DNA of 64,000 bases from Candidatus Latescibacterota bacterium (lineage in GTDB: Bacteria; Latescibacterota; UBA2968; UBA8231), in contig CBDETK010000013.1 of NCBI GenBank assembly GCA_965242865.1, positions 4,672,001 to 4,736,000 of the forward strand, given 5' to 3'. The first letter of the stretch is position 1, and each line of letters starts with the position of its first letter. Positions 1-64,000 of the stretch are shown here, in pieces. Under the pieces are notes generated by a model, which saw only the letters and a program-made list of their open reading frames with translations, was not told the DNA's origin and searched no databases. Made by a program: the position numbers and the translations under genes.

Positions 1-1156
1 CGGCGACGAGGTCGGCAATCGTGGCATCGCCAAAGGTCGGCTTTCGGTTCGCGGGGATGATGGTCACGGTAAACGGCAGGATGGCCTGATCGCCATCGAC
101 GTCCGTGGCCCTGAAGGAGACGATAGCCGTGTCGGTCGCCGTTGCCGCGCCCTGCAACTGCTGCTGCACCGGATTGAACACCAAGCCGTCCGGCAGATTC
201 AACAGGCTGTACCGCAGGGGACCGTCGCCGCCGGTAGCCTGCGGCAGCGACCATAAGACCTCTTGATTCACCTCGGCGACGAGGTCGGCAATCGTGGCGT
301 CGCCAAAGGTCGGCTTTAGATCCGGGGGCGTGACGGTAATGGTGAACATCAGGGTGTCGGCGTCGAAATCGGCATCGCGGACCCGGTAAATCATGGTCTC
401 GGTGCTGTCGGTCTCGGTCGTGGGGGTGCCCTGCAACCAGCGGGTGTTGGCGTGGAACACCAAGCCCTCTGGCAGGTTGCCGAGCAGGCTATAGGTCAGG
501 GGGGTGTCGCCGCCGGTGGCCTTGGGCAGCCTCTGCGAGACAATCGGTTGGCGGACCTCGGCGACGAGATCGGCGATCATCGCGGTGGCTTCAAAAGACG
601 GCAGCAGATCCTCCGGTACATAGAAGTTCAAAGGTGTCAGGGGGTCAGATGTCTCCACCTCATCGTCTATTATTCGGATGGTCACCGTGGCGCTGAGACC
701 GTCGTGGGGCTCTCCACTCGCACTCGCAGTGTGGGTGATCGTCGTACTCTGCTTTTCGGGCGGATTGACTGTATCGTTGTCAACCGCTCTCACCGTTACC
801 TCCTGAGAAGCGAGTAGTGGGGTGAAGGTCAACTCCGGAGGCGATGGCGATACCACCTCCGCCACAGTAGCGTCGCCTGTTGACACTGTCACGGTGATAT
901 TCCCGCTCCCCGGCGTACCAACTGGTACCACTCGGTAGGTCGCCGTGCGGCCTTCACGTATCCTGATTTCAGATATGCTGATTTCAGGTATGCTGCTAGT
1001 GCCTTGCCACACCCGCAAATCCTGCGGCGTCGGCGTAACATCCTGCGCGTAGAGCGGCTCTGGGCCTAAAATTCCCGCGACGACGAGCGCGAACGCCCAG
1101 AAGTTGGAGGCCGGTGTCAGACGACTGCTGCTTCCTACAAAGGCTTCACTGAACAT
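1..1156 (-). CDS. Secreted Ig-like (putative Ig/cadherin-like) repeat surface protein, partial (runs off left edge)
   Basis: Not in the ORF track. Manual translation from ATG 1156 (GGAG RBS at ~1163-1166): MFSEAF...FALVVAGILGPEPLYAQ signal-like segment, a Calx-beta-like domain (VTVRAVDND), then repeats LKPTFGDATIADLVAEV...LPQATGGDGPLRYSL.NLPDGLVF; open to position 1. Paralog of 3702-7351. Confidence 0.8.
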   Translation of the reverse strand, partial: MFSEAFVGSSSRLTPASNFWAFALVVAGILGPEPLYAQDVTPTPQDLRVWQGTSSIPEISISEIRIREGRTATYRVVPVGTPGSGNITVTVSTGDATVAEVVSPSPPELTFTPLLASQEVTVRAVDNDTVNPPEKQSTTITHTASASGEPHDGLSATVTIRIIDDEVETSDPLTPLNFYVPEDLLPSFEATAMIADLVAEVRQPIVSQRLPKATGGDTPLTYSLLGNLPEGLVFHANTRWLQGTPTTETDSTETMIYRVRDADFDADTLMFTITVTPPDLKPTFGDATIADLVAEVNQEVLWSLPQATGGDGPLRYSLLNLPDGLVFNPVQQQLQGAATATDTAIVSFRATDVDGDQAILPFTVTIIPANRKPTFGDATIADLVA

Positions 1157-1213
1157 GACGAACTCCTTGGTTGGTGTTGAGCTATCCCTGCTTGGGCCGC
1201 TTAACCGAACTAA

Positions 1214-1945
1214 TCAGTGGGAGCGGACCGGCACGCCTTCCAGCAAGCCGCTCTGGTGCATGTCGATCCACTCGTCCATAAAGGTCTTGTTCCACTGGGC
1301 GGTTAGCGGATGGTCCATCATGTCGCGGTACACCGTCCACATGGTGACGAGCTCGTCGGCCCCGTCGCGGAAGGCGGCGTGCGCGGTCTCGACCGAGCGG
1401 ATGAGGGCGGCCATAATGAAGGGCCGCTGGCCCCAGCCGCTGAACATCTGGGCGCATTCGCGGATCAGCCGGGTCGGGTCGCCGCCCACTTCCTTGACCG
1501 GCTCGCAGAACGGCAAGATGTGATCGACCCCGGCTTGGGCGACGGCCGCAGCTTGCGTCAGGGAGAACACCGTGGTACAGAAGGTCTCGACCCCTTGGTC
1601 CTTGAGGATGCTAAATGCCTTGAGGCCGTTGACGTTGCAGGGGATCTTGAGGATGATCTGAGCGGACAAGTCGGTGAACACTTGCCCGACCTCCAACAGC
1701 TCTTCAACGCAGTGGCCGTCGATTTCTACCACTACGGGCTTGTCTGTGAGCGCGAGGTATTGTTCTATTAGGCCGATGACTGAGCCGCATTGCTTGGCGT
1801 ATTGGTTGAGCACCACCGTGTTGGTGACGATTCCGGCGATTCCGAGGGGCATCCACTCCTTTAGCTCGTCGGGCGATCCAGCGAGCCAGATGGTGGGGCC
1901 GCGGCCTTGGGCGCGGGCGATGGGAACGGGTCCGCTTATTGTCAT
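1214..1945 (-). CDS. Transaldolase / fructose-6-phosphate aldolase family protein (divergent)
   Basis: GIVTN, IILKIP (Schiff-base Lys), TTVFSLTQAAAVAQAG, IMAALIRS and HPLT motifs. Confidence 0.85.
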   Translation of the reverse strand: MTISGPVPIARAQGRGPTIWLAGSPDELKEWMPLGIAGIVTNTVVLNQYAKQCGSVIGLIEQYLALTDKPVVVEIDGHCVEELLEVGQVFTDLSAQIILKIPCNVNGLKAFSILKDQGVETFCTTVFSLTQAAAVAQAGVDHILPFCEPVKEVGGDPTRLIRECAQMFSGWGQRPFIMAALIRSVETAHAAFRDGADELVTMWTVYRDMMDHPLTAQWNKTFMDEWIDMHQSGLLEGVPVRSH

Positions 1946-2013
1946 AATCAGGTCTCCTGTGGTTTTGCAACGGTTAAGGGCTTGCAGTTATTGTTTATGG
2001 GAGCGACAGCAAT

Positions 2014-2382
2014 TTATCTATCCGCCATTATCTTTTTCGCCTTCAGGACGCCCTTTATTTCGGCAACCTCATTCGAGAGTACATCTACCTTGTCGTCAAG
2101 ACGGTCGACTCTATTCTCAAGTTGCCCCATTCTATGCTCCAGTTGTCCCATTCTGTTTTCAAGCTGTCCCATTTTATTTTCAAGCTGCCCCATTCTGTGC
2201 TCAAGCTGCCCCATTTTACTCTCAAGCCGATCGATTCTGCCCCCAAGCACACTTTCAAGTTGCTTGATTTTACCCTCAACCCGCTCAAACCCCGAGACAT
2301 TATAAGAAGTTGAGACGATTACAACCGTGGAAAACATGGCTACCACTAGGGTTAGTACTGCCATTAACTGCTTCCAATTCAT
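2014..2382 (-). CDS. Small membrane-anchored coiled-coil protein with heptad repeats
   Basis: N-terminal hydrophobic helix, then (MGQLE[HN][RK]) x5; GGAG RBS; AT-rich relative to flanks. Confidence 0.75.
   Translation of the reverse strand: MNWKQLMAVLTLVVAMFSTVVIVSTSYNVSGFERVEGKIKQLESVLGGRIDRLESKMGQLEHRMGQLENKMGQLENRMGQLEHRMGQLENRVDRLDDKVDVLSNEVAEIKGVLKAKKIMADR
2110..2230. repeat. 21-bp tandem repeat (~5-6 units) encoding heptads
   Basis: Units like tcaagctgccccattctgtgc repeated with a 21-bp period. Confidence 0.85.
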
Positions 2383-2489
2383 GATCTCCTCCTTTGATTG
2401 GTGAATTGGCGATTGGCTTTCATTGTAAGCAATATAATGATTGTTGAGAATGTCAAGAACCTGTCGAGGAAAAAGTCCATGGAGGTATT

Positions 2490-3641
2490 GTGAAAACCAA
2501 TCAGACTAAGGCCGCCCTGCTCGGAGGGGCAACGGTGGAGATCGTCGAAATCAACCGGATCTTCGACCCTGTGGTCGTCGAGCTCGCGGCCCAAGCGGGC
2601 TTTGGCTGCGTCTGGATCGACATGGAGCATTCTCACCTCGCGCTCGACGCGCTTTCGCAGCTAATTTTGGCGGCGCGGGCCACCGGGGTCAATTCCGTAG
2701 TCCGCATCGCCAAGGGGCCGTACAACCAAGCGATCAAGCCGCTGGAGTTGGGGGCCGAGGGCTTGGTTTGGCCCCATTGCAAGAGCGCGGACGAAGCGCG
2801 CGCTTTTGTGCGGATGGCCAAGTTCCGGCCGCTGGGCTTGCGCGGCGTGGGCTGCGGCCGAGATTCGCACTACGGCACGCTCGATGCCGCCGAGTACATG
2901 GAACGGGCCAATGCCGAGACCTTGCTCGGCGTGATGATCGAAGACGCCGAGGGCGTGGAGGCGGTGGAAGCGATTGCCGCGGTCGAGGGAATCGACTTGC
3001 TCTTCGTGGGGCCGAGCGACTTGGCGCACAGCTACGGCGTCGAGCGCGCCGGCGTCCCCCCCATAGAGCACGAGCGCGTGCAGGAGGCTTTCAGCCGCGT
3101 GGGAGCGGCATGCGCGGCCAGCGGCAAGGCCATGGGCACGGCCGTCGGCCCGGGCGCGTCCATGCGCCGCGTGGTTGCCAAAGGGGTGCGCTGGCTCAAC
3201 TGCTGCCACGAGATGGCCGCGCTCACCAGCGGCTTGCGTCGCGCTCGGCAGGCAACCGCTGGCGCCAAGCAGCTTACGCTCACTCAGCAGTTGTTGGCGT
3301 TGTATCACCGGGGCGAGTTGGACCTCGGCGACGTATCCGGCGCGGCCAAGCGGCACGATGTCAGCCGCAGCTTGGTCAAGCACTTGGCCAATTTTGTCCA
3401 GCACAAGGCGCGGTGTATCGAAGCCTTGCCCGAGGTGACGCCGTGGGTCGAGCGCATAGAGCAAGCCCTCGTGGATGGACGGCGCGGCTTGGCGTTGACC
3501 GATGCCTATTACGTCTGCCTAGCGGTGCAAAGCCTGCCCCAAGAGCGTTGGCTGGCCGTGCTGCAAGCGACCTTTGATCGGTGGGAGCCGGCCGCCACGG
3601 GTTCCTTTAAGACGTTTTTTGACGAGGTTAGAGAAACGTAA
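2490..3641 (+). CDS. HpcH/HpaI aldolase family protein with ~125-aa C-terminal extension
   Basis: WIDMEHS, VVRI, FRPLGLRG, VMIED, GIDLLFVGPSDL motifs. Confidence 0.85.
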   Translation: MKTNQTKAALLGGATVEIVEINRIFDPVVVELAAQAGFGCVWIDMEHSHLALDALSQLILAARATGVNSVVRIAKGPYNQAIKPLELGAEGLVWPHCKSADEARAFVRMAKFRPLGLRGVGCGRDSHYGTLDAAEYMERANAETLLGVMIEDAEGVEAVEAIAAVEGIDLLFVGPSDLAHSYGVERAGVPPIEHERVQEAFSRVGAACAASGKAMGTAVGPGASMRRVVAKGVRWLNCCHEMAALTSGLRRARQATAGAKQLTLTQQLLALYHRGELDLGDVSGAAKRHDVSRSLVKHLANFVQHKARCIEALPEVTPWVERIEQALVDGRRGLALTDAYYVCLAVQSLPQERWLAVLQATFDRWEPAATGSFKTFFDEVRET

Positions 3642-3743
3642 GTTCGGGTGCAGTGCGCGATACCTGTCGCCCGCCTTGCAAAAATTTGGAGCAATGAAAC
3701 AATGTTAGATAGTTTCCATAAGTCGTTGAAAAACAACAAGTTA

Positions 3744-3760
3744 CCCCCCCCCCCCCCCCC
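3744..3760 (+). repeat. Poly-C homopolymer (C17) in the 5' coding region of the surface-protein gene
   Basis: aagtta-C17-gaaaatt; in frame between ATG 3702 and ATG 3804. Confidence 0.9.
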
Positions 3761-6169
3761 GAAAATTCGGTCCCGAGTTTCGGCATCCGACAGCGTCCAG
3801 AAAATGAGGTGGCGTTGTGCTGTCAGTCTGGTGTTCGCGCTGCTCGTCGGCGCGGAGAACCTCTACGCGCAGACCACACCCGCGTTGGTGTTGCCGCGAC
3901 GTATTGGCGGCCTCAATGAACCCTCGGATACTCCTAGTATTATTACCTCTAGTATTATTACCTCTCGTACCTACACCGTGGCGCTGGAGACCCAGCCGAC
4001 CGGGGAAGTCACCGTGGCGGTGGCGAGTAACGACATAACCATAGCGACCGTGTCGCCTTCGAGCTTGACCTTCACTACGACGAACTGGAGCACCGGGCAG
4101 ACAGTAACGGTGACAGCGGTGGATGACGATGTAGATAATGGTTACCAGCGGCAGACGAGGGTCACCCACATTCCGAGAGGAGGTGGTTACGATGGGGTCA
4201 CAAGCCGCCCGATATTCGTCAATGTGCTCAACGATGACACGAAGGGGATACGTGTTCGGAACGTCAATTTGGCCGTGCTCGAGAGCGGTACTATGGACAA
4301 TGAGGTGTGGTTGGACAGCGAACCGACGGGGAATGTCAAGATACGCCTCACCAGTCAGGACCCAACGCGGGTGACCATAAGTGACGAGGACACGTTGTTG
4401 ACGTTCACTCCGTCGAACTGGGACACCAAGCAGACCGTGACGCTTTCCGGGGTAGATGACACGGTGAGTAACACAGGGCAGCCGCAACGGCAAGCGACCA
4501 TCAATCTTAGAGGAAGAGGTGCGGATTACGAGGGCCTCACCAATACAATGACAGTTGACGTCGTCGATGATGAGCCTATATCGCTCGGCACACTAGACGA
4601 GGGGAGCCAGACGACATACAGTGTGACAGTGCTCATGCACGTAGGCTGGTCCGATATAGTGCTAAATCCCACGAGCTCTGACCCCGACAAGGTGAAAGTC
4701 ACACCTACTGAATTGACTTGGACCTTAGATAGATCGAGACAGGGTCAGACCATAGCTTACTCGAACCGGGGTCAGACCATTACCGTAGAGGTTTTGGAAG
4801 GCAGCGATTCCGACGATGAGTCCGTCACGATTTCGCATCCGCTCGGCATCAGTACCCCTCCTCGGTGGATCCCAATACAGGACCACTACGTCATTCTTGG
4901 ACGACGTAGTAGTGTAGGCGCCCCCGTCGTGACCGACCCCGACACGGATTTACCCTCGACGGAGCCGGGTGCCGCCGATGGCGACAGCGACGCCGCCGAC
5001 CCCGACCCCAACACCGGAGCCCCCTTTGAGAATTTGCTGCCGGCTTTTGCGGACACCGCGATGATTGGCGATCTCGTCTTTGAGGTGAATCAAGCGATTG
5101 AGCCGTTGACGCTGCCGCAGGCTATCGGCGGCGACATGGCCCGCTGATGTATGGCCTGCTCGGGCAACCTGCCAGACAGCTTGGCGTTTCACGACAATGC
5201 CTCGAGACTGGTTGCAGCGGCACTCCCACCGACCGAGACTGGCCGCGCCGAGTGCCCATGCTATATCGGGTTTGGGATATTGACAACTTTGATGCCGACA
5301 CGCTGAAGTTCACCATCACGGTCACGGCCCCGGATCTGAAAGCCGACCTTTGGCGACGCCACGATTGCCGCCCTCGTTGCGGAGGTGGATCAAGCGGTGG
5401 CTTGGCCCCTGCCGTCAGGCTACCGGTGGCGATGGTGCGCTTGCGGTATAGTCTGTCGGGTTTGCCGGAGGGTTTGGTGTTCAATGCGGCGATGGCGGCA
5501 GGTGCAGGGCGCGGCGATGGCTACCGACACGACCGATCGCCACCTACAGCGGTCACCGATGCCGATGGCGATGCGGCCACGCTGCCGTTTGCCGTGACCA
5601 TCATCTCCTCGGATCTGAAAGCCGACCTTTGGCGACACGACAATTGCCGATCTTGTCGCCGAGGTGGGTGAAATGATTGAGCCGCGTAGACATTGCCGGC
5701 GGCGACTGGCGGCTACGGTACCCGTTGACGGTATCGCCTGTCGGAACCTGCCAGACGGCTTGGCGTTCCATGCCGACACCCGCCAGTTGCGCGGCGCGGC
5801 GGTGGCTACCGACACGACCGTCGCTATCTACACGGCCACGGATGTCGAGGGCGATGCCGACACGCTGCGGTTCGCCATCGCCATTATCGACCCGGATCGA
5901 AAACCGACCTTTAGCGACACGACGCTTGCGCCGCTGATGGCGACGGCGTGCCAACCGATTGCTCGGATGCTGCCAGCGGCTGTCGGTGGCGACGCTCCGT
6001 TGCGGTATAGCCTGTCGAACCTGCCGGACTGGCTTGATGTTCCATGCGGCGCGGCGTCAGGTGCAGGGCGCGGCGACTGGCCACCGACACGACCGTCGCC
6101 ACTTACGCGGTCACCGATGCCGATGGCGATGCGGCTTCCCTGCCGTTTGCCATCTCGATAAGAGGGTTG

Positions 6170-6890
6170 GACGCGCCCGCTTGGGTGCAGGCGGAAAACT
6201 ATCTCGGGGCCGACCTCGCTGGCGATTGGGATGGCGCGGTGCTGCTGACGTGGGCACTGCCGAGCCAACACGCCTTTGTCGAAGCCTACCGCATTTACCG
6301 CGAGGTGGAGATAACCCACAGCCCGGATGCAAGCGGCCGAGTGGTCGCGCTCGACGCCCCCCGCGGTGAGTTCATTCCGTGGGCGCGGGTCGATGCGGTG
6401 CCGGGCGTTTCGGTGGGGCGTACCATCGTGCAGACGCTGGATTTTAAGGCGACCCGCTGGGCGGTCGCCGCCGAGTGCGGCGGCCAACGCGCCTGCCTGC
6501 GGGTAACGGGCGATCCCGAATCGGGCTGTGGGGTTGGCTGTCCCCGGGACGCTCCCGCTTGGGTCCGTGCGGAAGATTACCGCGGGGCCGATCACGCGGG
6601 CGATTTGCGCGGCGCGGTGCTGCTGACGTGGGCGTTGCCGCGGGAACACGCCTTTGTTGAAGCGTACCACATTTACCGCGAAGTGCAGATAAGCCACGGC
6701 CCGGATGCAAGCGGCCGGGTGGTCGCGCTGGCCGAACCTCGCGACGAGTTCATCCCGTGGGTGCGGGTGGATGCGGTGCCGGGCGTTTCGCTCGGCAGCA
6801 CCATCGTGCATACGCTGGATTACCGGGCGACGCGCTGGGCGGTAGCGGCCGAGTGCGCTGGCCAGCGCACCTACTTGCGGATCACGTCGA
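6170..6890 (+). repeat. Two direct ~375-bp repeats encoding a duplicated domain
   Basis: DAPAWV.AE.Y.GAD.AGD..GAVLLTWALP...EFIPW.RVDAVPGVS...ATRWAVAAEC occurs twice (~6170 and ~6548). Confidence 0.85.
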
Positions 6891-7485
6891 ATCAGGCGGG
6901 CGGCACGAGTGAAGCGGTCCGGGCCAAAGCCGCGGCTCCGCAGGCACCGGTCGCCCTGCTGCCGGAAGCATTCGCCTTTGTTCAGCAGGGCACCGCCCCG
7001 CAGCAGAACAGCCCAGCCGCGCCGGTCGTGCAATCGGCGAGGACGGCGACCGAAGGGCGCGTCGGCTCCAGTGTTCCCAACACCCCGGTCGCGTTTGCTC
7101 TCGGCCCCAACTACCCCAACCCGTTCAACCCGGCTACGACGATTCAGTACGCGCTGCCGCACGCCGCCGAGGTGCAGTTGACCATTCACAATGTCTTGGG
7201 GCAGGTTCTCCACACCCTCGTCGCCGAGTATCAGCCAGCAGGTCGCTACGCTGTCCGCTGGGACGGACGCGACTTGGCGGCGGGGATGTACTTTTACCGG
7301 CTGCAAGCAGGCCCGGTCACTCGGGTCGGGAAGATGATCTTGCTCAAGTAGGACCGCGCCGCCTAGCCGGACAGCGTTCATCGGGCGAGGGCGATTGAAG
7401 GGCCTTGGCCCTTTGCGTACATTAGCCTCTTTCGCCGCCTAGCGGCTGGTATTTTTCTCAATTTCATCAACCCAAGGAGGGTATA

Positions 7486-7935
7486 ATGATCAAGCGTTTG
7501 CGGGGAAGTTTTCCCCTAGTCTTTTTCGGCCTGTTTCTCTTGGCCGGCTGTTATCATGCTACCGTTGATATGGGGCTTGCCCCGGGTAAGACGGTGACAA
7601 TGTGGAAGCATAGCTTTGTATATGGCCTCGTGCCGCTGGAGGTCGTTGAAGCCCAAAGCGTGTGCGCCAATGGCGTAGCCAAGGTTGAGACGCAGCATAC
7701 TTTTGTTAATGGCCTCGTGAATGCTTTGACCCTTGGCATATACGCGCCCATGACGGTAATGGTGACGTGTGCGGCCGACGACATGTCCTCGGCCGCGGTG
7801 GATTCCGCATCGGTTGTCACCGTGTCCTATCATTCGGATTACGAAGCGATCCTGGATGCCTTTGGCGAAGCTGCCGACAAGGCGGTAGCGGCCGAGCAGC
7901 CCGCGTACGTGCAGTTCAAGCGCGACTCGCTGTAA
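7486..7935 (+). CDS. Bor/Iss-family lipoprotein
   Basis: LAGC lipobox; HSFVYGLV...C.NGVAKVETQHTFVNGL...TLGIY.P...V.C pattern; strong AAGGAGG RBS. Confidence 0.8.
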   Translation: MIKRLRGSFPLVFFGLFLLAGCYHATVDMGLAPGKTVTMWKHSFVYGLVPLEVVEAQSVCANGVAKVETQHTFVNGLVNALTLGIYAPMTVMVTCAADDMSSAAVDSASVVTVSYHSDYEAILDAFGEAADKAVAAEQPAYVQFKRDSL

Positions 7936-7941
7936 CAACAA

Positions 7942-7983
7942 CCGGCCTCTGCGTTGCGATATGTGACGCAGAGGCCGGCCTTT
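7942..7983 (+). terminator. Stem-loop after bor-like gene
   Basis: ccggcctctgcgt ... acgcagaggccgg 13-bp perfect stem; short T tail. Confidence 0.6.
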
Positions 7984-8057
7984 AGAAGCGTTCTTAAAAC
8001 TAGGGTTTCCGTCTCAAAAAAGGTCGAGGTGCGCCTGACCACTAAAAAATGGCGTAA

Positions 8058-10034
8058 ATGAAGTGTTCCGCATTCAAGCGCATCGCCTGGTGGGGGCGCG
8101 ACCCCTTCGCGCTACTCATCGTCCTCCTCGCCGGGCTGGGCACCGCCCACATCCTCGTCCGCACCGCCACCTACGGCGCGGCCCTCACCGTGGACTCCAT
8201 AACTTTTCTGTCCACGGCCACGAACTTCCTCGCGGGAGAGGGCTGGCGGGATGTCAGGGGCAACCCGCTGGTGGGATGGCCGCCGTTGTTTCCCTTGCTG
8301 ATAGCGGCCTTAGGTTGGGTCGGCATCGACTTGGTGGAGGCCGGACGGTGGGTCAACGCCGCGGCCTTCGGGCTGACCATCCTCGCCGCGGGCGACTGGC
8401 TGCGCTCGAATCTCCGGGCACAGTGGCTGGTGCTGACCGCCACCGGGGCCATCGCGGCGTCCCTGCCCCTCACCCATTTCGCGTCCTACTGCATCACCGA
8501 GCCGCTCTTCGTCTTGTTGACGCTCCTCGCCTTGATCCAGTTGGCATCCTCCCGCAACCGGCGGACGGACGCACCCCTGTGGTGGGCAGCGGTTCTTACC
8601 GCGCTGGCCGTGCTGACCCACTATCTGGGCGCGGTGCTGATCGGCGCCGGCGTCCTCCTGCTGCGACCCCTCGCCCGGCCTAAGCACACCCTCGTCTTTG
8701 GCGCGGTCTCGTCCCTGCCCTTGTTGGCGGTATTGGCGGTCAATTGGGCGGTCTCCGAAACCTTGGCTGGCGACCGAACAGCACCGTCGGGGCAGTCCCT
8801 ATTCGAGAGGCTGCGCCAGACCGTCGAGGTGTTCCGCGAGTGGGTCGTCCCCCCGCACGCGCCGGATGGGTTGGCGTATCTGCTATGGCTGGCGGTCGGG
8901 TTCGTCGTCCTCGCTGGCGCGGTGGTCGTCTTGCGCGGTCGCCGACTGGGCCCAGCGGCCACGCCGGCGCAAAGCCGCTTGGGACCGGCGTTCCCTTTCG
9001 CGGTGTTCGCGTTGATCTACCTCGGATTCATGGTCGTCGTCGTGCCCTTCACGGTTGCTCAGGACATCGACAGCCGCTACCTGCTGCCGGTGTACCTGCC
9101 GCTGCTGTTGACGACGGTGTTGCTGCTGGATCGGTTCCTGTCTATCGATCGCGCCGGGGCGGCCCCTGTGCCGCGCATACGGAATCGGTTCCGTGCGGCG
9201 GGACGGGGCCGCGCCGCCTACGGGCTGGCGGCCCTCGTCCTGCTGGCGACCCTCGTCCACGTCGGCTACTCGGCGCGAGAAAATCTTCGTCTCACCGCCC
9301 GAGCGTATGCTGTCGGGTACAAAGACCGGACGTACAACGCCGCCCATTGGCGACGCTCCGAAACCTTGCAGTACCTCCGGGACCACCCTATAGAGGGCAG
9401 GATTTACAGCAACCACGCCGCCCTTGCTTGGTTTGCAGACCGGACCGCGGCCCCGGGCAAGTACCAAGATTTCCCGCCCGAGAGGCAGTGGACCGAGGTC
9501 GGCACTGGCGCGCATATCGTTTGGTTTGAGGGGGTCCATGCGGGCGATCGCTCCGGCGACGACCTCGACCTCCGTCTCCTGCCCGGCGTGGAAACCGTGG
9601 CCGAACTGGCCGATGGCGTGGTATTCCGCGTAACGGGCGCCGGACCGTTCCAGAAGGGACGCTACATGGAGCTGGAGGAACTCGTCAGACAGGCCACACA
9701 GGCTGGCGAGCAGGTGGTCCGCTCTGGCTGGGACGTGTACCGCAATGGACGCTGGTTGACGTACCTCAAGCAGCCGTGCGCTCCGGCGGACGCGCAGGCG
9801 AAGTTCGTCTTGCACGTCATCCCGGTCGATTTGGCCGACCTGCCAGCCGACCGCAAACAATACGGTTTTGATAATCTCGACTTCTACTTCAACCGGCGCG
9901 GCGTCCTGCTCGGCGACCAGTGCATCGCGCTCGTCCGTCTCCCGGACTACGCCATCGACCACGTCCGAGTCGGCCAGTGGATTGCCGAGGAGAACCAGCA
10001 CCTCTGGGGCGCAGAGTTTTTCCCGGACCAGTGA
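8058..10034 (+). CDS. Multi-pass membrane protein, GT-C (ArnT/PMT-like) glycosyltransferase with extracytoplasmic C-terminal domain
   Basis: DSITFL...WPPLFP...TEPLF, RYLLP motifs; more than 10 TM helices. Confidence 0.6.
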   Translation: MKCSAFKRIAWWGRDPFALLIVLLAGLGTAHILVRTATYGAALTVDSITFLSTATNFLAGEGWRDVRGNPLVGWPPLFPLLIAALGWVGIDLVEAGRWVNAAAFGLTILAAGDWLRSNLRAQWLVLTATGAIAASLPLTHFASYCITEPLFVLLTLLALIQLASSRNRRTDAPLWWAAVLTALAVLTHYLGAVLIGAGVLLLRPLARPKHTLVFGAVSSLPLLAVLAVNWAVSETLAGDRTAPSGQSLFERLRQTVEVFREWVVPPHAPDGLAYLLWLAVGFVVLAGAVVVLRGRRLGPAATPAQSRLGPAFPFAVFALIYLGFMVVVVPFTVAQDIDSRYLLPVYLPLLLTTVLLLDRFLSIDRAGAAPVPRIRNRFRAAGRGRAAYGLAALVLLATLVHVGYSARENLRLTARAYAVGYKDRTYNAAHWRRSETLQYLRDHPIEGRIYSNHAALAWFADRTAAPGKYQDFPPERQWTEVGTGAHIVWFEGVHAGDRSGDDLDLRLLPGVETVAELADGVVFRVTGAGPFQKGRYMELEELVRQATQAGEQVVRSGWDVYRNGRWLTYLKQPCAPADAQAKFVLHVIPVDLADLPADRKQYGFDNLDFYFNRRGVLLGDQCIALVRLPDYAIDHVRVGQWIAEENQHLWGAEFFPDQ

Positions 10035-10038
10035 TGGG

Positions 10039-10890
10039 CTAGGCGTACAGCCCGAATACGCTGGCCCCCAACCAGAGCAGGGCATTGATCTGCAAGGGCC
10101 GGTCGCGCCAGACGACGGCCGTTGGGTCGTCCCCCAGCCCCCGGTGGTACACTAGATAGAGATAGCGCAACACGCCGTAGAGCACGAAAGGGATCGTCCA
10201 CTGCATTTGCCCGCCCTCCCCCATCGCGTAGAGCGCGTAGCAGACTATGGTCACGGCCGTGAGGATGGCGATCATCTGGTCGAGGAAAGGGGTGCTGTAT
10301 TCGTCGAGGATGGCGCGGTGATCGGCGGCCCCATCCAGCAGTTGTACCATCTCCTGCCGGCGCTTGATCGTAACCACGAAGAGCACCAGGGCGAAGATGC
10401 AGATGATAAACCAAGTGGAAATAGGCACCTCAATGACCAAGCCGCCGCCGACTGCGCGCAGCAGGTAACACGCGGCCACGATTAGTACATCCACCAACAC
10501 CACGTGCTTGAGCCGGAGCGAGTACGCCGCGTTGAGCAGAGCGTAGCAGGCGGCAACCCCCCCCAAATGAGGGTGGAGCCAAAAAGCACCGGCCAACGCC
10601 AAGGTCAACGCGCCCAAAGCCGCCGCCCCGGCCCCGGCGACCGAGAGGCGACCGGCGGCAATTGGCCGGTGGCGTTTTTGGGGATGCTGGCGGTCGCACT
10701 GGCGGTCGAAGATGTCGTTGAAGAGATAGACGCCTCCGCTCAGCAGGACGAAGCAGAGGGCCGCCCCGGTGCTGCGTAGCAGGTAGGGAATTTCAAAGAG
10801 GTGTTCGGAAAAGACGAGGGCGGGAAAGACGAAGGCATTCTTGATCCACTGCCGGGGGCGCATGGACCACAGGATGTAGTAGAGCGACAA
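10039..10890 (-). CDS. UbiA-family decaprenyl-phosphate phosphoribosyltransferase
   Basis: MRPRQWIKN, YLFNDIFD..DR.HP.KR.RPIAAG, KRRQE, DDPT motifs. Confidence 0.9.
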   Translation of the reverse strand: MSLYYILWSMRPRQWIKNAFVFPALVFSEHLFEIPYLLRSTGAALCFVLLSGGVYLFNDIFDRQCDRQHPQKRHRPIAAGRLSVAGAGAAALGALTLALAGAFWLHPHLGGVAACYALLNAAYSLRLKHVVLVDVLIVAACYLLRAVGGGLVIEVPISTWFIICIFALVLFVVTIKRRQEMVQLLDGAADHRAILDEYSTPFLDQMIAILTAVTIVCYALYAMGEGGQMQWTIPFVLYGVLRYLYLVYHRGLGDDPTAVVWRDRPLQINALLWLGASVFGLYA

Positions 10891-10930
10891 AACAGGGCTA
10901 TGCTTCTACACGACCGGAGAGCAGAGGCCA

Positions 10931-11491
10931 TCAGACCTCCATGATCTCCTTTTCTTTGGTGTCGATGATCCCGTCGATGGAGGCTACGTATTCAGCGGTC
11001 AACTCCTGCACCCTTTTCTGCGCGCTGCGCGATTCGTCTTCAGAGATCTCCCCGTCCTTTTGGGCTTGCTGGAGCAGGTCTATCCCGTCGCGCCGCGCAT
11101 GCCGCACCGCGACTCGCCCTTCCTCGGCTCGGTGCCGGGCGACTTTGGTGATTTCCACCCGCCGCTCCTCGGTCAGTTCGGGAATGGGCAGCCGGATGAT
11201 GGCGCCGTCGTTGGCCGGGTTGAGGCCCAAGCTCTTGTCGGCGAGAATGGCCCTTTCAATCACAGGAATCAAGGCCGCCTCCCAAGGCTTGATCGCCAAC
11301 AAGCGCGGCTCGGGGACGCTGATCGTCGCCACCTGATTGAGCGGCGTCTGTTGGCCGTAGTAATCCACCCGCACATTGTCGAGCATGGCGACTGAGGCTC
11401 GCCCCGTGCGGATAGAGGCCAAGTCGCGGCGCAGGGACTCAATGGCCTTGTCCATTGCCTCTTTTACTGTCTCAAGGACCTCTTCGAGCAT
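10931..11491 (-). CDS. frr: Ribosome recycling factor
   Basis: IRTGRAS, VDYYG, LGLNPANDG, IPELTEERR. Confidence 0.97.
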   Translation of the reverse strand: MLEEVLETVKEAMDKAIESLRRDLASIRTGRASVAMLDNVRVDYYGQQTPLNQVATISVPEPRLLAIKPWEAALIPVIERAILADKSLGLNPANDGAIIRLPIPELTEERRVEITKVARHRAEEGRVAVRHARRDGIDLLQQAQKDGEISEDESRSAQKRVQELTAEYVASIDGIIDTKEKEIMEV

Positions 11492-11502
11492 GGCGGCCTC
11501 GT

Positions 11503-12105
11503 TCAGGCGTCTTCGCCCAAGACGAACCGCTCAAAGCGCCGCACGGTAATTTTTTCGCCGATTTTGGCGGTTATCTCGGAGATTAGTTCGCCGATGGTCT
11601 GGTCGGGGTTTTTGACGAAGACCTGTTCCATTAGGCAGTTTTCCTGATAGAACTTCTCCAGCCGGCCCTCGACGATTTTCGCGGCAATGTGCTCGGGCTT
11701 GCCCTCGTTTTTGGCCTGTTCGAGGTAGATAGCCCGCTCTCTTGCCACGGCGTCGGCCGCAATGCCCTCCCGATCGACCGCCAACGGCTGGGAGGCAGCA
11801 ATGTGCATGGCCACGTCCTTGGCGAACCCTTGGAAGTCGTCGGTGCGCGCGACGAAGTCGGTTTCGCAGTTGACCTCTAACAGCACGCCGAGGCGGCTGC
11901 CTTGGTGAATATACGCTTGGATCAGGCCCTCGCTGGCGTCGCGGCCGGCCCGCTTCTCCACGGCGGACAAGCCCTGCTTGCGCAAGTACTCAATGGCCTT
12001 TTCGCTGTCGCCGCCGGTCTCTTGCAGGGCCTTCTTGCAATCCATCATGCCCAAGCCCGTCTTTTGCCGGAGCATTCGGACGCTTTGTGCGGTAATCTGA
12101 GTCAT
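11503..12105 (-). CDS. tsf: Elongation factor Ts (short form)
   Basis: LRQKTGLGMMDCKKAL, EVNCETDFVA. Confidence 0.97.
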   Translation of the reverse strand: MTQITAQSVRMLRQKTGLGMMDCKKALQETGGDSEKAIEYLRKQGLSAVEKRAGRDASEGLIQAYIHQGSRLGVLLEVNCETDFVARTDDFQGFAKDVAMHIAASQPLAVDREGIAADAVARERAIYLEQAKNEGKPEHIAAKIVEGRLEKFYQENCLMEQVFVKNPDQTIGELISEITAKIGEKITVRRFERFVLGEDA

Positions 12106-12127
12106 CGTCGTTTGCTTTCAAAAAGGT

Positions 12128-12886
12128 CTAGGCCATGGCCACGGCCACGGCCGGGGTCTCTTCGGCCTCTCGCTTGTCGTCGCGGGCGGCCTTCTCGGCC
12201 TCGGCTTCGGCCCGGCCCTCGATCACCGCGTCGGCGATGAGGCGCGTGATCAGGCCGATCGAGCGGATGGCATCGTCGTTGCCCGGGATTGGATAGGTCA
12301 CTAAGTCGGGGTCGCAGTTGGTATCGACGATGGCCACCGAAGGAATGCCCAGTTTGGCCGTCTCGCGCACGGCGATGTGCTCCTTCTTGATGTCGATGAT
12401 AAAGACCAAGCCGGGCAGGCCGCCCATGTTGCGGATGCCGGCCAAGGTCCGCTGGAGCCGGGTGCGCTCTTTTTCGAGCAGCAGGACCTCTTTTTTCTTG
12501 AGGTTTTCGTACGTCCCGTCGCCCGAGATGCGGTCGAGATGCTCTAGGTGGCGGATGCTTTGGCGGATGGTCTGCCAGTTGGTCAGCATCCCGCCGAGCC
12601 AGCGCTCGGTGGCGTGAAACATGCCGCAGCGCTCGGCCTCCTGCCGCACGAGATCTGCCGCCTGCTTCTTCGTGCCGACAAAGAACACGGCGCGGCCGGC
12701 GCGGGCCGTCTGGCGCACGGCTTGGCAAGCGGCTTCAACCTTGCCGACCGTCTTTTGCAGGTCGATGATGTGAATGCCGTTGCGCTCGGTGAAGATGTAG
12801 GGCCGCATTTTGGGATTCCAGCGCCGAGTTTGGTGCCCGAAGTGGGTCCCGGCTTCCAGCAAATCGCGGATGGTAAAATCGGCCAT
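12128..12886 (-). CDS. rpsB: 30S ribosomal protein S2
   Basis: [29 protein letters not shown]; start at MADF with GGAG RBS. Confidence 0.97.
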
Positions 12887-13009
12887 TGTCGCTCCTAACG
12901 GTGAGTTGGGCCTCCGCCTCCGTCGCCTACACACAGAAGACCCGCAGCCGCCGAACGCCTGCGGGACACTCTCTGCTGTGCATCGGGAAGCGTGTGTATT
13001 GGAATGGGA

Positions 13010-13402
13010 CTAGCGCTTGGAAAATTGGAAGCGCTTGCGCGCCCCGGCCAATCCGTACTTTTTGCGCTCTTTCTCGCGGGCATCGCGCGTCAAAAAGCCG
13101 CCCTTCTTCAGCACTTCCCGCTTCTGCGGGTCGTACTGAACCAAGGCGCGGGCAATGCCCAAACAGGCGGCCCCGGCTTGGCCGCGCAGGCCGCCGCCCC
13201 GGGTGGAAATGTGAATGTCAAACGTATGGCGCGTCTCAGTCAGATCCAGCGGCTGCACCAAGATCATTTCTAGAGAGTCCCGACGCAGGTATTCGCCGAC
13301 CACACGGCCGTTCATGTAAATAGTGCCATCGCCGAGCTGCATCCGCACTCGGGCCACTGAGGTCTTTCGGCGGCCGGTCGCTTCGTAGCTTTCTAAGGGC
13401 AT
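13010..13402 (-). CDS. rpsI: 30S ribosomal protein S9
   Basis: TGRRKTSVARV...KERKKYGL..ARKRFQFSKR. Confidence 0.98.
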   Translation of the reverse strand: MPLESYEATGRRKTSVARVRMQLGDGTIYMNGRVVGEYLRRDSLEMILVQPLDLTETRHTFDIHISTRGGGLRGQAGAACLGIARALVQYDPQKREVLKKGGFLTRDAREKERKKYGLAGARKRFQFSKR

Positions 13403-13420
13403 AAACGCGTGGCCTTTGGC

Positions 13421-13855
13421 TTAAAGTTCGAGAGGCTGGGGGTTTTGCGCTTGATGCCGGTGTTGGCCGCCGACATAGACGCGGAGCTTCTTTAGCTGCA
13501 TCCGGCCCAACTTGGTGTGCGGCAGCATGCCCCGCACGGCCCTGCGAATGATCCGATCGGGATGCCGCTCGGCCATGCGGCTGTAGGGCGTGACCCGCAA
13601 GCCACCTGGATAGCCGGTGTGGCGGTAATAGACCTTCTTGGCGGCCTTGTCGCCCGTGACCCGCACCTTATCGGCGTGAATCACGATGACGTGGTCGCCT
13701 ATATCGACGTGCGGGGCGTATTCGGGCTTGCCCTTGCCGCGCAGCACTTGGGCGATTTCCGAAGCCAGCCGCCCCAGCACCTTGTCTGTGGCATCGACCA
13801 CAAACCACTGCCGCTCAATTTCGCCCGCTTTTGGGGCGTAGGTAATGTCGTTCAT
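13421..13855 (-). CDS. rplM: 50S ribosomal protein L13
   Basis: WFVVDA...LGRLAS...LRGK.KP.YAPH.D.GD, HTGYPGG. Confidence 0.98.
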
Positions 13856-13907
13856 CGGCTTTTCTTCGGCTTTTCTTTGGATTATTCAGATTATATAGAA
13901 GTTGTTT

Positions 13908-13936
13908 AACCTAAGCCCTCTATTTCGGCTTGTCAA
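13908..13936 (-). promoter_or_regulatory. Sigma70-like promoter of rplM operon
   Basis: TTGACA-N17-TAGGTT on the minus strand. Confidence 0.6.
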
Positions 13937-14550
13937 GATGGGTCCACCCGGCGCTTGCGCCACCAGCGCCCGAGCAGCACCGCCCCCACCAAGCACAATA
14001 TCCCGACCAAGACTCTATTGTATTGCGTGTATTGCGCGAGCATTTCCGCGACCTGTTCCCAGTTCTCGCCCACCAAAAACCCGGCGTAGAGCAGCAAGCC
14101 GTTCCAAACCGCCATGCCAATCGCGCTGCATAGTACAACGGTCAGCCAAGGCATGCGGCCGAGCCCCGCGCCGATGGCGATGACCGACCGAATGCCGCTC
14201 AAGAACCGATTGCCCAGAATGAGCGCGACGCCGTAGCGACCGAGCCACCGCTCGGCTTGGGCCAGCTTTGCCGTGCCCCGCCGCCCCGCAAAGAAGGCGC
14301 GCCCCCGGCTGTAGCCCAGATAGTACATGGCTAGAAAACCAGCCGTGCCCCCAACGCAGGTCGCAAAAAAAACCGGCCATATATCCAAGAGGCCGCGCCC
14401 TACCAGATAGGCACTAAACACCACCACCGTATCGCCCGGTACAGGCGGCACGATGTTTTCCAAAAAAGCACTGAGCAACAACAGGCCGTATGCCCACAGG
14501 GGATCAACGCCCGCCAAGACCGCGAGCAGGGAATCTAAATAGGCCGCCAT
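13933..14550 (-). CDS. DedA family membrane protein
   Basis: ENIVPPVPGD, NRFLSGIRS.IAI.AG motifs. Confidence 0.9.
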   Translation of the reverse strand: MAAYLDSLLAVLAGVDPLWAYGLLLLSAFLENIVPPVPGDTVVVFSAYLVGRGLLDIWPVFFATCVGGTAGFLAMYYLGYSRGRAFFAGRRGTAKLAQAERWLGRYGVALILGNRFLSGIRSVIAIGAGLGRMPWLTVVLCSAIGMAVWNGLLLYAGFLVGENWEQVAEMLAQYTQYNRVLVGILCLVGAVLLGRWWRKRRVDPS

Positions 14551-14553
14551 GCT

Positions 14554-15729
14554 TTAGAGCGTCAAAAGGGCCACGGCTTGGGCCGCCATACCCTCCTCGC
14601 GCCCGACGAACCCCAAGCACTCGGTCGTCGTGGCCTTGAGCGAAACTTGCTCCACCGCTAGGCCCAAGGTCTCAGCGAGCGTCTGGCGCATCGCCGCTAG
14701 GTGCGGCGCGAGTTTGGGCCGCTGGGCCGCGACGCCGGCGTCGATATGTAAGACCCGCGCTCCTCGTTCCGCCAGCAGGTGGCCGACCCGTTCGAGCAGC
14801 ACCAAGCTCGATATATCCTTGTATTGCGCGTCCGAGTCGGGAAAGAGTTGGCCAATATCTCCGGCCGCCAGCGCGCCCAAGAGCGCGTCTATGATCGCAT
14901 GCGTCAGCACATCCGCGTCCGAATGGCCCGCCAGTCCCCGCGCAAAAGGCACGACGACCCCGCCCAAAATTAGGGGCCGCCCTTCCACCAAGCGATGCAC
15001 GTCGTATCCCTGTCCTATGCGCAAGCCCATGGCCGGCTCCTCCTCCTTGGTGCGCATTCGCCACTCGGCCCAAGCCAGATCCTCGGGCGTGGTGATCTTG
15101 CGGTTGTCCGCTTCTCCGGGCACGACGCAGACGGGGTGGCCCAATCGCTCGACCAGCGCGGCGTCGTCCGTGGTCGCGGCATCGGGGCCGGCTGCTCGGT
15201 AGGCTCTCAGGAGCAGGGCGCGGTCAAAGCCCTGCGGGGTCTGCGCCTGCCACAACCGCTCGCGCCGCGGCGTACCGACGACCCGCTCGTCCGTCACCTC
15301 TTTGATCGTCTCTACTACGGGTAGCGCGGGCAGTGCCGCTCCGTGCGTGCGCGTGGCCGCGACCACTCTCTCCAGCAATCCCTCCGAAATAAAGGGCCGC
15401 ACCGCGTCGTGGACCAAAACCATATCGGCGTGGGTCTCCTGCAAACCCCGATACACAGAGGCGCTGCGCTCAGCTCCCCCGGGCACCAGGGCGGCGATTT
15501 TGGCAAAGCCGCCGCGCTCGCTCAACTGGCGGCGACAAGGGTCCAAGTCCGCGCCCCGCACGACCAAGACGATGTCGGTCACCAGCGGACTGGCTTCGAG
15601 GCGTGCGAGCGCGTGCCAGAGTAGGGGCCGACCTCCCAACGGCAGGTACTGCTTGGGCCGATTGCCGCCCATGCGCTGGCCCCGGCCGCCGGCCGGCACG
15701 ATGGCGGTTATGCGTTCCACCGCTGTCAC
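14554..15729 (-). CDS. ispDF: Bifunctional IspD/IspF (MEP pathway)
   Basis: AGG.G.RMG...KQY, HDAVRP, QTPQGF; then RIGQGYDVH, GHSDADV..HAIIDA. Confidence 0.95.
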   Translation of the reverse strand: MTAVERITAIVPAGGRGQRMGGNRPKQYLPLGGRPLLWHALARLEASPLVTDIVLVVRGADLDPCRRQLSERGGFAKIAALVPGGAERSASVYRGLQETHADMVLVHDAVRPFISEGLLERVVAATRTHGAALPALPVVETIKEVTDERVVGTPRRERLWQAQTPQGFDRALLLRAYRAAGPDAATTDDAALVERLGHPVCVVPGEADNRKITTPEDLAWAEWRMRTKEEEPAMGLRIGQGYDVHRLVEGRPLILGGVVVPFARGLAGHSDADVLTHAIIDALLGALAAGDIGQLFPDSDAQYKDISSLVLLERVGHLLAERGARVLHIDAGVAAQRPKLAPHLAAMRQTLAETLGLAVEQVSLKATTTECLGFVGREEGMAAQAVALLTL

Positions 15730-16754
15730 GCGATCATCATGGCGTCGCCGTAGCTGTAGAAGCGATAGCCCCGCTCTACGGCCTCGCGGTAGGCGGCCAA
15801 AAGCCGATCCCGCCCGACGAACGCCGCCACGAGCAACAACAGGCTCGAGCGCGGCAAGTGAAAGTTGGTCACCAAGCTATCGACCGCTTTGAATGGGTAG
15901 GGTGGGTAGATAAACGCATCGGCCAATCCCGCTTTGGCCCGCACTTGGCCCGCGGCATCGACACTCGACTCCAAGGTCCGCACCACCGTTGTTCCGACGG
16001 CGACGACGCGCCCAGCGGCTGCGCGGCAACGCTGGAGCGCGGCCGCCACGGGCTCGTCAATTTCGCAGTATTCAGGCTCGAGTACGTGCTGGCGCGGGTC
16101 CGCGCAGCGCACCGGCTCAAACGTGCCCGGCCCCACGTGCAAGACCACCTTGAGAACCGCCACGCCCTTGGCCGCGATCGCCGCGAGCAGCTGAGGGGTA
16201 AAGTGCAGGCCGGCCGTGGGCGCGGCAACAGCGCCCGGACGCGCCGCATACACGGTCTGATAGCGCGCTCGGTCTGCGGCCTCGGGTGCCCGCCGGATGT
16301 AAGGCGGCAGTGGGATTTCCCCGATCTCTTCCAGCCGCGCCAGCACGTCCTCAACGGCAAAGCGCACGCGGAACCGCCCCGGCGCAACCTGCTCGACGAT
16401 GTGCGCTTTTATTGCTCCATCGCCAAACTCCAACCGCGTCGTTGGTTTTAAGCCCCGCCCGGGTCGCCCCATAACCAGCCAATCGCCGGCCGCTAGCGGC
16501 CTGAGCAACAGCAACTCAACCCGGCCGCCGGTGGCCGCTTTACGGCCCCGGAGCCGCGCCGGCACGACCTCGGTTTGGTTCAATACTAGGGCGTCGCCGG
16601 GCGCGAGTTGATCGACGATGGCCCCAAAGTGCAGGTGCTGCAATGAGCCATCCGCCCGGTTCAAGAGCAAAAGGCGCGCTTGATCGCGCTCGGGGGGCGG
16701 GCGTTGGGCGATCAGCGCGTCGGGCAGGTCAAAATCGTAGTCCACCAAGTGCAT
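15726..16754 (-). CDS. queA: S-adenosylmethionine:tRNA ribosyltransferase-isomerase
   Basis: DYDFDLP..LIAQ, PLPPYI, AVAAPTAGLHF, TNFHLP, YRFYSYGDAM. Confidence 0.97.
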   Translation of the reverse strand: MHLVDYDFDLPDALIAQRPPPERDQARLLLLNRADGSLQHLHFGAIVDQLAPGDALVLNQTEVVPARLRGRKAATGGRVELLLLRPLAAGDWLVMGRPGRGLKPTTRLEFGDGAIKAHIVEQVAPGRFRVRFAVEDVLARLEEIGEIPLPPYIRRAPEAADRARYQTVYAARPGAVAAPTAGLHFTPQLLAAIAAKGVAVLKVVLHVGPGTFEPVRCADPRQHVLEPEYCEIDEPVAAALQRCRAAAGRVVAVGTTVVRTLESSVDAAGQVRAKAGLADAFIYPPYPFKAVDSLVTNFHLPRSSLLLLVAAFVGRDRLLAAYREAVERGYRFYSYGDAMMIA

Positions 16755-16758
16755 TGAG

Positions 16759-17451
16759 TTATGCCCGCCACCGCGCATAGCGGAAAATGGTCCAGAGGAT
16801 TTTGTAACCGGCCCGCAGCGTCCCGCCGAGCGTTCCGGTAATTTTGGAGGTGCCGATGCGGCGGCGATAGCGCACCGGCACCTCGGCCGTCCGCAGGCCG
16901 AGTCGAGCGGCTTTGACCTGCATCTCAACGGTCCAGCCAAAGGTGCGGTCCCGCATTTTTAGCCGCCGGAGCGCGCCGGAGCGCACAGCGCGAAAAGGCC
17001 CCAAATCCGTAAAGGTGACCCCGAACAACAGGCGAATTAAGAAGGTGGCCAACCCATTGCCAAACCGAGCCTGCGGCAAGAGCGCGCCCGGTTCTCGCTC
17101 CCCCAAGACCCGCGAGCCAATGACCATATCGGCGTGGCCGGCGACAATGGGACGCACTAAAGCGAGCATGTCGGCGGGATAATCGCTGTAATCGCCGTCG
17201 AGAAAGACCACGATATCCGGGCTGTCGAGCTGGGCCATGCCGGCCAAACAGGCTTGGCCGTAGCCGCGGCGCGGCTCCCTGACGACGCAAGCACCCCAGC
17301 GGCGCGCCACCGCGGCCGTGCGGTCGCTGGAGCCATTATCGACGACGATGATCTGCTGGGCGATGTTCGGTATGTCTTGCAGCACCTTGCCGATGGCCTC
17401 TTCTTCGTTGTAGGCGGGAATGACGACGGCAATGGCAGGAGGCGAGTCCAT
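16759..17451 (-). CDS. Glycosyltransferase family 2
   Basis: VVIPAYNEE, VVDNGSSD, FLDGDYSD. Confidence 0.9.
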   Translation of the reverse strand: MDSPPAIAVVIPAYNEEEAIGKVLQDIPNIAQQIIVVDNGSSDRTAAVARRWGACVVREPRRGYGQACLAGMAQLDSPDIVVFLDGDYSDYPADMLALVRPIVAGHADMVIGSRVLGEREPGALLPQARFGNGLATFLIRLLFGVTFTDLGPFRAVRSGALRRLKMRDRTFGWTVEMQVKAARLGLRTAEVPVRYRRRIGTSKITGTLGGTLRAGYKILWTIFRYARWRA

Positions 17452-17478
17452 GCGCTGGGCACCGCAGGGGGAGGGCTG

Positions 17479-18309
17479 CTAGAGGTTTTCCTCCAACCAG
17501 AGGAAGAATAGATCTTGGGCCTCGGCGATATTGTCGAGCAGGGCAAAGCCGTGGTCGGCCGAGTCGAGGAAAACGCGCAGGTCCTTGGGCGCGGCCGTCT
17601 GGGCCTCTAGGCTGCGGGCGAATTCGGCATAGCTGAGCACGCGATCGCCAGCCTGAATTTGGTCTTGCTCGCCGGCCATAAAGAGCATGGACCGCGGGCG
17701 AAACGGATCGAGGTCGGCCCCGGTGACCACCGGCTCTAGCGAAGAGGTCCTCCACAGCCCGGGAGAGAGGGAGACGCCGGTTTTTATTTGCTCGGGGAAC
17801 GTGCCCAAACTCACGAAGGCCACATTGCCTCCCGAGCCACTGCCCACGACCGCGATGCGGCTGACATTGACCATGGACTGGCTCTGCAGCCAGATCAGCG
17901 CGGCGTGGACATCGAGAAAGCCCTGTTCTAGATCGACTAAGTCCAAGACCTCCCGGTCGTTGGGCAGGGGCGTATCGCCGTGCCCGCGCATGTCGAGGGC
18001 CAAGACCGCATACCCGCGCTCTAGCAAGGCCACGTACGTGCCGGTGTTGTTCAGCCAGTCGGATTTGCTCCCCCCCAGATCGTGCAGGAGGATCACCACC
18101 GGCAGGGATGCGCCGTCTTTGATCGTGCCAAAAAGCGCGCTCACTTCGACGCCGTCGTTGGCCGGGAAGCTAACGGATGAAACGGGATATGCGCGCCCCG
18201 GACCTTTGGGCAGCTCGGGACCGACGATCTGGAGATCGTCTTCGGAGTCGCCGCACCCCACGACCCCAGCGGCGAGCACCCAAACCCACGTACGCAATAC
18301 CTTGCTCAT
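17479..18309 (-). CDS. Alpha/beta-hydrolase fold lipoprotein
   Basis: VVGC lipobox, ILLHDLG, ALDMRGHG, G.GSGG, DHG; start chosen at MSKVL. Confidence 0.75.
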   Translation of the reverse strand: MSKVLRTWVWVLAAGVVGCGDSEDDLQIVGPELPKGPGRAYPVSSVSFPANDGVEVSALFGTIKDGASLPVVILLHDLGGSKSDWLNNTGTYVALLERGYAVLALDMRGHGDTPLPNDREVLDLVDLEQGFLDVHAALIWLQSQSMVNVSRIAVVGSGSGGNVAFVSLGTFPEQIKTGVSLSPGLWRTSSLEPVVTGADLDPFRPRSMLFMAGEQDQIQAGDRVLSYAEFARSLEAQTAAPKDLRVFLDSADHGFALLDNIAEAQDLFFLWLEENL

Positions 18310-18426
18310 AAGACCAATCCTCGCCAAAAGCGCGTTGCGAGTGCCCGCACTGGGCAACGCTCCTGCTGTTCGTAACTCCTTGGGTTTGAATAAACCATCT
18401 CGCGCTCTAGGTGTCAACTTGACGCC

Positions 18427-18455
18427 TTGACGCCAACATCCTTTTGCCCTATGCT
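18427..18455 (+). promoter_or_regulatory. Sigma70-like promoter (near-leaderless) for ECF ATPase-pyrC
   Basis: TTGACG-N17-TATGCT, 8 bp before ATG 18464; no RBS. Confidence 0.5.
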
Positions 18456-18463
18456 GCCGCGCT

Positions 18464-20158
18464 ATGATCTGCGTCGAAAAACTCGGCCTGTGCTATGGCG
18501 ACGGCCGAGCCGCCTTGCGCTCGATTGACCTCCACATCAGCCCCGGGGAAAACATCGCCCTCATCGGCCCCAACGGTTCGGGCAAAACCACCCTCGCCCG
18601 TTGCTTAAACGGACTGCTGCGGCCCCACGCCGGTCGGGTCCTCGTCGATGGCATGGACACTGGCGACCCGACTCAGTGCCGCTCCATCCGCCAGCGCGTC
18701 GGCATGGTCTTTCAAAACCCGGACGATCAGCTCGTCGGCAGCACGGTTGCCGACGAATTGGCCTTTGGCTTGGAAAACCTCGCGCTGGCCAGCACTGAAA
18801 TTCAGCGCCGCGTCCAAGAAACCCTCACCGCTTTTGACCTCGAACCCCACCGCCGCTGTCCACCGCACCAACTCGCTGGCGGCGAGAAGCAGCGCGTGGC
18901 CATTGCGGCCGCAGTGGCTAGGCGACCGCGCTATCTGGTCTTGGACGAGGCAACGGCCCTGCTCGACCCCGGCGAAAGACAGCAAGTAGCCGCGCTGCTC
19001 CAGCGGCTGCGCGCCGCCTACCGCATTGCGACGATCCTCATAACCCAGTCCCCGGAAGAAGCCGTACGCGCCGACCGCGTCATCGTCCTCCACGCCGGCC
19101 GGGTCCAAGCCGACGGCTCTCCTACCGCCCTGTTTGCCAACCCCGCCCTCGGCCTCAACCTCCCCTTTGCAAGAGCACTGGCCGATCGCTTGGCGCTGGC
19201 CGAGCCCCACTTGGAGCTAGACGCCTTGTCCGACGCGCTAGCCGCGCTAAAACCCCAGACGCCCCTGCCGCCTTGGACCCCGCCCGCCCCACCCCCGCCC
19301 ACCCCGAGCAAACTAGCAACTCAAGGGCTGACGCACCTCTACGACGAGCCGCTGCCCACTCGGCGGCGCGGCATTCGCGACATCGACCTAGCCATCCCCA
19401 ACCGCTCCGTCTTAGCCCTAGTCGGCCCCAACGGAGCGGGTAAGACCACCCTCGCTCAGCACTTCAACGCCCTGCTCAAACCCTCGCACGGGCGCGTACT
19501 CCTCGACGGCTGCGACATTGACGGCCAGCCCCTAACTCGCGTGCGGCAGCGCGTTGGCTTGGCCTTCCAGTTTCCCGAGCTCCAGCTCTTTGCCGAATCC
19601 GTGGCTGAGGATGTGGCTTTTGGGCCGCGCAACCTCGGGTTTGCGCCCGAGCGCGTCCATGGCCTCGTGGAGCGCGCCCTCGCCATGGTGGGCATGCCGC
19701 TCGCAGCCTTTGGGCCGCGGCCGCCCCTGTCGTTGAGCGGCGGCGAAAGGCGTTGCGTCGCCCTCGCCGGGGTCTTGGCCATGGACCCAGAGGTCTTGGT
19801 GCTCGACGAACCGACCGCCGGCCTCGACCCCCCAACGACGGCCCGCTTGTGCCAGCTCTTCGCCGGTCTAAGCCACCAAGGCCGCACCCTCGTACTGATC
19901 AGCCACGATATGGAGCTCGTCGGCCGCCTAGCCACCCACGTAGCGGTCCTGCGCCAAGGCCGCATCCCGCTGCAAGGGCCGGCCCGCGCCGTGCTCGCCC
20001 ATCCCGAATTCGCGTCCATCAGTGGGCTTGTACCGCCGCCGTCCGTGCAGTTGGCCCGCCGCCTGCGCCGACGCGGTCTAGCCCTAGCCGGCGATCCGCT
20101 GACCCTAGGCGAAACCATCGGCTGGCTCACCCCCCTCGTCGCCCGCGCCCATGGCTAA
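18464..20158 (+). CDS. Fused double ECF-type ABC ATPase (EcfA/A'-like)
   Basis: Two Walker A motifs (GPNGSGKTT, GPNGAGKTT), VFQNP / FQFPE.QLF, LDE motifs. Confidence 0.9.
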   Translation: MICVEKLGLCYGDGRAALRSIDLHISPGENIALIGPNGSGKTTLARCLNGLLRPHAGRVLVDGMDTGDPTQCRSIRQRVGMVFQNPDDQLVGSTVADELAFGLENLALASTEIQRRVQETLTAFDLEPHRRCPPHQLAGGEKQRVAIAAAVARRPRYLVLDEATALLDPGERQQVAALLQRLRAAYRIATILITQSPEEAVRADRVIVLHAGRVQADGSPTALFANPALGLNLPFARALADRLALAEPHLELDALSDALAALKPQTPLPPWTPPAPPPPTPSKLATQGLTHLYDEPLPTRRRGIRDIDLAIPNRSVLALVGPNGAGKTTLAQHFNALLKPSHGRVLLDGCDIDGQPLTRVRQRVGLAFQFPELQLFAESVAEDVAFGPRNLGFAPERVHGLVERALAMVGMPLAAFGPRPPLSLSGGERRCVALAGVLAMDPEVLVLDEPTAGLDPPTTARLCQLFAGLSHQGRTLVLISHDMELVGRLATHVAVLRQGRIPLQGPARAVLAHPEFASISGLVPPPSVQLARRLRRRGLALAGDPLTLGETIGWLTPLVARAHG

Positions 20159-21449
20159 ATTTTCGGCCGACTTGCTCGTCCGCCGAGGACGCCTCATCGA
20201 TCCGGCCAACGGCACCGATGCCCTAGGGGACCTCCTCATCCGCGAGGGGAAAATAGTCCAAGCGGCCCCCCGCCTGACAGCCCCGCCCGACGTGCCCGTC
20301 CTGACGGCTACCGGCTTGGTCGTCGCTCCGGGTTTTATCGACGTTCACACCCACCTCCGCGAACCGGGCTACGAACACAAGGAGACCATTCAGAGCGGCA
20401 CGGCCGCGGCCGCGGCCGGCGGCATCTGTGCCGTAGCCGCCATGCCCAACACCAACCCGCCCCCGGACCGCAGCGACCACCTGCAACTCATGCTGGAGCG
20501 CGCCCAGACGACCGTCGTGCGCTACTATCCAATCGCCTGTATCACCGTGGGCCGCCGAGGACGCGGCGCGCTCGCCCCTCTCGCGGAGTTGGCCGAATTG
20601 GGCGCGGTGGCCTTTTCCGACGATGGCGACCCAGTCGAAGACGCGGCCTTGATGCGGCGCGCCCTCGAAATCGCCCGCGAGCTCGACCGGCCCATCTTCC
20701 CGCATGCCGAGGTCAAGTCGCTTACGGCTGGTGGCTGTATGCACGCCGGCGCAGTGGCCGCACGCCTCGGCGTCCGAGGCATGCCCGCGGCCGGCGAGGA
20801 GGCCATGGTGGCCCGCGATATAGAACTCGTCCGCCAGACCGGCGGCCCGTTGCACATCGCCCATATCAGCACGGCCGGCACCGCGCAATTGGTCCGACGC
20901 GCCCAAGCCGATGGCCTCCCTGTGACCTGCGAAGTGCTCCCCCATCACTTCGCACTCACCGACCACGAGGTCGAGCACCAAGGCACAGCCGCCAAGATGA
21001 GCCCGCCGCTGCGCGAGCCCGCGGATGTCGAGGCCATGCGTACGGGGCTAGCCGATGGCACCATAGAAGTCATTGCGACCGACCACGCGCCGCACACGGC
21101 CGCGGAAAAAGCCCAACCCCTCGCGCAAGCCCCCATGGGCATCGTCGGTCTAGAGACGGCCATCGGCCTCACCTTGACCTATTTGGTGGACCGCGTTTTG
21201 TCCCTGCCCGAGGCCATCGCTTGCTGGACCTGCCACCCGGCGCGCATCTTGCGGCTGCCGGGGGGTGCTCTCACCCCGGGCATGCCCGGCGATCTCACCC
21301 TGCTCGACCTGACGCGCGACTGGGAGGTCGCGCCCGAGCGCTTCCGCTCCAAATCGCGGAATACCCCCTTTGCCGGGTATCGCCTAAGGGGCAAGGCCGT
21401 GGCCACCATCGTCGGCGGCCAGATCGTCTATAGCGAGTTGGCCGCTTAG
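20151..21449 (+). CDS. pyrC: Dihydroorotase
   Basis: DVHTHLREPG, MPNTNP, FSDDG, ATDHAPH, SKSRNTPF. Confidence 0.95.
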   Translation: MAKFSADLLVRRGRLIDPANGTDALGDLLIREGKIVQAAPRLTAPPDVPVLTATGLVVAPGFIDVHTHLREPGYEHKETIQSGTAAAAAGGICAVAAMPNTNPPPDRSDHLQLMLERAQTTVVRYYPIACITVGRRGRGALAPLAELAELGAVAFSDDGDPVEDAALMRRALEIARELDRPIFPHAEVKSLTAGGCMHAGAVAARLGVRGMPAAGEEAMVARDIELVRQTGGPLHIAHISTAGTAQLVRRAQADGLPVTCEVLPHHFALTDHEVEHQGTAAKMSPPLREPADVEAMRTGLADGTIEVIATDHAPHTAAEKAQPLAQAPMGIVGLETAIGLTLTYLVDRVLSLPEAIACWTCHPARILRLPGGALTPGMPGDLTLLDLTRDWEVAPERFRSKSRNTPFAGYRLRGKAVATIVGGQIVYSELAA

Positions 21450-22780
21450 TCGAGGGGCTCGAACGCGGCCGGCCAATGCTCAATTTCCGCGCCGGCCGCG
21501 CGCAGCCACACGGCGATCACGTCGAAGCGGCAGCCCCGATCGGCCGCGGCCCCGTATTGGATGTAGTGCCGAGCGGCCCGCGTTAGACGCTGCCGCTTGG
21601 CGCGATGTACCCTCTGTTCCGGGCGCGACGCCCGCTCGCTGGCTTTTACCTCGACAAAGACCAAGTCGCCCCCCTCTTCGGCCACCAAGTCGATCTCGCC
21701 TCCGGCGGCGCGATAGCGGCGCGCCCGAATGCGGTAGCCCCGTTCTTCCAAATAGGCCGCGGCCGCGGCTTCGCCCCGCCGACCCGTATCCCCCAGCCTG
21801 TCGCGCTGCTCTCGATAGGCCCCTCTCAGGGCCGCTAGCTCGTCGGCCGTTAAATCATCAGCCGCGTCTTTGATCAACTGCGCCAACCGCGCTAGCTCGG
21901 CGAGATTGGCGCAATCGTATAGGCCCTCTGCAAACGAGAGAAAAAGCTCCGAGCGCGGCTCGGCCACGCGCGCGGCCACCGGGCCGAAACTGCGGCGGTG
22001 CAGGGGGCAAGGGCCGTGGGCGTCCAGCGCGGCTAAGTGCGCGGCGCTGCCGTAGCCCTTGTGGGCGGCAAAGCCGTATTCGGGATAGCGGGCGTCGCAG
22101 GCGCACATCAGGCGGTCGCGGTGTACTTTGGCCGCGATCGAGGCCGCGGCAATCGACAGCGAGCGGGCGTCTCCGTCAATGATGGCTTGCTCGGGGTAAG
22201 GGCTGCGCGCTGGCAGGTGCCCGTCAATCAGCACCCGGTCGGGCGGGGGATGCACCTTCTCCAGCGCCAAGCGCATGGCCTTGAGCGAGGCCTGCAGGAT
22301 GTTCAAGCGGTCTATCTCGGCGGCCTCGACCTGCCCTATCTCCACGGACAGGGCTTGGGCCGTGAGCTCCTCGTACAGGGCCTCGCGCTGGGTGCGCGAC
22401 AGCTTCTTGGAATCGTCGATCCCAGCGATGACGCAGTCCGGCGGCAAGACGACGGCCGCGGCCACCACCGGCCCCGCCAAGCAGCCGCGCCCGGCCTCAT
22501 CCACCCCGGCCACTCGGCCCACCCCCTGCGCCCAAAGGCGGCGTTCAAAGTGCAGGAGCCGTACGCGCCGCTGGGCCTCGGCCTGCTCCCGCGCATCGCG
22601 CCGCCGCCGCGCAACCACCAAGCGCCGCACGCCAACGCGGCGATCTGCTTCGAGCAAGGCCCAGCCCGGATCGTCGCTTTTCCACTCGGCCGCTTGGGCG
22701 CGGATCTGGGCTATGGTCATTCCGGCGAGTTCGGTCGCGCCGGAACGACTCGTCTCGGCAGACGTCTCATCTATTGACAT
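21446..22780 (-). CDS. rnhB: Ribonuclease HII fused to C-terminal YraN (UPF0102) nuclease-like domain
   Basis: GVDEAGRG.LAGPV, DSKKL, IAAASI.AKV.RD, HKGYG; then G..GE..A..YL...GY.I..R...GEIDLVA...VFVEVK, RFDVIAV. Confidence 0.9.
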   Translation of the reverse strand: MSIDETSAETSRSGATELAGMTIAQIRAQAAEWKSDDPGWALLEADRRVGVRRLVVARRRRDAREQAEAQRRVRLLHFERRLWAQGVGRVAGVDEAGRGCLAGPVVAAAVVLPPDCVIAGIDDSKKLSRTQREALYEELTAQALSVEIGQVEAAEIDRLNILQASLKAMRLALEKVHPPPDRVLIDGHLPARSPYPEQAIIDGDARSLSIAAASIAAKVHRDRLMCACDARYPEYGFAAHKGYGSAAHLAALDAHGPCPLHRRSFGPVAARVAEPRSELFLSFAEGLYDCANLAELARLAQLIKDAADDLTADELAALRGAYREQRDRLGDTGRRGEAAAAAYLEERGYRIRARRYRAAGGEIDLVAEEGGDLVFVEVKASERASRPEQRVHRAKRQRLTRAARHYIQYGAAADRGCRFDVIAVWLRAAGAEIEHWPAAFEPLD

Positions 22781-22801
22781 GGCATACCCACCTCGTATAT
22801 T
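22774..22801 (+). promoter_or_regulatory. Sigma70-like promoter overlapping the rnhB start codon
   Basis: TTGACA-N16-TATATT upstream of the AGGAG RBS and ATG 22832. Confidence 0.55.
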
Positions 22802-22831
22802 TGCGAAAAAGCTACCCAGAGGAGCCTTAAC

Positions 22832-23415
22832 ATGAAGAGCTACACGGCGTTAGTTGCCTGCTTTTGCCTCGTTTTGCAACCCAGCATGGCCCTCGCAGAG
22901 CCGGAACCAACACCTATCGCCGGGGCAGACACCCGCCTCTATCTGGCCGACGGCAGCTTGGTGGAAGGCACGCTAATCGAACGCGACCAAGAGCTGGTCA
23001 TCCTGCGCGTCAACGACAAGATCTTCACGTTTGACAAAACCGAAATCGACAAGATCATCACCCTCGAATCGCTGGGCGGGGGGGCCGAAACGATCACGGT
23101 GACCGAGTTTCCTTACATCAGCTTTCTCGGGGGGCCCTCGCCTTTAGCCTGCTCTCGTGGCTGCAATTCGACCGGGCTTCCGACAACGAAGCCGAAGCGG
23201 CCCTCAACCGCGATCACGACCAGCTCGCCCGCGCCAAAAAGCTCGACGACAAAGCCGACCGCGCTCGCCTCTACGGCCGGGCCACAGCCGTTCTCGCGGC
23301 CGGCAGCTTAGTAGTGGCCTTAATCCCGCGCAAAAGCACCCGCCGGGTCTTTCCCGAACTCGGTTTCCGCGACGGCGAGCCGCGCATCGGCGTATCCTAC
23401 GTCTATTCGTTCTGA
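22832..23415 (+). pseudogene. Exported hypothetical protein frameshifted at G6 run (23129-23134)
   Basis: Adding one G gives FLGGALAFSLLSWLQF...[10 protein letters not shown] ending at 23415. Confidence 0.7.
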
Positions 23416-23864
23416 GCGCCCTGAGTGCCTTCCGCACTCCGCAGGTAATGCACCAACGCCTCTAGCCCGAGCGCGTAGCTAAACCGGCCAAATCCGGCGA
23501 TTTGCCCCAAGCAGACCGGCGCGATAACCGACTGCTGGCGAAACGCTTCCCGGGCATGCACATTGGACAGATGCACCTCAACGGTCGGCAACCCCTTGGC
23601 CGCCACGGCGTCGCGCAAGGCGAGGCTATAGTGGGTAAAGGCCCCCGGATTGAATAGCAGGCCCTGCTCTTGGGCTTGGTGCAGCGCGTCGATTAGGGGC
23701 CCCTCGCCATTGGATTGATAGCAGCGCACCTGCACGCCAAGGCGCTGGGCGTGGTCGGCGAGCGACGCATCAATCGCGGCCAAGGTTTCCCGCCCATAGA
23801 CCTCGGGCTCGCGCGTTCCCAGCAAGTTGAGATTGGGTCCGTGTAGAACTAGGATGCTAGTCAA
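23403..23864 (-). CDS. aroQ: Type II 3-dehydroquinate dehydratase
   Basis: [34 protein letters not shown]; TTG start. Confidence 0.96.
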
Positions 23865-24738
23865 ATTGACCTCCGCTGTTGCGCGCCACCACGCAGATCC
23901 ACGCCCCTTTTGCCAAGACGGCATCGACCACTAGGGCAGCTTCTGTGACCCCGCGGCAAAAAGCCGCCTCTTCCCGCGCCAGCAACCCCGAAAACGCGAT
24001 CCGCCCACCCGCGGCCAATAAGCCGCGCAATGGGCGCAAAAGGGGCCGCAACACGTGGCTTTGAATGTTGGCCATCACCAAGTCAAAGGGCTTTTCCGCG
24101 ACCGCCTCCACTCCGCCCAGCCGCACCTCGACCTGCCCAAGGCCCAAGCCGTTGTGCGCCAAGTTTTCCCGCGCATTCGCCACGGCCCGCTCGTCGATAT
24201 CCACGGCCAGCACCGGCCCGGCCCCCAGCCGCGCGGCCGCAATGCTGAGGATGCCGCTGCCCGTCCCCAAGTCCAAGCAGCGCGCCCCGGGGCGCAGATA
24301 GCGCGCTAGCGCCTGCAAGCAGAGCTGAGTCGATTCGTGCGACCCCGCGCCAAAGGCCATTTTGGGGTCTATGGTCACGGCGACTTGGCCCTCGGCCGTC
24401 TCGACCGGAACCCACGAAGGGTGGACGACGATTCGCTCGGTGGCCCACACCGGCGCGAAGAACCGCCGCCACTCGGCCTCCCAATCCCGCTCCTCCACGC
24501 ACTCGGAGTCGATCGACGACGCCAACCCGAGCGCGGCGAGCCGCTGCGCCAGCTCGCGCCGAACTCCAGCCAAATCGCACCTCGGCTCGGCGGCAAAGTA
24601 TGCGCTCAACCGGGTTCGCTCGCTCGCTTCTTCGGCCTGTAGGCCGCAGCTACCGAGCTGATATGCCCACGCGCTCACATCCTCGGCGCAAGCCGTGGGC
24701 ACCTCTAGCCGCAAGCAGTGCCAAGCCCGTTTATTCAT
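23857..24738 (-). CDS. prmA: Ribosomal protein L11 methyltransferase
   Basis: DW...[28 protein letters not shown]. Confidence 0.93.
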
Positions 24739-25504
24739 GGGCTTCCAACCGGCGCAACTGGGCGACCAGTCCCTCGCCGATTGCGGCGAAAAGGGGGTCC
24801 GGCGCGGCCCGGCCCTCATCCCCGCGCTGGCGGATTGCAGCCGACAGGGGCAGCGCACCCAAAAAGGGCAGCCCCAACCGCGCCGCGGCCCCGGCCCCGC
24901 CGCCGCGGCCAAAGACCTCGTGGCGGTGGTCGCAGTGACCGCACAGGTAGTAGCTCATGTTTTCGACGATCCCGAGCACATCCACCTCGACCTTGGCAAA
25001 CATGGCGATGCCCCGTTCCACGTCCTCCAACGCCACGCGCTGCGGAGTGGTCACGATCAGGGCCCCGGACAGGGCGACGGCTTGGCTCAAGGTCAGCGGC
25101 ACATCGCCCGTGCCGGGCGGCAGGTCGATCAACAAGTAGTCGAGTGCCCCCCATGCTACTTGGTTCAAAAACTGCTGCAACGCCCGCGCCAACAGGGGCC
25201 CGCGCCAGACCACCGGCGTGTCCTCGCCGGCGATGAAACCAATCGACATTAGGGCGACCCCGGCCTTATGCACCGGGCGCATCGCACCTCGGCGCTCGGT
25301 TGCGGGCTGCTGCCTAATACCCATCATCAGGGGAATGCTCGGGCCGTAGATGTCGGCGTCGAGCAGGCCAACGCGCGCGCCTTGGGCCGCCAGACTCACG
25401 GCCAAGTTGACGCTTACGGTTGATTTTCCCACGCCTCCCTTAGCACTGGCAATGGCGACGGTATGGCCCACTTGGGCTAAGGGACCGGGTTGGGGAATGG
25501 ACAA
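24731..25504 (-). CDS. Mrp/NBP35 (ApbC) Fe-S carrier ATPase
   Basis: SAKGGVGKST, DADIYGPS, WRGP, DLPPGTGD, ENMS...C..C; start (TTG) approximate. Confidence 0.9.
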   Translation of the reverse strand: MSIPQPGPLAQVGHTVAIASAKGGVGKSTVSVNLAVSLAAQGARVGLLDADIYGPSIPLMMGIRQQPATERRGAMRPVHKAGVALMSIGFIAGEDTPVVWRGPLLARALQQFLNQVAWGALDYLLIDLPPGTGDVPLTLSQAVALSGALIVTTPQRVALEDVERGIAMFAKVEVDVLGIVENMSYYLCGHCDHRHEVFGRGGGAGAAARLGLPFLGALPLSAAIRQRGDEGRAAPDPLFAAIGEGLVAQLRRLEAHE

Positions 25505-25515
25505 GGACGCCTGCT

Positions 25516-26658
25516 TTAGGACCGGAAAGCCTTGCGCATTTTGGCGAGGAAGCTCTCGCCTTCTTGGGCGACGCGCGCTTGTTCGAGCTGGGCTAGCTCG
25601 CTGAACAGTTCGCGCTCGCGGCGGCTGAGGCCCTCGGGCGTCCACAAGACGACCTCGACGAGCTGGTCGCCGTGGCCGCGGCCGTTGACGTCGGGAATGC
25701 CCCGGCCGCTCATGCGGAAGACGCGCCCGGATTGAGTGCCCGCGGGGATTTTCAACATCGCCTTGCCGGCCAAGGTCGGGACTTCGACGGACGCGCCGAG
25801 GGTGGCTTGGCCAAACCCGACGGGCAACTGGTAAATGACGTGATTGCCGTCGCGGATGAAATAGTCGTGCTCTTTTTCTTCGATAAAGACCAAGCAATCC
25901 CCCGAAGGCCCCCCGCGCGGCCCGACTTCGCCTTGGCCGCGCAATGGAATGTAGTTGCCCTCTTGGACGCCGGCGGGAATGCGCACCGTCAGGGTCGTTT
26001 GGCCGCGCTGGCGGCCCTCGCCTCGGCACGCTGGACAGGGATTGGAGACGATGTGGCCTTCCCCTTCGCAGGCCGGGCACGTCACCACGGTCATCGACGG
26101 CCCGAACAGGGTGCGCGCCATCTGTTGCACTTGGCCCTGCCCGCCGCACGTGTTGCAGGTCTTGCGGCCCGCGCGGCTGGCCGCGCCCGTCCCCTCGCAG
26201 CTCGTACAGCGCTGCAAGCGCGTCAGGGCGATGTTCTTTTCTACGCCCGTGGCGATCTCCTCCAACGTTAGGGCCACCTTGATTTTTAAGTCGCGGCCTT
26301 TGGCCCGCGCCGATCCCCCCCGCGACCGCCGCCCCCCGCCGAAGAAGCTCTCGAAAATCTCGCCGAAAATGTCTTGAAAATCGCCGGCGTGCGTAAAATC
26401 CGACCACTGAAAGCCGCCGCGGCCGAAATTGCCCTCAATGCCGGCGTGACCATAGCGATCGTACGCGGCCTTTTTCTCGGGATCGGAAAGCACCTCGTAG
26501 GCTTCGGAGGCCTCCTTGAAGTGCTCCTCGGCCGCGGCGTTTCCGGGGTTGCGGTCAGGATGGTACTTCAGCGCCTTCTTGCGATAGGCTCCTTTGATCG
26601 CGCCCTCGCTGGCGTCGCGCTCGACGCCCAGTACTTCGTAGTAGTCCCTTTTGGACAT
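25516..26658 (-). CDS. dnaJ: Chaperone DnaJ
   Basis: J-domain HPD, G/F region, four CxxCxGxG motifs. Confidence 0.98.
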
Positions 26659-26666
26659 TCGGTTCC

Positions 26667-27233
26667 TCAGCTCTCCACGCTCGCCTTGCTGACGACGACG
26701 CGGGCGAAACGGACCACCTTGTCGTTGAGTTTGTAGCCCTTTTCCATCTCCTCAATAATCGTGCCCGGGGGGTGCTCGCCGTCTGGAACTTCGGCGAGTG
26801 CCTCGTGGACTGCCGGGTCAAAGGGCTGCCCCACCGCCTCGATCTCGGCCAGCCCATAGCCTTTGAGAACGTCGTTGAATTGGCCGCAGATCAACTCGAC
26901 GCCCTGCTTGAGCTGCTCGGCTTCTTGGGTCTCCTGACCGAGGGCGCGGCGCAAGTTGTCCAAAATGGGCGCGACCTGCAACAAGACATCGCGCACGGTC
27001 TCATCCCGCGCTTCCGCCCGCATCCGCACCGTGCGCTTGCGGTAGTTGTCCAACTCGGCCACCGCCCGCACATAGCGGTCGTAATTGGCTGCGGCCTCGG
27101 CGCGCGCCGCCGCCAGTTCGGCCTCAAACTCGGCTGCTGCTTTTTCGCCGGCCGCCGCGGCCTGCTCCTCAACGGCCCCCTCCGCGCTCGCCTCTTCCAC
27201 GGCGACGCGGTCCTGAGTTTCGCGCTCGCTCAT
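26667..27233 (-). CDS. grpE: Nucleotide exchange factor GrpE
   Basis: [20 protein letters not shown]...V.R.ARV.V. Confidence 0.96.
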
Positions 27234-27268
27234 CAACGCTCCTTACTCTTTACGCTTTGTGAATTGGA

Positions 27269-28303
27269 TTAGCAGATCAAATCCGCCGCTCGGGAGGCCG
27301 CGCAATTGACCAAGCTCACCAAGGGCCGGTAGGGCATGCGCGTCGGGCCGATTACGCCCAGCACGCCGACCACGCCTTTGGCTCCGGCGACCTCGTAGCT
27401 GGCCGTCACCATGCCGCACCGCCCCATCGCCCGCGGCCGGTGCTCGGAACCAATGGTGACGACCACGCCGCGCCGCTCGCTCATAAGCCGGGCGAGGATG
27501 TCCTTTTTCTCCACCAAATCGATCAAACTGGCCACTTCGCTCGGATCGTCAAACTCGGGCTTTAGGCACAGATTGCGGGTCCCCGACACGTGCAAATCGG
27601 CCCCGCTCGTGGTGGCCAAGTCTTTGATGTGCCGCACGACCGCTTTCACAACCGGCGACGGGATCGGCTCCAACTCGGCCATCCGCTCCTCAACCGCGCC
27701 TTGGATTTCAGCCAGCGTCAACCCGTGCAAACGCTCGTTAAAAAGCCGGCTCAACCCCTCTAAGTCGCGCTGCGACACCACGCAATCTACTTCGACCAGC
27801 AGGCTTTTGGTCAGGCCGCCGCGAATCGTGATGATGAGCAACAGGCGATGATCGCCCAAACGCCAAAGCTCCAGCTTGTGAAAGATGCCCTGCTTGAAGC
27901 GCGGGGCCAAAACCAACCCGAGTTGGTTCGACAAATCGCCGATGGTCCGCGCCAGTTGGTGGAGGATCTCTTCGTAATCGCCCGCCAGTTGGGCGACCGC
28001 GAGCTGCTGTCGCAGGGTGGTCTCAGCCTCGTCCAAGCCAGCGTCTGCCGCCTCCATGCAGCGTTGCACGTAGAACCGGTACCCCTTTTCAGAGGGAATG
28101 CGGCCGGCCGAGACATGGGGCTGGGAGACGTAGCCCTTTTCCTCTAGGGAGGCCAAGGCATTTCTTATGGTAGCCGAGCTAACGCCCAAGTTCTCGCACT
28201 GATTCAACGTCTGCGAGCCAACCGGAATACCGAGGGCGACGTGGACTTTGACTAAGGCAAGGAGGACTTGGATTTCGCGTTTGGACAGCGGGCTAGTGGC
28301 CAT
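27269..28303 (-). CDS. hrcA: Heat-inducible transcription repressor HrcA
   Basis: PVGS, VSSATIRN, QPHVSAGRIP...GYR.YV, GVIGPTRM.Y. Confidence 0.95.
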   Translation of the reverse strand: MATSPLSKREIQVLLALVKVHVALGIPVGSQTLNQCENLGVSSATIRNALASLEEKGYVSQPHVSAGRIPSEKGYRFYVQRCMEAADAGLDEAETTLRQQLAVAQLAGDYEEILHQLARTIGDLSNQLGLVLAPRFKQGIFHKLELWRLGDHRLLLIITIRGGLTKSLLVEVDCVVSQRDLEGLSRLFNERLHGLTLAEIQGAVEERMAELEPIPSPVVKAVVRHIKDLATTSGADLHVSGTRNLCLKPEFDDPSEVASLIDLVEKKDILARLMSERRGVVVTIGSEHRPRAMGRCGMVTASYEVAGAKGVVGVLGVIGPTRMPYRPLVSLVNCAASRAADLIC

Positions 28304-28358
28304 GGCCGGGAGGCAGCTCCAGCGGCATAAACGCCATTAAGTATCGAGGTTTTGCAAA

Positions 28359-28433
28359 ATAATAAAAGCCGCCGATTGCTTGTCAAGGCTCGCTCTCTAC
28401 TTGCTTGACAGCCAATTTACAGGGCCGTACTAT
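28359..28433. promoter_or_regulatory. Back-to-back sigma70-like promoters for hrcA (minus) and glnA (plus)
   Basis: Plus: TTGACA(28405)-N17-TACTAT. Minus: TTGACA(28386)-N16-TATTAT. Confidence 0.65.
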
Positions 28434-28497
28434 ATACGCTTTGTTTTCCTTCCAACCACCCTAAAGCCGTATCATTCGACGCGAGAAAGGATTTGTC

Positions 28498-29961
28498 ATG
28501 GCCAAAGCCAAAGCCAAAGCCAAAACCAAACCAAAAGCCAAAGGGGCCAGCGCAGTGGACGCCGCGCTGAACTTAGCGCGCGACCAGCAGGCGACGATGG
28601 TCGATTTCAAGTTCGTCGATCTGCCCGGCATCTGGCAGCACTTTACCATCCCGGTGTCCGAGCTGAAAGCCGACCTGTTCGAGGACGGCCTCGGCTTCGA
28701 CGGGTCCTCCATCCGCGGCTGGCAGGCCATCAACGAATCCGACATGCTCGTCCTGCCCGATCCGACCACCGCGATGATGGATCCGTTCACCGAGGTCCCA
28801 ACCCTGTCGCTGGTCTGCTCCATTGAAGACCCGATCACCCGCCAGCCTTATGAGCGCGACCCGCGCGGCGTCGCCCAGCGGGCGCAGGCGTACCTGCGGC
28901 GCACCCAGATCGCCGACGTGGCCGTTTTCGGCCCAGAAGCGGAGTTTTTCGTCTTTGACGACATCCGGTTCGATCAGCAAGCCCATCAGGGGTTCTATAA
29001 GATCGACTCGCGGGAAGGCCGTTGGAACAGCGGCACCGACGAAGGCCCCAATCTCGGCTACAAGCCCGATTACAAGGGCGGCTACTTCCCCGTGCCTCCC
29101 ACCGACTCCCTACACGACCTCCGCGTCCAGATGGTGCAGACGATGATCGACTGCGGCATCGAAATCGAGTTGCACCACCACGAGGTGGGCACGGGCGGCC
29201 AATGCGAAATCGACATCCGCTTTTGTCCGATGTTGGTGTGCGGCGACCGGATGATGCTGTACAAATACATCGTCAAGAATGTGGCGCGTCGGCACGGCAA
29301 GACGGCCACGTTCATGCCCAAGCCCCTGTTTGAGGACAACGGCACGGGCATGCACACCCACCAGAGCCTGTGGAAGGACGACCAGCCCCTGTTTGCCGGC
29401 AATGGCTACGCCGGGCTGAGCCAGATGGCACTGCACTACATCGGCGGGCTGCTCGAACACGCGCCGGCGCTGTTGGCGTTTACCAACCCAACGACCAACT
29501 CGTACAAGCGGCTGGTGCCGGGCTACGAAGCCCCGGTGAACTTGGCGTACTCCCAGCGCAACCGCAGTGCGTCCGTGCGCATTCCCATGTATTCGCCCAG
29601 TCCCAAGAGCAAGCGGGTGGAGTTCCGCTGCCCGGACCCGTCGTGCAACATCTACTTGGCACTGGCGGCCATGCTGATGGCGGGGTTGGACGGCATTGAG
29701 CGGCAGCTCGACCCGGGCGAGCCGCTCGACAAGAACCTGTACGATCTGTCGGCCGAGGAGCGGGAAGGGGTGCCGCAGACGGCTGGGTCGCTGGAAGAGT
29801 CGTTGGATTCCTTGGATGAGGACCGGGACTTCCTGTTGCAGGGCGATGTGTTCTCCGACAACCTGATCGACGCTTGGATCGACTACAAGCGCACCGAGGA
29901 GGTCGATGCCATCCGCTTGCGTCCCCATCCCTATGAGTTCTCACTCTACTACGACATCTAA
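28498..29961 (+). CDS. glnA: Glutamine synthetase type I
   Basis: [46 protein letters not shown], adenylylation site KNLYDL. Confidence 0.98.
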
Positions 29962-29987
29962 TCCCACCCCTCCTTCGGGTGTTCACG

Positions 29988-30024
29988 GCAAGGGAAGATT
30001 TCCGCTAGGGGAATCTTCCCTTGC
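29988..30024 (+). terminator. Stem-loop after glnA
   Basis: gcaagggaagatt...aatcttcccttgc 13-bp perfect stem. Confidence 0.6.
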
Positions 30025-30039
30025 TCTATATATGCCCTC

Positions 30040-30945
30040 GTGAAACTCGTCATCGGCAGCCGCGGCAGCCCGCTCGCCCTCGTCCAAGCCCACGAGGTCC
30101 GCAACCGCTTGCTAGCCTTACGCGACGGACTGGACCTTGAGATTTCGCCCATTCGCACCACAGGTGACGCCACGACCGGGTCGCTGCGCAGCTTCGGCGG
30201 CGCGGGCGTTTTTACCAAAGCCCTCGAATGCGCCCTGCTGGCTGGGCACATTGACCTAGCGGTCCACAGCCTGAAAGACTTGCCGACCCAGATGCACCCG
30301 GCCCTCGCCCTCGTCGCCACGCCCGAGCGCGAAGATGTGCGCGACGCCCTCGTCGGCCCCGGCCTATCCTCGCTGGCCGACTTGCCGGCGGGTGCGCGAG
30401 TGGGCACGGGCAGCCTGCGCCGCGGCGCCCAGCTCAAGGCCCTGCGGCCGGACCTAACCATGCTAGACATCCGCGGCAATCTAGATACCCGCATTGACAA
30501 GGCCGAGCGCGGCGAGTGCGATGCCGTCGTCTTGGCCGTTGCCGGGCTCAACCGCCTCGGCCGGCAGGACCGCGTCGGCTGCTACCTGTCCCTCGAGCAG
30601 GTCCTCCCCGCGCCCGGCCAAGGTGCGTTAGGGCTGCAAATGCGCGCCGATCACCCGGCGCGGCCCGCCATCGCAGCCCTCAACCACGCCCCCACCCTAG
30701 CGGCCGTGCGCGCCGAACGCCACCTGCTGCACGCGCTGCGCGCGGGGTGTCACGCGCCCGTCGGTGCTTGGGGCCGCATCGAGGGCGATCTCCTCGCGCT
30801 CGATGGCTTGGTCGGCCATCCCGCAGGCACTCAATTGCTGCGCACCCACCAGCGCGCCCCCCGCGACTGCGCTGAATCCCTCGGCGCGTCCTTAGCAGAC
30901 TCCCTGCGCGCCCAAGGCGCCGACGACCTCTTGCTGGGGCCTTGA
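30040..30945 (+). CDS. hemC: Hydroxymethylbilane synthase
   Basis: IGSRGS.LA..Q, AVHSLKDLP, GTGSLRR, IRGNLDTR, GCHAP. Confidence 0.96.
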   Translation: MKLVIGSRGSPLALVQAHEVRNRLLALRDGLDLEISPIRTTGDATTGSLRSFGGAGVFTKALECALLAGHIDLAVHSLKDLPTQMHPALALVATPEREDVRDALVGPGLSSLADLPAGARVGTGSLRRGAQLKALRPDLTMLDIRGNLDTRIDKAERGECDAVVLAVAGLNRLGRQDRVGCYLSLEQVLPAPGQGALGLQMRADHPARPAIAALNHAPTLAAVRAERHLLHALRAGCHAPVGAWGRIEGDLLALDGLVGHPAGTQLLRTHQRAPRDCAESLGASLADSLRAQGADDLLLGP

Positions 30946-32480
30946 TGTCCGCCGAATACGCCACCCCGGGCACGGTGTACATCGTCGGGGCCGGCCCGGG
31001 CGACCCCGGCCTGCTGACCCTCAAGGGGCTGCGCTACCTGCGCGAGGCCGACGTCGTCCTCTACGACGACCTCCTCGACAGCCGCTTGCTCGACCTCGTG
31101 CCCAGCACGTGCGAGCAAATCGCGGTCGGCAAGCGAGGGGGCCGCAAAAACCCCTCCCAAGACGCGATCCACGCGCTCCTCGTCGGCCGCGCTCGCCAAG
31201 GCCATATCGTCGTCCGCCTCAAAGGCGGCGATCCCCTCATCTTCGGGCGCGGCGGTGAAGAGGCCCTGCACCTGCGCCGCGCCGGCATCCCCTTTGAAAT
31301 CGTCTCTGGCGTCTCGGCCGCGTCCGGCGTCTTGGCCTACGCCGGCATTCCCCTGACCCATCGCGGCATGGCCTCGGCCGCGCTGCTGGTCACCGGCAAC
31401 GAAGACCCGGCCAAGCCGGCCGAGGCCATCGACTGGAATCAGCTCGCGGCCTTTAAGGGCACCCTGGTCCTCTTCATGGCCGTGCGCCAGCTCGCCCGGA
31501 TATGCCAGCAGCTCGTCGCTCGGGGCCGACCGGCCTCAACGCCGGCGGCCGCCATCGAATGGGGCACTTGGCCCGACCAGCGCACGGTCGTCGCCGATCT
31601 CCAACATCTACCCGCCCGCGCCGCGGCGCGGCAAATCCGCTCGCCGGCCCTCATTGCGGTCGGTGCGGTCGTCGGGCTGCGCCGAGAACTCAACTGGTTT
31701 GAGAGCAAGCCGCTCTTTGGCCGCCGCCTGCTGGTCACCCGCAGCCGCGAACAGGCCGGTCCCCTTCAGCAACGCCTCGAAGCCCAAGGAGCGGCCGTAG
31801 CAACGCTCCCCCTCTTGCACATCGGCCCGCCCGACGACTGGACGGCCGTGGATGCGGCCCAAGATCGGCTCGCGGACACGGCGTGGGTCGTTTTCACCAG
31901 CCCCAACAGCGCGGCCTTTTTCTGCGACCGGCTCTATCAGCGCGGCCTCGACGCCCGGGCCTTTGCCCACACCCGCATCGCGGCCGTTGGCTTGGCTACG
32001 GCCGCGGCCCTGCGCCAACAGGGCTTAGTCCCGGACCTCGTGCCTCCGCGCCAATCGCAGGCCGCGCTTGCCCAAGCCTTTGCCGCCTTCGAGGTGGCCG
32101 ACCAAGCGATCCTCTTGCCGGCCTCGTCCATTGGACGCACTGAGCTCGCGGACGCACTCGCCGCCCGCGGCGCCCGCGTTCACCACCTAACGACGTACGT
32201 AAATCGCCTGCCCGACCGAGTCGAACTTCCGGCCGCACTTGCCGAGAACAAACTCGACCTCATCGTCTTTGCCAGCCCCTCTAGCGTTCACAATTTTCAT
32301 CGGGTCCTCGGCCCCAAACGCACGGCGGCCGTCTTGACCCGCACCCACCTCGCCTGCATTGGGCCGACCACGGCCGCGGCCGTGCGCCAGCTCGGGTTTG
32401 CCGTTCACGTTCAGCCCACCGAAAGCAGCATCCCCGCGCTCGTCCAAGCCATCGTCGCCTTTTACACTGGTCGTTGGTGA
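30945..32480 (+). CDS. cobA: Uroporphyrinogen-III C-methyltransferase / synthase fusion (CobA-HemD)
   Basis: VGAGPGDPGLLT, RLKGGDP.IFGRGGEE; then PLFG...LVTR, FTSPN, FASPSSV, CIGPTT. Confidence 0.93.
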   Translation: MSAEYATPGTVYIVGAGPGDPGLLTLKGLRYLREADVVLYDDLLDSRLLDLVPSTCEQIAVGKRGGRKNPSQDAIHALLVGRARQGHIVVRLKGGDPLIFGRGGEEALHLRRAGIPFEIVSGVSAASGVLAYAGIPLTHRGMASAALLVTGNEDPAKPAEAIDWNQLAAFKGTLVLFMAVRQLARICQQLVARGRPASTPAAAIEWGTWPDQRTVVADLQHLPARAAARQIRSPALIAVGAVVGLRRELNWFESKPLFGRRLLVTRSREQAGPLQQRLEAQGAAVATLPLLHIGPPDDWTAVDAAQDRLADTAWVVFTSPNSAAFFCDRLYQRGLDARAFAHTRIAAVGLATAAALRQQGLVPDLVPPRQSQAALAQAFAAFEVADQAILLPASSIGRTELADALAARGARVHHLTTYVNRLPDRVELPAALAENKLDLIVFASPSSVHNFHRVLGPKRTAAVLTRTHLACIGPTTAAAVRQLGFAVHVQPTESSIPALVQAIVAFYTGRW

Positions 32481-32642
32481 ATCGGAGGCCGAGGGGCATG
32501 TGGGCTTTGCATCAGGGAGACCCAGAACCAATGGTTAATAAGCAAGGACGCACAGGAAAATGGTAAGGCGGCAATCGCCGCCAGCGGCCAAGCGCGGCTA
32601 CGTGCTCGCAACGAGCGGCGGCATGGCAAAGCACAATAGCCA

Positions 32643-32671
32643 TTGCCGCACTTGAGACCGCGTCCTATCTT
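32643..32671 (+). promoter_or_regulatory. Sigma70-like promoter of ankyrin gene 1
   Basis: TTGCCG-N17-TATCTT; a homologous copy lies at 35619-35646. Confidence 0.55.
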
Positions 32672-32708
32672 GGAGTATCCATCTAAAACCCACCACAAGA
32701 AGGACTTT

Positions 32709-34532
32709 ATGAACTCGTTTTTCAGCATGACCCGAATCGCCGGAATCGCCGCGGCGTGTCTGGCGGTCGTACTGGCCGGTTGTGGCAAAGAACACAACCC
32801 CACGGCGGCCCAACCCGTGGTCACGGCCAACCCGGCCCAACCCGTGGCCAAGCAAGCCAGCATGACGCCCGAACAAGCCCGGGCGGAGATTGACCGGCGC
32901 GAAATTCCTTATGCGGACTGGGCGTTTCTGTTGTACGCGCAAATGGGCAATCTGGAGGTTGTCAAGCTATTCCTTGCCGCGGGGATGGCGATTGAAACGA
33001 AAAACCCGACCGATCACTTTACCGCGTTGCACACGGCGGCGACCTATGGGCATTTGGCGGTAGTCAAGTATCTGGTAGGGCAATCGGCCACGGTGGACGC
33101 CAAAGGCAAGAACGGAGAAACGCCTCTTCAGTGGGCGGCGTTCAATGGGCATTTGGAGATCGTCAAGTATTTAGAGGAGCAAGGGGCCGACCTGTTAGCA
33201 GAAACGACCCGCGGCGATAGGGCGAAAGACTTGGCCGAACAAGGCGGGTTTACGGCGGTCGTAACGTTTCTCCAAGGTCAAGAAAAATGGAGGTTTGTAG
33301 GGGCGGCACAGGTTGGCAACCTTGAACGTGTCAAGGCATTTGTAGCGGCGGGCATGTCGGTTGACGCGTGGGAAGGCCACTTCGGCCTTACCGCCCTTCA
33401 CAGGGCGGCGCAGGGTGGTCATTTGGAGATCGTCAAGTATTTAGTGGGGCAAGGGGCCAGCCTAACGGCGACGGACAACTACGGCCATACCGCCCTTCAC
33501 AAGGCGGCGGGGGGTGGTCATTTGGAGATCGTCAAGTATTTAGTGGGGCAAGGAGCCAGCCTAACGGCGACGAACAACTACGGCCATACCGCCCTTCACT
33601 ATGCGGCGGGGGGTGGTCATTTGGAGATCGTCAAGTATTTAGTGGGGCAAGGGGCCAGCCTAACGGCGACGAACATCGGCGGCAATACCGCCCTTCACTT
33701 TGCGGCGCGGCATGGTGGTCATTTGGCGGTGGTGAAGTATTTAGTGGGGCAAGGAGCCAGCCTAACGGCGACGAACAACGACGGCCGGACGGCTAAAGAC
33801 CTAGCCAGCTCCTGGACCGGGGGCAGGGGTGCCGTCGTAGAATATCTCTCTGGTCAAGAAGAAAAGCAATTTCGTGCGGCGGCAGGGGCTGGCAACCTTG
33901 AGCGTGTCAAGGAATATGTAGCGGCGGGCGTGGCGATTGACGCTAAGAGCACCACCTACGGCTGGACCGCCCTTCACGCGGCGACGTGGGCGAATTATGG
34001 TGGTTTGGCGGTGGTCCAGTATCTGAAAGAGCAAGGGGCCAGCCTAACGGCGACGAACAACGCCGGCGGTAACGCCCTTCACACGGCGACGCAACGTGGT
34101 CATTTGAAGATCGTCAAGTATTTAGTGGAGCAAGGGGCCAGCCTAACGGCGACGGACAACTACGGCCAGACCGTCCTTCACACGGCGGCGCTGGATGTGG
34201 CGTTGGTCCAGTATCTGAAAGAGCAAGGGGCCAGCCTAACGGCGACGAACAACGACGGCCAGACCGTCCTTCACAAGGCGGCGGCTAATGGTGTTTTGGC
34301 GGTGGTCCAGTATCTGAAAGAGCAAGGGGCCAGCCTAACGGCGACGAACAACCGCGGCTGGACCGCCCTTCACTCGGCGGCGACCTATGGTAGTTTGGCG
34401 GTGGTCCAGTATTTAGTGGGGCAAGGGGCCAGCGTTACGACGGCGGACAACCGCGGCGAGACCGCTAAAGACTTGGCCAGCATCGGAGGCCATACCGACA
34501 TCGTGGAGTATTTGGAGTCGGTCGGCGGGTAG
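32709..34532 (+). CDS. Ankyrin-repeat lipoprotein 1 (three capped ankyrin modules)
   Basis: LAGC lipobox; repeats G.TALH.AA..GHL.(I/V)V.YLVGQGASLTAT; ends VEYLESVGG*. Confidence 0.93.
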   Translation: MNSFFSMTRIAGIAAACLAVVLAGCGKEHNPTAAQPVVTANPAQPVAKQASMTPEQARAEIDRREIPYADWAFLLYAQMGNLEVVKLFLAAGMAIETKNPTDHFTALHTAATYGHLAVVKYLVGQSATVDAKGKNGETPLQWAAFNGHLEIVKYLEEQGADLLAETTRGDRAKDLAEQGGFTAVVTFLQGQEKWRFVGAAQVGNLERVKAFVAAGMSVDAWEGHFGLTALHRAAQGGHLEIVKYLVGQGASLTATDNYGHTALHKAAGGGHLEIVKYLVGQGASLTATNNYGHTALHYAAGGGHLEIVKYLVGQGASLTATNIGGNTALHFAARHGGHLAVVKYLVGQGASLTATNNDGRTAKDLASSWTGGRGAVVEYLSGQEEKQFRAAAGAGNLERVKEYVAAGVAIDAKSTTYGWTALHAATWANYGGLAVVQYLKEQGASLTATNNAGGNALHTATQRGHLKIVKYLVEQGASLTATDNYGQTVLHTAALDVALVQYLKEQGASLTATNNDGQTVLHKAAANGVLAVVQYLKEQGASLTATNNRGWTALHSAATYGSLAVVQYLVGQGASVTTADNRGETAKDLASIGGHTDIVEYLESVGG

Positions 34533-34559
34533 CGCGTCCCTTTCGTCAAGCAGTAGGTT

Positions 34560-34599
34560 GGGCGGCAGTCGGTTCGGTTCGGGTGTCGCCCTTTTTTTT
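34560..34599 (+). terminator. Intrinsic terminator between ankyrin genes 1 and 2
   Basis: gggcggca...tgtcgccc GC stem followed by T8. Confidence 0.75.
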
Positions 34600-34631
34600 G
34601 GGTGCTGGGGTCGTCAAATAGGAGATTTAGG

Positions 34632-35252
34632 ATGCGCTTTTTGGTGCTCTTGGTTGGTTGGGCCGCGGCGGTGGGCTGCGGCGAGCTCGCCCTTCACGTG
34701 GCGGCGCGGAGTGGTTCTTTGGCGGTGGTCCAGTATTTAGTGGGGCAAGGGGCCAGCCTAACGGCAACGGACAACCTAGGCCGTACCGCCCTTCACGGGG
34801 CGGCGCGTTTTGGTCATTTGGCGGTGGTGGAGTGTTTAGTGGGGCAAGGGGCCAGCCTAACGGCGACGGACAACGACGGCGATACCGCCCTTCACTTGGC
34901 GGCGCTTTATGGTAGTTTGGAGATGGTCCAGTATTTAGTGGGGCAAGGAGCCAGCGTTACGGCGACGGACAACCTAGGCCGTACCGCCCTTCACTTGGCG
35001 GCGCTTTATGGTGGTTTGGAGATGGTCCAGTATTTAGTGGGGCAAGGAGCCAGCGTTACGGCGACGGACAACCTAGGCCGTACCGCCCTTCACTTGGCGG
35101 CGCTTTATGGTGATTTGGCGGTGGTGGAGTATTTAGTGGGGCAAGGAGCCAGCGTTACGGCGACGAACTCCTACGGCCGGACCGCTAAAGACTTGGCCAG
35201 CAGGAAGGGCCATACCGCCATCGTGGAGTATTTGGAGTCGGTTGGCGGGTAG
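34632..35252 (+). CDS. Ankyrin-repeat lipoprotein 2 (no N-cap)
   Basis: AGGAG RBS; MRFLVLLVGWAAAVGC; ~5 repeats; VEYLESVGG*. Confidence 0.9.
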   Translation: MRFLVLLVGWAAAVGCGELALHVAARSGSLAVVQYLVGQGASLTATDNLGRTALHGAARFGHLAVVECLVGQGASLTATDNDGDTALHLAALYGSLEMVQYLVGQGASVTATDNLGRTALHLAALYGGLEMVQYLVGQGASVTATDNLGRTALHLAALYGDLAVVEYLVGQGASVTATNSYGRTAKDLASRKGHTAIVEYLESVGG

Positions 35253-35598
35253 CGTCCCAGCGAACAAAGCAAGTTGGGCGGCAGCTGGGGGCGTAAAAAT
35301 CGCTTACGGGTCAAAAAACAGATAGCAAATTGCCGCGGCGTTGCCGCCGGTGACCGTGGCCACGGTGTCGATTGCCGAAGTGGGCGCGGTATCGGCTGCC
35401 GAAGTGGGGCGCGTGGACGTGGGCGCGGTGACCGTGATCACGGTGTCGCTTGCCGACGTGGGGCGCGTGGGCGTTACCGATTGGGGCCGTTTTTGTGCAA
35501 AAAGTCGTCACTTGACCGAGCGGTTCAGGCCCATAAAGGGCCATTCGGTACAGGGTTCCCTTGACCTATGGGCCGTGCAACGGCGAGTCTTGGGCGGC

Positions 35599-35710
35599 AT
35601 GGCAAGGCACAATAGCGATTGACGCACTGAGAGTGCGCCCTAGCTTGGAGTATCCGCCTAAAACCCATCACAAGAAGGATTTTATGAACTCGTTTTTCAG
35701 CATGACCCGA
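35599..35710 (+). repeat. Duplicated promoter plus first 9 codons of ankyrin gene 1, placed before gene 3
   Basis: Aligns with ~32623-32735 (atggcaa.gcacaatagc...atgaactcgtttttcagcatgacccga); promoter TTGACG-N16-TAGCTT. Confidence 0.85.
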
Positions 35711-35744
35711 GGGTCCCTTGACCTATTCACTTAGGAGCTTTGGT

Positions 35745-37112
35745 ATGCGCTTTTTGATTTTTGTGTTGGTTGGCTTGGTGTTGGGGTGTGGGGACGGTCC
35801 GCTCTCTCCTATAGAAGAAATAGAGACAAAGGAGGCTCTGCGGAATGCTGCGAGGAATGGTGATTTGGCGAAGGTCAAGCGGCTTATTAAGAGGTTTCCT
35901 AAGACAGATCGGGAAGCGGTGAGAGAGGAGGCGTTGCGTCCGGCGGCTGAAGGGGGTCATTTGGATGTGGTTCGTTTTTTGGTGGAGCAGGGTGCGAACG
36001 TCAACGCTCATTCGGAAAAAGGCTGGACGGCGTTGCATCGGGCGGCGGGGGAAGGTCATTTGGATGTGGTTCGTTTTTTGGTGGAGCAGGGTGCGAACGT
36101 CAACGCTCATTTGAATGGCGGCTGGACGGCGTTGCATCGGGCGGCTGAAGGGGGTCATTTGGATGTGGTTCGTTTTTTGGTGGAGCAGGGTGCGAACGTC
36201 AACGCTGATTCGAGAAACGGCTGGACGGCGTTGCATCGGGCGGCTGAAGGGGGTCATTTGGATGTGGTTCGTTTTTTGGTGGAGCAGGGTGCGAAAGTGT
36301 TTATGAGGGGCACGACGTCATACAACGCGGGCGGCGAGGATATCTTAGCGGGGGTTTTCCTCGACGTTCTAACTGGCTTTGCGTTTAATTTTACTGGTCG
36401 TGCGGCAAATTCGAGAGAGAAGAGGTTTGACTCCTGGACGGCCAGAGACTTGGCACAGCGTAAAGGTCATAGGGAGGTGGTGGCTTACTTCGATTTGATT
36501 GACGATTGGGCAACGCAGTGGGCAACGCAGTCGACGGTGTTTCTTGATGCGGCGAGGGCGGGCAACTTGGAAGTCGTCAAGCAAATCGTGGAGGCGGGCA
36601 TGGGCATGGGCATGCCCATTGACGCGACGGACGCCTTTGACAATACCGCCCTTCACTTGGCGGCGGAGGGTGGTCATTTGGCGGTGGTGGAGTATTTAGT
36701 GGGGCAAGGGGCCAGCCTAACGGCAACGAACAACCTAGGCTATACCGCCTTTCACAGGGCGGCGGCGGGTGGTGATTTGGCGGTGGTGGAGTATTTAGTG
36801 GGGCAAGGGGCCAGCCTAACGGCGACGACCTACAGCGGCCGTACCGCCCTTCACTTGGCGGCGGAGGGTGGTCATTTGGCGGTGGTGGAGTATTTAGTGG
36901 GGCAAGGGGCCAGCCTAACGGCGACGAACTACTGGGGCGAGACCGCCCTTCACTTGGCGGCGGAGGGTGGTCATTTGGCGGTGGTGGAGTATTTAGTGGG
37001 GCAAGGAGCCAGCGTTACGGCGACGGACGACAGCGGCCGTACCGCTAAAGACTGGGCCAGTGACCGCGGCCATACCGACGTCGTGGAGTATTTGGAGTCG
37101 GTCGGCGGGTAG
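35745..37112 (+). CDS. Ankyrin-repeat lipoprotein 3 (chimera of two repeat lineages)
   Basis: VLGC lipobox; N-half GHLDVVRFLVEQGANVNA repeats; C-half GHLAVVEYLVGQGASLT repeats; VEYLESVGG*. Confidence 0.92.
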   Translation: MRFLIFVLVGLVLGCGDGPLSPIEEIETKEALRNAARNGDLAKVKRLIKRFPKTDREAVREEALRPAAEGGHLDVVRFLVEQGANVNAHSEKGWTALHRAAGEGHLDVVRFLVEQGANVNAHLNGGWTALHRAAEGGHLDVVRFLVEQGANVNADSRNGWTALHRAAEGGHLDVVRFLVEQGAKVFMRGTTSYNAGGEDILAGVFLDVLTGFAFNFTGRAANSREKRFDSWTARDLAQRKGHREVVAYFDLIDDWATQWATQSTVFLDAARAGNLEVVKQIVEAGMGMGMPIDATDAFDNTALHLAAEGGHLAVVEYLVGQGASLTATNNLGYTAFHRAAAGGDLAVVEYLVGQGASLTATTYSGRTALHLAAEGGHLAVVEYLVGQGASLTATNYWGETALHLAAEGGHLAVVEYLVGQGASVTATDDSGRTAKDWASDRGHTDVVEYLESVGG

Positions 37113-37130
37113 CTTGCCGGCGAATAAGTT

Positions 37131-37170
37131 GGGCGGCACTCGGTTCGGTTCGGGTGTCGCCCTTTTTTTT
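37131..37170 (+). terminator. Intrinsic terminator between ankyrin genes 3 and 4
   Basis: gggcggcactcgg/tcgggtgtcgccc stem plus T8; copy of 34560-34599. Confidence 0.8.
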
Positions 37171-37202
37171 GGGTGCTGGGGTCGTCAAATAGGAGATTTA
37201 GG

Positions 37203-37724
37203 ATGCGCTTTTTGGTGCTCTTGGTTGGTTGGGCCGCGGCGGTGGGCTGCGGCGAGCTCGCCCTTCACGTGGCGGCGCGGGGTGGTTCTTTGGCGGTGGT
37301 CCAGTATTTAGTGGGGCAAGGGGCCAGCCTAACGGCAACGGACAACCTAGGCCGTACCGCCCTTCACAAGGCGGCGGAGCGTGGTCATTTGGCGGTGGTG
37401 GAGTGTTTAGTGGGGCAAGGGGCCAGCCTAACGGCGACGGACAACTACGGCGATACCGTCCTTCACTATGCGGCGTTTTATGGTCATTTGGCGGTGGTGG
37501 AGTATTTAGTGGGGCAAGGGGCCAGCCTAACGACGACGAACAACGACGGCAATACCGTCCTTCACTATGCGGCAAGGCGTGGTCATTTGGCGGTGGTGGA
37601 GTATTTAGTGGGGCAAGGGGTCAGCGTTACGGCGACGAACAACGACGGCCGTACCGCTAAAGGCGAAGCCAGCCGCAACGGCCGTACCGACGTCGTGGCG
37701 TATTTGGAGTCGGTTGGCGGGTAG
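37203..37724 (+). CDS. Ankyrin-repeat lipoprotein 4 (no N-cap)
   Basis: 5' end nearly identical to gene 2; ~4 repeats; VAYLESVGG*. Confidence 0.9.
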   Translation: MRFLVLLVGWAAAVGCGELALHVAARGGSLAVVQYLVGQGASLTATDNLGRTALHKAAERGHLAVVECLVGQGASLTATDNYGDTVLHYAAFYGHLAVVEYLVGQGASLTTTNNDGNTVLHYAARRGHLAVVEYLVGQGVSVTATNNDGRTAKGEASRNGRTDVVAYLESVGG

Positions 37725-38047
37725 CGTCCCAGCGAACAAAGCAAGTTGGGCGGCAGCTGGGGGCGTAAAAATCGCTTACGGGTCAAAAAACAGATAGCAA
37801 ATTGCCGCGGCGTTGCCGCCGGTGACCGCGGTCACGGTGTCGATTGCCGCGGTGGACGTGGCCGCGGTGGACGTCTTGGGGCGCGTGGACATGGCCGAAG
37901 TGGGCCGTTTTTGTGCAAAAAGGCTGCACTTGGCCAATCGGTTTTGGCCCATAACGGGCCGTTTGGTACAGGGTTCCCTTGACCTATGGGCCGTGCAACG
38001 GCGAGTCTTGGGCGGCTTTACTCACTCTTTCACTTAGGAGATTTAGG

Positions 38048-39028
38048 ATGCGCTTTTTGGTGCTCTTGGTTGGTTTGGCCGCGGCGGTGGGCTGCGGCGA
38101 GCGGTCTATGCCGGCGGTCGGAGATAGCACGGCGGCGGCGGCGGATACGCTGGCGCAAGCGGCGGCGGCGGCGTTTCTGGCGGCGGCAGAGGCTGGCAAC
38201 CTTGAAAATGTCAAGGAATATGTAGCGGCGGGCGTGGCGATTGACGCTTCGGACACCGACGGCTTTACCGCCCTTCACTTTGCGGCGGCTGATGGTCATT
38301 TGGCGGTGGTCCAGTATCTGAAAGAGCAAGGGGCCAGCCTAACGGCGACGAACATCGACGGCGATACCGCCCTTCACTTTGCGGCGTGGCATGGTCATTT
38401 GGCGGTGGTGGAGTATTTAGTGGGGCAAGGGGCCAGCCTAACGGCAAAGGACAACAGCGGCGAGACCGCCCTTCACTCTGCGGCGTTTTTTGGTCATTTG
38501 GCGGTGGTGGAGTATTTAGTGGGGCAAGGGGCCAGCGTTACGACGGCGGACACCGACGGCTTTACCGTCCTTCACTGGGCGGCGTTTCGTGGTCATTTGG
38601 CGGTGGTCCAGTATCTGAAAGAGCAAGGGGCCAGCGTTACGACGAACATCGACGGCGAGACCGTCCTTCACTCTGCGGCGTTTTTTGGTCATTTGGCGGT
38701 GGTGGAGTATTTAGTGGGGCAAGGGGCCAGCCTAACGGCGACGACCACCAGCGGCGAGACCGCCCTTCACTTTGCGGCGTTTAATGGTCATTTGGCGGTG
38801 GTGGAGTATTTAGTGGGGCAAGGGGCCAGCCTAACGGCGACGACCACCAGAGGCTTTACCGTCCTTCACGGGGCGGCGTTTCGTGGTCATTTGGCGGTGG
38901 TGGAGTATTTAGTGGGGCAAGGGGCCAGCGTTACGACGGCGGACAACGACGGCGATACCGCTAAAGACTTGGCCAGCATCGGAGGCCATACCGACGTCGT
39001 GGAGTATTTGGAGTCGGTTGGCGGGTAG
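38048..39028 (+). CDS. Ankyrin-repeat lipoprotein 5
   Basis: MRFLVLLVGLAAAVGC, Ala-rich linker, N-cap, ~7 repeats, C-cap; VEYLESVGG*. Confidence 0.92.
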   Translation: MRFLVLLVGLAAAVGCGERSMPAVGDSTAAAADTLAQAAAAAFLAAAEAGNLENVKEYVAAGVAIDASDTDGFTALHFAAADGHLAVVQYLKEQGASLTATNIDGDTALHFAAWHGHLAVVEYLVGQGASLTAKDNSGETALHSAAFFGHLAVVEYLVGQGASVTTADTDGFTVLHWAAFRGHLAVVQYLKEQGASVTTNIDGETVLHSAAFFGHLAVVEYLVGQGASLTATTTSGETALHFAAFNGHLAVVEYLVGQGASLTATTTRGFTVLHGAAFRGHLAVVEYLVGQGASVTTADNDGDTAKDLASIGGHTDVVEYLESVGG

Positions 39029-39232
39029 CGTCCCAGCGAACAAAGCAAGTTGGGCGGCAGCTGGGGGCGTAAAAATCGCTTACGGGTCAAGGCGCATAAG
39101 TGATTTTGGTCTCTGGCGTGGCTTTAGCGGGTGCTCGATTGTGCGAATTGTGCGAATTGTGGCTTTTTTTGCGGTCTTGGGCGGCCCAATGCGTTTTGAG
39201 TTCGGCCAGCACGTCAAAATCTTCGGGGGGCG

Positions 39233-39308
39233 GCAATTTGCTATCTGTTGGTTCTGCTTTCTTCTCAGAACGTTCTTTGGTGGGCGGTATTAACAGATAG
39301 CAAATTGC
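39233..39308. repeat. Perfect 17-bp inverted repeat with 42-bp spacer; one arm also at 35317-35333 and 37789-37805
   Basis: GCAATTTGCTATCTGTT (39233-39249) / AACAGATAGCAAATTGC (39292-39308). Confidence 0.85.
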
Positions 39309-39619
39309 GGCGGCTGGCGGGTATAGCGTGGGGCGCGGGCGCGGGCGGACGATGCGTTGGCGCGTGGCTTGCACGGTGCTGAACGGGGTAGCGAGGTAGG
39401 CTTGTATGGACCGTTCGGAACGCCCAAGCGCGGCGGCTATTTGCTTGGTGGATAGGCCGGCCCGTCTTAGGGCGTGGGCGCGGTAGGCGTGGGCGTTGGC
39501 TTGCTTGCCGCGGCGAGCGGAGCGGCGATTGCCCTTTGCTTTTTCCGTGAGCGGCCAACTGCGGCGCGGCGACTGCCGGCGGACGAAATCGCACGCCTGT
39601 TTGCCTAACGCCGGCTACC

Positions 39620-39649
39620 TTGACATCGGCGCGGCGCGCTAGCTACTTT
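39620..39649 (+). promoter_or_regulatory. Sigma70-like promoter of ADH-larA-like operon
   Basis: TTGACA-N18-TACTTT. Confidence 0.5.
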
Positions 39650-39667
39650 CCCTCCGGTATCGAGAGG

Positions 39668-40825
39668 ATGGCCATGCCCTTCCAAACCCACTTCGACTTT
39701 CGCCACCCTACCCGCATTGTCCACGGCCCCGGGTCCATCGCCTGCTTGGCGGATTGCTTTTCCCCGGCCGACACGGTCCTGATCGTCTCCGATCAGGTCT
39801 TGGGGGACCTCGGCGTCGTGGCAGCGGTCGCCGCGGCCCTCGGCACCATCCCGCATGCCGTCTATCTCAAAGACGGTGTGAGCGAGCCGACTCAAGAAGC
39901 GGTCGCCGCAGGAGTCCAACTCTACCAGCAAAAACGCTGCACCGCCCTTATTGGCCTCGGCGGCGGCTCCCCCATGGACGTAGCCAAAATGATCGGCGTG
40001 CTCGCGTCCAACGACGGCCGCATCACCCAGTACTTGGGCAACGACAAAGTCGCAAACGACCTGCCCTATCTCGCGTGCGTCCCCACCACCTACGGCACCG
40101 CCAGCGAAGTCACGCCCTTTGCCGTGCTAGACAATCCGGCCAGCGGCAACAAAGACCCGGTTATTAGCTGGAAAATCGCGCCCCAAATCGGCGTCCTCGA
40201 TCCCGACCTGTCGATGGCCCTGCCGGCCGCCATTGGCGCGGCTACGGGCATGGACGCCCTAACCCACGCGCTCGAATCCTATATCAATTTAGCGGCCACG
40301 CCCCTCACCGAAGGGCTCGCGCTCCACGCCATCCGCCTCATCGGCGCCAACCTGCGCTTGGCCTGCGCCAACGATTACGCGCTCGCCGCGACCGAAACCA
40401 TGCTCATCGCCAGTATGCTGGCGGGCGTCGCCTTTTCCCAGACGCGCCTCGGCAATGTCCACGCCATGTCCCATCCGGTCGGCGCCCACTACCACGTCCA
40501 TCACGGGCTGCTCAACGCCATCTTGCTGCCGCACGTCATGGAGTTCAACTGGCTCGCCTGCCCCGGCAAATTCGCCGCCATAGCCGAGGCCCTCGGCCAA
40601 CCCACCGCCGGGTTGAGCCCACGCCAAGCCGCGCAAGCGGCCATCGCCGCGGTGCGACACCTCAACGCCGACTTAGGCATCCCGGCCAAGCTAGGCGCGG
40701 TCGGCGTTGATGAGGCCCACATTCGCGCTATGGCGCAGATGGCCATGCAGAGCGGCAACATCGCCGTCAACCCGCGCAAAACCACCCAGCGCGATCTCGA
40801 ACTTTTATTTCAACAAGCCATTTAG
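39668..40825 (+). CDS. Iron-containing alcohol dehydrogenase
   Basis: GGGSPMD.AK, PTT.GT.SEVT, GMDALTHALE, HAMSH, HGL.NAI.LP. Confidence 0.93.
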   Translation: MAMPFQTHFDFRHPTRIVHGPGSIACLADCFSPADTVLIVSDQVLGDLGVVAAVAAALGTIPHAVYLKDGVSEPTQEAVAAGVQLYQQKRCTALIGLGGGSPMDVAKMIGVLASNDGRITQYLGNDKVANDLPYLACVPTTYGTASEVTPFAVLDNPASGNKDPVISWKIAPQIGVLDPDLSMALPAAIGAATGMDALTHALESYINLAATPLTEGLALHAIRLIGANLRLACANDYALAATETMLIASMLAGVAFSQTRLGNVHAMSHPVGAHYHVHHGLLNAILLPHVMEFNWLACPGKFAAIAEALGQPTAGLSPRQAAQAAIAAVRHLNADLGIPAKLGAVGVDEAHIRAMAQMAMQSGNIAVNPRKTTQRDLELLFQQAI

Positions 40826-40842
40826 CATTTAGGAGGTACACC

Positions 40843-42102
40843 ATGTCTCTGCCCCGCATGTTCCGCGTCCGCCAACTCTTTTCCGCGCCCACAGTCGAGG
40901 ACATCCCCGCGGCCGTGCGCACCGAGGTCCAGCGCCTCGACTTAGGTCCCAACGTCAACCCCGGCGAGACCATCGCCATCTCGGTCGGCAGCCGCGGCAT
41001 TGCCAACATCGCGCTGGTGATCAAAAGCCTCGTGGCCGAATTCAAGGCCCTCGGCCTCCAGCCCTTTCTCGTCCCGGCCATGGGCAGCCACGGCGGCGGC
41101 ATTGCCGAGGCGCAACAGGCCATTATCGAGGGCTACGGCGTCACCGAGGAATACACCGGCGCGCCCATTAAGGCGTCGATGGAAACCGTACAGGTGGGAG
41201 CGACCGAAGACGGCGTTCCCGTCTTTTTCGACCGCTACGCCTTTGAGGCAGACCACGTAGCCGTCGTCGGTCGCGTCAAGCCGCACACCGACTTTGTCGG
41301 CGAAATCGAGAGCGGCCTGCACAAGATGATGCTCATCGGCTTGGGCAAGCACAAAGGCGCGGCCCTGTACCACCAAGCCATTGTCCACTACAGCTTCGAC
41401 CGCATCGTCCGCTCGGTCGGCCAAACCGTCATCGACCAGTGCGGCGTGCTCATGGGGCTGGCCCTCGTCGAAAACCAGTACGACCAAACCGCGCTCATCC
41501 GGGGCGTGGGGGCCGACGAGTTCGTGGAGCGCGAAAAGGAATTGCTCGTCCTCGCCAAGCAATGGATGCCGCGCCTGCCCTTCGACGAAGTCGATCTGCT
41601 CATCGTCGATGCAATCGGCAAAAACATCTCCGGCGCTGGCATGGACACCAACGTCGTTGGCCGCAAGTTCCACGACAACCACGCGGCCGACAAGGAGTAC
41701 CCCAAAGTAACCCGCATCCTAGTCCGCAGCCTGACCGAGGAGACCCACGGCAACGCCTCGGGCATTGGCACGGCCGAATACGCGCACCAGCGCGCCGTCG
41801 AGCAGATGGACCGCGAGATTACGTACATCAACTGCATGACCGGCAATCACCCTTCGGGCGCCCACATTCCGCTCTACTTCGACACCGATCGCATCTGCAT
41901 TGAAAAGGCCCTAGAGACCATTGGCCTAGTCGAGCCTGAAAACGCCAAGGTCCTGCGCATCCACAACACCCTCGCGCTCGGCGAGTTGCTCGTCTCAGAA
42001 GCCTATCGCTCCGAACTCGAGCCGCGCGAGGACTTGGAAATCATCGCCGAGGCCGAAGAAATGACCTTCGACGCCAACGGCGACCTGCCGCTTACCTTCT
42101 AG
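40843..42102 (+). CDS. Lactate racemase (LarA-like N-terminal) domain protein
   Basis: GSRGIANI, VPAMGSHGG, RVKPHTDF, GLGK..GA, GKNISG.GMD.NV.GR. Confidence 0.8.
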   Translation: MSLPRMFRVRQLFSAPTVEDIPAAVRTEVQRLDLGPNVNPGETIAISVGSRGIANIALVIKSLVAEFKALGLQPFLVPAMGSHGGGIAEAQQAIIEGYGVTEEYTGAPIKASMETVQVGATEDGVPVFFDRYAFEADHVAVVGRVKPHTDFVGEIESGLHKMMLIGLGKHKGAALYHQAIVHYSFDRIVRSVGQTVIDQCGVLMGLALVENQYDQTALIRGVGADEFVEREKELLVLAKQWMPRLPFDEVDLLIVDAIGKNISGAGMDTNVVGRKFHDNHAADKEYPKVTRILVRSLTEETHGNASGIGTAEYAHQRAVEQMDREITYINCMTGNHPSGAHIPLYFDTDRICIEKALETIGLVEPENAKVLRIHNTLALGELLVSEAYRSELEPREDLEIIAEAEEMTFDANGDLPLTF

Positions 42103-42104
42103 CG

Positions 42105-42221
42105 ATAGCTGTCCTAAATGACTTGCAAGCATGGAATGTTCATCGACGCCGTCTTTTTTCTTAATGAAGCGTCATTCCCGCGAACGCGGGAATCCAGTCT
42201 TGAACGATGTAGGACTGCTAT
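42105..42221. mobile_element. MITE-like element (~117 bp) with internal ATTCCC-N8-GGGAAT hairpin
   Basis: Terminal IR atagctgtcctaaat / atgtaggactgctat (13/15 match); hairpin at 42174-42193. Confidence 0.55.
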
Positions 42222-42224
42222 AGC

Positions 42225-43130
42225 ATGACCCAAAAATCGCGCGGCGTGTCCCCCATTTTCTTGGACGAGCCGCCGCGTTCAGCGCCCCCCGGCTATACGC
42301 GCCGTCGCATCGTATTCGGCTGGTACGGCGGGAAGTTCTCGCACCTCGACTGGCTGCTGCCCCGGCTGCCGACGTGTCATCACTACTGCGAGCCGTTTGC
42401 CGGTTCTGGGGCCGTGCTCATCAACCGCGCACCCGCGCCGGTCGAGACCTATAACGATCTCGACGGCGAGGTAGTGAACTTCTTTCGGGTGCTGCGCGAC
42501 CAGCACCAAGCCCTGATCCGCGCCATCGCCCTGACGCCGTTTTCACGCGAAGAATACTACTACGCCATCTACGGCGGCACAGAGGACGTCACCGACCTAG
42601 AACGCGCCCGACGGTTTTACATCCGGGCGCGGCAGACCCGCACCGGGCTAGCGCAAACGGCCTCCCTCGGCCGGTGGGCCAACTGCAAGAATACGAGCCG
42701 CGCTGGCATGTCGGGCGTGGTCTCGCGCTGGTTGGGAGGCGTAGATGCGCTCGCCGAGATTGCCCAGCGTCTGCTCCGCGTTCAGATTGAAAACCGACCC
42801 GCGGTCGATGTGATTCAACTCTACGACAGCCCCAAAACCCTGTTCTACTGCGACCCGCCCTACCTACACGCCACCCGGGGCGACGCCAAAGCGTACGGCT
42901 TTGAAATGGACGAGGACGAGCACCGCACGTTGGCGGAAGCCGTCAATACGTGCGCGGGCAAGGTGGCCGTGTCCGGCTACGCTCATCCCTTAATGGACGA
43001 GCTATTCCCTCCCAACCGCTGGTTCAAGACAGAAGGACCAGATAAGACCATCCATTCCACCAAGGGCAGCCGACGAGAAGTGCTGTGGACCAACTACGAG
43101 CCGACAGTAGCGGCTGAAAGCGACGAGTGA
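42225..43130 (+). CDS. DNA adenine methyltransferase (D12/Dam-like), apparently orphan
   Basis: WYGGK, EPFAGSGAV, YND, FYCDPPY, EVLWTNY. Confidence 0.92.
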   Translation: MTQKSRGVSPIFLDEPPRSAPPGYTRRRIVFGWYGGKFSHLDWLLPRLPTCHHYCEPFAGSGAVLINRAPAPVETYNDLDGEVVNFFRVLRDQHQALIRAIALTPFSREEYYYAIYGGTEDVTDLERARRFYIRARQTRTGLAQTASLGRWANCKNTSRAGMSGVVSRWLGGVDALAEIAQRLLRVQIENRPAVDVIQLYDSPKTLFYCDPPYLHATRGDAKAYGFEMDEDEHRTLAEAVNTCAGKVAVSGYAHPLMDELFPPNRWFKTEGPDKTIHSTKGSRREVLWTNYEPTVAAESDE

Positions 43131-43146
43131 GCCGCTAGGACCTATC

Positions 43147-43486
43147 ATGCGCTTCTTTTGCACCGCCGGCCCTGTCCGCAGCCAAAATCACTACTGTTTG
43201 CCGCCGCTGACGCGCTTGGCACTCAGCGAGGTGTTGGCGCTTATAGATCAACAGCAGTACTTCGTGCTACACGCGCCGCGGCAGACCGGAAAGACTACTT
43301 GCCTGCTCGCCCTGACGGAACATCTCAATCGCGCCGGAAAGTACCACGCGCTCTATGGATCTATGCGCGACCGACGAAGGACATTTGCTCATTTTTGACC
43401 GCGACGCGAACAAGACGTGGTCGGAGAAAGTATTCCGGCGCACCCAACCCTGTCGCGGTGCCATCATAACCATCTGGGGAATGTGA
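43147..43486 (+). pseudogene. Internally deleted AAA-like P-loop ATPase (only N- and C-terminal ends remain)
   Basis: MRFF.TAGP...HAPRQTGKTT N-terminus joined out of frame to MDLCATDEGHLLIFDR...WSEKVF...ITIWGM*. Confidence 0.7.
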
Positions 43487-43530
43487 AACTAATAGTTCGT
43501 TTAATTCCCTGTCGATGTGCCGAGCACCAC

Positions 43531-45435
43531 TCACCCGTGAAAATAAGCGTGTCCCTCGCCCATAAACCAGCCGATATCCACCAAATACGACAACCCAATC
43601 CCCAAGAAGTACCCAGCGATCAACCCCATAAAAAACGGCCGCGCCTGCCGGTACGCGGCCAAGCCCCCATAGCGCATAATCGCGCTCTTGGCCACCCACG
43701 CCAGCAAGACCGAAAACGCGATGAGGCGGGTCATCCACAGCGGGGCGACCGCAATGCCCACCGGATGCAGCGGCCACCAGTGGAAGCGATACTGGAGGAA
43801 GGCCAAAATTGAATAGACCCCCATGCCGATGCCAAAGTAGGACAGCTTGTTCCAGTCGGTCGGCCAAGGATCGTTGAAGTGCCGGATCACCCCGTTGTAC
43901 GCCATGCCGCCCGCACCACCGCCGGCGATAAAATACCAAGAGCCGAAATTGCCCGCGCCGTATTGGTAGCACAGCGAGAGGACGAAGTACAGACACGTGG
44001 TAAAGCCCACGACAGCGGCCAAGCCCAGTGCCCAAGCCATTGACCGGCGCACCCGGTACAGCTCGCCGAGCCGCGCGCCGTGCGCCGCGGCCGGCATAAA
44101 GAGCGATTGCACATCCCCGAACCAAGTGTAGGAAATCCCCAGCGCGACCAAATTGTGCCCGCCGATTCCGGTGCCGGTTATGGCCAGCGCAAAAGCCTGA
44201 GCACCCACGGGCGGCGTCAAAAAATAGACCCCGGCCTGCACCACCAGCCGCGTGATGCCGTAGTAGGCGACCAACACGCCAAACACAAAGAGCGCGGCGA
44301 TGTGGAGATCCATCCCAGACCGCCACAGCCAGCCGAGGATGTAAGCCAACGCGGCCATGAAGCCGCAAACCGCCGTGCGATAGGAAACCATTTCCCCGCG
44401 GTCGTCTATAGTCGGCCGGCCCCACAGCGCTTGGCGCACGACCGCCCGCAAATGGCCCCGCGCCATCCACAAGCTCCACAACACCATCGCCGTAAATCCG
44501 CCCCAAGCCTGCCAAGAAAGCGACTGCATCCCCCAGACAAAGGCGTCGGGCCGGGTCACATCGTAGCCGATGCGGTTGGTAATGCCCTCTTGCAAGACGG
44601 CTACCAAGTAAAAGAACACGATGCTGAACGAGACGCTGGTGCTGACCAAGTACATAAACCCGATCACCGGGAAGTAGAGCATGAAACTGATGGTGGGAAA
44701 TTCCCGGCTCAGTTGCAGGTTGACGGCGTGGTTGAAGTTGATTTTGGGAAAGCCGAGGTAGAACGAGCCAATGATGTTGAAGAGGATCATGCCGAGTGGA
44801 ATGGCCGCGCCGATCCAAAACCCCTTGCAGCGCACCATCGCCCGCCCGCCGTCGTCGATCAGCAGGCGCGGCATCTCCATCAGGGGAAAGACTAAGCGCT
44901 CGTTTTCGACCCACTGGCGGCGAAAGATCACCACCAAGCAGAAGCAGGCAAAGTACAAGGCTAGGATCAGGCTCAACAGCCAAAACAGCGGCCCGATCCA
45001 GACCTCCAACGGCAGGGCTTGGCCTTGGGGCAGCCCTTCGTAAAACCAGCGTATGGCGTCGCCGTCATCGCGCGGCACAACCCAATCGGGCAGGTAGGGA
45101 TGAATGTTGCCGGCCCAATCGTTTTCCGGGGTGGCACCGTAGTAGGGCGACGAAATGATCGCCAGCAAGGTGCCGACGATAAAGGTCGGAATCCCGGTCG
45201 CGGCCAAGCCCATGATCACCAGGGTCGCCAGCTCGGCCGGCCGCAACGCCCACGCCGGCCGCAGCCAGCGCACCAGCGCATTGGCCAGCAGAATCACCAC
45301 AAAGCAAAAGCCGGCGCTCGTGGGAAAGTACGACCAAGTAATCTCCGAAGAGCGCACCATCCAAATCGAATAGGGCGCGCCCGTCACAATGGCCATCACG
45401 ACCCCAATCCCCAGCACGGCCGAGCGCAACGTCAC
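43531..45435 (-). CDS. DUF6785/DUF6784-like polytopic membrane protein (OPT-related putative transporter)
   Basis: IFRRQWVENERLVFP, WWPLHP.G, K..I.RYGG...Y....PFF.GLI.G motifs; many TM helices. Confidence 0.7.
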   Translation of the reverse strand: MTLRSAVLGIGVVMAIVTGAPYSIWMVRSSEITWSYFPTSAGFCFVVILLANALVRWLRPAWALRPAELATLVIMGLAATGIPTFIVGTLLAIISSPYYGATPENDWAGNIHPYLPDWVVPRDDGDAIRWFYEGLPQGQALPLEVWIGPLFWLLSLILALYFACFCLVVIFRRQWVENERLVFPLMEMPRLLIDDGGRAMVRCKGFWIGAAIPLGMILFNIIGSFYLGFPKINFNHAVNLQLSREFPTISFMLYFPVIGFMYLVSTSVSFSIVFFYLVAVLQEGITNRIGYDVTRPDAFVWGMQSLSWQAWGGFTAMVLWSLWMARGHLRAVVRQALWGRPTIDDRGEMVSYRTAVCGFMAALAYILGWLWRSGMDLHIAALFVFGVLVAYYGITRLVVQAGVYFLTPPVGAQAFALAITGTGIGGHNLVALGISYTWFGDVQSLFMPAAAHGARLGELYRVRRSMAWALGLAAVVGFTTCLYFVLSLCYQYGAGNFGSWYFIAGGGAGGMAYNGVIRHFNDPWPTDWNKLSYFGIGMGVYSILAFLQYRFHWWPLHPVGIAVAPLWMTRLIAFSVLLAWVAKSAIMRYGGLAAYRQARPFFMGLIAGYFLGIGLSYLVDIGWFMGEGHAYFHG

Positions 45436-45501
45436 GGTTTATCGCTCCTGTGCAAATCGTTCATTTTTTTATTTATATTTATTAACGCAAACGCACTGAC
45501 T

Positions 45502-46671
45502 ATGTACAACAACCGCCTCTTGCCCCTCATCCTCGTCCTGCTGCTGACGGCCTGCTCCACGAGCACCGGCCCGGCTAGTCCCCCAGCCCGCTGTGCGGAC
45601 GCGCCCGGCACCATCTGCACTTGGGCCGGTACGGGCGAAGCCGGCTTCAATGGCGACGGTCAGCCGCGGCTGGCCTCCACCTTGTACTGGCCCGTCGATA
45701 TAACCTTTGCTCCCTCGGGTCAGACTTACCTCCTCGACTGGAACAACCACCGCGTGCGCCGCGTGACCGAGGAGGGCACCCTCGTCACCGTCATCGGCAC
45801 GGACTTCGTCGGCGATGGCCCCTACGATGAATCCGACCGAGTGCCCCCGGGCGCGCCCGGCACCGAAGTCCACCTCAACCACCCGACCCACCTCCTACCG
45901 CTGGCCGACGGTACGCTGCTGCTGACGGCTTGGCACAACCACAAGCTGCGCCTCTACGACCCGCAGACCGGGCTCGTCCAAGTGATATGCGGCGCGGGGC
46001 CGGGGTTTGCCGGCGACGGCGGACCGGCCCGCGACGCGCTCTTGAGCCAGCCGCCGCAGACGGTCCTAGGCCCCGACGGCGGGCTGTACATCCTCGACCA
46101 GCGCAATCAACGGGTGCGTACAATAGACCGCGACGGCATTATCACGACCGTCGTCGGCACGGGCGAGGCCGGGTTTGCCGGCGATGGCGGCCGCCCGCTC
46201 CACGCCGAGTTGCAGTTCCCGGCCGGGTCCAACCCGCCGCCGGCCGGGAGCTTGGCCTTTGACGCGCAGGGCCGGCTTTACATCGCCGACGCCCTCAACC
46301 ACCGCATCCGCCGCGTTGACTTTGCCCGCGACCAAATCGAAACGGTGGCCGGCACGGGCGCGGCGGATTTTTTCGGCGACGGCGGCCCGGCCCGCAGCGC
46401 GGCTTTGAACAACCCGCGCGACTTGGCTTTTGGCCCGGATGGCCGGCTTTACATCGCCGACGAATTCAACCACCGCGTCCGCGCCCTGGAGTTGGCGACC
46501 GGCATCATTGAGACGGTGGTCGGCAGCGGCGAGCAGGGCTTTTCCGGCGATGGCGGCCCGGCCCTCGCCGCAGCCCTCAACCGACCGGCCGGACTCGATT
46601 TCGACCCCGAGGGGCGGCTCTATATTGCGGACGCATACAATCACCGCATCCGCCGCGTCGTCTTGCCATGA
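45502..46671 (+). CDS. NHL-repeat (teneurin-like) beta-propeller lipoprotein
   Basis: LTAC lipobox; repeated G.G..GF.GDGGPA, LYIAD..NHRIR. Confidence 0.88.
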   Translation: MYNNRLLPLILVLLLTACSTSTGPASPPARCADAPGTICTWAGTGEAGFNGDGQPRLASTLYWPVDITFAPSGQTYLLDWNNHRVRRVTEEGTLVTVIGTDFVGDGPYDESDRVPPGAPGTEVHLNHPTHLLPLADGTLLLTAWHNHKLRLYDPQTGLVQVICGAGPGFAGDGGPARDALLSQPPQTVLGPDGGLYILDQRNQRVRTIDRDGIITTVVGTGEAGFAGDGGRPLHAELQFPAGSNPPPAGSLAFDAQGRLYIADALNHRIRRVDFARDQIETVAGTGAADFFGDGGPARSAALNNPRDLAFGPDGRLYIADEFNHRVRALELATGIIETVVGSGEQGFSGDGGPALAAALNRPAGLDFDPEGRLYIADAYNHRIRRVVLP

Positions 46672-47789
46672 TTTACGCTGCGTTCTTGCTCATCGCCCTG
46701 TTGGCCTGCGGGGAAACGCCCACCGGCCCGAGCGGCCCCTACGGACGCATCGAACCCTTTGCCGGCACCGGCGACGCTGGCAAAGGCCCGGAAGAAGCGA
46801 CCCGGCGGCAAGCGCACTTCTACCTGCCGCAAGACCTGACCTACGGCCCCGACGGGCGGCTCTACATCCTCGACTGGAACAACCACCGCGTCCGCGTGGT
46901 CGCCGAGGGGCGCGTCACCACCTTGATCGGCACCGGCGAACTCGGCGACGCCCCGGCCGGCCGGGCGCGTGAAATTGGCCTCAACCACCCGACGCACATC
47001 TCCTTTGACCCGCTCGGCCGCCTGATCCTCTCGGCTTGGCACAATTCGCTCATCCTGCGCTACGACTTTGCCACCGACTACGTCGAGCCGATCTGCGGCA
47101 CGGGCGAGCGTTCCTACGGCGGCGACGGCGGCCCGGCCGCTCGGGCGCAGGTCAACTTGCCGAGCGCGACCGCCTTTGACCCGCTCGGCCGCCTGTACAT
47201 CTCCGATCAGGAAAACCAGCGCGTCCGCATGATCGACCTCGACGGCACGATCTCCACGGTCGTCGGCACGGGCGAGGCCGGGTTTGCCGGCGACGGCGGC
47301 CCGGCCACCGCGGCCCGGATCTGGGCGCCCGTGAGCCAAGCCGCACCGCCCACCAGCCGCATCGCCATCGACGATTTGGGGCACCTCTACCTCGCCGATA
47401 CCTTCAACAACCGCATCCGCAAGGTCGATGCCGCGACCGGCATCATCACCACCATTGCCGGCAACGGGGACAACCGCCCGGCGTCGAGCAGCGAAGAAGA
47501 CGGGGCCGACGCGCTGGCGGCTTTTCTGTACTGGCCCTGCGACGTGGCCATTGACTCGGCGGGCCGCGTGTTCGTGGCCGACACCTTTAACCACTGCGTG
47601 CGCCGCATTGAACTCGACGGCACGATCGCTACGGTGGCCGGTCAGTGCGGCAAATCCGGCGACCGCGGCGACGGCGGCCCGCCCCAGTCCGCCCTGCTCA
47701 ACCGCCCCTACGGCATTGAACTCGACCCGGACGACAACCTCTACATCGCCGATACGCGCAATCACCGCATCCGCCTAGTGCGAAAGTGA
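46668..47789 (+). CDS. NHL-repeat beta-propeller lipoprotein (tandem paralog)
   Basis: LLAC lipobox; same motifs (LDWNNHRVR, LNHPTH, AWHN). Confidence 0.88.
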   Translation: MIYAAFLLIALLACGETPTGPSGPYGRIEPFAGTGDAGKGPEEATRRQAHFYLPQDLTYGPDGRLYILDWNNHRVRVVAEGRVTTLIGTGELGDAPAGRAREIGLNHPTHISFDPLGRLILSAWHNSLILRYDFATDYVEPICGTGERSYGGDGGPAARAQVNLPSATAFDPLGRLYISDQENQRVRMIDLDGTISTVVGTGEAGFAGDGGPATAARIWAPVSQAAPPTSRIAIDDLGHLYLADTFNNRIRKVDAATGIITTIAGNGDNRPASSSEEDGADALAAFLYWPCDVAIDSAGRVFVADTFNHCVRRIELDGTIATVAGQCGKSGDRGDGGPPQSALLNRPYGIELDPDDNLYIADTRNHRIRLVRK

Positions 47790-47922
47790 GAAGCGGTCTG
47801 AAAACCACCTTGAGGCGTGTTGAACAGGCAGTAAGACGGTCGCTGTCCTTCCCGCGAAAGCGGGAATCCAGCCGATAGCGTTTAGACGCAAGGGACTATC
47901 TCCAGAGTGTTCAGACAGCCTC
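47790..47922. mobile_element. MITE-like element with TTCCCGC-GAAA-GCGGGAA hairpin
   Basis: Right end tgttcagacagcctc is an imperfect IR of gaggcgtgttgaaca (47812) and gaagcggtctgaaaa (47790); hairpin at ~47849-47867. Confidence 0.45.
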
Positions 47923-47941
47923 TGAAATTAGGGGCTGACCG

Positions 47942-48730
47942 CTAATCGCCCAGATTGCCCTCAACGATGGCCGCCCCGGCAAACCCCTCCGCGGCCAGCC
48001 GCTCGGCAAACGCCTGCACCGCAGCTTGGGGCAGGCGTGCGTTGTTGCTGATGATCAAATCGGCCCCCACGTAGCGGACGCCGCGCAACCCAGCGAGGCT
48101 TTGCAACGCGCCGTTGCCGCTGACTTCCAAAAAATCCCGCACCCGCGCTAGGTAGTGCAGGCCCTCTAGGCTTTGCAGCGCGTCGTTGAACCAGATATCT
48201 ACGCTGCCTTCGATCGCCACCAAGTGCGACAGGTCCGTCAGCGACGTCAGTGCCTCATTGCGGACGAGCGCCAAGCCCCCGCGGACAAAAGCCAAGTTCT
48301 CCAGCCCTTGGAGCGAGCGCAGGGCCTTGTTTTCAAAGATCAACAGCCCTTCCACCACGTGCGCGGCTTTCCCGGCTGCGACCGCCGGCACCGGGCCGAG
48401 CCCCGCCCCGACGCTTTCGAGCCCTTCCAGCCCGGCGAGGCTTTCCAAGCGGTCGTTATACCAAATCTCAACGCTGCCCTCGACGCGCCGCAGCCCTTCC
48501 AAGCCCGTCAGCGTGGCCAAGTTGGTCCCGGCGATCTGCAAGTCGCCGTCAATTATATACGCAGCCCCTCCTCTTGCTTGAAGGGCCGCTATATCGGCCA
48601 GCGATTCGATGACCACGCCCTCTGTTAAGGTGACCGTGACCGGCACTACGGGGTCTTTGCCGCAGCCGACCAGCGCGACGAGCACCGGCCCGATCGCCCG
48701 CTCAAAAATCCCGCGCACACCGGAATCCAA
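47942..48730 (-). CDS. Receptor L-domain/LRR-like lipoprotein
   Basis: LVGC lipobox; repeats L.I..N..L.SL.GL..L..V.G. Confidence 0.8.
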   Translation of the reverse strand: MDSGVRGIFERAIGPVLVALVGCGKDPVVPVTVTLTEGVVIESLADIAALQARGGAAYIIDGDLQIAGTNLATLTGLEGLRRVEGSVEIWYNDRLESLAGLEGLESVGAGLGPVPAVAAGKAAHVVEGLLIFENKALRSLQGLENLAFVRGGLALVRNEALTSLTDLSHLVAIEGSVDIWFNDALQSLEGLHYLARVRDFLEVSGNGALQSLAGLRGVRYVGADLIISNNARLPQAAVQAFAERLAAEGFAGAAIVEGNLGD

Positions 48731-49550
48731 TATCTATATCGGTCCGCAGCGGGCGATAGGCTTGCCGATTCGCGGCCGGCAGGGCCTCCTTCTCAAACCA
48801 CCACGACCCACCCCGCAGCACCCCAAACTCGCCGCGCACCGGCCCCGGCGGATTGTCGCGGGGACTCTCGGCATAGTACGCGTCCCCGTACCAATCGGCG
48901 ACCCACTCCCACACATTGCCCGCCATGTCGTAGGCCCCGTACGGGGACGCGCCGGCCGGTCGGCTGCCCACCGGCTCGGTCGCGCCGGCGATAAAGCGGA
49001 AATTGGCTTCGTCGCCTACGAGCTCGTAGCCCCAAGGATACGGGCGTCTGTCGGTTCCGCGCGCGGCCTTTTCCCACTCGGCCTCGGTCGGCAGCCGCAG
49101 GCCAGCCCACGCGCAATAGTCGAGCGCGTTTGGGCGGTTTACGCAGTTGATGGGATGGGTGTCGTCGGCAAAGCCGTCGTAGTTGCAGCGCGGGGCGTAG
49201 GCCGGCTCTTCGCAGGCCGCGGCCTCCACGCAGCGCCGGTACTGCCCGACGGTGACCTCGAACTGATCGATGTAGTACGCGGAAAGGAAAACCGGGTGCG
49301 GCGGCGCTTCGTCCGGGTCGCCCGCGTCCCACCCCATCACGAAGACGCCCTCGGGCACGAGGACCATGGCGCGATCAATTTGGCGGACCGCGGGCGGCAC
49401 GGGGGAACTTTCACTGGGTGGGGCCGCGCCCGCTGGAGGGGGTGCGACCACGCGGTCTCCGCTCGTTTGCCCTGAGTCCTTGGGGCTGCAACCCAGCGCC
49501 CACAAGGCCATGCACACCAGTGCGCGACGCAACGGGCAGCTCCTCAGAAC
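48702..49550 (-). CDS. Formylglycine-generating enzyme (SUMF1/FGE-sulfatase) domain lipoprotein
   Basis: F.MG, RLPTEAEWEKAARG, YDMAGNVWEW, LRGGSW, IGFRCA; LGC lipobox; start uncertain. Confidence 0.88.
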   Translation of the reverse strand, partial: VLRSCPLRRALVCMALWALGCSPKDSGQTSGDRVVAPPPAGAAPPSESSPVPPAVRQIDRAMVLVPEGVFVMGWDAGDPDEAPPHPVFLSAYYIDQFEVTVGQYRRCVEAAACEEPAYAPRCNYDGFADDTHPINCVNRPNALDYCAWAGLRLPTEAEWEKAARGTDRRPYPWGYELVGDEANFRFIAGATEPVGSRPAGASPYGAYDMAGNVWEWVADWYGDAYYAESPRDNPPGPVRGEFGVLRGGSWWFEKEALPAANRQAYRPLRTDIDIGFRCARDF

Positions 49551-51523
49551 ACGACCTGCGACACGGCCTTGGAAATCAGCGCGACGGCAATGGACGTCAT
49601 GCCGATTAGGCCCACGCCGCACGAGTACCCAGCCAGCACGATGGGCGCGTACGCGTACCAGCGGTCGGGGCCAAAGCGCTTTTGCAGGTAGAAGCGGCCC
49701 AGCAGCGCGCCGACGAAGTTGAGGATGGCAAAGTGCGGCCAGCCGCCGAGGCCGGCGACAAAACCATAGAAGATCCCCAGCGGCGCACTCAGCGCACTCA
49801 GCAGCGCGTACAACGCGCCGCTAAAGACCAGCCCAATCCCGATGTAATCCCAGCGAATAATTTGCGTCACCAAGCTCTGGCCCGCGCCCGGCAGGGTGGA
49901 TTTGGCCCAGAACGCCTGCATGGTGGCGTGGAAGGGCCACATCTTTTGCACGAATGGGTACGCGGACGAGGGAATCGGCCCGAGCTTCCAGATCAGCGAC
50001 CAGAATAGGAAGCTACACGCGAACATGACGGCCAAGGTCAGGGCCGTCATCTTGACGATGCTGCCAAAGCGGGTGCGAGTTAGCTCTAGTTGCTTAAACA
50101 CTTGCGCCTCGTACCCCCACTGGAAGATCGGCACCGGCGCGAACCAGATTCCAGCCCCTTGGTAGCCGGACAAATAGAAGCTGGCCTCGCGCAGATAGGG
50201 GAACGTGACGCCCTGCGGCGACCCGGTCAGGCCGATCATGCGCGTGCCGATGTACGAGTAGATGGGCGTCCACACAAAGCCAAAGAGCGCGGTGATCCAC
50301 CACGGAAAATCCGGCACCAAATAGTACACCATCAGCACAAAGCCCAGCGTGCTCACCGCCCAAATCCCCAAAGCCGTGACTATGCGGATGTCGCCGCGCT
50401 CGGGGAGAGCCTCCCGAAGGGAGGCGCGCTCCTTGCCGGCCGCGAGCAAGACCTTGCCCGCCGTGTAAAAGCCCATGGCCGCGACCACGACGGCCCCACC
50501 GAGCGAAAAGCTCAACCAGAAGTCAAAGGTATTGGCGATCTGGGTGGGAATCGACGACATGCCCGGCTCCCAAGTGTGCAGGATGCCGTAGGCATAGAGG
50601 ACGGGGTTGGCGATTAGGTTGACCGCGATCGACGAGGCAAACACCCCGACTACGACCCAGAACGGCAGCACCAAGCCGAATAGCACGTGGATCAAATCCG
50701 TGGCCAAGCCGATGACCGCGGCCGGCAGCACCGCCTTTAGCGGCACGGTGAAGTCGATGAAGGGGATCGGCAAAATCGACACGGTTTCGGTTAGAAAGAC
50801 CGACGACAGGGTGGGCACCACCACGTAGAACACGCCCCACACCGCTCCGATAAAGGCCCCGGTGCTGAACACGTGCCAGCGCCAGCCCTCGCGCTTGGCC
50901 GAGGTTTCGGCGAGGGCCGTGGCGCCGCCGGCCTGTATGTACGCCATGGGAAAGGGCAGGCGCTCAATGTCGTGGGTGATGCGGAAGAGCACGTAGCCCA
51001 AGGACAGGGCATTGACGCGCTGTAGGGCGACGGCGCAGAGGAGGATGACGATGGGCTTGAGCCACGCGCTGTCGAGGAAGCTGCGCTCCAACAGGGCCTC
51101 CGAACCGCACGGCGGCACGACCCAAGTGGGAATGTGTTCGGCCAGTCCGTCGGCTTGGGGCGATTGGATCAGGTATTGGTCCCAGATCAACACGCCGAAC
51201 GGGCCGCCAAAGAGGTCGGCCCCGGTGCCCAGCTTGCCGCCCATCATCACCAAGCCCCCGGCCACCCAGTAGAGGATGATGATCTCTTGGGTCCGCAGCG
51301 ATACAAAGGTGCGCTTGGCCATTTCGATGAAGAGAATCAAGGTGACCCATTCGGCACCCCCGGCCATGCTCATCCCGGTCACCAGCCCGAGGTAAATCGC
51401 ACCCGGCAGCATGACGAAGCCCACAAACAGCGCGGCCCACAGGGTCTTTGTGTTAAAGCCCGGTTCAAAGGGGGCGTCGGCGGGCATAACCGCGAAGCGC
51501 GCTGGGGCGTTGGCGGACGACAA
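49544..51523 (-). CDS. OPT-like polytopic membrane transporter
   Basis: ~16 TM helices; ERLPFP motif shared with DUF6785/OPT-like proteins. Confidence 0.6.
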   Translation of the reverse strand: MSSANAPARFAVMPADAPFEPGFNTKTLWAALFVGFVMLPGAIYLGLVTGMSMAGGAEWVTLILFIEMAKRTFVSLRTQEIIILYWVAGGLVMMGGKLGTGADLFGGPFGVLIWDQYLIQSPQADGLAEHIPTWVVPPCGSEALLERSFLDSAWLKPIVILLCAVALQRVNALSLGYVLFRITHDIERLPFPMAYIQAGGATALAETSAKREGWRWHVFSTGAFIGAVWGVFYVVVPTLSSVFLTETVSILPIPFIDFTVPLKAVLPAAVIGLATDLIHVLFGLVLPFWVVVGVFASSIAVNLIANPVLYAYGILHTWEPGMSSIPTQIANTFDFWLSFSLGGAVVVAAMGFYTAGKVLLAAGKERASLREALPERGDIRIVTALGIWAVSTLGFVLMVYYLVPDFPWWITALFGFVWTPIYSYIGTRMIGLTGSPQGVTFPYLREASFYLSGYQGAGIWFAPVPIFQWGYEAQVFKQLELTRTRFGSIVKMTALTLAVMFACSFLFWSLIWKLGPIPSSAYPFVQKMWPFHATMQAFWAKSTLPGAGQSLVTQIIRWDYIGIGLVFSGALYALLSALSAPLGIFYGFVAGLGGWPHFAILNFVGALLGRFYLQKRFGPDRWYAYAPIVLAGYSCGVGLIGMTSIAVALISKAVSQVVF

Positions 51524-51525
51524 AA

Positions 51526-53199
51526 TCAGTTCCGCGCCAAGTCGTCGTCCAAATACCGCAGACGCTCTTCGCGGATGTCAATTTGCGCGGCGTATTTTTG
51601 GCGCAAATCCCGCAGATAGCGGTTGAAAGACTCCCGCTCGATGCGCTCGCGCATGTCGTGCACCACCGCCTTCCGCACCCGCTCCAGCGTTAGGTCGTAG
51701 TACGTCTCTGGCCAGCGCTCGATAACCCGGAAGATCGAATGGCCGCCCCGCATTTGGATCGGCCCTTGGAGCTCGCCTAACTCGGCCTGCATCACCGCGT
51801 TCATCCAAGCCTCCCCCAAAAAGGGGGCCTGCGATTCAGAGACGTACAGAATGCCATCTTCGGCGTCGCGGCGGAGACTGTGGGCGCGAGCGAGTGCCGC
51901 CCACTCGGCCCCGGCCTCAATCTGCGCGGCGATTTGCCGGGCCTCGGTCGGCGTGTCGAGCAAAATCTCCTCTAATTGCGCTTGGGGCGGGCTGCGGAAG
52001 CGGCGCTTGTGCTCCTCGTAGAACGCCCGCAGCTCGTCCTCGGTCGGCTCGGGCGCTGCGGTCAAAATTTGCTCGCGCAGTTTTATCAACATCAGGTTGC
52101 CCAACGCCAAGGCCTGGGACCGCGCAAAAGCCTCGGTTTTATCGAGGCCCTTGCGCCGAGCGTCGTGGGCCATGAGGCGGGTGGGGAAGTGGTGCTCAGA
52201 TAGCTTCTCGTTGACCGAGTCCGCGCTGGCTGCCAGCCACAAGCGGCCCGAGGGGCGCACGGCCTCCAAGACCTCGGCCACGTCCATCTGCAAGCCCTCG
52301 AAAGAATAGACCGGGCGCTGGTGCGCGGCCCCATCCAAGTCCGCATAATCGACCGCGCCCTGCAAGACCGCTACGACCACGTCCATGCCCTCGGCGTCAA
52401 AAACCGTGTCCAAATCCCACTTGAGGTGCCGCAGGTACGATTCGCGCAGTTGCTTTTGCTGCTCGGCGCGGAGTGCTTGGCGGATGCCTTCCTCGACCTC
52501 GGGCAAATCGACGCGGTGCCGCTCGGCCACCTTGGCGATGACGAAGCCGCCGCGCAAGGGGAGCGGCTCAGTCACCCCGCCCACGGGCCGGGCAAAGACC
52601 GCTTCGGCGAGGGCGCGGGGGCTGTCGAAGGGCGAATAGGCCAGCCGCCGGATTTCGCCGGTGTGCATGCCGTAGTAAGGGTCGGCCGCGAATTGACGCC
52701 CGGCTTCGGCAAAGTCCGCGCCCTGCGCCAACAGCGCTTGCACCTGCCGCGCCTGTTGCCGACTGGGCACAAAAATCTCCAGCGCGACGACTTTTTCGCC
52801 CCAGCCCGGCCGCGCGTAAGCGGCCTCGATGTCATCCGCATCCACCGCGACCTTGGCCGCGACATTGCGCTTTAGCATGGCGTCGGCGAGGGCCTTGGTT
52901 TCGCGCTGGGCGAGCTCGGCCAAGATCGCCTCGTCGCGCTGCAACCCCCGAGCGCGGGCCTCCAACAGCAACACCTCGCGGTCGATGAGCGTCTGCAAAT
53001 TGGCCCGGTGCTGGGCGCGCTGGGCACTCGTCTTGCGGCCGTCGGCAAAGGCGCGTAGATCGGCCGCGGTAATTTCGACCGCGCCGACTCGGGCCAGCAA
53101 CTCCCTGTCGTCTGGCCGCTCGGCGTCGCAGCTAATACAGTGCATAAAAAGAGGAGCTAGACGGAAGGTCCAGCTCCTCGCAACGAGCCATCCTGCCAT
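51526..53199 (-). CDS. SurA/PrsA-like peptidyl-prolyl isomerase with two parvulin-like domains
   Basis: LQTLIDREVLL.EA...GL, GADFAE..RQF, GAEW..LARAHS, GPI....G..IFRV. Confidence 0.8.
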   Translation of the reverse strand: MAGWLVARSWTFRLAPLFMHCISCDAERPDDRELLARVGAVEITAADLRAFADGRKTSAQRAQHRANLQTLIDREVLLLEARARGLQRDEAILAELAQRETKALADAMLKRNVAAKVAVDADDIEAAYARPGWGEKVVALEIFVPSRQQARQVQALLAQGADFAEAGRQFAADPYYGMHTGEIRRLAYSPFDSPRALAEAVFARPVGGVTEPLPLRGGFVIAKVAERHRVDLPEVEEGIRQALRAEQQKQLRESYLRHLKWDLDTVFDAEGMDVVVAVLQGAVDYADLDGAAHQRPVYSFEGLQMDVAEVLEAVRPSGRLWLAASADSVNEKLSEHHFPTRLMAHDARRKGLDKTEAFARSQALALGNLMLIKLREQILTAAPEPTEDELRAFYEEHKRRFRSPPQAQLEEILLDTPTEARQIAAQIEAGAEWAALARAHSLRRDAEDGILYVSESQAPFLGEAWMNAVMQAELGELQGPIQMRGGHSIFRVIERWPETYYDLTLERVRKAVVHDMRERIERESFNRYLRDLRQKYAAQIDIREERLRYLDDDLARN

Positions 53200-53204
53200 A
53201 CGCG

Positions 53205-53966
53205 CTAACTCGCCCCATTGGCCGGGGGTTTTTCCCGCGTCCCTTGGTCCACGGCAAAGCGGAACTCGACATCGATGGTCTCTTCTGGGTTGCCGCTGGC
53301 GTCAAAGGAAAGCACAAATTCGCGGAAGGTGAGCAACAACTCGTCGTTTTCTGGCAGCAACGGGTCAAAGACTAACATGCCTTTTTGGCGGCTGTCGCGG
53401 AAGATGGGCCGATGGCGGTGAAAAACCGTCTTGTAGATAATGCCCATGCGCTCCAAGTTGATTTCGCGCTCATTGCCGGAAGTGCCGAGCTCCATTTTGT
53501 AGTACTTGGTGAAGCTGTTGCCCCCCAACACGATGGCCCCCTCGCGCCCGGGATCGTAGTAGCGATAGGTCTCGCCGCCCGATTCCATGGTCGCCTTAGC
53601 CGGGTCGAACTCGATCTTGGCGTAAGTCAGGTTTACGACCTCGACTTCAAACACGGTGAATTGCGGGGGAATGTAGCCCTTTTCGGGGTCAATCGTGCCC
53701 CGGGTGTAGGGGTTGACGTGACGACCGTCGTACAGGGGCGGGAAGCGCTCGTTGAGCTCGGGATCGCTCAGATGCCGCACCTTGATCAAAAGCCCCTCTT
53801 TGCTAAATACCATCGAGCTGTCGTCTGGGTCGATGGTGTAATCGCCGCGGCCCTCGGGCAGGACGGGCATCACGTGCAGGTCGTACACGCGTTGGGGCGG
53901 GATGAGCCCGCCGCAACTCCAGACCAGCCCGAGTGCCACAAGGAGCACCATGTACCTCGCTGTCAT
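53205..53966 (-). CDS. Hypothetical lipoprotein
   Basis: VLLVALGLVWSC lipobox-like; start MTARY. Confidence 0.7.
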   Translation of the reverse strand: MTARYMVLLVALGLVWSCGGLIPPQRVYDLHVMPVLPEGRGDYTIDPDDSSMVFSKEGLLIKVRHLSDPELNERFPPLYDGRHVNPYTRGTIDPEKGYIPPQFTVFEVEVVNLTYAKIEFDPAKATMESGGETYRYYDPGREGAIVLGGNSFTKYYKMELGTSGNEREINLERMGIIYKTVFHRHRPIFRDSRQKGMLVFDPLLPENDELLLTFREFVLSFDASGNPEETIDVEFRFAVDQGTREKPPANGAS

Positions 53967-53998
53967 AACACTGCAACTCCCTCTTTTGCTAGCTGTTG

Positions 53999-54418
53999 TC
54001 AATGGGTTGGTTCCTCGGTTTCCACGTCGATTTGTTCGACGCCGGCCAGGGTGGCCGTTTCCATCGCGTCGATGATATGGCCGTGGGCCGCATCCGCGTC
54101 CGCGGTGATGATCAACGTCGATGAGCCGGTGCGGACCTTCTCGCGCTCTAGCCAACTGGCGAGCTGCCCCATGGCCACCAACTGCCCGTTGATTTCGAGC
54201 TGGCCCTCGCTCGAGATGCGCAGGTTCAGCTTCTTCTCGGCCTTGAGTTGATCGTAGTGGATCGAGTCGGGCAGCTCAATTTTGAGCTGAGTGGCCTTGA
54301 CAAAGACCGTGGTGGTCATAAAGAAGATCAGCAGCAGGAACACCGCGTCGATCATCGGCGTTAGGTTCAGCTCAAATTCGCCGGCCTTGTCGGCCAGCGA
54401 CTGTCTCCGTTTAGCCAT
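53999..54418 (-). CDS. exbD: ExbD/TolR family protein
   Basis: LNLTPMIDAVFLLLIFFM with conserved TM Asp; I.AD. Confidence 0.9.
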   Translation of the reverse strand: MAKRRQSLADKAGEFELNLTPMIDAVFLLLIFFMTTTVFVKATQLKIELPDSIHYDQLKAEKKLNLRISSEGQLEINGQLVAMGQLASWLEREKVRTGSSTLIITADADAAHGHIIDAMETATLAGVEQIDVETEEPTH

Positions 54419-54423
54419 GCCGC

Positions 54424-54843
54424 TTATCCTTCTCCGCTCTTGGCAAAGGCAATGGCTTCAATGCCCTCGCCGCGGGCAATGTCCATCACCTGCACCACGT
54501 AAGCGTGAGGCACGGACCGCGCGGACTCCAAGATAACGTTCTTGGTGTTGTCGGCCGCTATGACCTGACGAATTTTTTCCGCCAACCTCGCCTTGTCGGT
54601 GACCTCGCCGTTGACTTGGATCGTCTGGTCCGGGTCGATCACGATGTTCATGTCCTTGGTCGCTCTCGACTCGCCTTCGCCGCCCGGCAGATCTACGCTC
54701 AGGCCCTTGGGGTTGACGAACGTGGTCGCCACCATAAAGAACACCAACAGCAAGAACATGCAGTTGATGAGCGGAGTCAGGTCGGGATTCTCCGTGGTCT
54801 TGAAGGCACTTTGGCCGAACCCGCTCTTTCGTCGCTGCCGCAT
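54424..54843 (-). CDS. exbD: ExbD/TolR family protein (TM Asp replaced by Asn)
   Basis: DLTPLINCMFLLLVFFMV; VVQVMD. Confidence 0.85.
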   Translation of the reverse strand: MRQRRKSGFGQSAFKTTENPDLTPLINCMFLLLVFFMVATTFVNPKGLSVDLPGGEGESRATKDMNIVIDPDQTIQVNGEVTDKARLAEKIRQVIAADNTKNVILESARSVPHAYVVQVMDIARGEGIEAIAFAKSGEG

Positions 54844-54846
54844 CCT

Positions 54847-55521
54847 TTAGCTCGCCTCGCGCTGGCTGGCCTGAAAGCGCACCAGCAGGGTATTGGCGAA
54901 GGCGTGGCAGTACAGCTCCACGCTCTTGAAGACCTTTTCCGCCCGACCGGAGAGGTAGCGGTGGAAGACGATGGTCGGAATGGCGACGATGAGGCCGCTG
55001 GCTGTGGTAATCAGGGCCTCGGAGATGCCGCTGGCTACGGCCGCTGGATCGCCGGCCCCGGCGCGGGCAATGGCGTCAAAGGCGTGAATCATGCCCATGA
55101 TCGTGCCCAACAGGCCCATCAGCGGGGAGAGGACGCCAATGGTGCCGAGCGCGTTGAGCAGGCGGCCGAGATAGATCTCGCCGGCCTCCTCCGTGGCCAA
55201 GATCAACTCTTGGCGCATGTCCTCTAGGTCCGTGCGATTTTCCAAGACTAAGGTGTCGTAGCGCTTGACCAAGGCGGCGAAGATGAAGTTGAGCACGCCG
55301 CTGCCCTGCCGGAACAGCTCGATGGCCCCGCCTTCGCCTTGGCTTTTGAGCACGTCCTCGGCCTCGTTGAGCTGCTGTTCGGCCTCTTGTTCGCCCGGGA
55401 CCATCAGCAGGCGATACAGCCGTTCTATGATGATGGCTAGGGCGATCAACAAGCACAGCAACATGGGCCACATCATCGGCCCGCCTTTGAAAAACTGGTC
55501 CACTAAAAAATTCTGCTCCAT
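54847..55521 (-). CDS. exbB: MotA/TolQ/ExbB proton channel protein
   Basis: GG..MWP, PLMGLLGTI.GMI.AF, GISEALITTA.GL.VAIP. Confidence 0.92.
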   Translation of the reverse strand: MEQNFLVDQFFKGGPMMWPMLLCLLIALAIIIERLYRLLMVPGEQEAEQQLNEAEDVLKSQGEGGAIELFRQGSGVLNFIFAALVKRYDTLVLENRTDLEDMRQELILATEEAGEIYLGRLLNALGTIGVLSPLMGLLGTIMGMIHAFDAIARAGAGDPAAVASGISEALITTASGLIVAIPTIVFHRYLSGRAEKVFKSVELYCHAFANTLLVRFQASQREAS

Positions 55522-55569
55522 TACAACCTCCCGGTATTGGGTCCTGCTTTGCGTTGCGTTGAAAGCGGG

Positions 55570-58500
55570 CTAGAGCCGGTTTTCCACGATCCATTCTCGG
55601 TGCAGCTTGGCAAAACTGACCACATCGGCGTTTTCCGGCTCGTCCCCCCCCTTTTCTTCCACGACCTGATAGTTTTCTACGGCCTGCGACCACTGGCGGG
55701 TGATTTCATAGACCAGCCCCAAGTTGCAGTACGCGGCCAACTCGGTATAGGTGCCGGGGTAATCGCGGATGATCCCCTGTAGGGCTGGCACGGCCCGGTC
55801 GTAGTCTTTGGCCTCAAACAGCTTCATGGCCTCGTTGTAGCTAAAGCTCGCTTGGATCTCGCTTAGCTCTTCTACTAAGGAGGTGGCCCGCGACGCCTCC
55901 TCGGAATCGGGATAGCGCGCGATTACTTGCTCGTACGCGGCCATGGCCTCGTCGTACGACTGGATATTGTAGTAGTAATCGCCGATGGTAAACTGCGCTT
56001 TGGGGGCGAATTCGCTCTGGGGGTAGTTGGCGACGAGAGCTTGCATCGCGCCGACGGCTTGCTCCATCTGCTCTTGCTCGACAAAGGACCACGCCAACGC
56101 GTACTGCGCCGAGCCGCCGTATTGGCCTTGGGGATATTTGGCCAAGAGCGCTTGGTAGGCCGGCACGGCTTCGGCAAAGGCCCGCTCGTTGTAGTGGTTT
56201 TCGCCAATGAGGAAAAGTGCTTCCTCCTCGTATTGGGACTGGAGATGGTGCTCGACGAGCGCGGCAAAAGCGGCCGCAGCCTCCTCAAACTGGGTCAGAG
56301 CTTGGAGGCTGTGGGCCAGATAGTACTGGCCGTGCATGCGGTTGGCATTGCGCGGATATTTTTTGATAAAGGTTCGGAAGCTCTCGGCCGCGGTCGCGTA
56401 GTCGCCGTAGCTGATTTCGGCAAAGCCCTTGGAGAAGGCCAAGTTGCCGCTCTCGCCCGAATTTGGATAGCGCTTGAGCCCTTGGGCAAAGATGCGGGCG
56501 GATTCCTCGTACTGTTGCTGCTGCAACAGCGCGTTGCCGATGATGGAATAGGCGCGTTCCTTGCGGTAGTACCCGGCTTGGTCGTCGTCTTCAAACTGCA
56601 TGTCGAGGAGCTGGCGAGCGAATTTTTCGGCTTGGACGAAGTCCTGCTGGTCGTAGTACAGCTCGGTCAGCAGCATGCGAAAGGTCGCCTGCTCTTGGGG
56701 GTCGGCCGACGCGGCAATGAGCTCTTGGTAGTAGTTGGCGGCCTCCTCTTGACGCCCCAAGCGAATCATGCCGGCCCCCAGCGTGCGGAAGGCGCTGTCC
56801 TTGATCTGGGGGGTCGGCCCGCTGTCGAGCAGGGCCTTCATATCCTTTAGCGACGCCTCATAGCTTAGGCGCGCCTCGGCCGTGTCGCCGGCCGCGTCTT
56901 GCTGTTTGGCGACCTCGTAGTACGCACCGCCGCGCGCCAACAGCGAATTTTGCAAGATGTGCGCGGGCGGATTGAGCGCGATGGCCTGCCCCCAAGAGCC
57001 GATGGCCCCCGCGAAATTGTCCTCGGCAAAATGCACCCGGGCCAAGGTGTAGTGCATCTGGCCTCTCAAGGTGTCGTCGCCCGCTCGATCCAAGGCGCGA
57101 GACAGGGCCTGACCCGCCTCGGCGTACGCTTGGTGGCCCATGTATAGCTCAGCCAACTCGACCTGCACAGTAGGCCACTTGTCCCACTCCTCTTCCACTG
57201 TCTCATACGCGGCGATGGCGCGGTCTGTGTCCTGCAGGTGCTTGTACACAAGCCCAAGCTCCATCCGCGCGGTGTTGCGTAGGTCTGAGCTTGGGAAGCG
57301 GTCGAGGAAGGACCTGTAGATCGCTTCGGCCCGGTTGAATTCGGCCGCAGCATAGGCGATGCGGGCCAACTGCAAAAGCCCGTTGGGGGCCGCCGGATGG
57401 TCTGCATATTCAGCGACTAATCGCTGGTACAGGGGCTGGGCCGCTTGGTCGTTGTCGAGGAGCTGGTTGGCAAAGCCGGCGTTAAAAAGCACGTCTGGAA
57501 TTAGGACGTTGTCCGCGCGCACGCTCAGGAGCTGGTCGTAGCTTGCGAGGGCCTTGGCGATTTCCTCGTCGGCGCGCACCGGGTCTTCGCTGCGGAGCTG
57601 CCGGCCGCGTTCTTGGTGGCACTGGGCTATGCGAAAGAGAACCTTGTAGCGGTCAAAGCCAATGCGCTGCGCCACATCGCCGTAGGCATTGAGGTAAATC
57701 TCGTATTCTTGCGCCGACTTGAGGTACTCGTGCTGGTCGAAAAGCATTAGGGCGACCGTGAGCTGGGTCCGGGCCTGAAAGAGCCGGTCCTCAACCTTTT
57801 CAATGGCGTCCTTGTACGCGGCAATGGCCGCGGTCGTGCCCTGTTCCTTCTGCACCAACTCGGCGGTGCGAATGTAGCTGTTTTGCACCAAGACCGGCTC
57901 GGCTGCGTATTCGGCCGGGAGCACGGCATAGGCGGCGAGGGCCTTTTCGACCTCGCCGTTGCGGGCGTAGATGTCGCCCTTTTTCAGATGAGCCTTGGCG
58001 ACCAGTTCGCGCGCGGTCTCCTTGACCAAGCCCTTGAGCTTGAGGGTGGTCATCTCGATGATCTCTTCCTCGGTCATCTGCGTGAAGTCGTAGCGGGCGA
58101 TGAGGCGGTCGAGGTAATCGAGCGCGTCTGCGTACTGCCCGAGCTCGTCGTAGCTCTCGGCGATCTGGAAGAGCGAGCGGTCCGCGTTGGACCCTCGGGG
58201 GGCCAAGACCAAGACCTGCTTGAAGCTGGCGATGGCCTCGTCGTAGCGCTCCAATTCAAACAAGGACCACGCTCGGTCGTAGTGAACGGACGCCTCGTAG
58301 AGGCTGTGGGGGAAGCGGCGCAGCAGCGCGTCCCCTTCGCCAATGACCTGCTCGTAGTCCTTGAGCTGGTAACTCGTCTGGATCATCTGGTACTGCGCCA
58401 TTACCCGGGTGCGATTATCGACGCTTTCGTCCGCGGCGAGGCTGCGAAAGAAGTCGCGGCTCTGGTTGAGATCGCGCAGGGCTTCCTCGTAGCGCGCGTC

Positions 58501-58842
58501 GGCCGCGGCTTCCTTCTTTTCCGAGCGCAAAAACTGCGAGCGTTGCAATTTTTCTAGCCCGAGCTTGTTGTACGTGTTGCCGAGCTGGTACGTGGCGCCC
58601 ACGCGCACCGGCAGGATGAACTCGTCGACCGCCACGGTTACGTCCTCCACGTTGATCATGGCGTTGCTCTCGGTGGAGAGAATGACCTCGTAGCGCTCAA
58701 TGGCTTTGTCGTAGTCGCCGAGCGCGTAGAGCTTTTGCCCCTCCTCAAAGCGGTCTTGCAATTCCACCGGCGAGAAAAAGCGCGTACTCAGGCTGGCGGC
58801 CGCGCCGACCGCTGCGATGAGCAGCAGATTTACCAGAATCAT
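55570..58842 (-). CDS. Large exported TPR-repeat protein (BamD/CpoB-like repeats)
   Basis: Signal peptide; many A...Y..L...YP.S...A.Y/F repeats. Confidence 0.85.
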   Translation of the reverse strand: MILVNLLLIAAVGAAASLSTRFFSPVELQDRFEEGQKLYALGDYDKAIERYEVILSTESNAMINVEDVTVAVDEFILPVRVGATYQLGNTYNKLGLEKLQRSQFLRSEKKEAAADARYEEALRDLNQSRDFFRSLAADESVDNRTRVMAQYQMIQTSYQLKDYEQVIGEGDALLRRFPHSLYEASVHYDRAWSLFELERYDEAIASFKQVLVLAPRGSNADRSLFQIAESYDELGQYADALDYLDRLIARYDFTQMTEEEIIEMTTLKLKGLVKETARELVAKAHLKKGDIYARNGEVEKALAAYAVLPAEYAAEPVLVQNSYIRTAELVQKEQGTTAAIAAYKDAIEKVEDRLFQARTQLTVALMLFDQHEYLKSAQEYEIYLNAYGDVAQRIGFDRYKVLFRIAQCHQERGRQLRSEDPVRADEEIAKALASYDQLLSVRADNVLIPDVLFNAGFANQLLDNDQAAQPLYQRLVAEYADHPAAPNGLLQLARIAYAAAEFNRAEAIYRSFLDRFPSSDLRNTARMELGLVYKHLQDTDRAIAAYETVEEEWDKWPTVQVELAELYMGHQAYAEAGQALSRALDRAGDDTLRGQMHYTLARVHFAEDNFAGAIGSWGQAIALNPPAHILQNSLLARGGAYYEVAKQQDAAGDTAEARLSYEASLKDMKALLDSGPTPQIKDSAFRTLGAGMIRLGRQEEAANYYQELIAASADPQEQATFRMLLTELYYDQQDFVQAEKFARQLLDMQFEDDDQAGYYRKERAYSIIGNALLQQQQYEESARIFAQGLKRYPNSGESGNLAFSKGFAEISYGDYATAAESFRTFIKKYPRNANRMHGQYYLAHSLQALTQFEEAAAAFAALVEHHLQSQYEEEALFLIGENHYNERAFAEAVPAYQALLAKYPQGQYGGSAQYALAWSFVEQEQMEQAVGAMQALVANYPQSEFAPKAQFTIGDYYYNIQSYDEAMAAYEQVIARYPDSEEASRATSLVEELSEIQASFSYNEAMKLFEAKDYDRAVPALQGIIRDYPGTYTELAAYCNLGLVYEITRQWSQAVENYQVVEEKGGDEPENADVVSFAKLHREWIVENRL

Positions 58843-58859
58843 GGTGTCAATCTCCTCGG

Positions 58860-61808
58860 CTAGAACCCGGCCACAATATCGAAGAAGAGGCGCGAGTTGT
58901 CGAAGCTATCGGACGCGCGCGTGGCATGGTCGTACTCCCGGCTGGTTCGGATAAAGCCGAACTGGGAGGCGAGATTGTAGCCGTAGTGATCCGAGCGGTT
59001 GCTCATCATCAGCACCAGCGTCCATTCCTTAAAATCGTTCCTCTCTTCCCGCCGGTCTAAACTCGTGTGACGCCAGAATGGGAAGCCTTGGAAGCCTAGT
59101 TGCAGATTGGACTTGGCCGTCAAGTCAAAGCGGGTCCTGAGGATCGGGGCGTAAATCGAGTACGACTCAATGATGCCTTTGTCCGTGTCCCCGGCGTCTT
59201 CGAGGACGCTCGAATGCTCGCGCAACAACAGGTGCTTGAACATCGGGCGGATGTTTAGGTTGCCGGCGTTGATCGTGTAGTCGAGCCGGTTGACCATCGC
59301 AAAGGTCGAGAGCACCCCGGCTTCCTGTTGGGTGCCGTCGTCGAACTCGTCTGCGGCTTGGCTGTTGCGGATCCATTGGATGCTGTTGATGACGTTGAGG
59401 TTGGAAAACTGCCGAAAGGTCGAGCTGATGAACAAGGTATTGACCAAGCTGTTGCGCATGTTCAGGGGATCGACATCCGGCGGAAAAATCTGCGAATTGA
59501 TGTCCCGCGCCTCGATCATCGGGCCTTTCAAGTGCGGAACGGGGCTGGGTATCCGCTGGGTAAAACCCGTGTCTTCCCAGACGTACACGTCGTCGCGAAT
59601 GCTGTCGCGGACCTGCTTGACGTCTTCGTTGATGCGGATTTTGCCCAAGTAGGGCGAGGTGAAGTTGTGCTCGTAGCGGGCGTAGAACGCGTGCGCCTTG
59701 CCGCCGCCGGCCGGCTCCTCCATGGTGTAATAGCCGACCGAGGCCCATTTGCCCCAGCGGCCCAAGCCCTTCTTGGTGGCCACGAAGTGGGCCCCTCGGC
59801 GGTCCCGGGGGTAGGGATAGTCCGGCAGGGCGTCGTTTTCGCGGTAATCGACCACGCCGTTGTTGTTGAAGTCAATGCCGTAGATGAAATCCGGCGGGTC
59901 CGCGTCGTAAAAGAGGATCGGCTCGGTCCAATCGGGAATGCCGTTGAAGTTCTGGTCGCTGTCCGGGATGAGGTCGTTGTTTTCGTCCAAGCCGGGGAAA
60001 ATGCCCGAATCCGCCTTCTCCGCACTGGGCAGCTCGTTGAGCATTTCGTCGGGCCACTGGTCGTTGTCGTCGTTGTCGGTCATAACGGACATTTCCTGCA
60101 TCTGGGGACACACAAAACAATCGTCGCTAAAGAAGGCCACGCCGCCGCGGTCGCTGTCGTAGTTGCCGCTGTAGTCTGGGTCTAGGTTGAAAACTTCGCC
60201 CCCCAGCTCTAGCGGGCCTACCTCCTTTGAGGCGGTGAGGAAATAGCCGAGGGCCTGCTTGTCAAAGCGCTTGCCGGCGTTGCTGCCCACCGGGAAGAGG
60301 AAGTATTGGGGATTGGCGACCAACTCGCCCTTTACTTTTAGCCCCTTGAAGTCCAAGTCCCAGTCCAACCCGTAGAGTGCCTGCCCGGTGGGGATGCCGT
60401 AGTCAAATTCGACCACCTTGCGGCCCGAATCGCGACCGTCGGAGCGCAGGACCGTGTAGGCTGCCCGGGTCGGATCGAGCAAATCCCACTTGAATTGCAA
60501 AAACGGCGACGCTTGGGTCGTGCCCGGATTTGGCTGCACCGGCCACTGCTTGAAAGGTGGCTTCTTGAAGGCTTCGGGATCTGCGTGGAATTCTTCTGCT
60601 AGCACGTCCAGAGGCTTGAGCGCGTCATCGCCGGTCTGGCTGGTAAAAGGATTGACGTAGCTCCTGCCCCCCGGAGCGTAGCGGTCGTCTCCCTCGGCCA
60701 CTTTGTCCACGTTCTTTTGGTGGGCCTGCTGGTCGAAAAACAAGTGCTGTTGGCGCACCAAGATGCGATAGTCGCCCTCGACATCGGCCAAAAAGCGCAC
60801 GGATTTCATCGTCAGCCCCGGGGCGAAGCCATCGGGATCGGCCGAATACTCGGCCGCGTCCGGCAGGTTGAATTGCGGCATTTGGAAGCGGAAGACCGCT
60901 TGCTCGCTGCCGGCGACCGACAGCCCGCCCGCAACCCCGCCGACCGGATCGATCAGCTTGAGGCTCGAGTCGTATTCGGGATCGCCTTCAATGCTGGTCA
61001 AGCGCACCCGCTGCCCCTGGGACTCCCCGATGATCACCACATCTACGTCATAGACGGTGGCCGCCCGGCCCATATCGTCGGGCGAGTCGTCTTCGACGAT
61101 GACTTCGATAAACGAGGGCGGCAGCATGCTGTACGGGGTATCGCCCTTGAGAAAGGAGCCGTTTTCGTCGGCCGTATTGGCCATGTGCTGGTTGAAGTAC
61201 GTGGCCCCCAAGCGCAGCACATTGCCCAACTTGGTCTCCCAGTGGCCGCCAAAGATCAGCACCGGCGAGGTTTCGCGAGTCGCCTTGAAGGTCGAAAACT
61301 TGGCGGCGTTTAACAGGTCGCCGCCTTGGCTGAGCATCAGGGTGAATTTGTTGTCCGAGGACGCGCCGTCGAGCAGGATGCCGAAAAAGCGCGGGTCGCT
61401 AAAGGTCAGGTCGGAGAACTTGGCGCGGATGTCCTCGCCCAAGGTCACTCGGTAGTTCCAGCCCTTGTACGAGTCGTTGAGCATCACCAAGTTGGCGAAC
61501 CACCCCAAGTACTGGGCCGTGCGGGTGTTGATGTTGCTCTCGCCCGGGCGAGAAAATTCCCACGTAAAGACATTGAAGCCGCGCGACAGGTAATTGCCCA
61601 AGCGGTCGTAGCGATTGCGCGCGTTGATCACCGAAGGATAGGGATCGTACTCCTTGCGGCCGTAGTTCAAATACGGTTCGGGATGGCCGAGGTTGAGGAA
61701 ATCCCGGTTGCGCAGAAAGGTCTGCGCTTGGGCTTCGGCGCCCAGCATACCCAACCCAACAGCCGCTAGCAGCGCGGTCCGCCCCAGTTTTCTCGCAGTA
61801 CTACTCAT
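58860..61808 (-). CDS. Large exported (probably outer-membrane) protein with Asp-rich Ca-binding-like loops
   Basis: Signal ending AEAQA; DNDDNDQWPD, DENNDLIPD, DFNNNGVVD; C-terminal beta-signal-like FFDIVAGF. Confidence 0.7.
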   Translation of the reverse strand: MSSTARKLGRTALLAAVGLGMLGAEAQAQTFLRNRDFLNLGHPEPYLNYGRKEYDPYPSVINARNRYDRLGNYLSRGFNVFTWEFSRPGESNINTRTAQYLGWFANLVMLNDSYKGWNYRVTLGEDIRAKFSDLTFSDPRFFGILLDGASSDNKFTLMLSQGGDLLNAAKFSTFKATRETSPVLIFGGHWETKLGNVLRLGATYFNQHMANTADENGSFLKGDTPYSMLPPSFIEVIVEDDSPDDMGRAATVYDVDVVIIGESQGQRVRLTSIEGDPEYDSSLKLIDPVGGVAGGLSVAGSEQAVFRFQMPQFNLPDAAEYSADPDGFAPGLTMKSVRFLADVEGDYRILVRQQHLFFDQQAHQKNVDKVAEGDDRYAPGGRSYVNPFTSQTGDDALKPLDVLAEEFHADPEAFKKPPFKQWPVQPNPGTTQASPFLQFKWDLLDPTRAAYTVLRSDGRDSGRKVVEFDYGIPTGQALYGLDWDLDFKGLKVKGELVANPQYFLFPVGSNAGKRFDKQALGYFLTASKEVGPLELGGEVFNLDPDYSGNYDSDRGGVAFFSDDCFVCPQMQEMSVMTDNDDNDQWPDEMLNELPSAEKADSGIFPGLDENNDLIPDSDQNFNGIPDWTEPILFYDADPPDFIYGIDFNNNGVVDYRENDALPDYPYPRDRRGAHFVATKKGLGRWGKWASVGYYTMEEPAGGGKAHAFYARYEHNFTSPYLGKIRINEDVKQVRDSIRDDVYVWEDTGFTQRIPSPVPHLKGPMIEARDINSQIFPPDVDPLNMRNSLVNTLFISSTFRQFSNLNVINSIQWIRNSQAADEFDDGTQQEAGVLSTFAMVNRLDYTINAGNLNIRPMFKHLLLREHSSVLEDAGDTDKGIIESYSIYAPILRTRFDLTAKSNLQLGFQGFPFWRHTSLDRREERNDFKEWTLVLMMSNRSDHYGYNLASQFGFIRTSREYDHATRASDSFDNSRLFFDIVAGF

Positions 61809-61852
61809 GGCAGCTATCCTCATGCAGTGTAGAGATTCGGTCTTATTCCAAC

Positions 61853-62713
61853 TCAGCGCTGGCGATACCCAACGCCGAACCAATGCACGCCGCCGTAACC
61901 GGACAGATGCAGAGGGTAGGAATAAGCGTAATCGAAATGCCATTGCTTATAGTTGTGGCCAAGCCCCACGTTGAGTTCTCTATCGTCAAAACCCGCACCC
62001 ACCGCGGCCCCGCCCATGCGGAACCGCGCGCCGTTGAGGCTCACCGTCCGCGCCTCGAACCCGACCCTAAATTCGGTCTGCCCATCGCGGTGCTCCATGT
62101 CAAGCAGGACTTCCCGCCCCGCCCAGTTGAGCACGGCCGCGGCGACCACGGCCGGCTTTTCCTCGCCCGCGGCTTGGCCGCCGGCCGCGATATTCGCGCC
62201 GTTAAGGCCCTTGGCGACCAACGCCAAGCGCAGGTACGCCCGCGGGTGGACGAAACCCACTTCCCAAGTGGCCCCCACGTCGAGGAACCAAGCTCGGTGG
62301 GCCAAATCGCCCGCGTTCCAAGCGCTGGTGCGCACGCCGCCGCCCAAGGCAAACCGCTCGTGCAACGGCCGCCCGTAGCCCAAGGCGATCACTTCTTCGC
62401 GCCAGCCATCGGCCCCTAAAAACGAAAGGCCCAGTTGGAAGCCGCCGCCCCGCAAGGGACCGGCCACGGCCACGCCGTTTAGGGCTGGACTCTGGTCCAA
62501 CCCGGGGTAAAGCAGCGCGTGGGACGTGCCGGCTCGCCATTTTTGCTGCTGGGCGTTGCCGGCCGGATTGTACCAAACGGCCTCAGCCGTCTGAATGCTG
62601 GCGGCAAAGGCCCCGCCCAAGGCCGTGCTCTGCGCCCCCTGAGCCGCAAATTCAAAAGCAGCACCGACCGGGGGGGCGCAAGCCAGCAAGAGGACGCTAG
62701 TACGCCACCACAA
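61853..62713 (-). CDS. PorV/PorQ (FadL-like) outer-membrane beta-barrel
   Basis: GA...ALGGAF.A......A..YNPAG N-terminal motif; FDYAY...L.....H.FG.GY C-terminus; start uncertain. Confidence 0.65.
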   Translation of the reverse strand: MWWRTSVLLLACAPPVGAAFEFAAQGAQSTALGGAFAASIQTAEAVWYNPAGNAQQQKWRAGTSHALLYPGLDQSPALNGVAVAGPLRGGGFQLGLSFLGADGWREEVIALGYGRPLHERFALGGGVRTSAWNAGDLAHRAWFLDVGATWEVGFVHPRAYLRLALVAKGLNGANIAAGGQAAGEEKPAVVAAAVLNWAGREVLLDMEHRDGQTEFRVGFEARTVSLNGARFRMGGAAVGAGFDDRELNVGLGHNYKQWHFDYAYSYPLHLSGYGGVHWFGVGYRQR

Positions 62714-64000
62714 AGGTGCCTCGGCGCGCCGGGCCGCTTTCTTCGATCCCGACCTCGTACAGGTAAAGCCCCGGCTCGACGACGCGACCGCGTTCATCGC
62801 GGCCATCCCACTCAAACTGATAGGTGCGGGCGCTGCCGGTTTGCGCCAACTGGCGAATGGGCCGCCCGGTCAAGCTGTACATTTTTAGCACCACTTCCCG
62901 GCCCACTTCGATGTTGCCGACGACCAAGGCAAAGCGCGCGTACTCGTCGGCAAACGGAGAGAACGGGCGCGGCTGCACCTGCACTTCGCCCAAAAGCGGC
63001 AACGGCGTCCCCGCCGCCAGTACCGTCCAAGTGGCGCCCGGCTTTTCTCGCCCCTGCTGCCAGTTCACGTAGCCGTCGCGGTCGCCTTGGGCCTTGTTGC
63101 CGGCGGCAAAGCGCAGGGCGGTCTTGTCGCGCACAAAGAGCGCCGGCCCCTCAATTTCGACCGTGGCCAGCGCGTTGATTCGCTCGTCCGGGGCGAGCTC
63201 TACCTGCAGGCCCTCCCGGTCTGCGGTCGGCCCCCAAGTGTAGCCGACGCCGGGCGCGAGTTCGCGGCCATGGACGCGCACGGCCGTTACGCCGAGCAAG
63301 GGGCCTTGGACTCGCAAGAGATCGACCCCGTAATCATCGACGCCCGCCGCGATTTCCACGCGGCCAATCAGGGCTACTTCCTCGCCCTTGTGCAGGGCAT
63401 CGGGCGCGACCACCTCGGCCCAGACCTGTTGGGCGACCAAGACGGGATCGTAGTCAACGGCGACGCGCTTGAGCACCGGGCTGACAAACGGGGCCGAGTT
63501 CGTCAGGCGGGCCCGGTACGCCAACCGCTCGACCGGCTCGTCCCCGTCGTAGAAAAATTCCCCGACCTCGTGGGCTGCAACGCTTTCCCAAGGCGCTGGG
63601 CCGCCGCGCACCTGCAACTCAATGCCCGTGCGCTCTGGGCGCTCGGCTTGCCAGCGAATCTGCCCGACATTGACCGGCGTGGGCGGGGCAAAGCTATCCT
63701 CGATAAAGCCTTCGCTGCCGTAGCCGGCGCCGAACACCTCGATTTCCCCGATCGCGACCCAGTTGCTGCGGTCTTGGCGGATGAGCGTCAGCCGCACAAA
63801 GCGCCCCTCGCGCGGGACGGCTTCCCCGCGCGCGTCAATCGCGGCCCAAGTGGAATCCGCACTCGTATCGACATTGAGGACGAAATTGTCCGGCTGTTCC
63901 GCCAAGAGCCGCCAGACTTGCGGCGTTGCTTGGGCCGCCGTTTCGAGCCTGTACCCGCGCACGAAGTATTCGGGCTGGTTCAGCGCGGTCTCGCCGGCGA
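62697..64000 (-). CDS. Exported protein with discoidin-like segment and C-terminal FlgD/T9SS-type sorting-like domain, partial
   Basis: RFVRL...IGEIEVFG.GY; C-terminal PRPFSP...YSLTGR.IR.L...WDGRDE.GR.V.PGLYLY; runs off right edge. Confidence 0.75.
   Translation of the reverse strand, partial: AGETALNQPEYFVRGYRLETAAQATPQVWRLLAEQPDNFVLNVDTSADSTWAAIDARGEAVPREGRFVRLTLIRQDRSNWVAIGEIEVFGAGYGSEGFIEDSFAPPTPVNVGQIRWQAERPERTGIELQVRGGPAPWESVAAHEVGEFFYDGDEPVERLAYRARLTNSAPFVSPVLKRVAVDYDPVLVAQQVWAEVVAPDALHKGEEVALIGRVEIAAGVDDYGVDLLRVQGPLLGVTAVRVHGRELAPGVGYTWGPTADREGLQVELAPDERINALATVEIEGPALFVRDKTALRFAAGNKAQGDRDGYVNWQQGREKPGATWTVLAAGTPLPLLGEVQVQPRPFSPFADEYARFALVVGNIEVGREVVLKMYSLTGRPIRQLAQTGSARTYQFEWDGRDERGRVVEPGLYLYEVGIEESGPARRGTFVVAY

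What the first reader, a model, noticed from the sequence alone, without database searches (positions are those of the whole stretch)
32709..39028. Natural DARPin-like library: ~30 near-identical 99-bp ankyrin units hypervariable only at paratope codons, with fixed wobble bases
Seen: across five lipoprotein genes the framework DNA (ggtcatttggcggtggtggagtatttagtggggcaaggggccagcctaacggcgacg ... ggc...accgcccttcac...gcggcg) is nearly invariant, including synonymous sites. About 7 codons per unit vary widely: the three loop codons before G, the codon after G, the one after H, and the two after AA. Established: these are largely the beta-turn/helix-1 binding positions randomised in designed ankyrin libraries. 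Seen: variation falls on codon positions 1-2. The loop codons are almost all NNC (AAC, GAC, TAC, ATC, ACC, AGC, CGC, GGC, GCC, TCC) and the codon before GGTCAT is consistently NNT (AAT, TAT, CAT, GAT, CGT, GGT, TTT, AGT). Inference: this is a surface-displayed diversified binder repertoire. It could arise from gene conversion plus strong diversifying selection, or from DGR-like adenine mutagenesis of an AAC/AAT-rich template elsewhere in the genome. Against classic DGR: synonymous framework adenines (TTA, CTA, CAA) stay fixed and no RT is in this window.
Basis: partly seen in the sequence, partly recalled or inferred. Interest (0 to 1): 0.85.

Follow-up and report, generated by a model that had tools for sequence, protein, structure and literature searches.

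The report
Hypervariable ankyrin-repeat lipoprotein gene family
A bacterium, probably a sponge symbiont, carries five neighbouring lipoprotein genes built from almost identical ankyrin repeats that differ mainly at the seven positions forming the binding face, which looks like a natural, fast-evolving repertoire of binding proteins.

Summary
Window 32709-39028 carries five same-strand genes. Each has a lipobox leader (5 of 5) followed by 33-residue ankyrin repeats. Twenty-nine 99-bp units belong to one tight DNA family.

Seven codons are hypervariable: 2, 3, 4, 6, 11, 14 and 15, counted from the T of TDNxGxTALH. Among 24 window units they show pN 0.56. The other 26 codons show pN 0.09 and pS 0.12.

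The 'fixed wobble' is real at only 3 of the 7 codons. It falls within what amino-acid-changing point mutation alone produces.

A diversity-generating retroelement (DGR) is not supported:
- The only reverse transcriptase in the 6-Mb assembly is a DRT4 defence type.
- No adenine-rich template copy exists.

Best reading: a lineage-specific multigene family under concerted evolution, meaning recombination among repeats and paralogs, plus diversifying selection on the binding face.
- Repeats stay alike (pS 0.07-0.25) where linkers of the same paralogs have diverged (pS 0.44-0.84).
- Relatives carry their own homogenised ankyrin families, variable at the same positions.

The closest described analogue is the highly internally conserved ANK/TPR/WD repeats of fungal NLRs (PMC4986451). 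Ligand, surface exposure and ongoing within-population variation remain untested.

The parts
32709..34532 (+). Gene A: 607-aa ankyrin lipoprotein. Leader MNSFFSMTRIAGIAAACLAVVLAGC, then three ankyrin blocks separated by linkers. Nine tight-family units.
   Evidence: Paralogs at G000:C13 1.22 Mb and 1.73 Mb.
34632..35252 (+). Gene B: 206-aa ankyrin lipoprotein. The lipobox Cys lies inside the first, truncated repeat. Five tight-family units plus a C-cap.
35745..37112 (+). Gene C: 455-aa ankyrin lipoprotein. Its first block (36009-36305) is a second, distinct near-identical unit type. Its second block (36627-37022) holds four tight-family units plus a C-cap.
37203..37724 (+). Gene D: 173-aa ankyrin lipoprotein, a recent duplicate of B. 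About 320 nt, from the 5' UTR through unit 2, differ from B only at 8 nt in 4 variable codons.
38048..39028 (+). Gene E: 326-aa ankyrin lipoprotein with seven tight-family units plus a C-cap. The AlphaFold2 model has mean pLDDT 87.8. Residues 1-45 (of the 349-aa ORF), covering the leader, are disordered.
37131..37172 (+). Terminator-like hairpin (13 pairs) plus a T8 run, about 35 nt before the ATG of gene D. A near-copy precedes gene B at about 34560-34600.
35664..35744 (+). A remnant of gene A's 5' leader, followed by the ribosome-binding site and start of the B/D/E type. This is a mosaic leader upstream of gene C.

Best explanation
This is a lineage-specific multigene family of lipid-anchored ankyrin-repeat proteins. 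The repeat units are kept near-identical by frequent recombination among themselves: unit duplication and loss, unequal crossing-over and gene conversion within and between paralogs. Seven residues per unit are driven apart by diversifying selection. Four of them sit on the beta-turn (codons 2, 3, 4, 6) and three on one face of helix 1 (codons 11, 14, 15).

Each protein is made with a type-II signal peptide, exported and lipidated at the lipobox Cys. It then folds into an ankyrin solenoid whose concave face carries a different set of side chains in every repeat and every paralog. Together the paralogs form a repertoire of binders.

The bacterium is probably a sponge-associated member of, or relative of, the Latescibacterota. 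The likeliest ligands are therefore host or other eukaryotic proteins, as proposed for the ankyrin 'eukaryotic-like proteins' of sponge symbionts.

Shown: the anatomy, the site-specific excess of amino-acid change, signs of recombination, and the absence of a DGR. Inferred: export, lipidation, which compartment the proteins face, the ligand, and that selection rather than a mutator makes the diversity.
For: (1) Ankyrin identity. Pfam Ank_2 E-values run from 5.5e-43 to 2.7e-136 for 5 of 5 proteins. The gene E model has pLDDT 87.8. The best Foldseek matches are designed DARPin fusions, and ANK-N5C 4o60_A scores TMt 0.91 at rmsd 1.2.

(2) Lipobox. A motif preceded by a Shine-Dalgarno-like AGGAG (AAGGA for gene A) and an ATG is present in 5 of 5 genes.

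(3) Site-specific excess of amino-acid change (24 window units).
- Variable codons: pN 0.562, pS 0.232.
- Framework codons: pN 0.093, pS 0.116.
- With positions chosen beforehand from a designed library: pN 0.548 against 0.119 in the rest.
- The 17 units outside the window behave the same way: dN/dS 3.1 against 0.42.

(4) Decoupling. Unit pairs with 0-1 framework differences in 78 nt already differ at 7-17 of 21 variable nucleotides. The mean is about 10 in every framework-distance class.

(5) Homogenisation. Between gene A and its 1.22-Mb paralog, linker and cap windows have pS 0.44-0.84, while repeat windows have pS 0.07-0.25.

(6) Recombination.
- 90 of 231 framework site pairs show four gametes.
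- Front cassettes (codons 2-6) and back cassettes (codons 11-15) reassort. For example, DNLGR occurs with three different backs, and LAAEG with three different fronts.
- The leader upstream of gene C is a mosaic.

(7) No constitutive mutator. The recently duplicated N-terminal two-thirds of the 1.22-Mb and 1.73-Mb genes are identical at the variable codons too (pN 0-0.03).

(8) Generality. Relatives in the same genus and class carry their own internally conserved ankyrin families with high entropy at the same positions. In L020 the median unit DNA identity is 0.86. None exceeds 49% identity to gene E among the listed matches in 30 relatives.

(9) Habitat. One of the 6 runs holding the stretch is labelled sponge metagenome and carries near-identical pieces.

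(10) Published analogue. Fungal NLR ankyrin repeats show high internal conservation, repeat-number polymorphism and positive selection on the concave face (PMC4986451, passages read).
Against: - The seven codons were first picked because they vary, so their dN/dS is inflated by choice. The test with positions chosen beforehand rests partly on a numbering offset that I recalled.
- Nei-Gojobori counts at saturated codons are rough.
- The gene B versus gene D comparison is awkward for stepwise selection. It shows 8 nucleotide differences (2-3 per codon) in 4 variable codons and none in about 310 other positions, non-coding ones included. Neither 15-nt cassette has a donor elsewhere in this assembly.
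- No strain-level orthologues were found, so polymorphism and divergence could not be compared. The best protein match was 63% identical. An exact 24-mer of the framework gave 0 hits in the metagenome and viral collections.
- Read evidence came only from short Logan contigs that break up in the repeats. It neither confirmed the array's assembly nor showed variation within a population.
- No evidence on expression, localisation or ligand was obtained.
Confidence: 0.68

Rival explanations
1. Programmed segmental gene conversion, of the antigenic-variation type. Short patches carrying the variable codons are copied between units or paralogs, using the identical framework as homology arms. The repertoire would then be reshuffled on ecological time-scales within a population. 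This is how pilE/pilS or vlsE work (recalled).
For: - The B/D difference is a patch of at most about 45 nt inside roughly 320 identical nt, with 2-3 changes per differing codon.
- Front and back cassettes reassort.
- Four-gamete pairs number 90 of 231.
- Contigs from other runs hint at differences in unit number and gene content. Examples are X1 going back 99 nt at 37453, and X5 skipping 590 nt across gene D. These came from short contigs at 85% likeness and are weak.
Against: - All five genes have intact leaders and caps, so there is no archive of silent cassettes.
- 36 of 43 front cassettes and 35 of 43 back cassettes are distinct, and most occur once in the genome. Donors for the observed patches are therefore absent from this assembly.
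- The duplicated parts of the 1.22-Mb and 1.73-Mb genes have not changed at the variable codons.
Confidence: 0.14
2. A diversity-generating retroelement, or another templated hypermutator, rewrites the paratope codons from an AAC/AAT-rich template.
For: Codons 2, 3 and 15 are NNC, NNC and NNT in 24 of 24 window units. The amino-acid sets there resemble those reachable from AAC or AAT.
Against: - The PF00078 search of the whole assembly (5.99 Mb, 93.6% complete) found one match. That protein scores E 1.8e-152 against DRT4 defence models.
- All 93 unit-like DNA hits lie at ankyrin-coding loci, and the four isolated copies I inspected are not adenine-rich.
- Third bases do vary at codons 4, 6, 11 and 14.
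- Synonymous framework adenines stay fixed.
- About 30 separate target sites would be unprecedented for a DGR (recalled).
- The third-base pattern falls within the simulated expectation for ordinary mutation. The observed entropy ratio is 0.42, against simulated 95% ranges such as 0.27-0.60. P for an invariant third base is 0.06-0.22 per codon.
Confidence: 0.03
3. Recent amplification with relaxed constraint. The seven surface positions are simply free to drift, and no selection for diversity is involved.
For: The same positions are the least conserved in ankyrin repeats generally. High entropy there is also seen in unrelated ankyrin proteins (L002, L005).
Against: - Neutral sites cannot diverge faster than synonymous sites of the same units. 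Yet pN at the variable codons is 0.56, against framework pS 0.116.
- Pairs with identical frameworks differ at 7 and 11 of 21 variable nucleotides.
- Homogenising recombination would erase neutral differences along with the framework.
Confidence: 0.06
4. The genes are an array of periplasmic lipoprotein immunity or decoy proteins. They would be diversified against incoming toxins or phage proteins of other microbes rather than against host targets.
For: The lipid anchor and the tandem paralog array. Arrays of diversified immunity genes are known in other bacteria (recalled).
Against: No toxin, secretion-system or phage genes flank the array. The neighbours are hemC, cobA-hemD, an iron alcohol-dehydrogenase-like ORF and a DUF362-like ORF. 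This rival shares the evolutionary mechanism of the best explanation and differs only in the ligand.
Confidence: 0.07
5. The array is an assembly artefact, such as a collapsed or chimeric repeat region.
For: The region is highly repetitive, and short-read contigs fragment within it.
Against: - Five of 5 ORFs are open, each with a proper leader, in-frame units and a conserved C-cap.
- The units are individually distinct at the variable codons, which is the opposite of collapse.
- The unique parts are matched with 0 differences by contigs from another run, X2, though that run may be the source sample.
- The contig is 5.6 Mb long.
Confidence: 0.02

Closest known systems
Highly internally conserved (HIC) ANK, TPR and WD repeats of fungal NOD-like receptors (Podospora HNWD/het-e family; Dyrka et al. 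2014, PMC4986451, passages read)
   Same: Both have repeats over 85% identical to one another, a handful of hypervariable positions per repeat under positive selection, and variable positions on the concave binding face of the ankyrin fold. In fungi there is also repeat-number polymorphism, and shuffling within and between loci is interpreted as concerted evolution that allows fast diversification.
   Different: The fungal proteins are cytoplasmic NLRs with NACHT or NB-ARC and effector domains. These are bacterial, have no NOD domain, carry lipoprotein signal peptides and sit in a tandem gene array. Fungal RIP plays no part here. Repeat-number polymorphism between strains is only hinted at.
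Designed ankyrin libraries (DARPins, and ANK-N5C of PMC4308713)
   Same: - A consensus-like 33-residue framework with diversity confined to the beta-turn and helix 1.
- Five of the six ANK-N5C randomised positions coincide with the natural hypervariable codons.
- The best structural matches to the gene E model are DARPin fusions and ANK-N5C at 38-44% identity.
- DARPin fusions are also among the best PDB sequence matches.
   Different: - This diversity is natural, arose by mutation and recombination, and is not uniform.
- Codon 2 also varies (D/N/T), while the position before the repeat start (their position 33) is mostly T.
- G, P and W are not excluded.
- The caps differ, and the proteins are lipid-anchored.
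- The DARPin randomisation scheme itself is recalled, not read.
Ankyrin 'eukaryotic-like proteins' of sponge symbionts
   Same: - The genome is rich in ankyrin repeats: 114 Ank_2 matches.
- One holding run is labelled sponge metagenome.
- Sponge-associated Latescibacterota MAGs are reported to carry ANK eukaryotic-like proteins (PMC12993501, passages read).
- Single eukaryotic-like proteins are reported to let bacteria escape sponge phagocytosis (PMC13747020, abstract only).
   Different: I found no description of near-identical repeat DNA with codon-specific hypervariability, or of a lipobox-anchored tandem family, in searches. Those papers count domains rather than analysing repeat evolution. 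Their supplementary tables could not be opened.
Diversity-generating retroelements
   Same: Variation is focused on a few codons of a ligand-binding surface, and some of those codons have an NNC or NNT look.
   Different: There is no DGR reverse transcriptase and no template repeat. Variation is not limited to template adenines, there are dozens of targets, and the fold is ankyrin rather than C-type lectin or Ig.
Segmental gene-conversion systems of antigenic variation (Neisseria pilE/pilS, Borrelia vlsE; recalled)
   Same: Variable mini-cassettes are flanked by invariant sequence that can serve as homology arms, and the targets are lipoproteins or surface proteins.
   Different: There is no single expression site with silent donors, since every copy looks expressible. 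Ongoing switching is not shown.

Membership tests
Ankyrin repeat proteins (Pfam Ank, Ank_2, Ank_4) | Sequence match above the curated cut-off | tested here: met
   5 of 5 proteins match. Ank_2 scores 145.9-445 bits against a cut-off of 27.3.
Ankyrin repeat proteins (Pfam Ank, Ank_2, Ank_4) | Helix-turn-helix plus beta-hairpin solenoid fold | tested here: met
   The gene E model has pLDDT 87.8 with paired helices every 33 residues. Foldseek matches ankyrin and DARPin structures at probability 1.00, and 4o60_A scores TMt 0.91.
Bacterial lipoproteins (signal peptidase II substrates) | An N-terminal positive residue, a hydrophobic stretch and a lipobox ending in Cys within about 35 residues | tested here: met
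   A regular expression modelled on the PROSITE lipobox rule (recalled) matches 5 of 5 proteins, with the Cys at residue 15-25.
Bacterial lipoproteins (signal peptidase II substrates) | Actual lipidation, and the compartment or surface the protein faces | not testable with these tools
   No experimental or proteomic data are available. Sorting rules for this phylum are unknown to me.
Diversity-generating retroelement target | A DGR-type reverse transcriptase in the genome | tested here: not met
   PF00078 gives one match in 5.99 Mb, and it is DRT4 (PADLOC E 1.8e-152). The assembly is 93.6% complete, so absence is not absolute.
Diversity-generating retroelement target | A template repeat that differs from the variable repeat only at template adenines | tested here: not met
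   All 93 unit-like hits lie at ankyrin-coding loci. The isolated copies are not adenine-rich. Third bases vary at 4 of the 7 codons.
Highly internally conserved (HIC) repeats with hypervariable sites, as defined for fungal NLRs | Repeats about 85% or more identical over 100 aa or more | tested here: met
   Tandem-repeat match is 88-91% in the arrays of genes A (33383-33786) and B. Window-unit framework values are pN 0.093 and pS 0.116.
Highly internally conserved (HIC) repeats with hypervariable sites, as defined for fungal NLRs | Positive selection at a few positions on the binding face | tested here: met
   Variable-codon pN is 0.56, against framework pS of 0.116. The positions lie on the beta-turn and helix 1. 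These are counting methods only; no recombination-aware site model was run.
Highly internally conserved (HIC) repeats with hypervariable sites, as defined for fungal NLRs | Repeat-number polymorphism between individuals | tested here: inconclusive
   Only joints in short metagenome contigs are available, for example a 99-nt back-step in X1.
Highly internally conserved (HIC) repeats with hypervariable sites, as defined for fungal NLRs | Attachment to a NOD (NACHT or NB-ARC) domain | tested here: not met
   Pfam finds only ankyrin families above the cut-off in the five proteins. So this works like the fungal repeats but is not an NLR.

The most novel reading that the evidence does not exclude
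The paratope codons are rewritten by an active, non-DGR process, so that one clonal population carries many versions of these lipoproteins. The process could be short-patch conversion fed by a population-wide pool of cassettes, or an unknown site-directed mutator. Either would amount to a bacterial, ankyrin-based, somatically variable receptor repertoire. The gene B versus gene D comparison is what keeps this open: 8 changed nucleotides in 4 paratope codons, none in about 310 flanking positions, and no donor in the genome.
Probability: 0.1. Interest if true: 0.9.

Novelty: new variant of a known kind. Interest (0 to 1): 0.6.

Why it matters
Ankyrin 'eukaryotic-like proteins' are the textbook genomic signature of sponge symbionts, yet almost nothing is known about what they bind or how they evolve.

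This locus shows, at nucleotide resolution, a bacterial family that behaves like a natural designed-ankyrin library. It has one stable framework, seven diversified contact positions per repeat, many repeats and many paralogs. The framework is kept uniform by recombination while the contacts race apart.

That is the same evolutionary regime as the recognition repeats of fungal NLRs, here in a lipid-anchored bacterial protein. Related species show it too, each with its own framework.

It offers three things:
- a defined set of natural binders for ligand fishing in a host-symbiont system;
- a test case for concerted evolution combined with diversifying selection in prokaryotes;
- natural data on which side chains an ankyrin paratope tolerates.

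Tried and rejected
DGR. I searched the whole assembly for reverse transcriptases and typed the single hit as DRT4. I also inspected isolated unit copies for a template signature. Rejected.

Special mechanism for the fixed wobble. I simulated amino-acid-changing point mutation from the modal codons. This was a star tree, which overstates independence. The observed ratio of third-position to first/second-position entropy (0.42) lies inside the simulated ranges. Third-base invariance at codons 2, 3 and 15 has P of 0.06-0.22 each with 24 lineages. There is at most a mild excess, so I did not pursue it.

Intragenomic donors. I looked for donors of the variable cassettes by exact 15-mer counts. Most cassettes occur once.

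Strain-level orthologues. None was found.
- Genome-contig scan with gene E: 14 loci, best 43% identity.
- 30 relatives: best 49% identity.
- Protein search with gene D: best 63% identity.
- Exact 24-mer of the framework in metagenome contigs and viral contigs: 0 hits each.

Reads. Only Logan contigs were on offer. They break inside the repeats, and the table of differences was truncated (253 rows not shown). So variation within a population at the seven codons could be neither shown nor excluded, and parts without cover mean nothing. The small share (0.09) of the sponge-labelled run is used only as a habitat hint after laying it.

Synteny. In 5 of 5 congeners examined, the 12 kb downstream of cobA-hemD holds no ankyrin ORF and no ADH orthologue. 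The array has no positional orthologue there.

Not run. I did not use complex prediction, the protein-atlas search or the search of protein representatives, because no open question here would have been settled by them.

Supplements. Supplementary tables of the sponge and fungal papers were not opened (closed). They may list ankyrin proteins with signal peptides or repeat statistics that bear on novelty.

Full report
WHAT IS THERE

Window 32709-39028 holds five genes on the + strand. Taking the ATG that follows a Shine-Dalgarno-like AGGAG (AAGGA for gene A), the genes are:
- A: 32709-34532
- B: 34632-35252
- C: 35745-37112
- D: 37203-37724
- E: 38048-39028

All five begin with a short positively charged N-terminus, a hydrophobic stretch and a lipobox ending in Cys at residue 15-25. 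All five match the Pfam ankyrin families far above cut-off.

Tandem Repeats Finder reports six arrays of period 99. A motif scan lists 36 ankyrin units. A DNA profile built from the units finds 32 hits inside the five genes, 29 of them scoring 60 or more.

The same DNA family occurs elsewhere on the 5.6-Mb contig. The main sites are a 671-codon and a 795-codon open frame at 1.22 and 1.73 Mb, both paralogs of gene A, and one unit at 4.03 Mb. Weaker relatives lie at four further loci. Genome-wide there are 114 Ank_2 matches.

THE PATTERN

I number codons from the T of TDNxGxTALH. In 27 in-register units, amino-acid entropy is 2.1-3.2 bits at codons 2, 3, 4, 6, 11, 14 and 15. It is at most 1.8 bits everywhere else.

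| 24 window units of the tight family | pN | pS |
|---|---|---|
| Seven variable codons | 0.562 | 0.232 |
| 26 framework codons | 0.093 | 0.116 |

Synonymous difference is zero at 17 of the 26 framework codons. The framework uses TTA and CTT for Leu. To my knowledge these are unusual choices for a genome of about 62-70% G+C in the flanks. Identity by recent descent or homogenisation therefore explains the invariance better than codon preference does.

The seven codons were picked because they vary, so I repeated the count with positions chosen beforehand. The designed ANK-N5C library randomised positions 2, 3, 5, 10, 13 and 33 (PMC4308713). By my recalled offset of one, these are my codons 3, 4, 6, 11, 14 and 1. 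That set gives pN 0.548 against 0.119 for the rest. Five of these six positions are among the seven most variable of 33 codons (hand hypergeometric P about 5e-4).

In the AlphaFold2 model of gene E (pLDDT 87.8):
- Codons 8-15 form helix 1, with codons 11, 14 and 15 spaced i, i+3, i+4 along it.
- Codons 2-6 form the preceding turn.

This is the classical concave binding face. The best PDB matches are ankyrin-1/2 and DARPin fusions by sequence. By fold they are designed DARPin fusions and ANK-N5C at 38-44% identity.

THE WOBBLE CLAIM

The third base is invariant at codons 2, 3 and 15. At codons 4, 6, 11 and 14 it is non-modal in 25-50% of units.

I simulated point mutation from each modal codon, retaining only amino-acid changes. 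At matching first- and second-position entropy, the simulated ratio of third-position to first/second-position entropy is 0.36-0.57. The observed ratio is 0.42. An invariant third base has P of 0.06-0.22 at codons 2, 3 and 15.

The explanation is the genetic code. From NNY codons, third-base changes are either silent or rare transversions. The modal GGT of codon 15 is four-fold degenerate. No special mutator is needed.

NOT A DGR

- A search of the whole assembly with PF00078 finds one protein. It matches DRT4 defence reverse transcriptases at E 1.8e-152.
- Every unit-like DNA hit lies at an ankyrin-coding locus. The isolated copies carry no adenine-rich template signature.
- Synonymous framework adenines are fixed.
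- The assembly is 93.6% complete, so a DGR on a missing piece cannot be strictly excluded.

HOW THE FAMILY EVOLVES

(a) Decoupling. Unit pairs with 0 or 1 framework differences in 78 nt already differ at 7-17 of the 21 variable nucleotides. The mean is about 10 in every framework-distance class from 0 to 11.

(b) Homogenisation. Between gene A and its 1.22-Mb paralog, the linker and cap segments have pS 0.44-0.84, while the repeat segments have pS 0.07-0.25. The repeats are therefore much 'younger' than the genes that carry them. That is the signature of concerted evolution.

(c) Recombination.
- 90 of 231 pairs of polymorphic framework sites show all four gametes.
- Front cassettes (codons 2-6) and back cassettes (codons 11-15) occur in different combinations.
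- The region upstream of gene C joins a copy of gene A's leader to the B/D/E-type start.

(d) No constitutive hypermutation. The 1.22-Mb and 1.73-Mb genes are nearly identical over their first two ankyrin blocks, variable codons included (pS 0-0.06, pN 0-0.03). They differ in the C-terminal array.

(e) Lineage specificity.
- In 30 relatives, no listed match to gene E exceeds 49% identity.
- The genome-contig scan gave at best 43%.
- Five of 5 congeners have no ankyrin gene in the 12 kb downstream of cobA-hemD.
- Several relatives do have their own internally conserved ankyrin families with different frameworks and high entropy at the same positions. In L020 the median unit identity is 0.86.

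Together these results fit recombinational homogenisation of the scaffold plus selection that favours new side chains on the binding face.

WHAT STAYS UNEXPLAINED

Genes B and D are identical from about 75 nt upstream of the ATG through unit 2, roughly 320 nt. The exceptions are 8 nucleotides in four variable codons, 2-3 per codon in unit 2. Neither version of the 15-nt cassette occurs anywhere else in the assembly.
- Stepwise selection needs at least eight hits with no neutral hit.
- Short-patch conversion needs a donor that is not in this genome, perhaps in other strains.

I could not decide between them. Only short Logan contigs were available, and they fragment in the repeats.

These contigs do show three things:
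- Exact copies of the unique parts in run X2.
- A diverged strain in X5, with 12 differences in 570 nt of the cobA flank.
- Joints that hint at differences in unit number and gene content.

At 85% likeness these joints are weak evidence.

ORGANISM AND LIKELY ROLE

Named homologues of the adjacent cobA-hemD fusion at about 60% identity are mostly Latescibacteria MAGs. One run holding near-identical pieces is labelled sponge metagenome.

Sponge-associated Latescibacterota are reported to carry ANK eukaryotic-like proteins (PMC12993501). Single eukaryotic-like proteins are reported to let bacteria escape sponge phagocytosis (PMC13747020, abstract only). Binding of host proteins is therefore the likeliest role, but this is inference. 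A role against phages or competitors is not excluded, and the neighbouring genes are housekeeping.

COMPARISON WITH WHAT IS KNOWN

[quoted passage not shown] These show:
- positive selection at five ankyrin positions on the concave face;
- repeat-number polymorphism;
- inferred concerted evolution (PMC4986451).

The present family works like that but is not an NLR. It has no NOD domain, it is bacterial and it is lipid-anchored.

Four full-text searches found no description of this pattern in bacterial ankyrin proteins. Supplements were closed, and subscription journals are not covered.

VERDICT

The DGR idea is rejected. The reading of gene conversion plus diversifying selection is supported. 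I rate it a new variant of a known kind, with interest 0.6.

Noticed in passing
window 37131-37172 and about 34560-34600: A strong terminator-like hairpin (13 pairs, 9 of them G-C) plus a T8 run lies only about 35 nt before the ATG of gene D, and a near-copy lies before gene B. This leaves no room for a promoter of their own, so B and D may be expressed by read-through or regulated attenuation.
   Followed up: partly
window 35664-35744: Upstream of gene C sits a copy of gene A's 5' leader, including its first nine codons. It is followed directly by the ribosome-binding site and start of the B/D/E type. This is a recombinant leader.
   Followed up: partly
window 35348-35467: The B-C intergenic region contains 24-nt and 39-nt tandem repeats. 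Contigs from three runs show indels and a 79-nt skip here, so it may be a variable-number repeat. A similar upstream sequence precedes the ankyrin gene at G000:C13 4.03 Mb.
   Followed up: no
window 36009-36305 (gene C, first block): This is a second, distinct family of near-identical ankyrin units (framework GHLDVVRFLVEQGANVNA) whose copies are 94-100% identical in DNA. They differ mainly at codons 1-4 and 14-15.
   Followed up: partly
L001 = G000:C13:5486715-5490128: The only reverse transcriptase of the genome is a DRT4-type defence enzyme of 516 aa. The neighbouring 335-aa ORF weakly matches pAgo-associated models.
   Followed up: partly
G000:C13 3232159-3233559 and 5101079-5102449: Two further ankyrin ORFs elsewhere in the genome carry the same MRFLxLL...GC lipobox leader as genes B-E. 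The leader-plus-ankyrin module is therefore dispersed over at least three loci. The 4.03-Mb copy has lost the lipobox Cys.
   Followed up: no
window 32500-39500: GC skew turns strongly positive (+0.10 to +0.36) across the ankyrin genes, against negative values in both flanks. G+C drops to 0.53-0.62 from 0.65-0.73.
   Followed up: no
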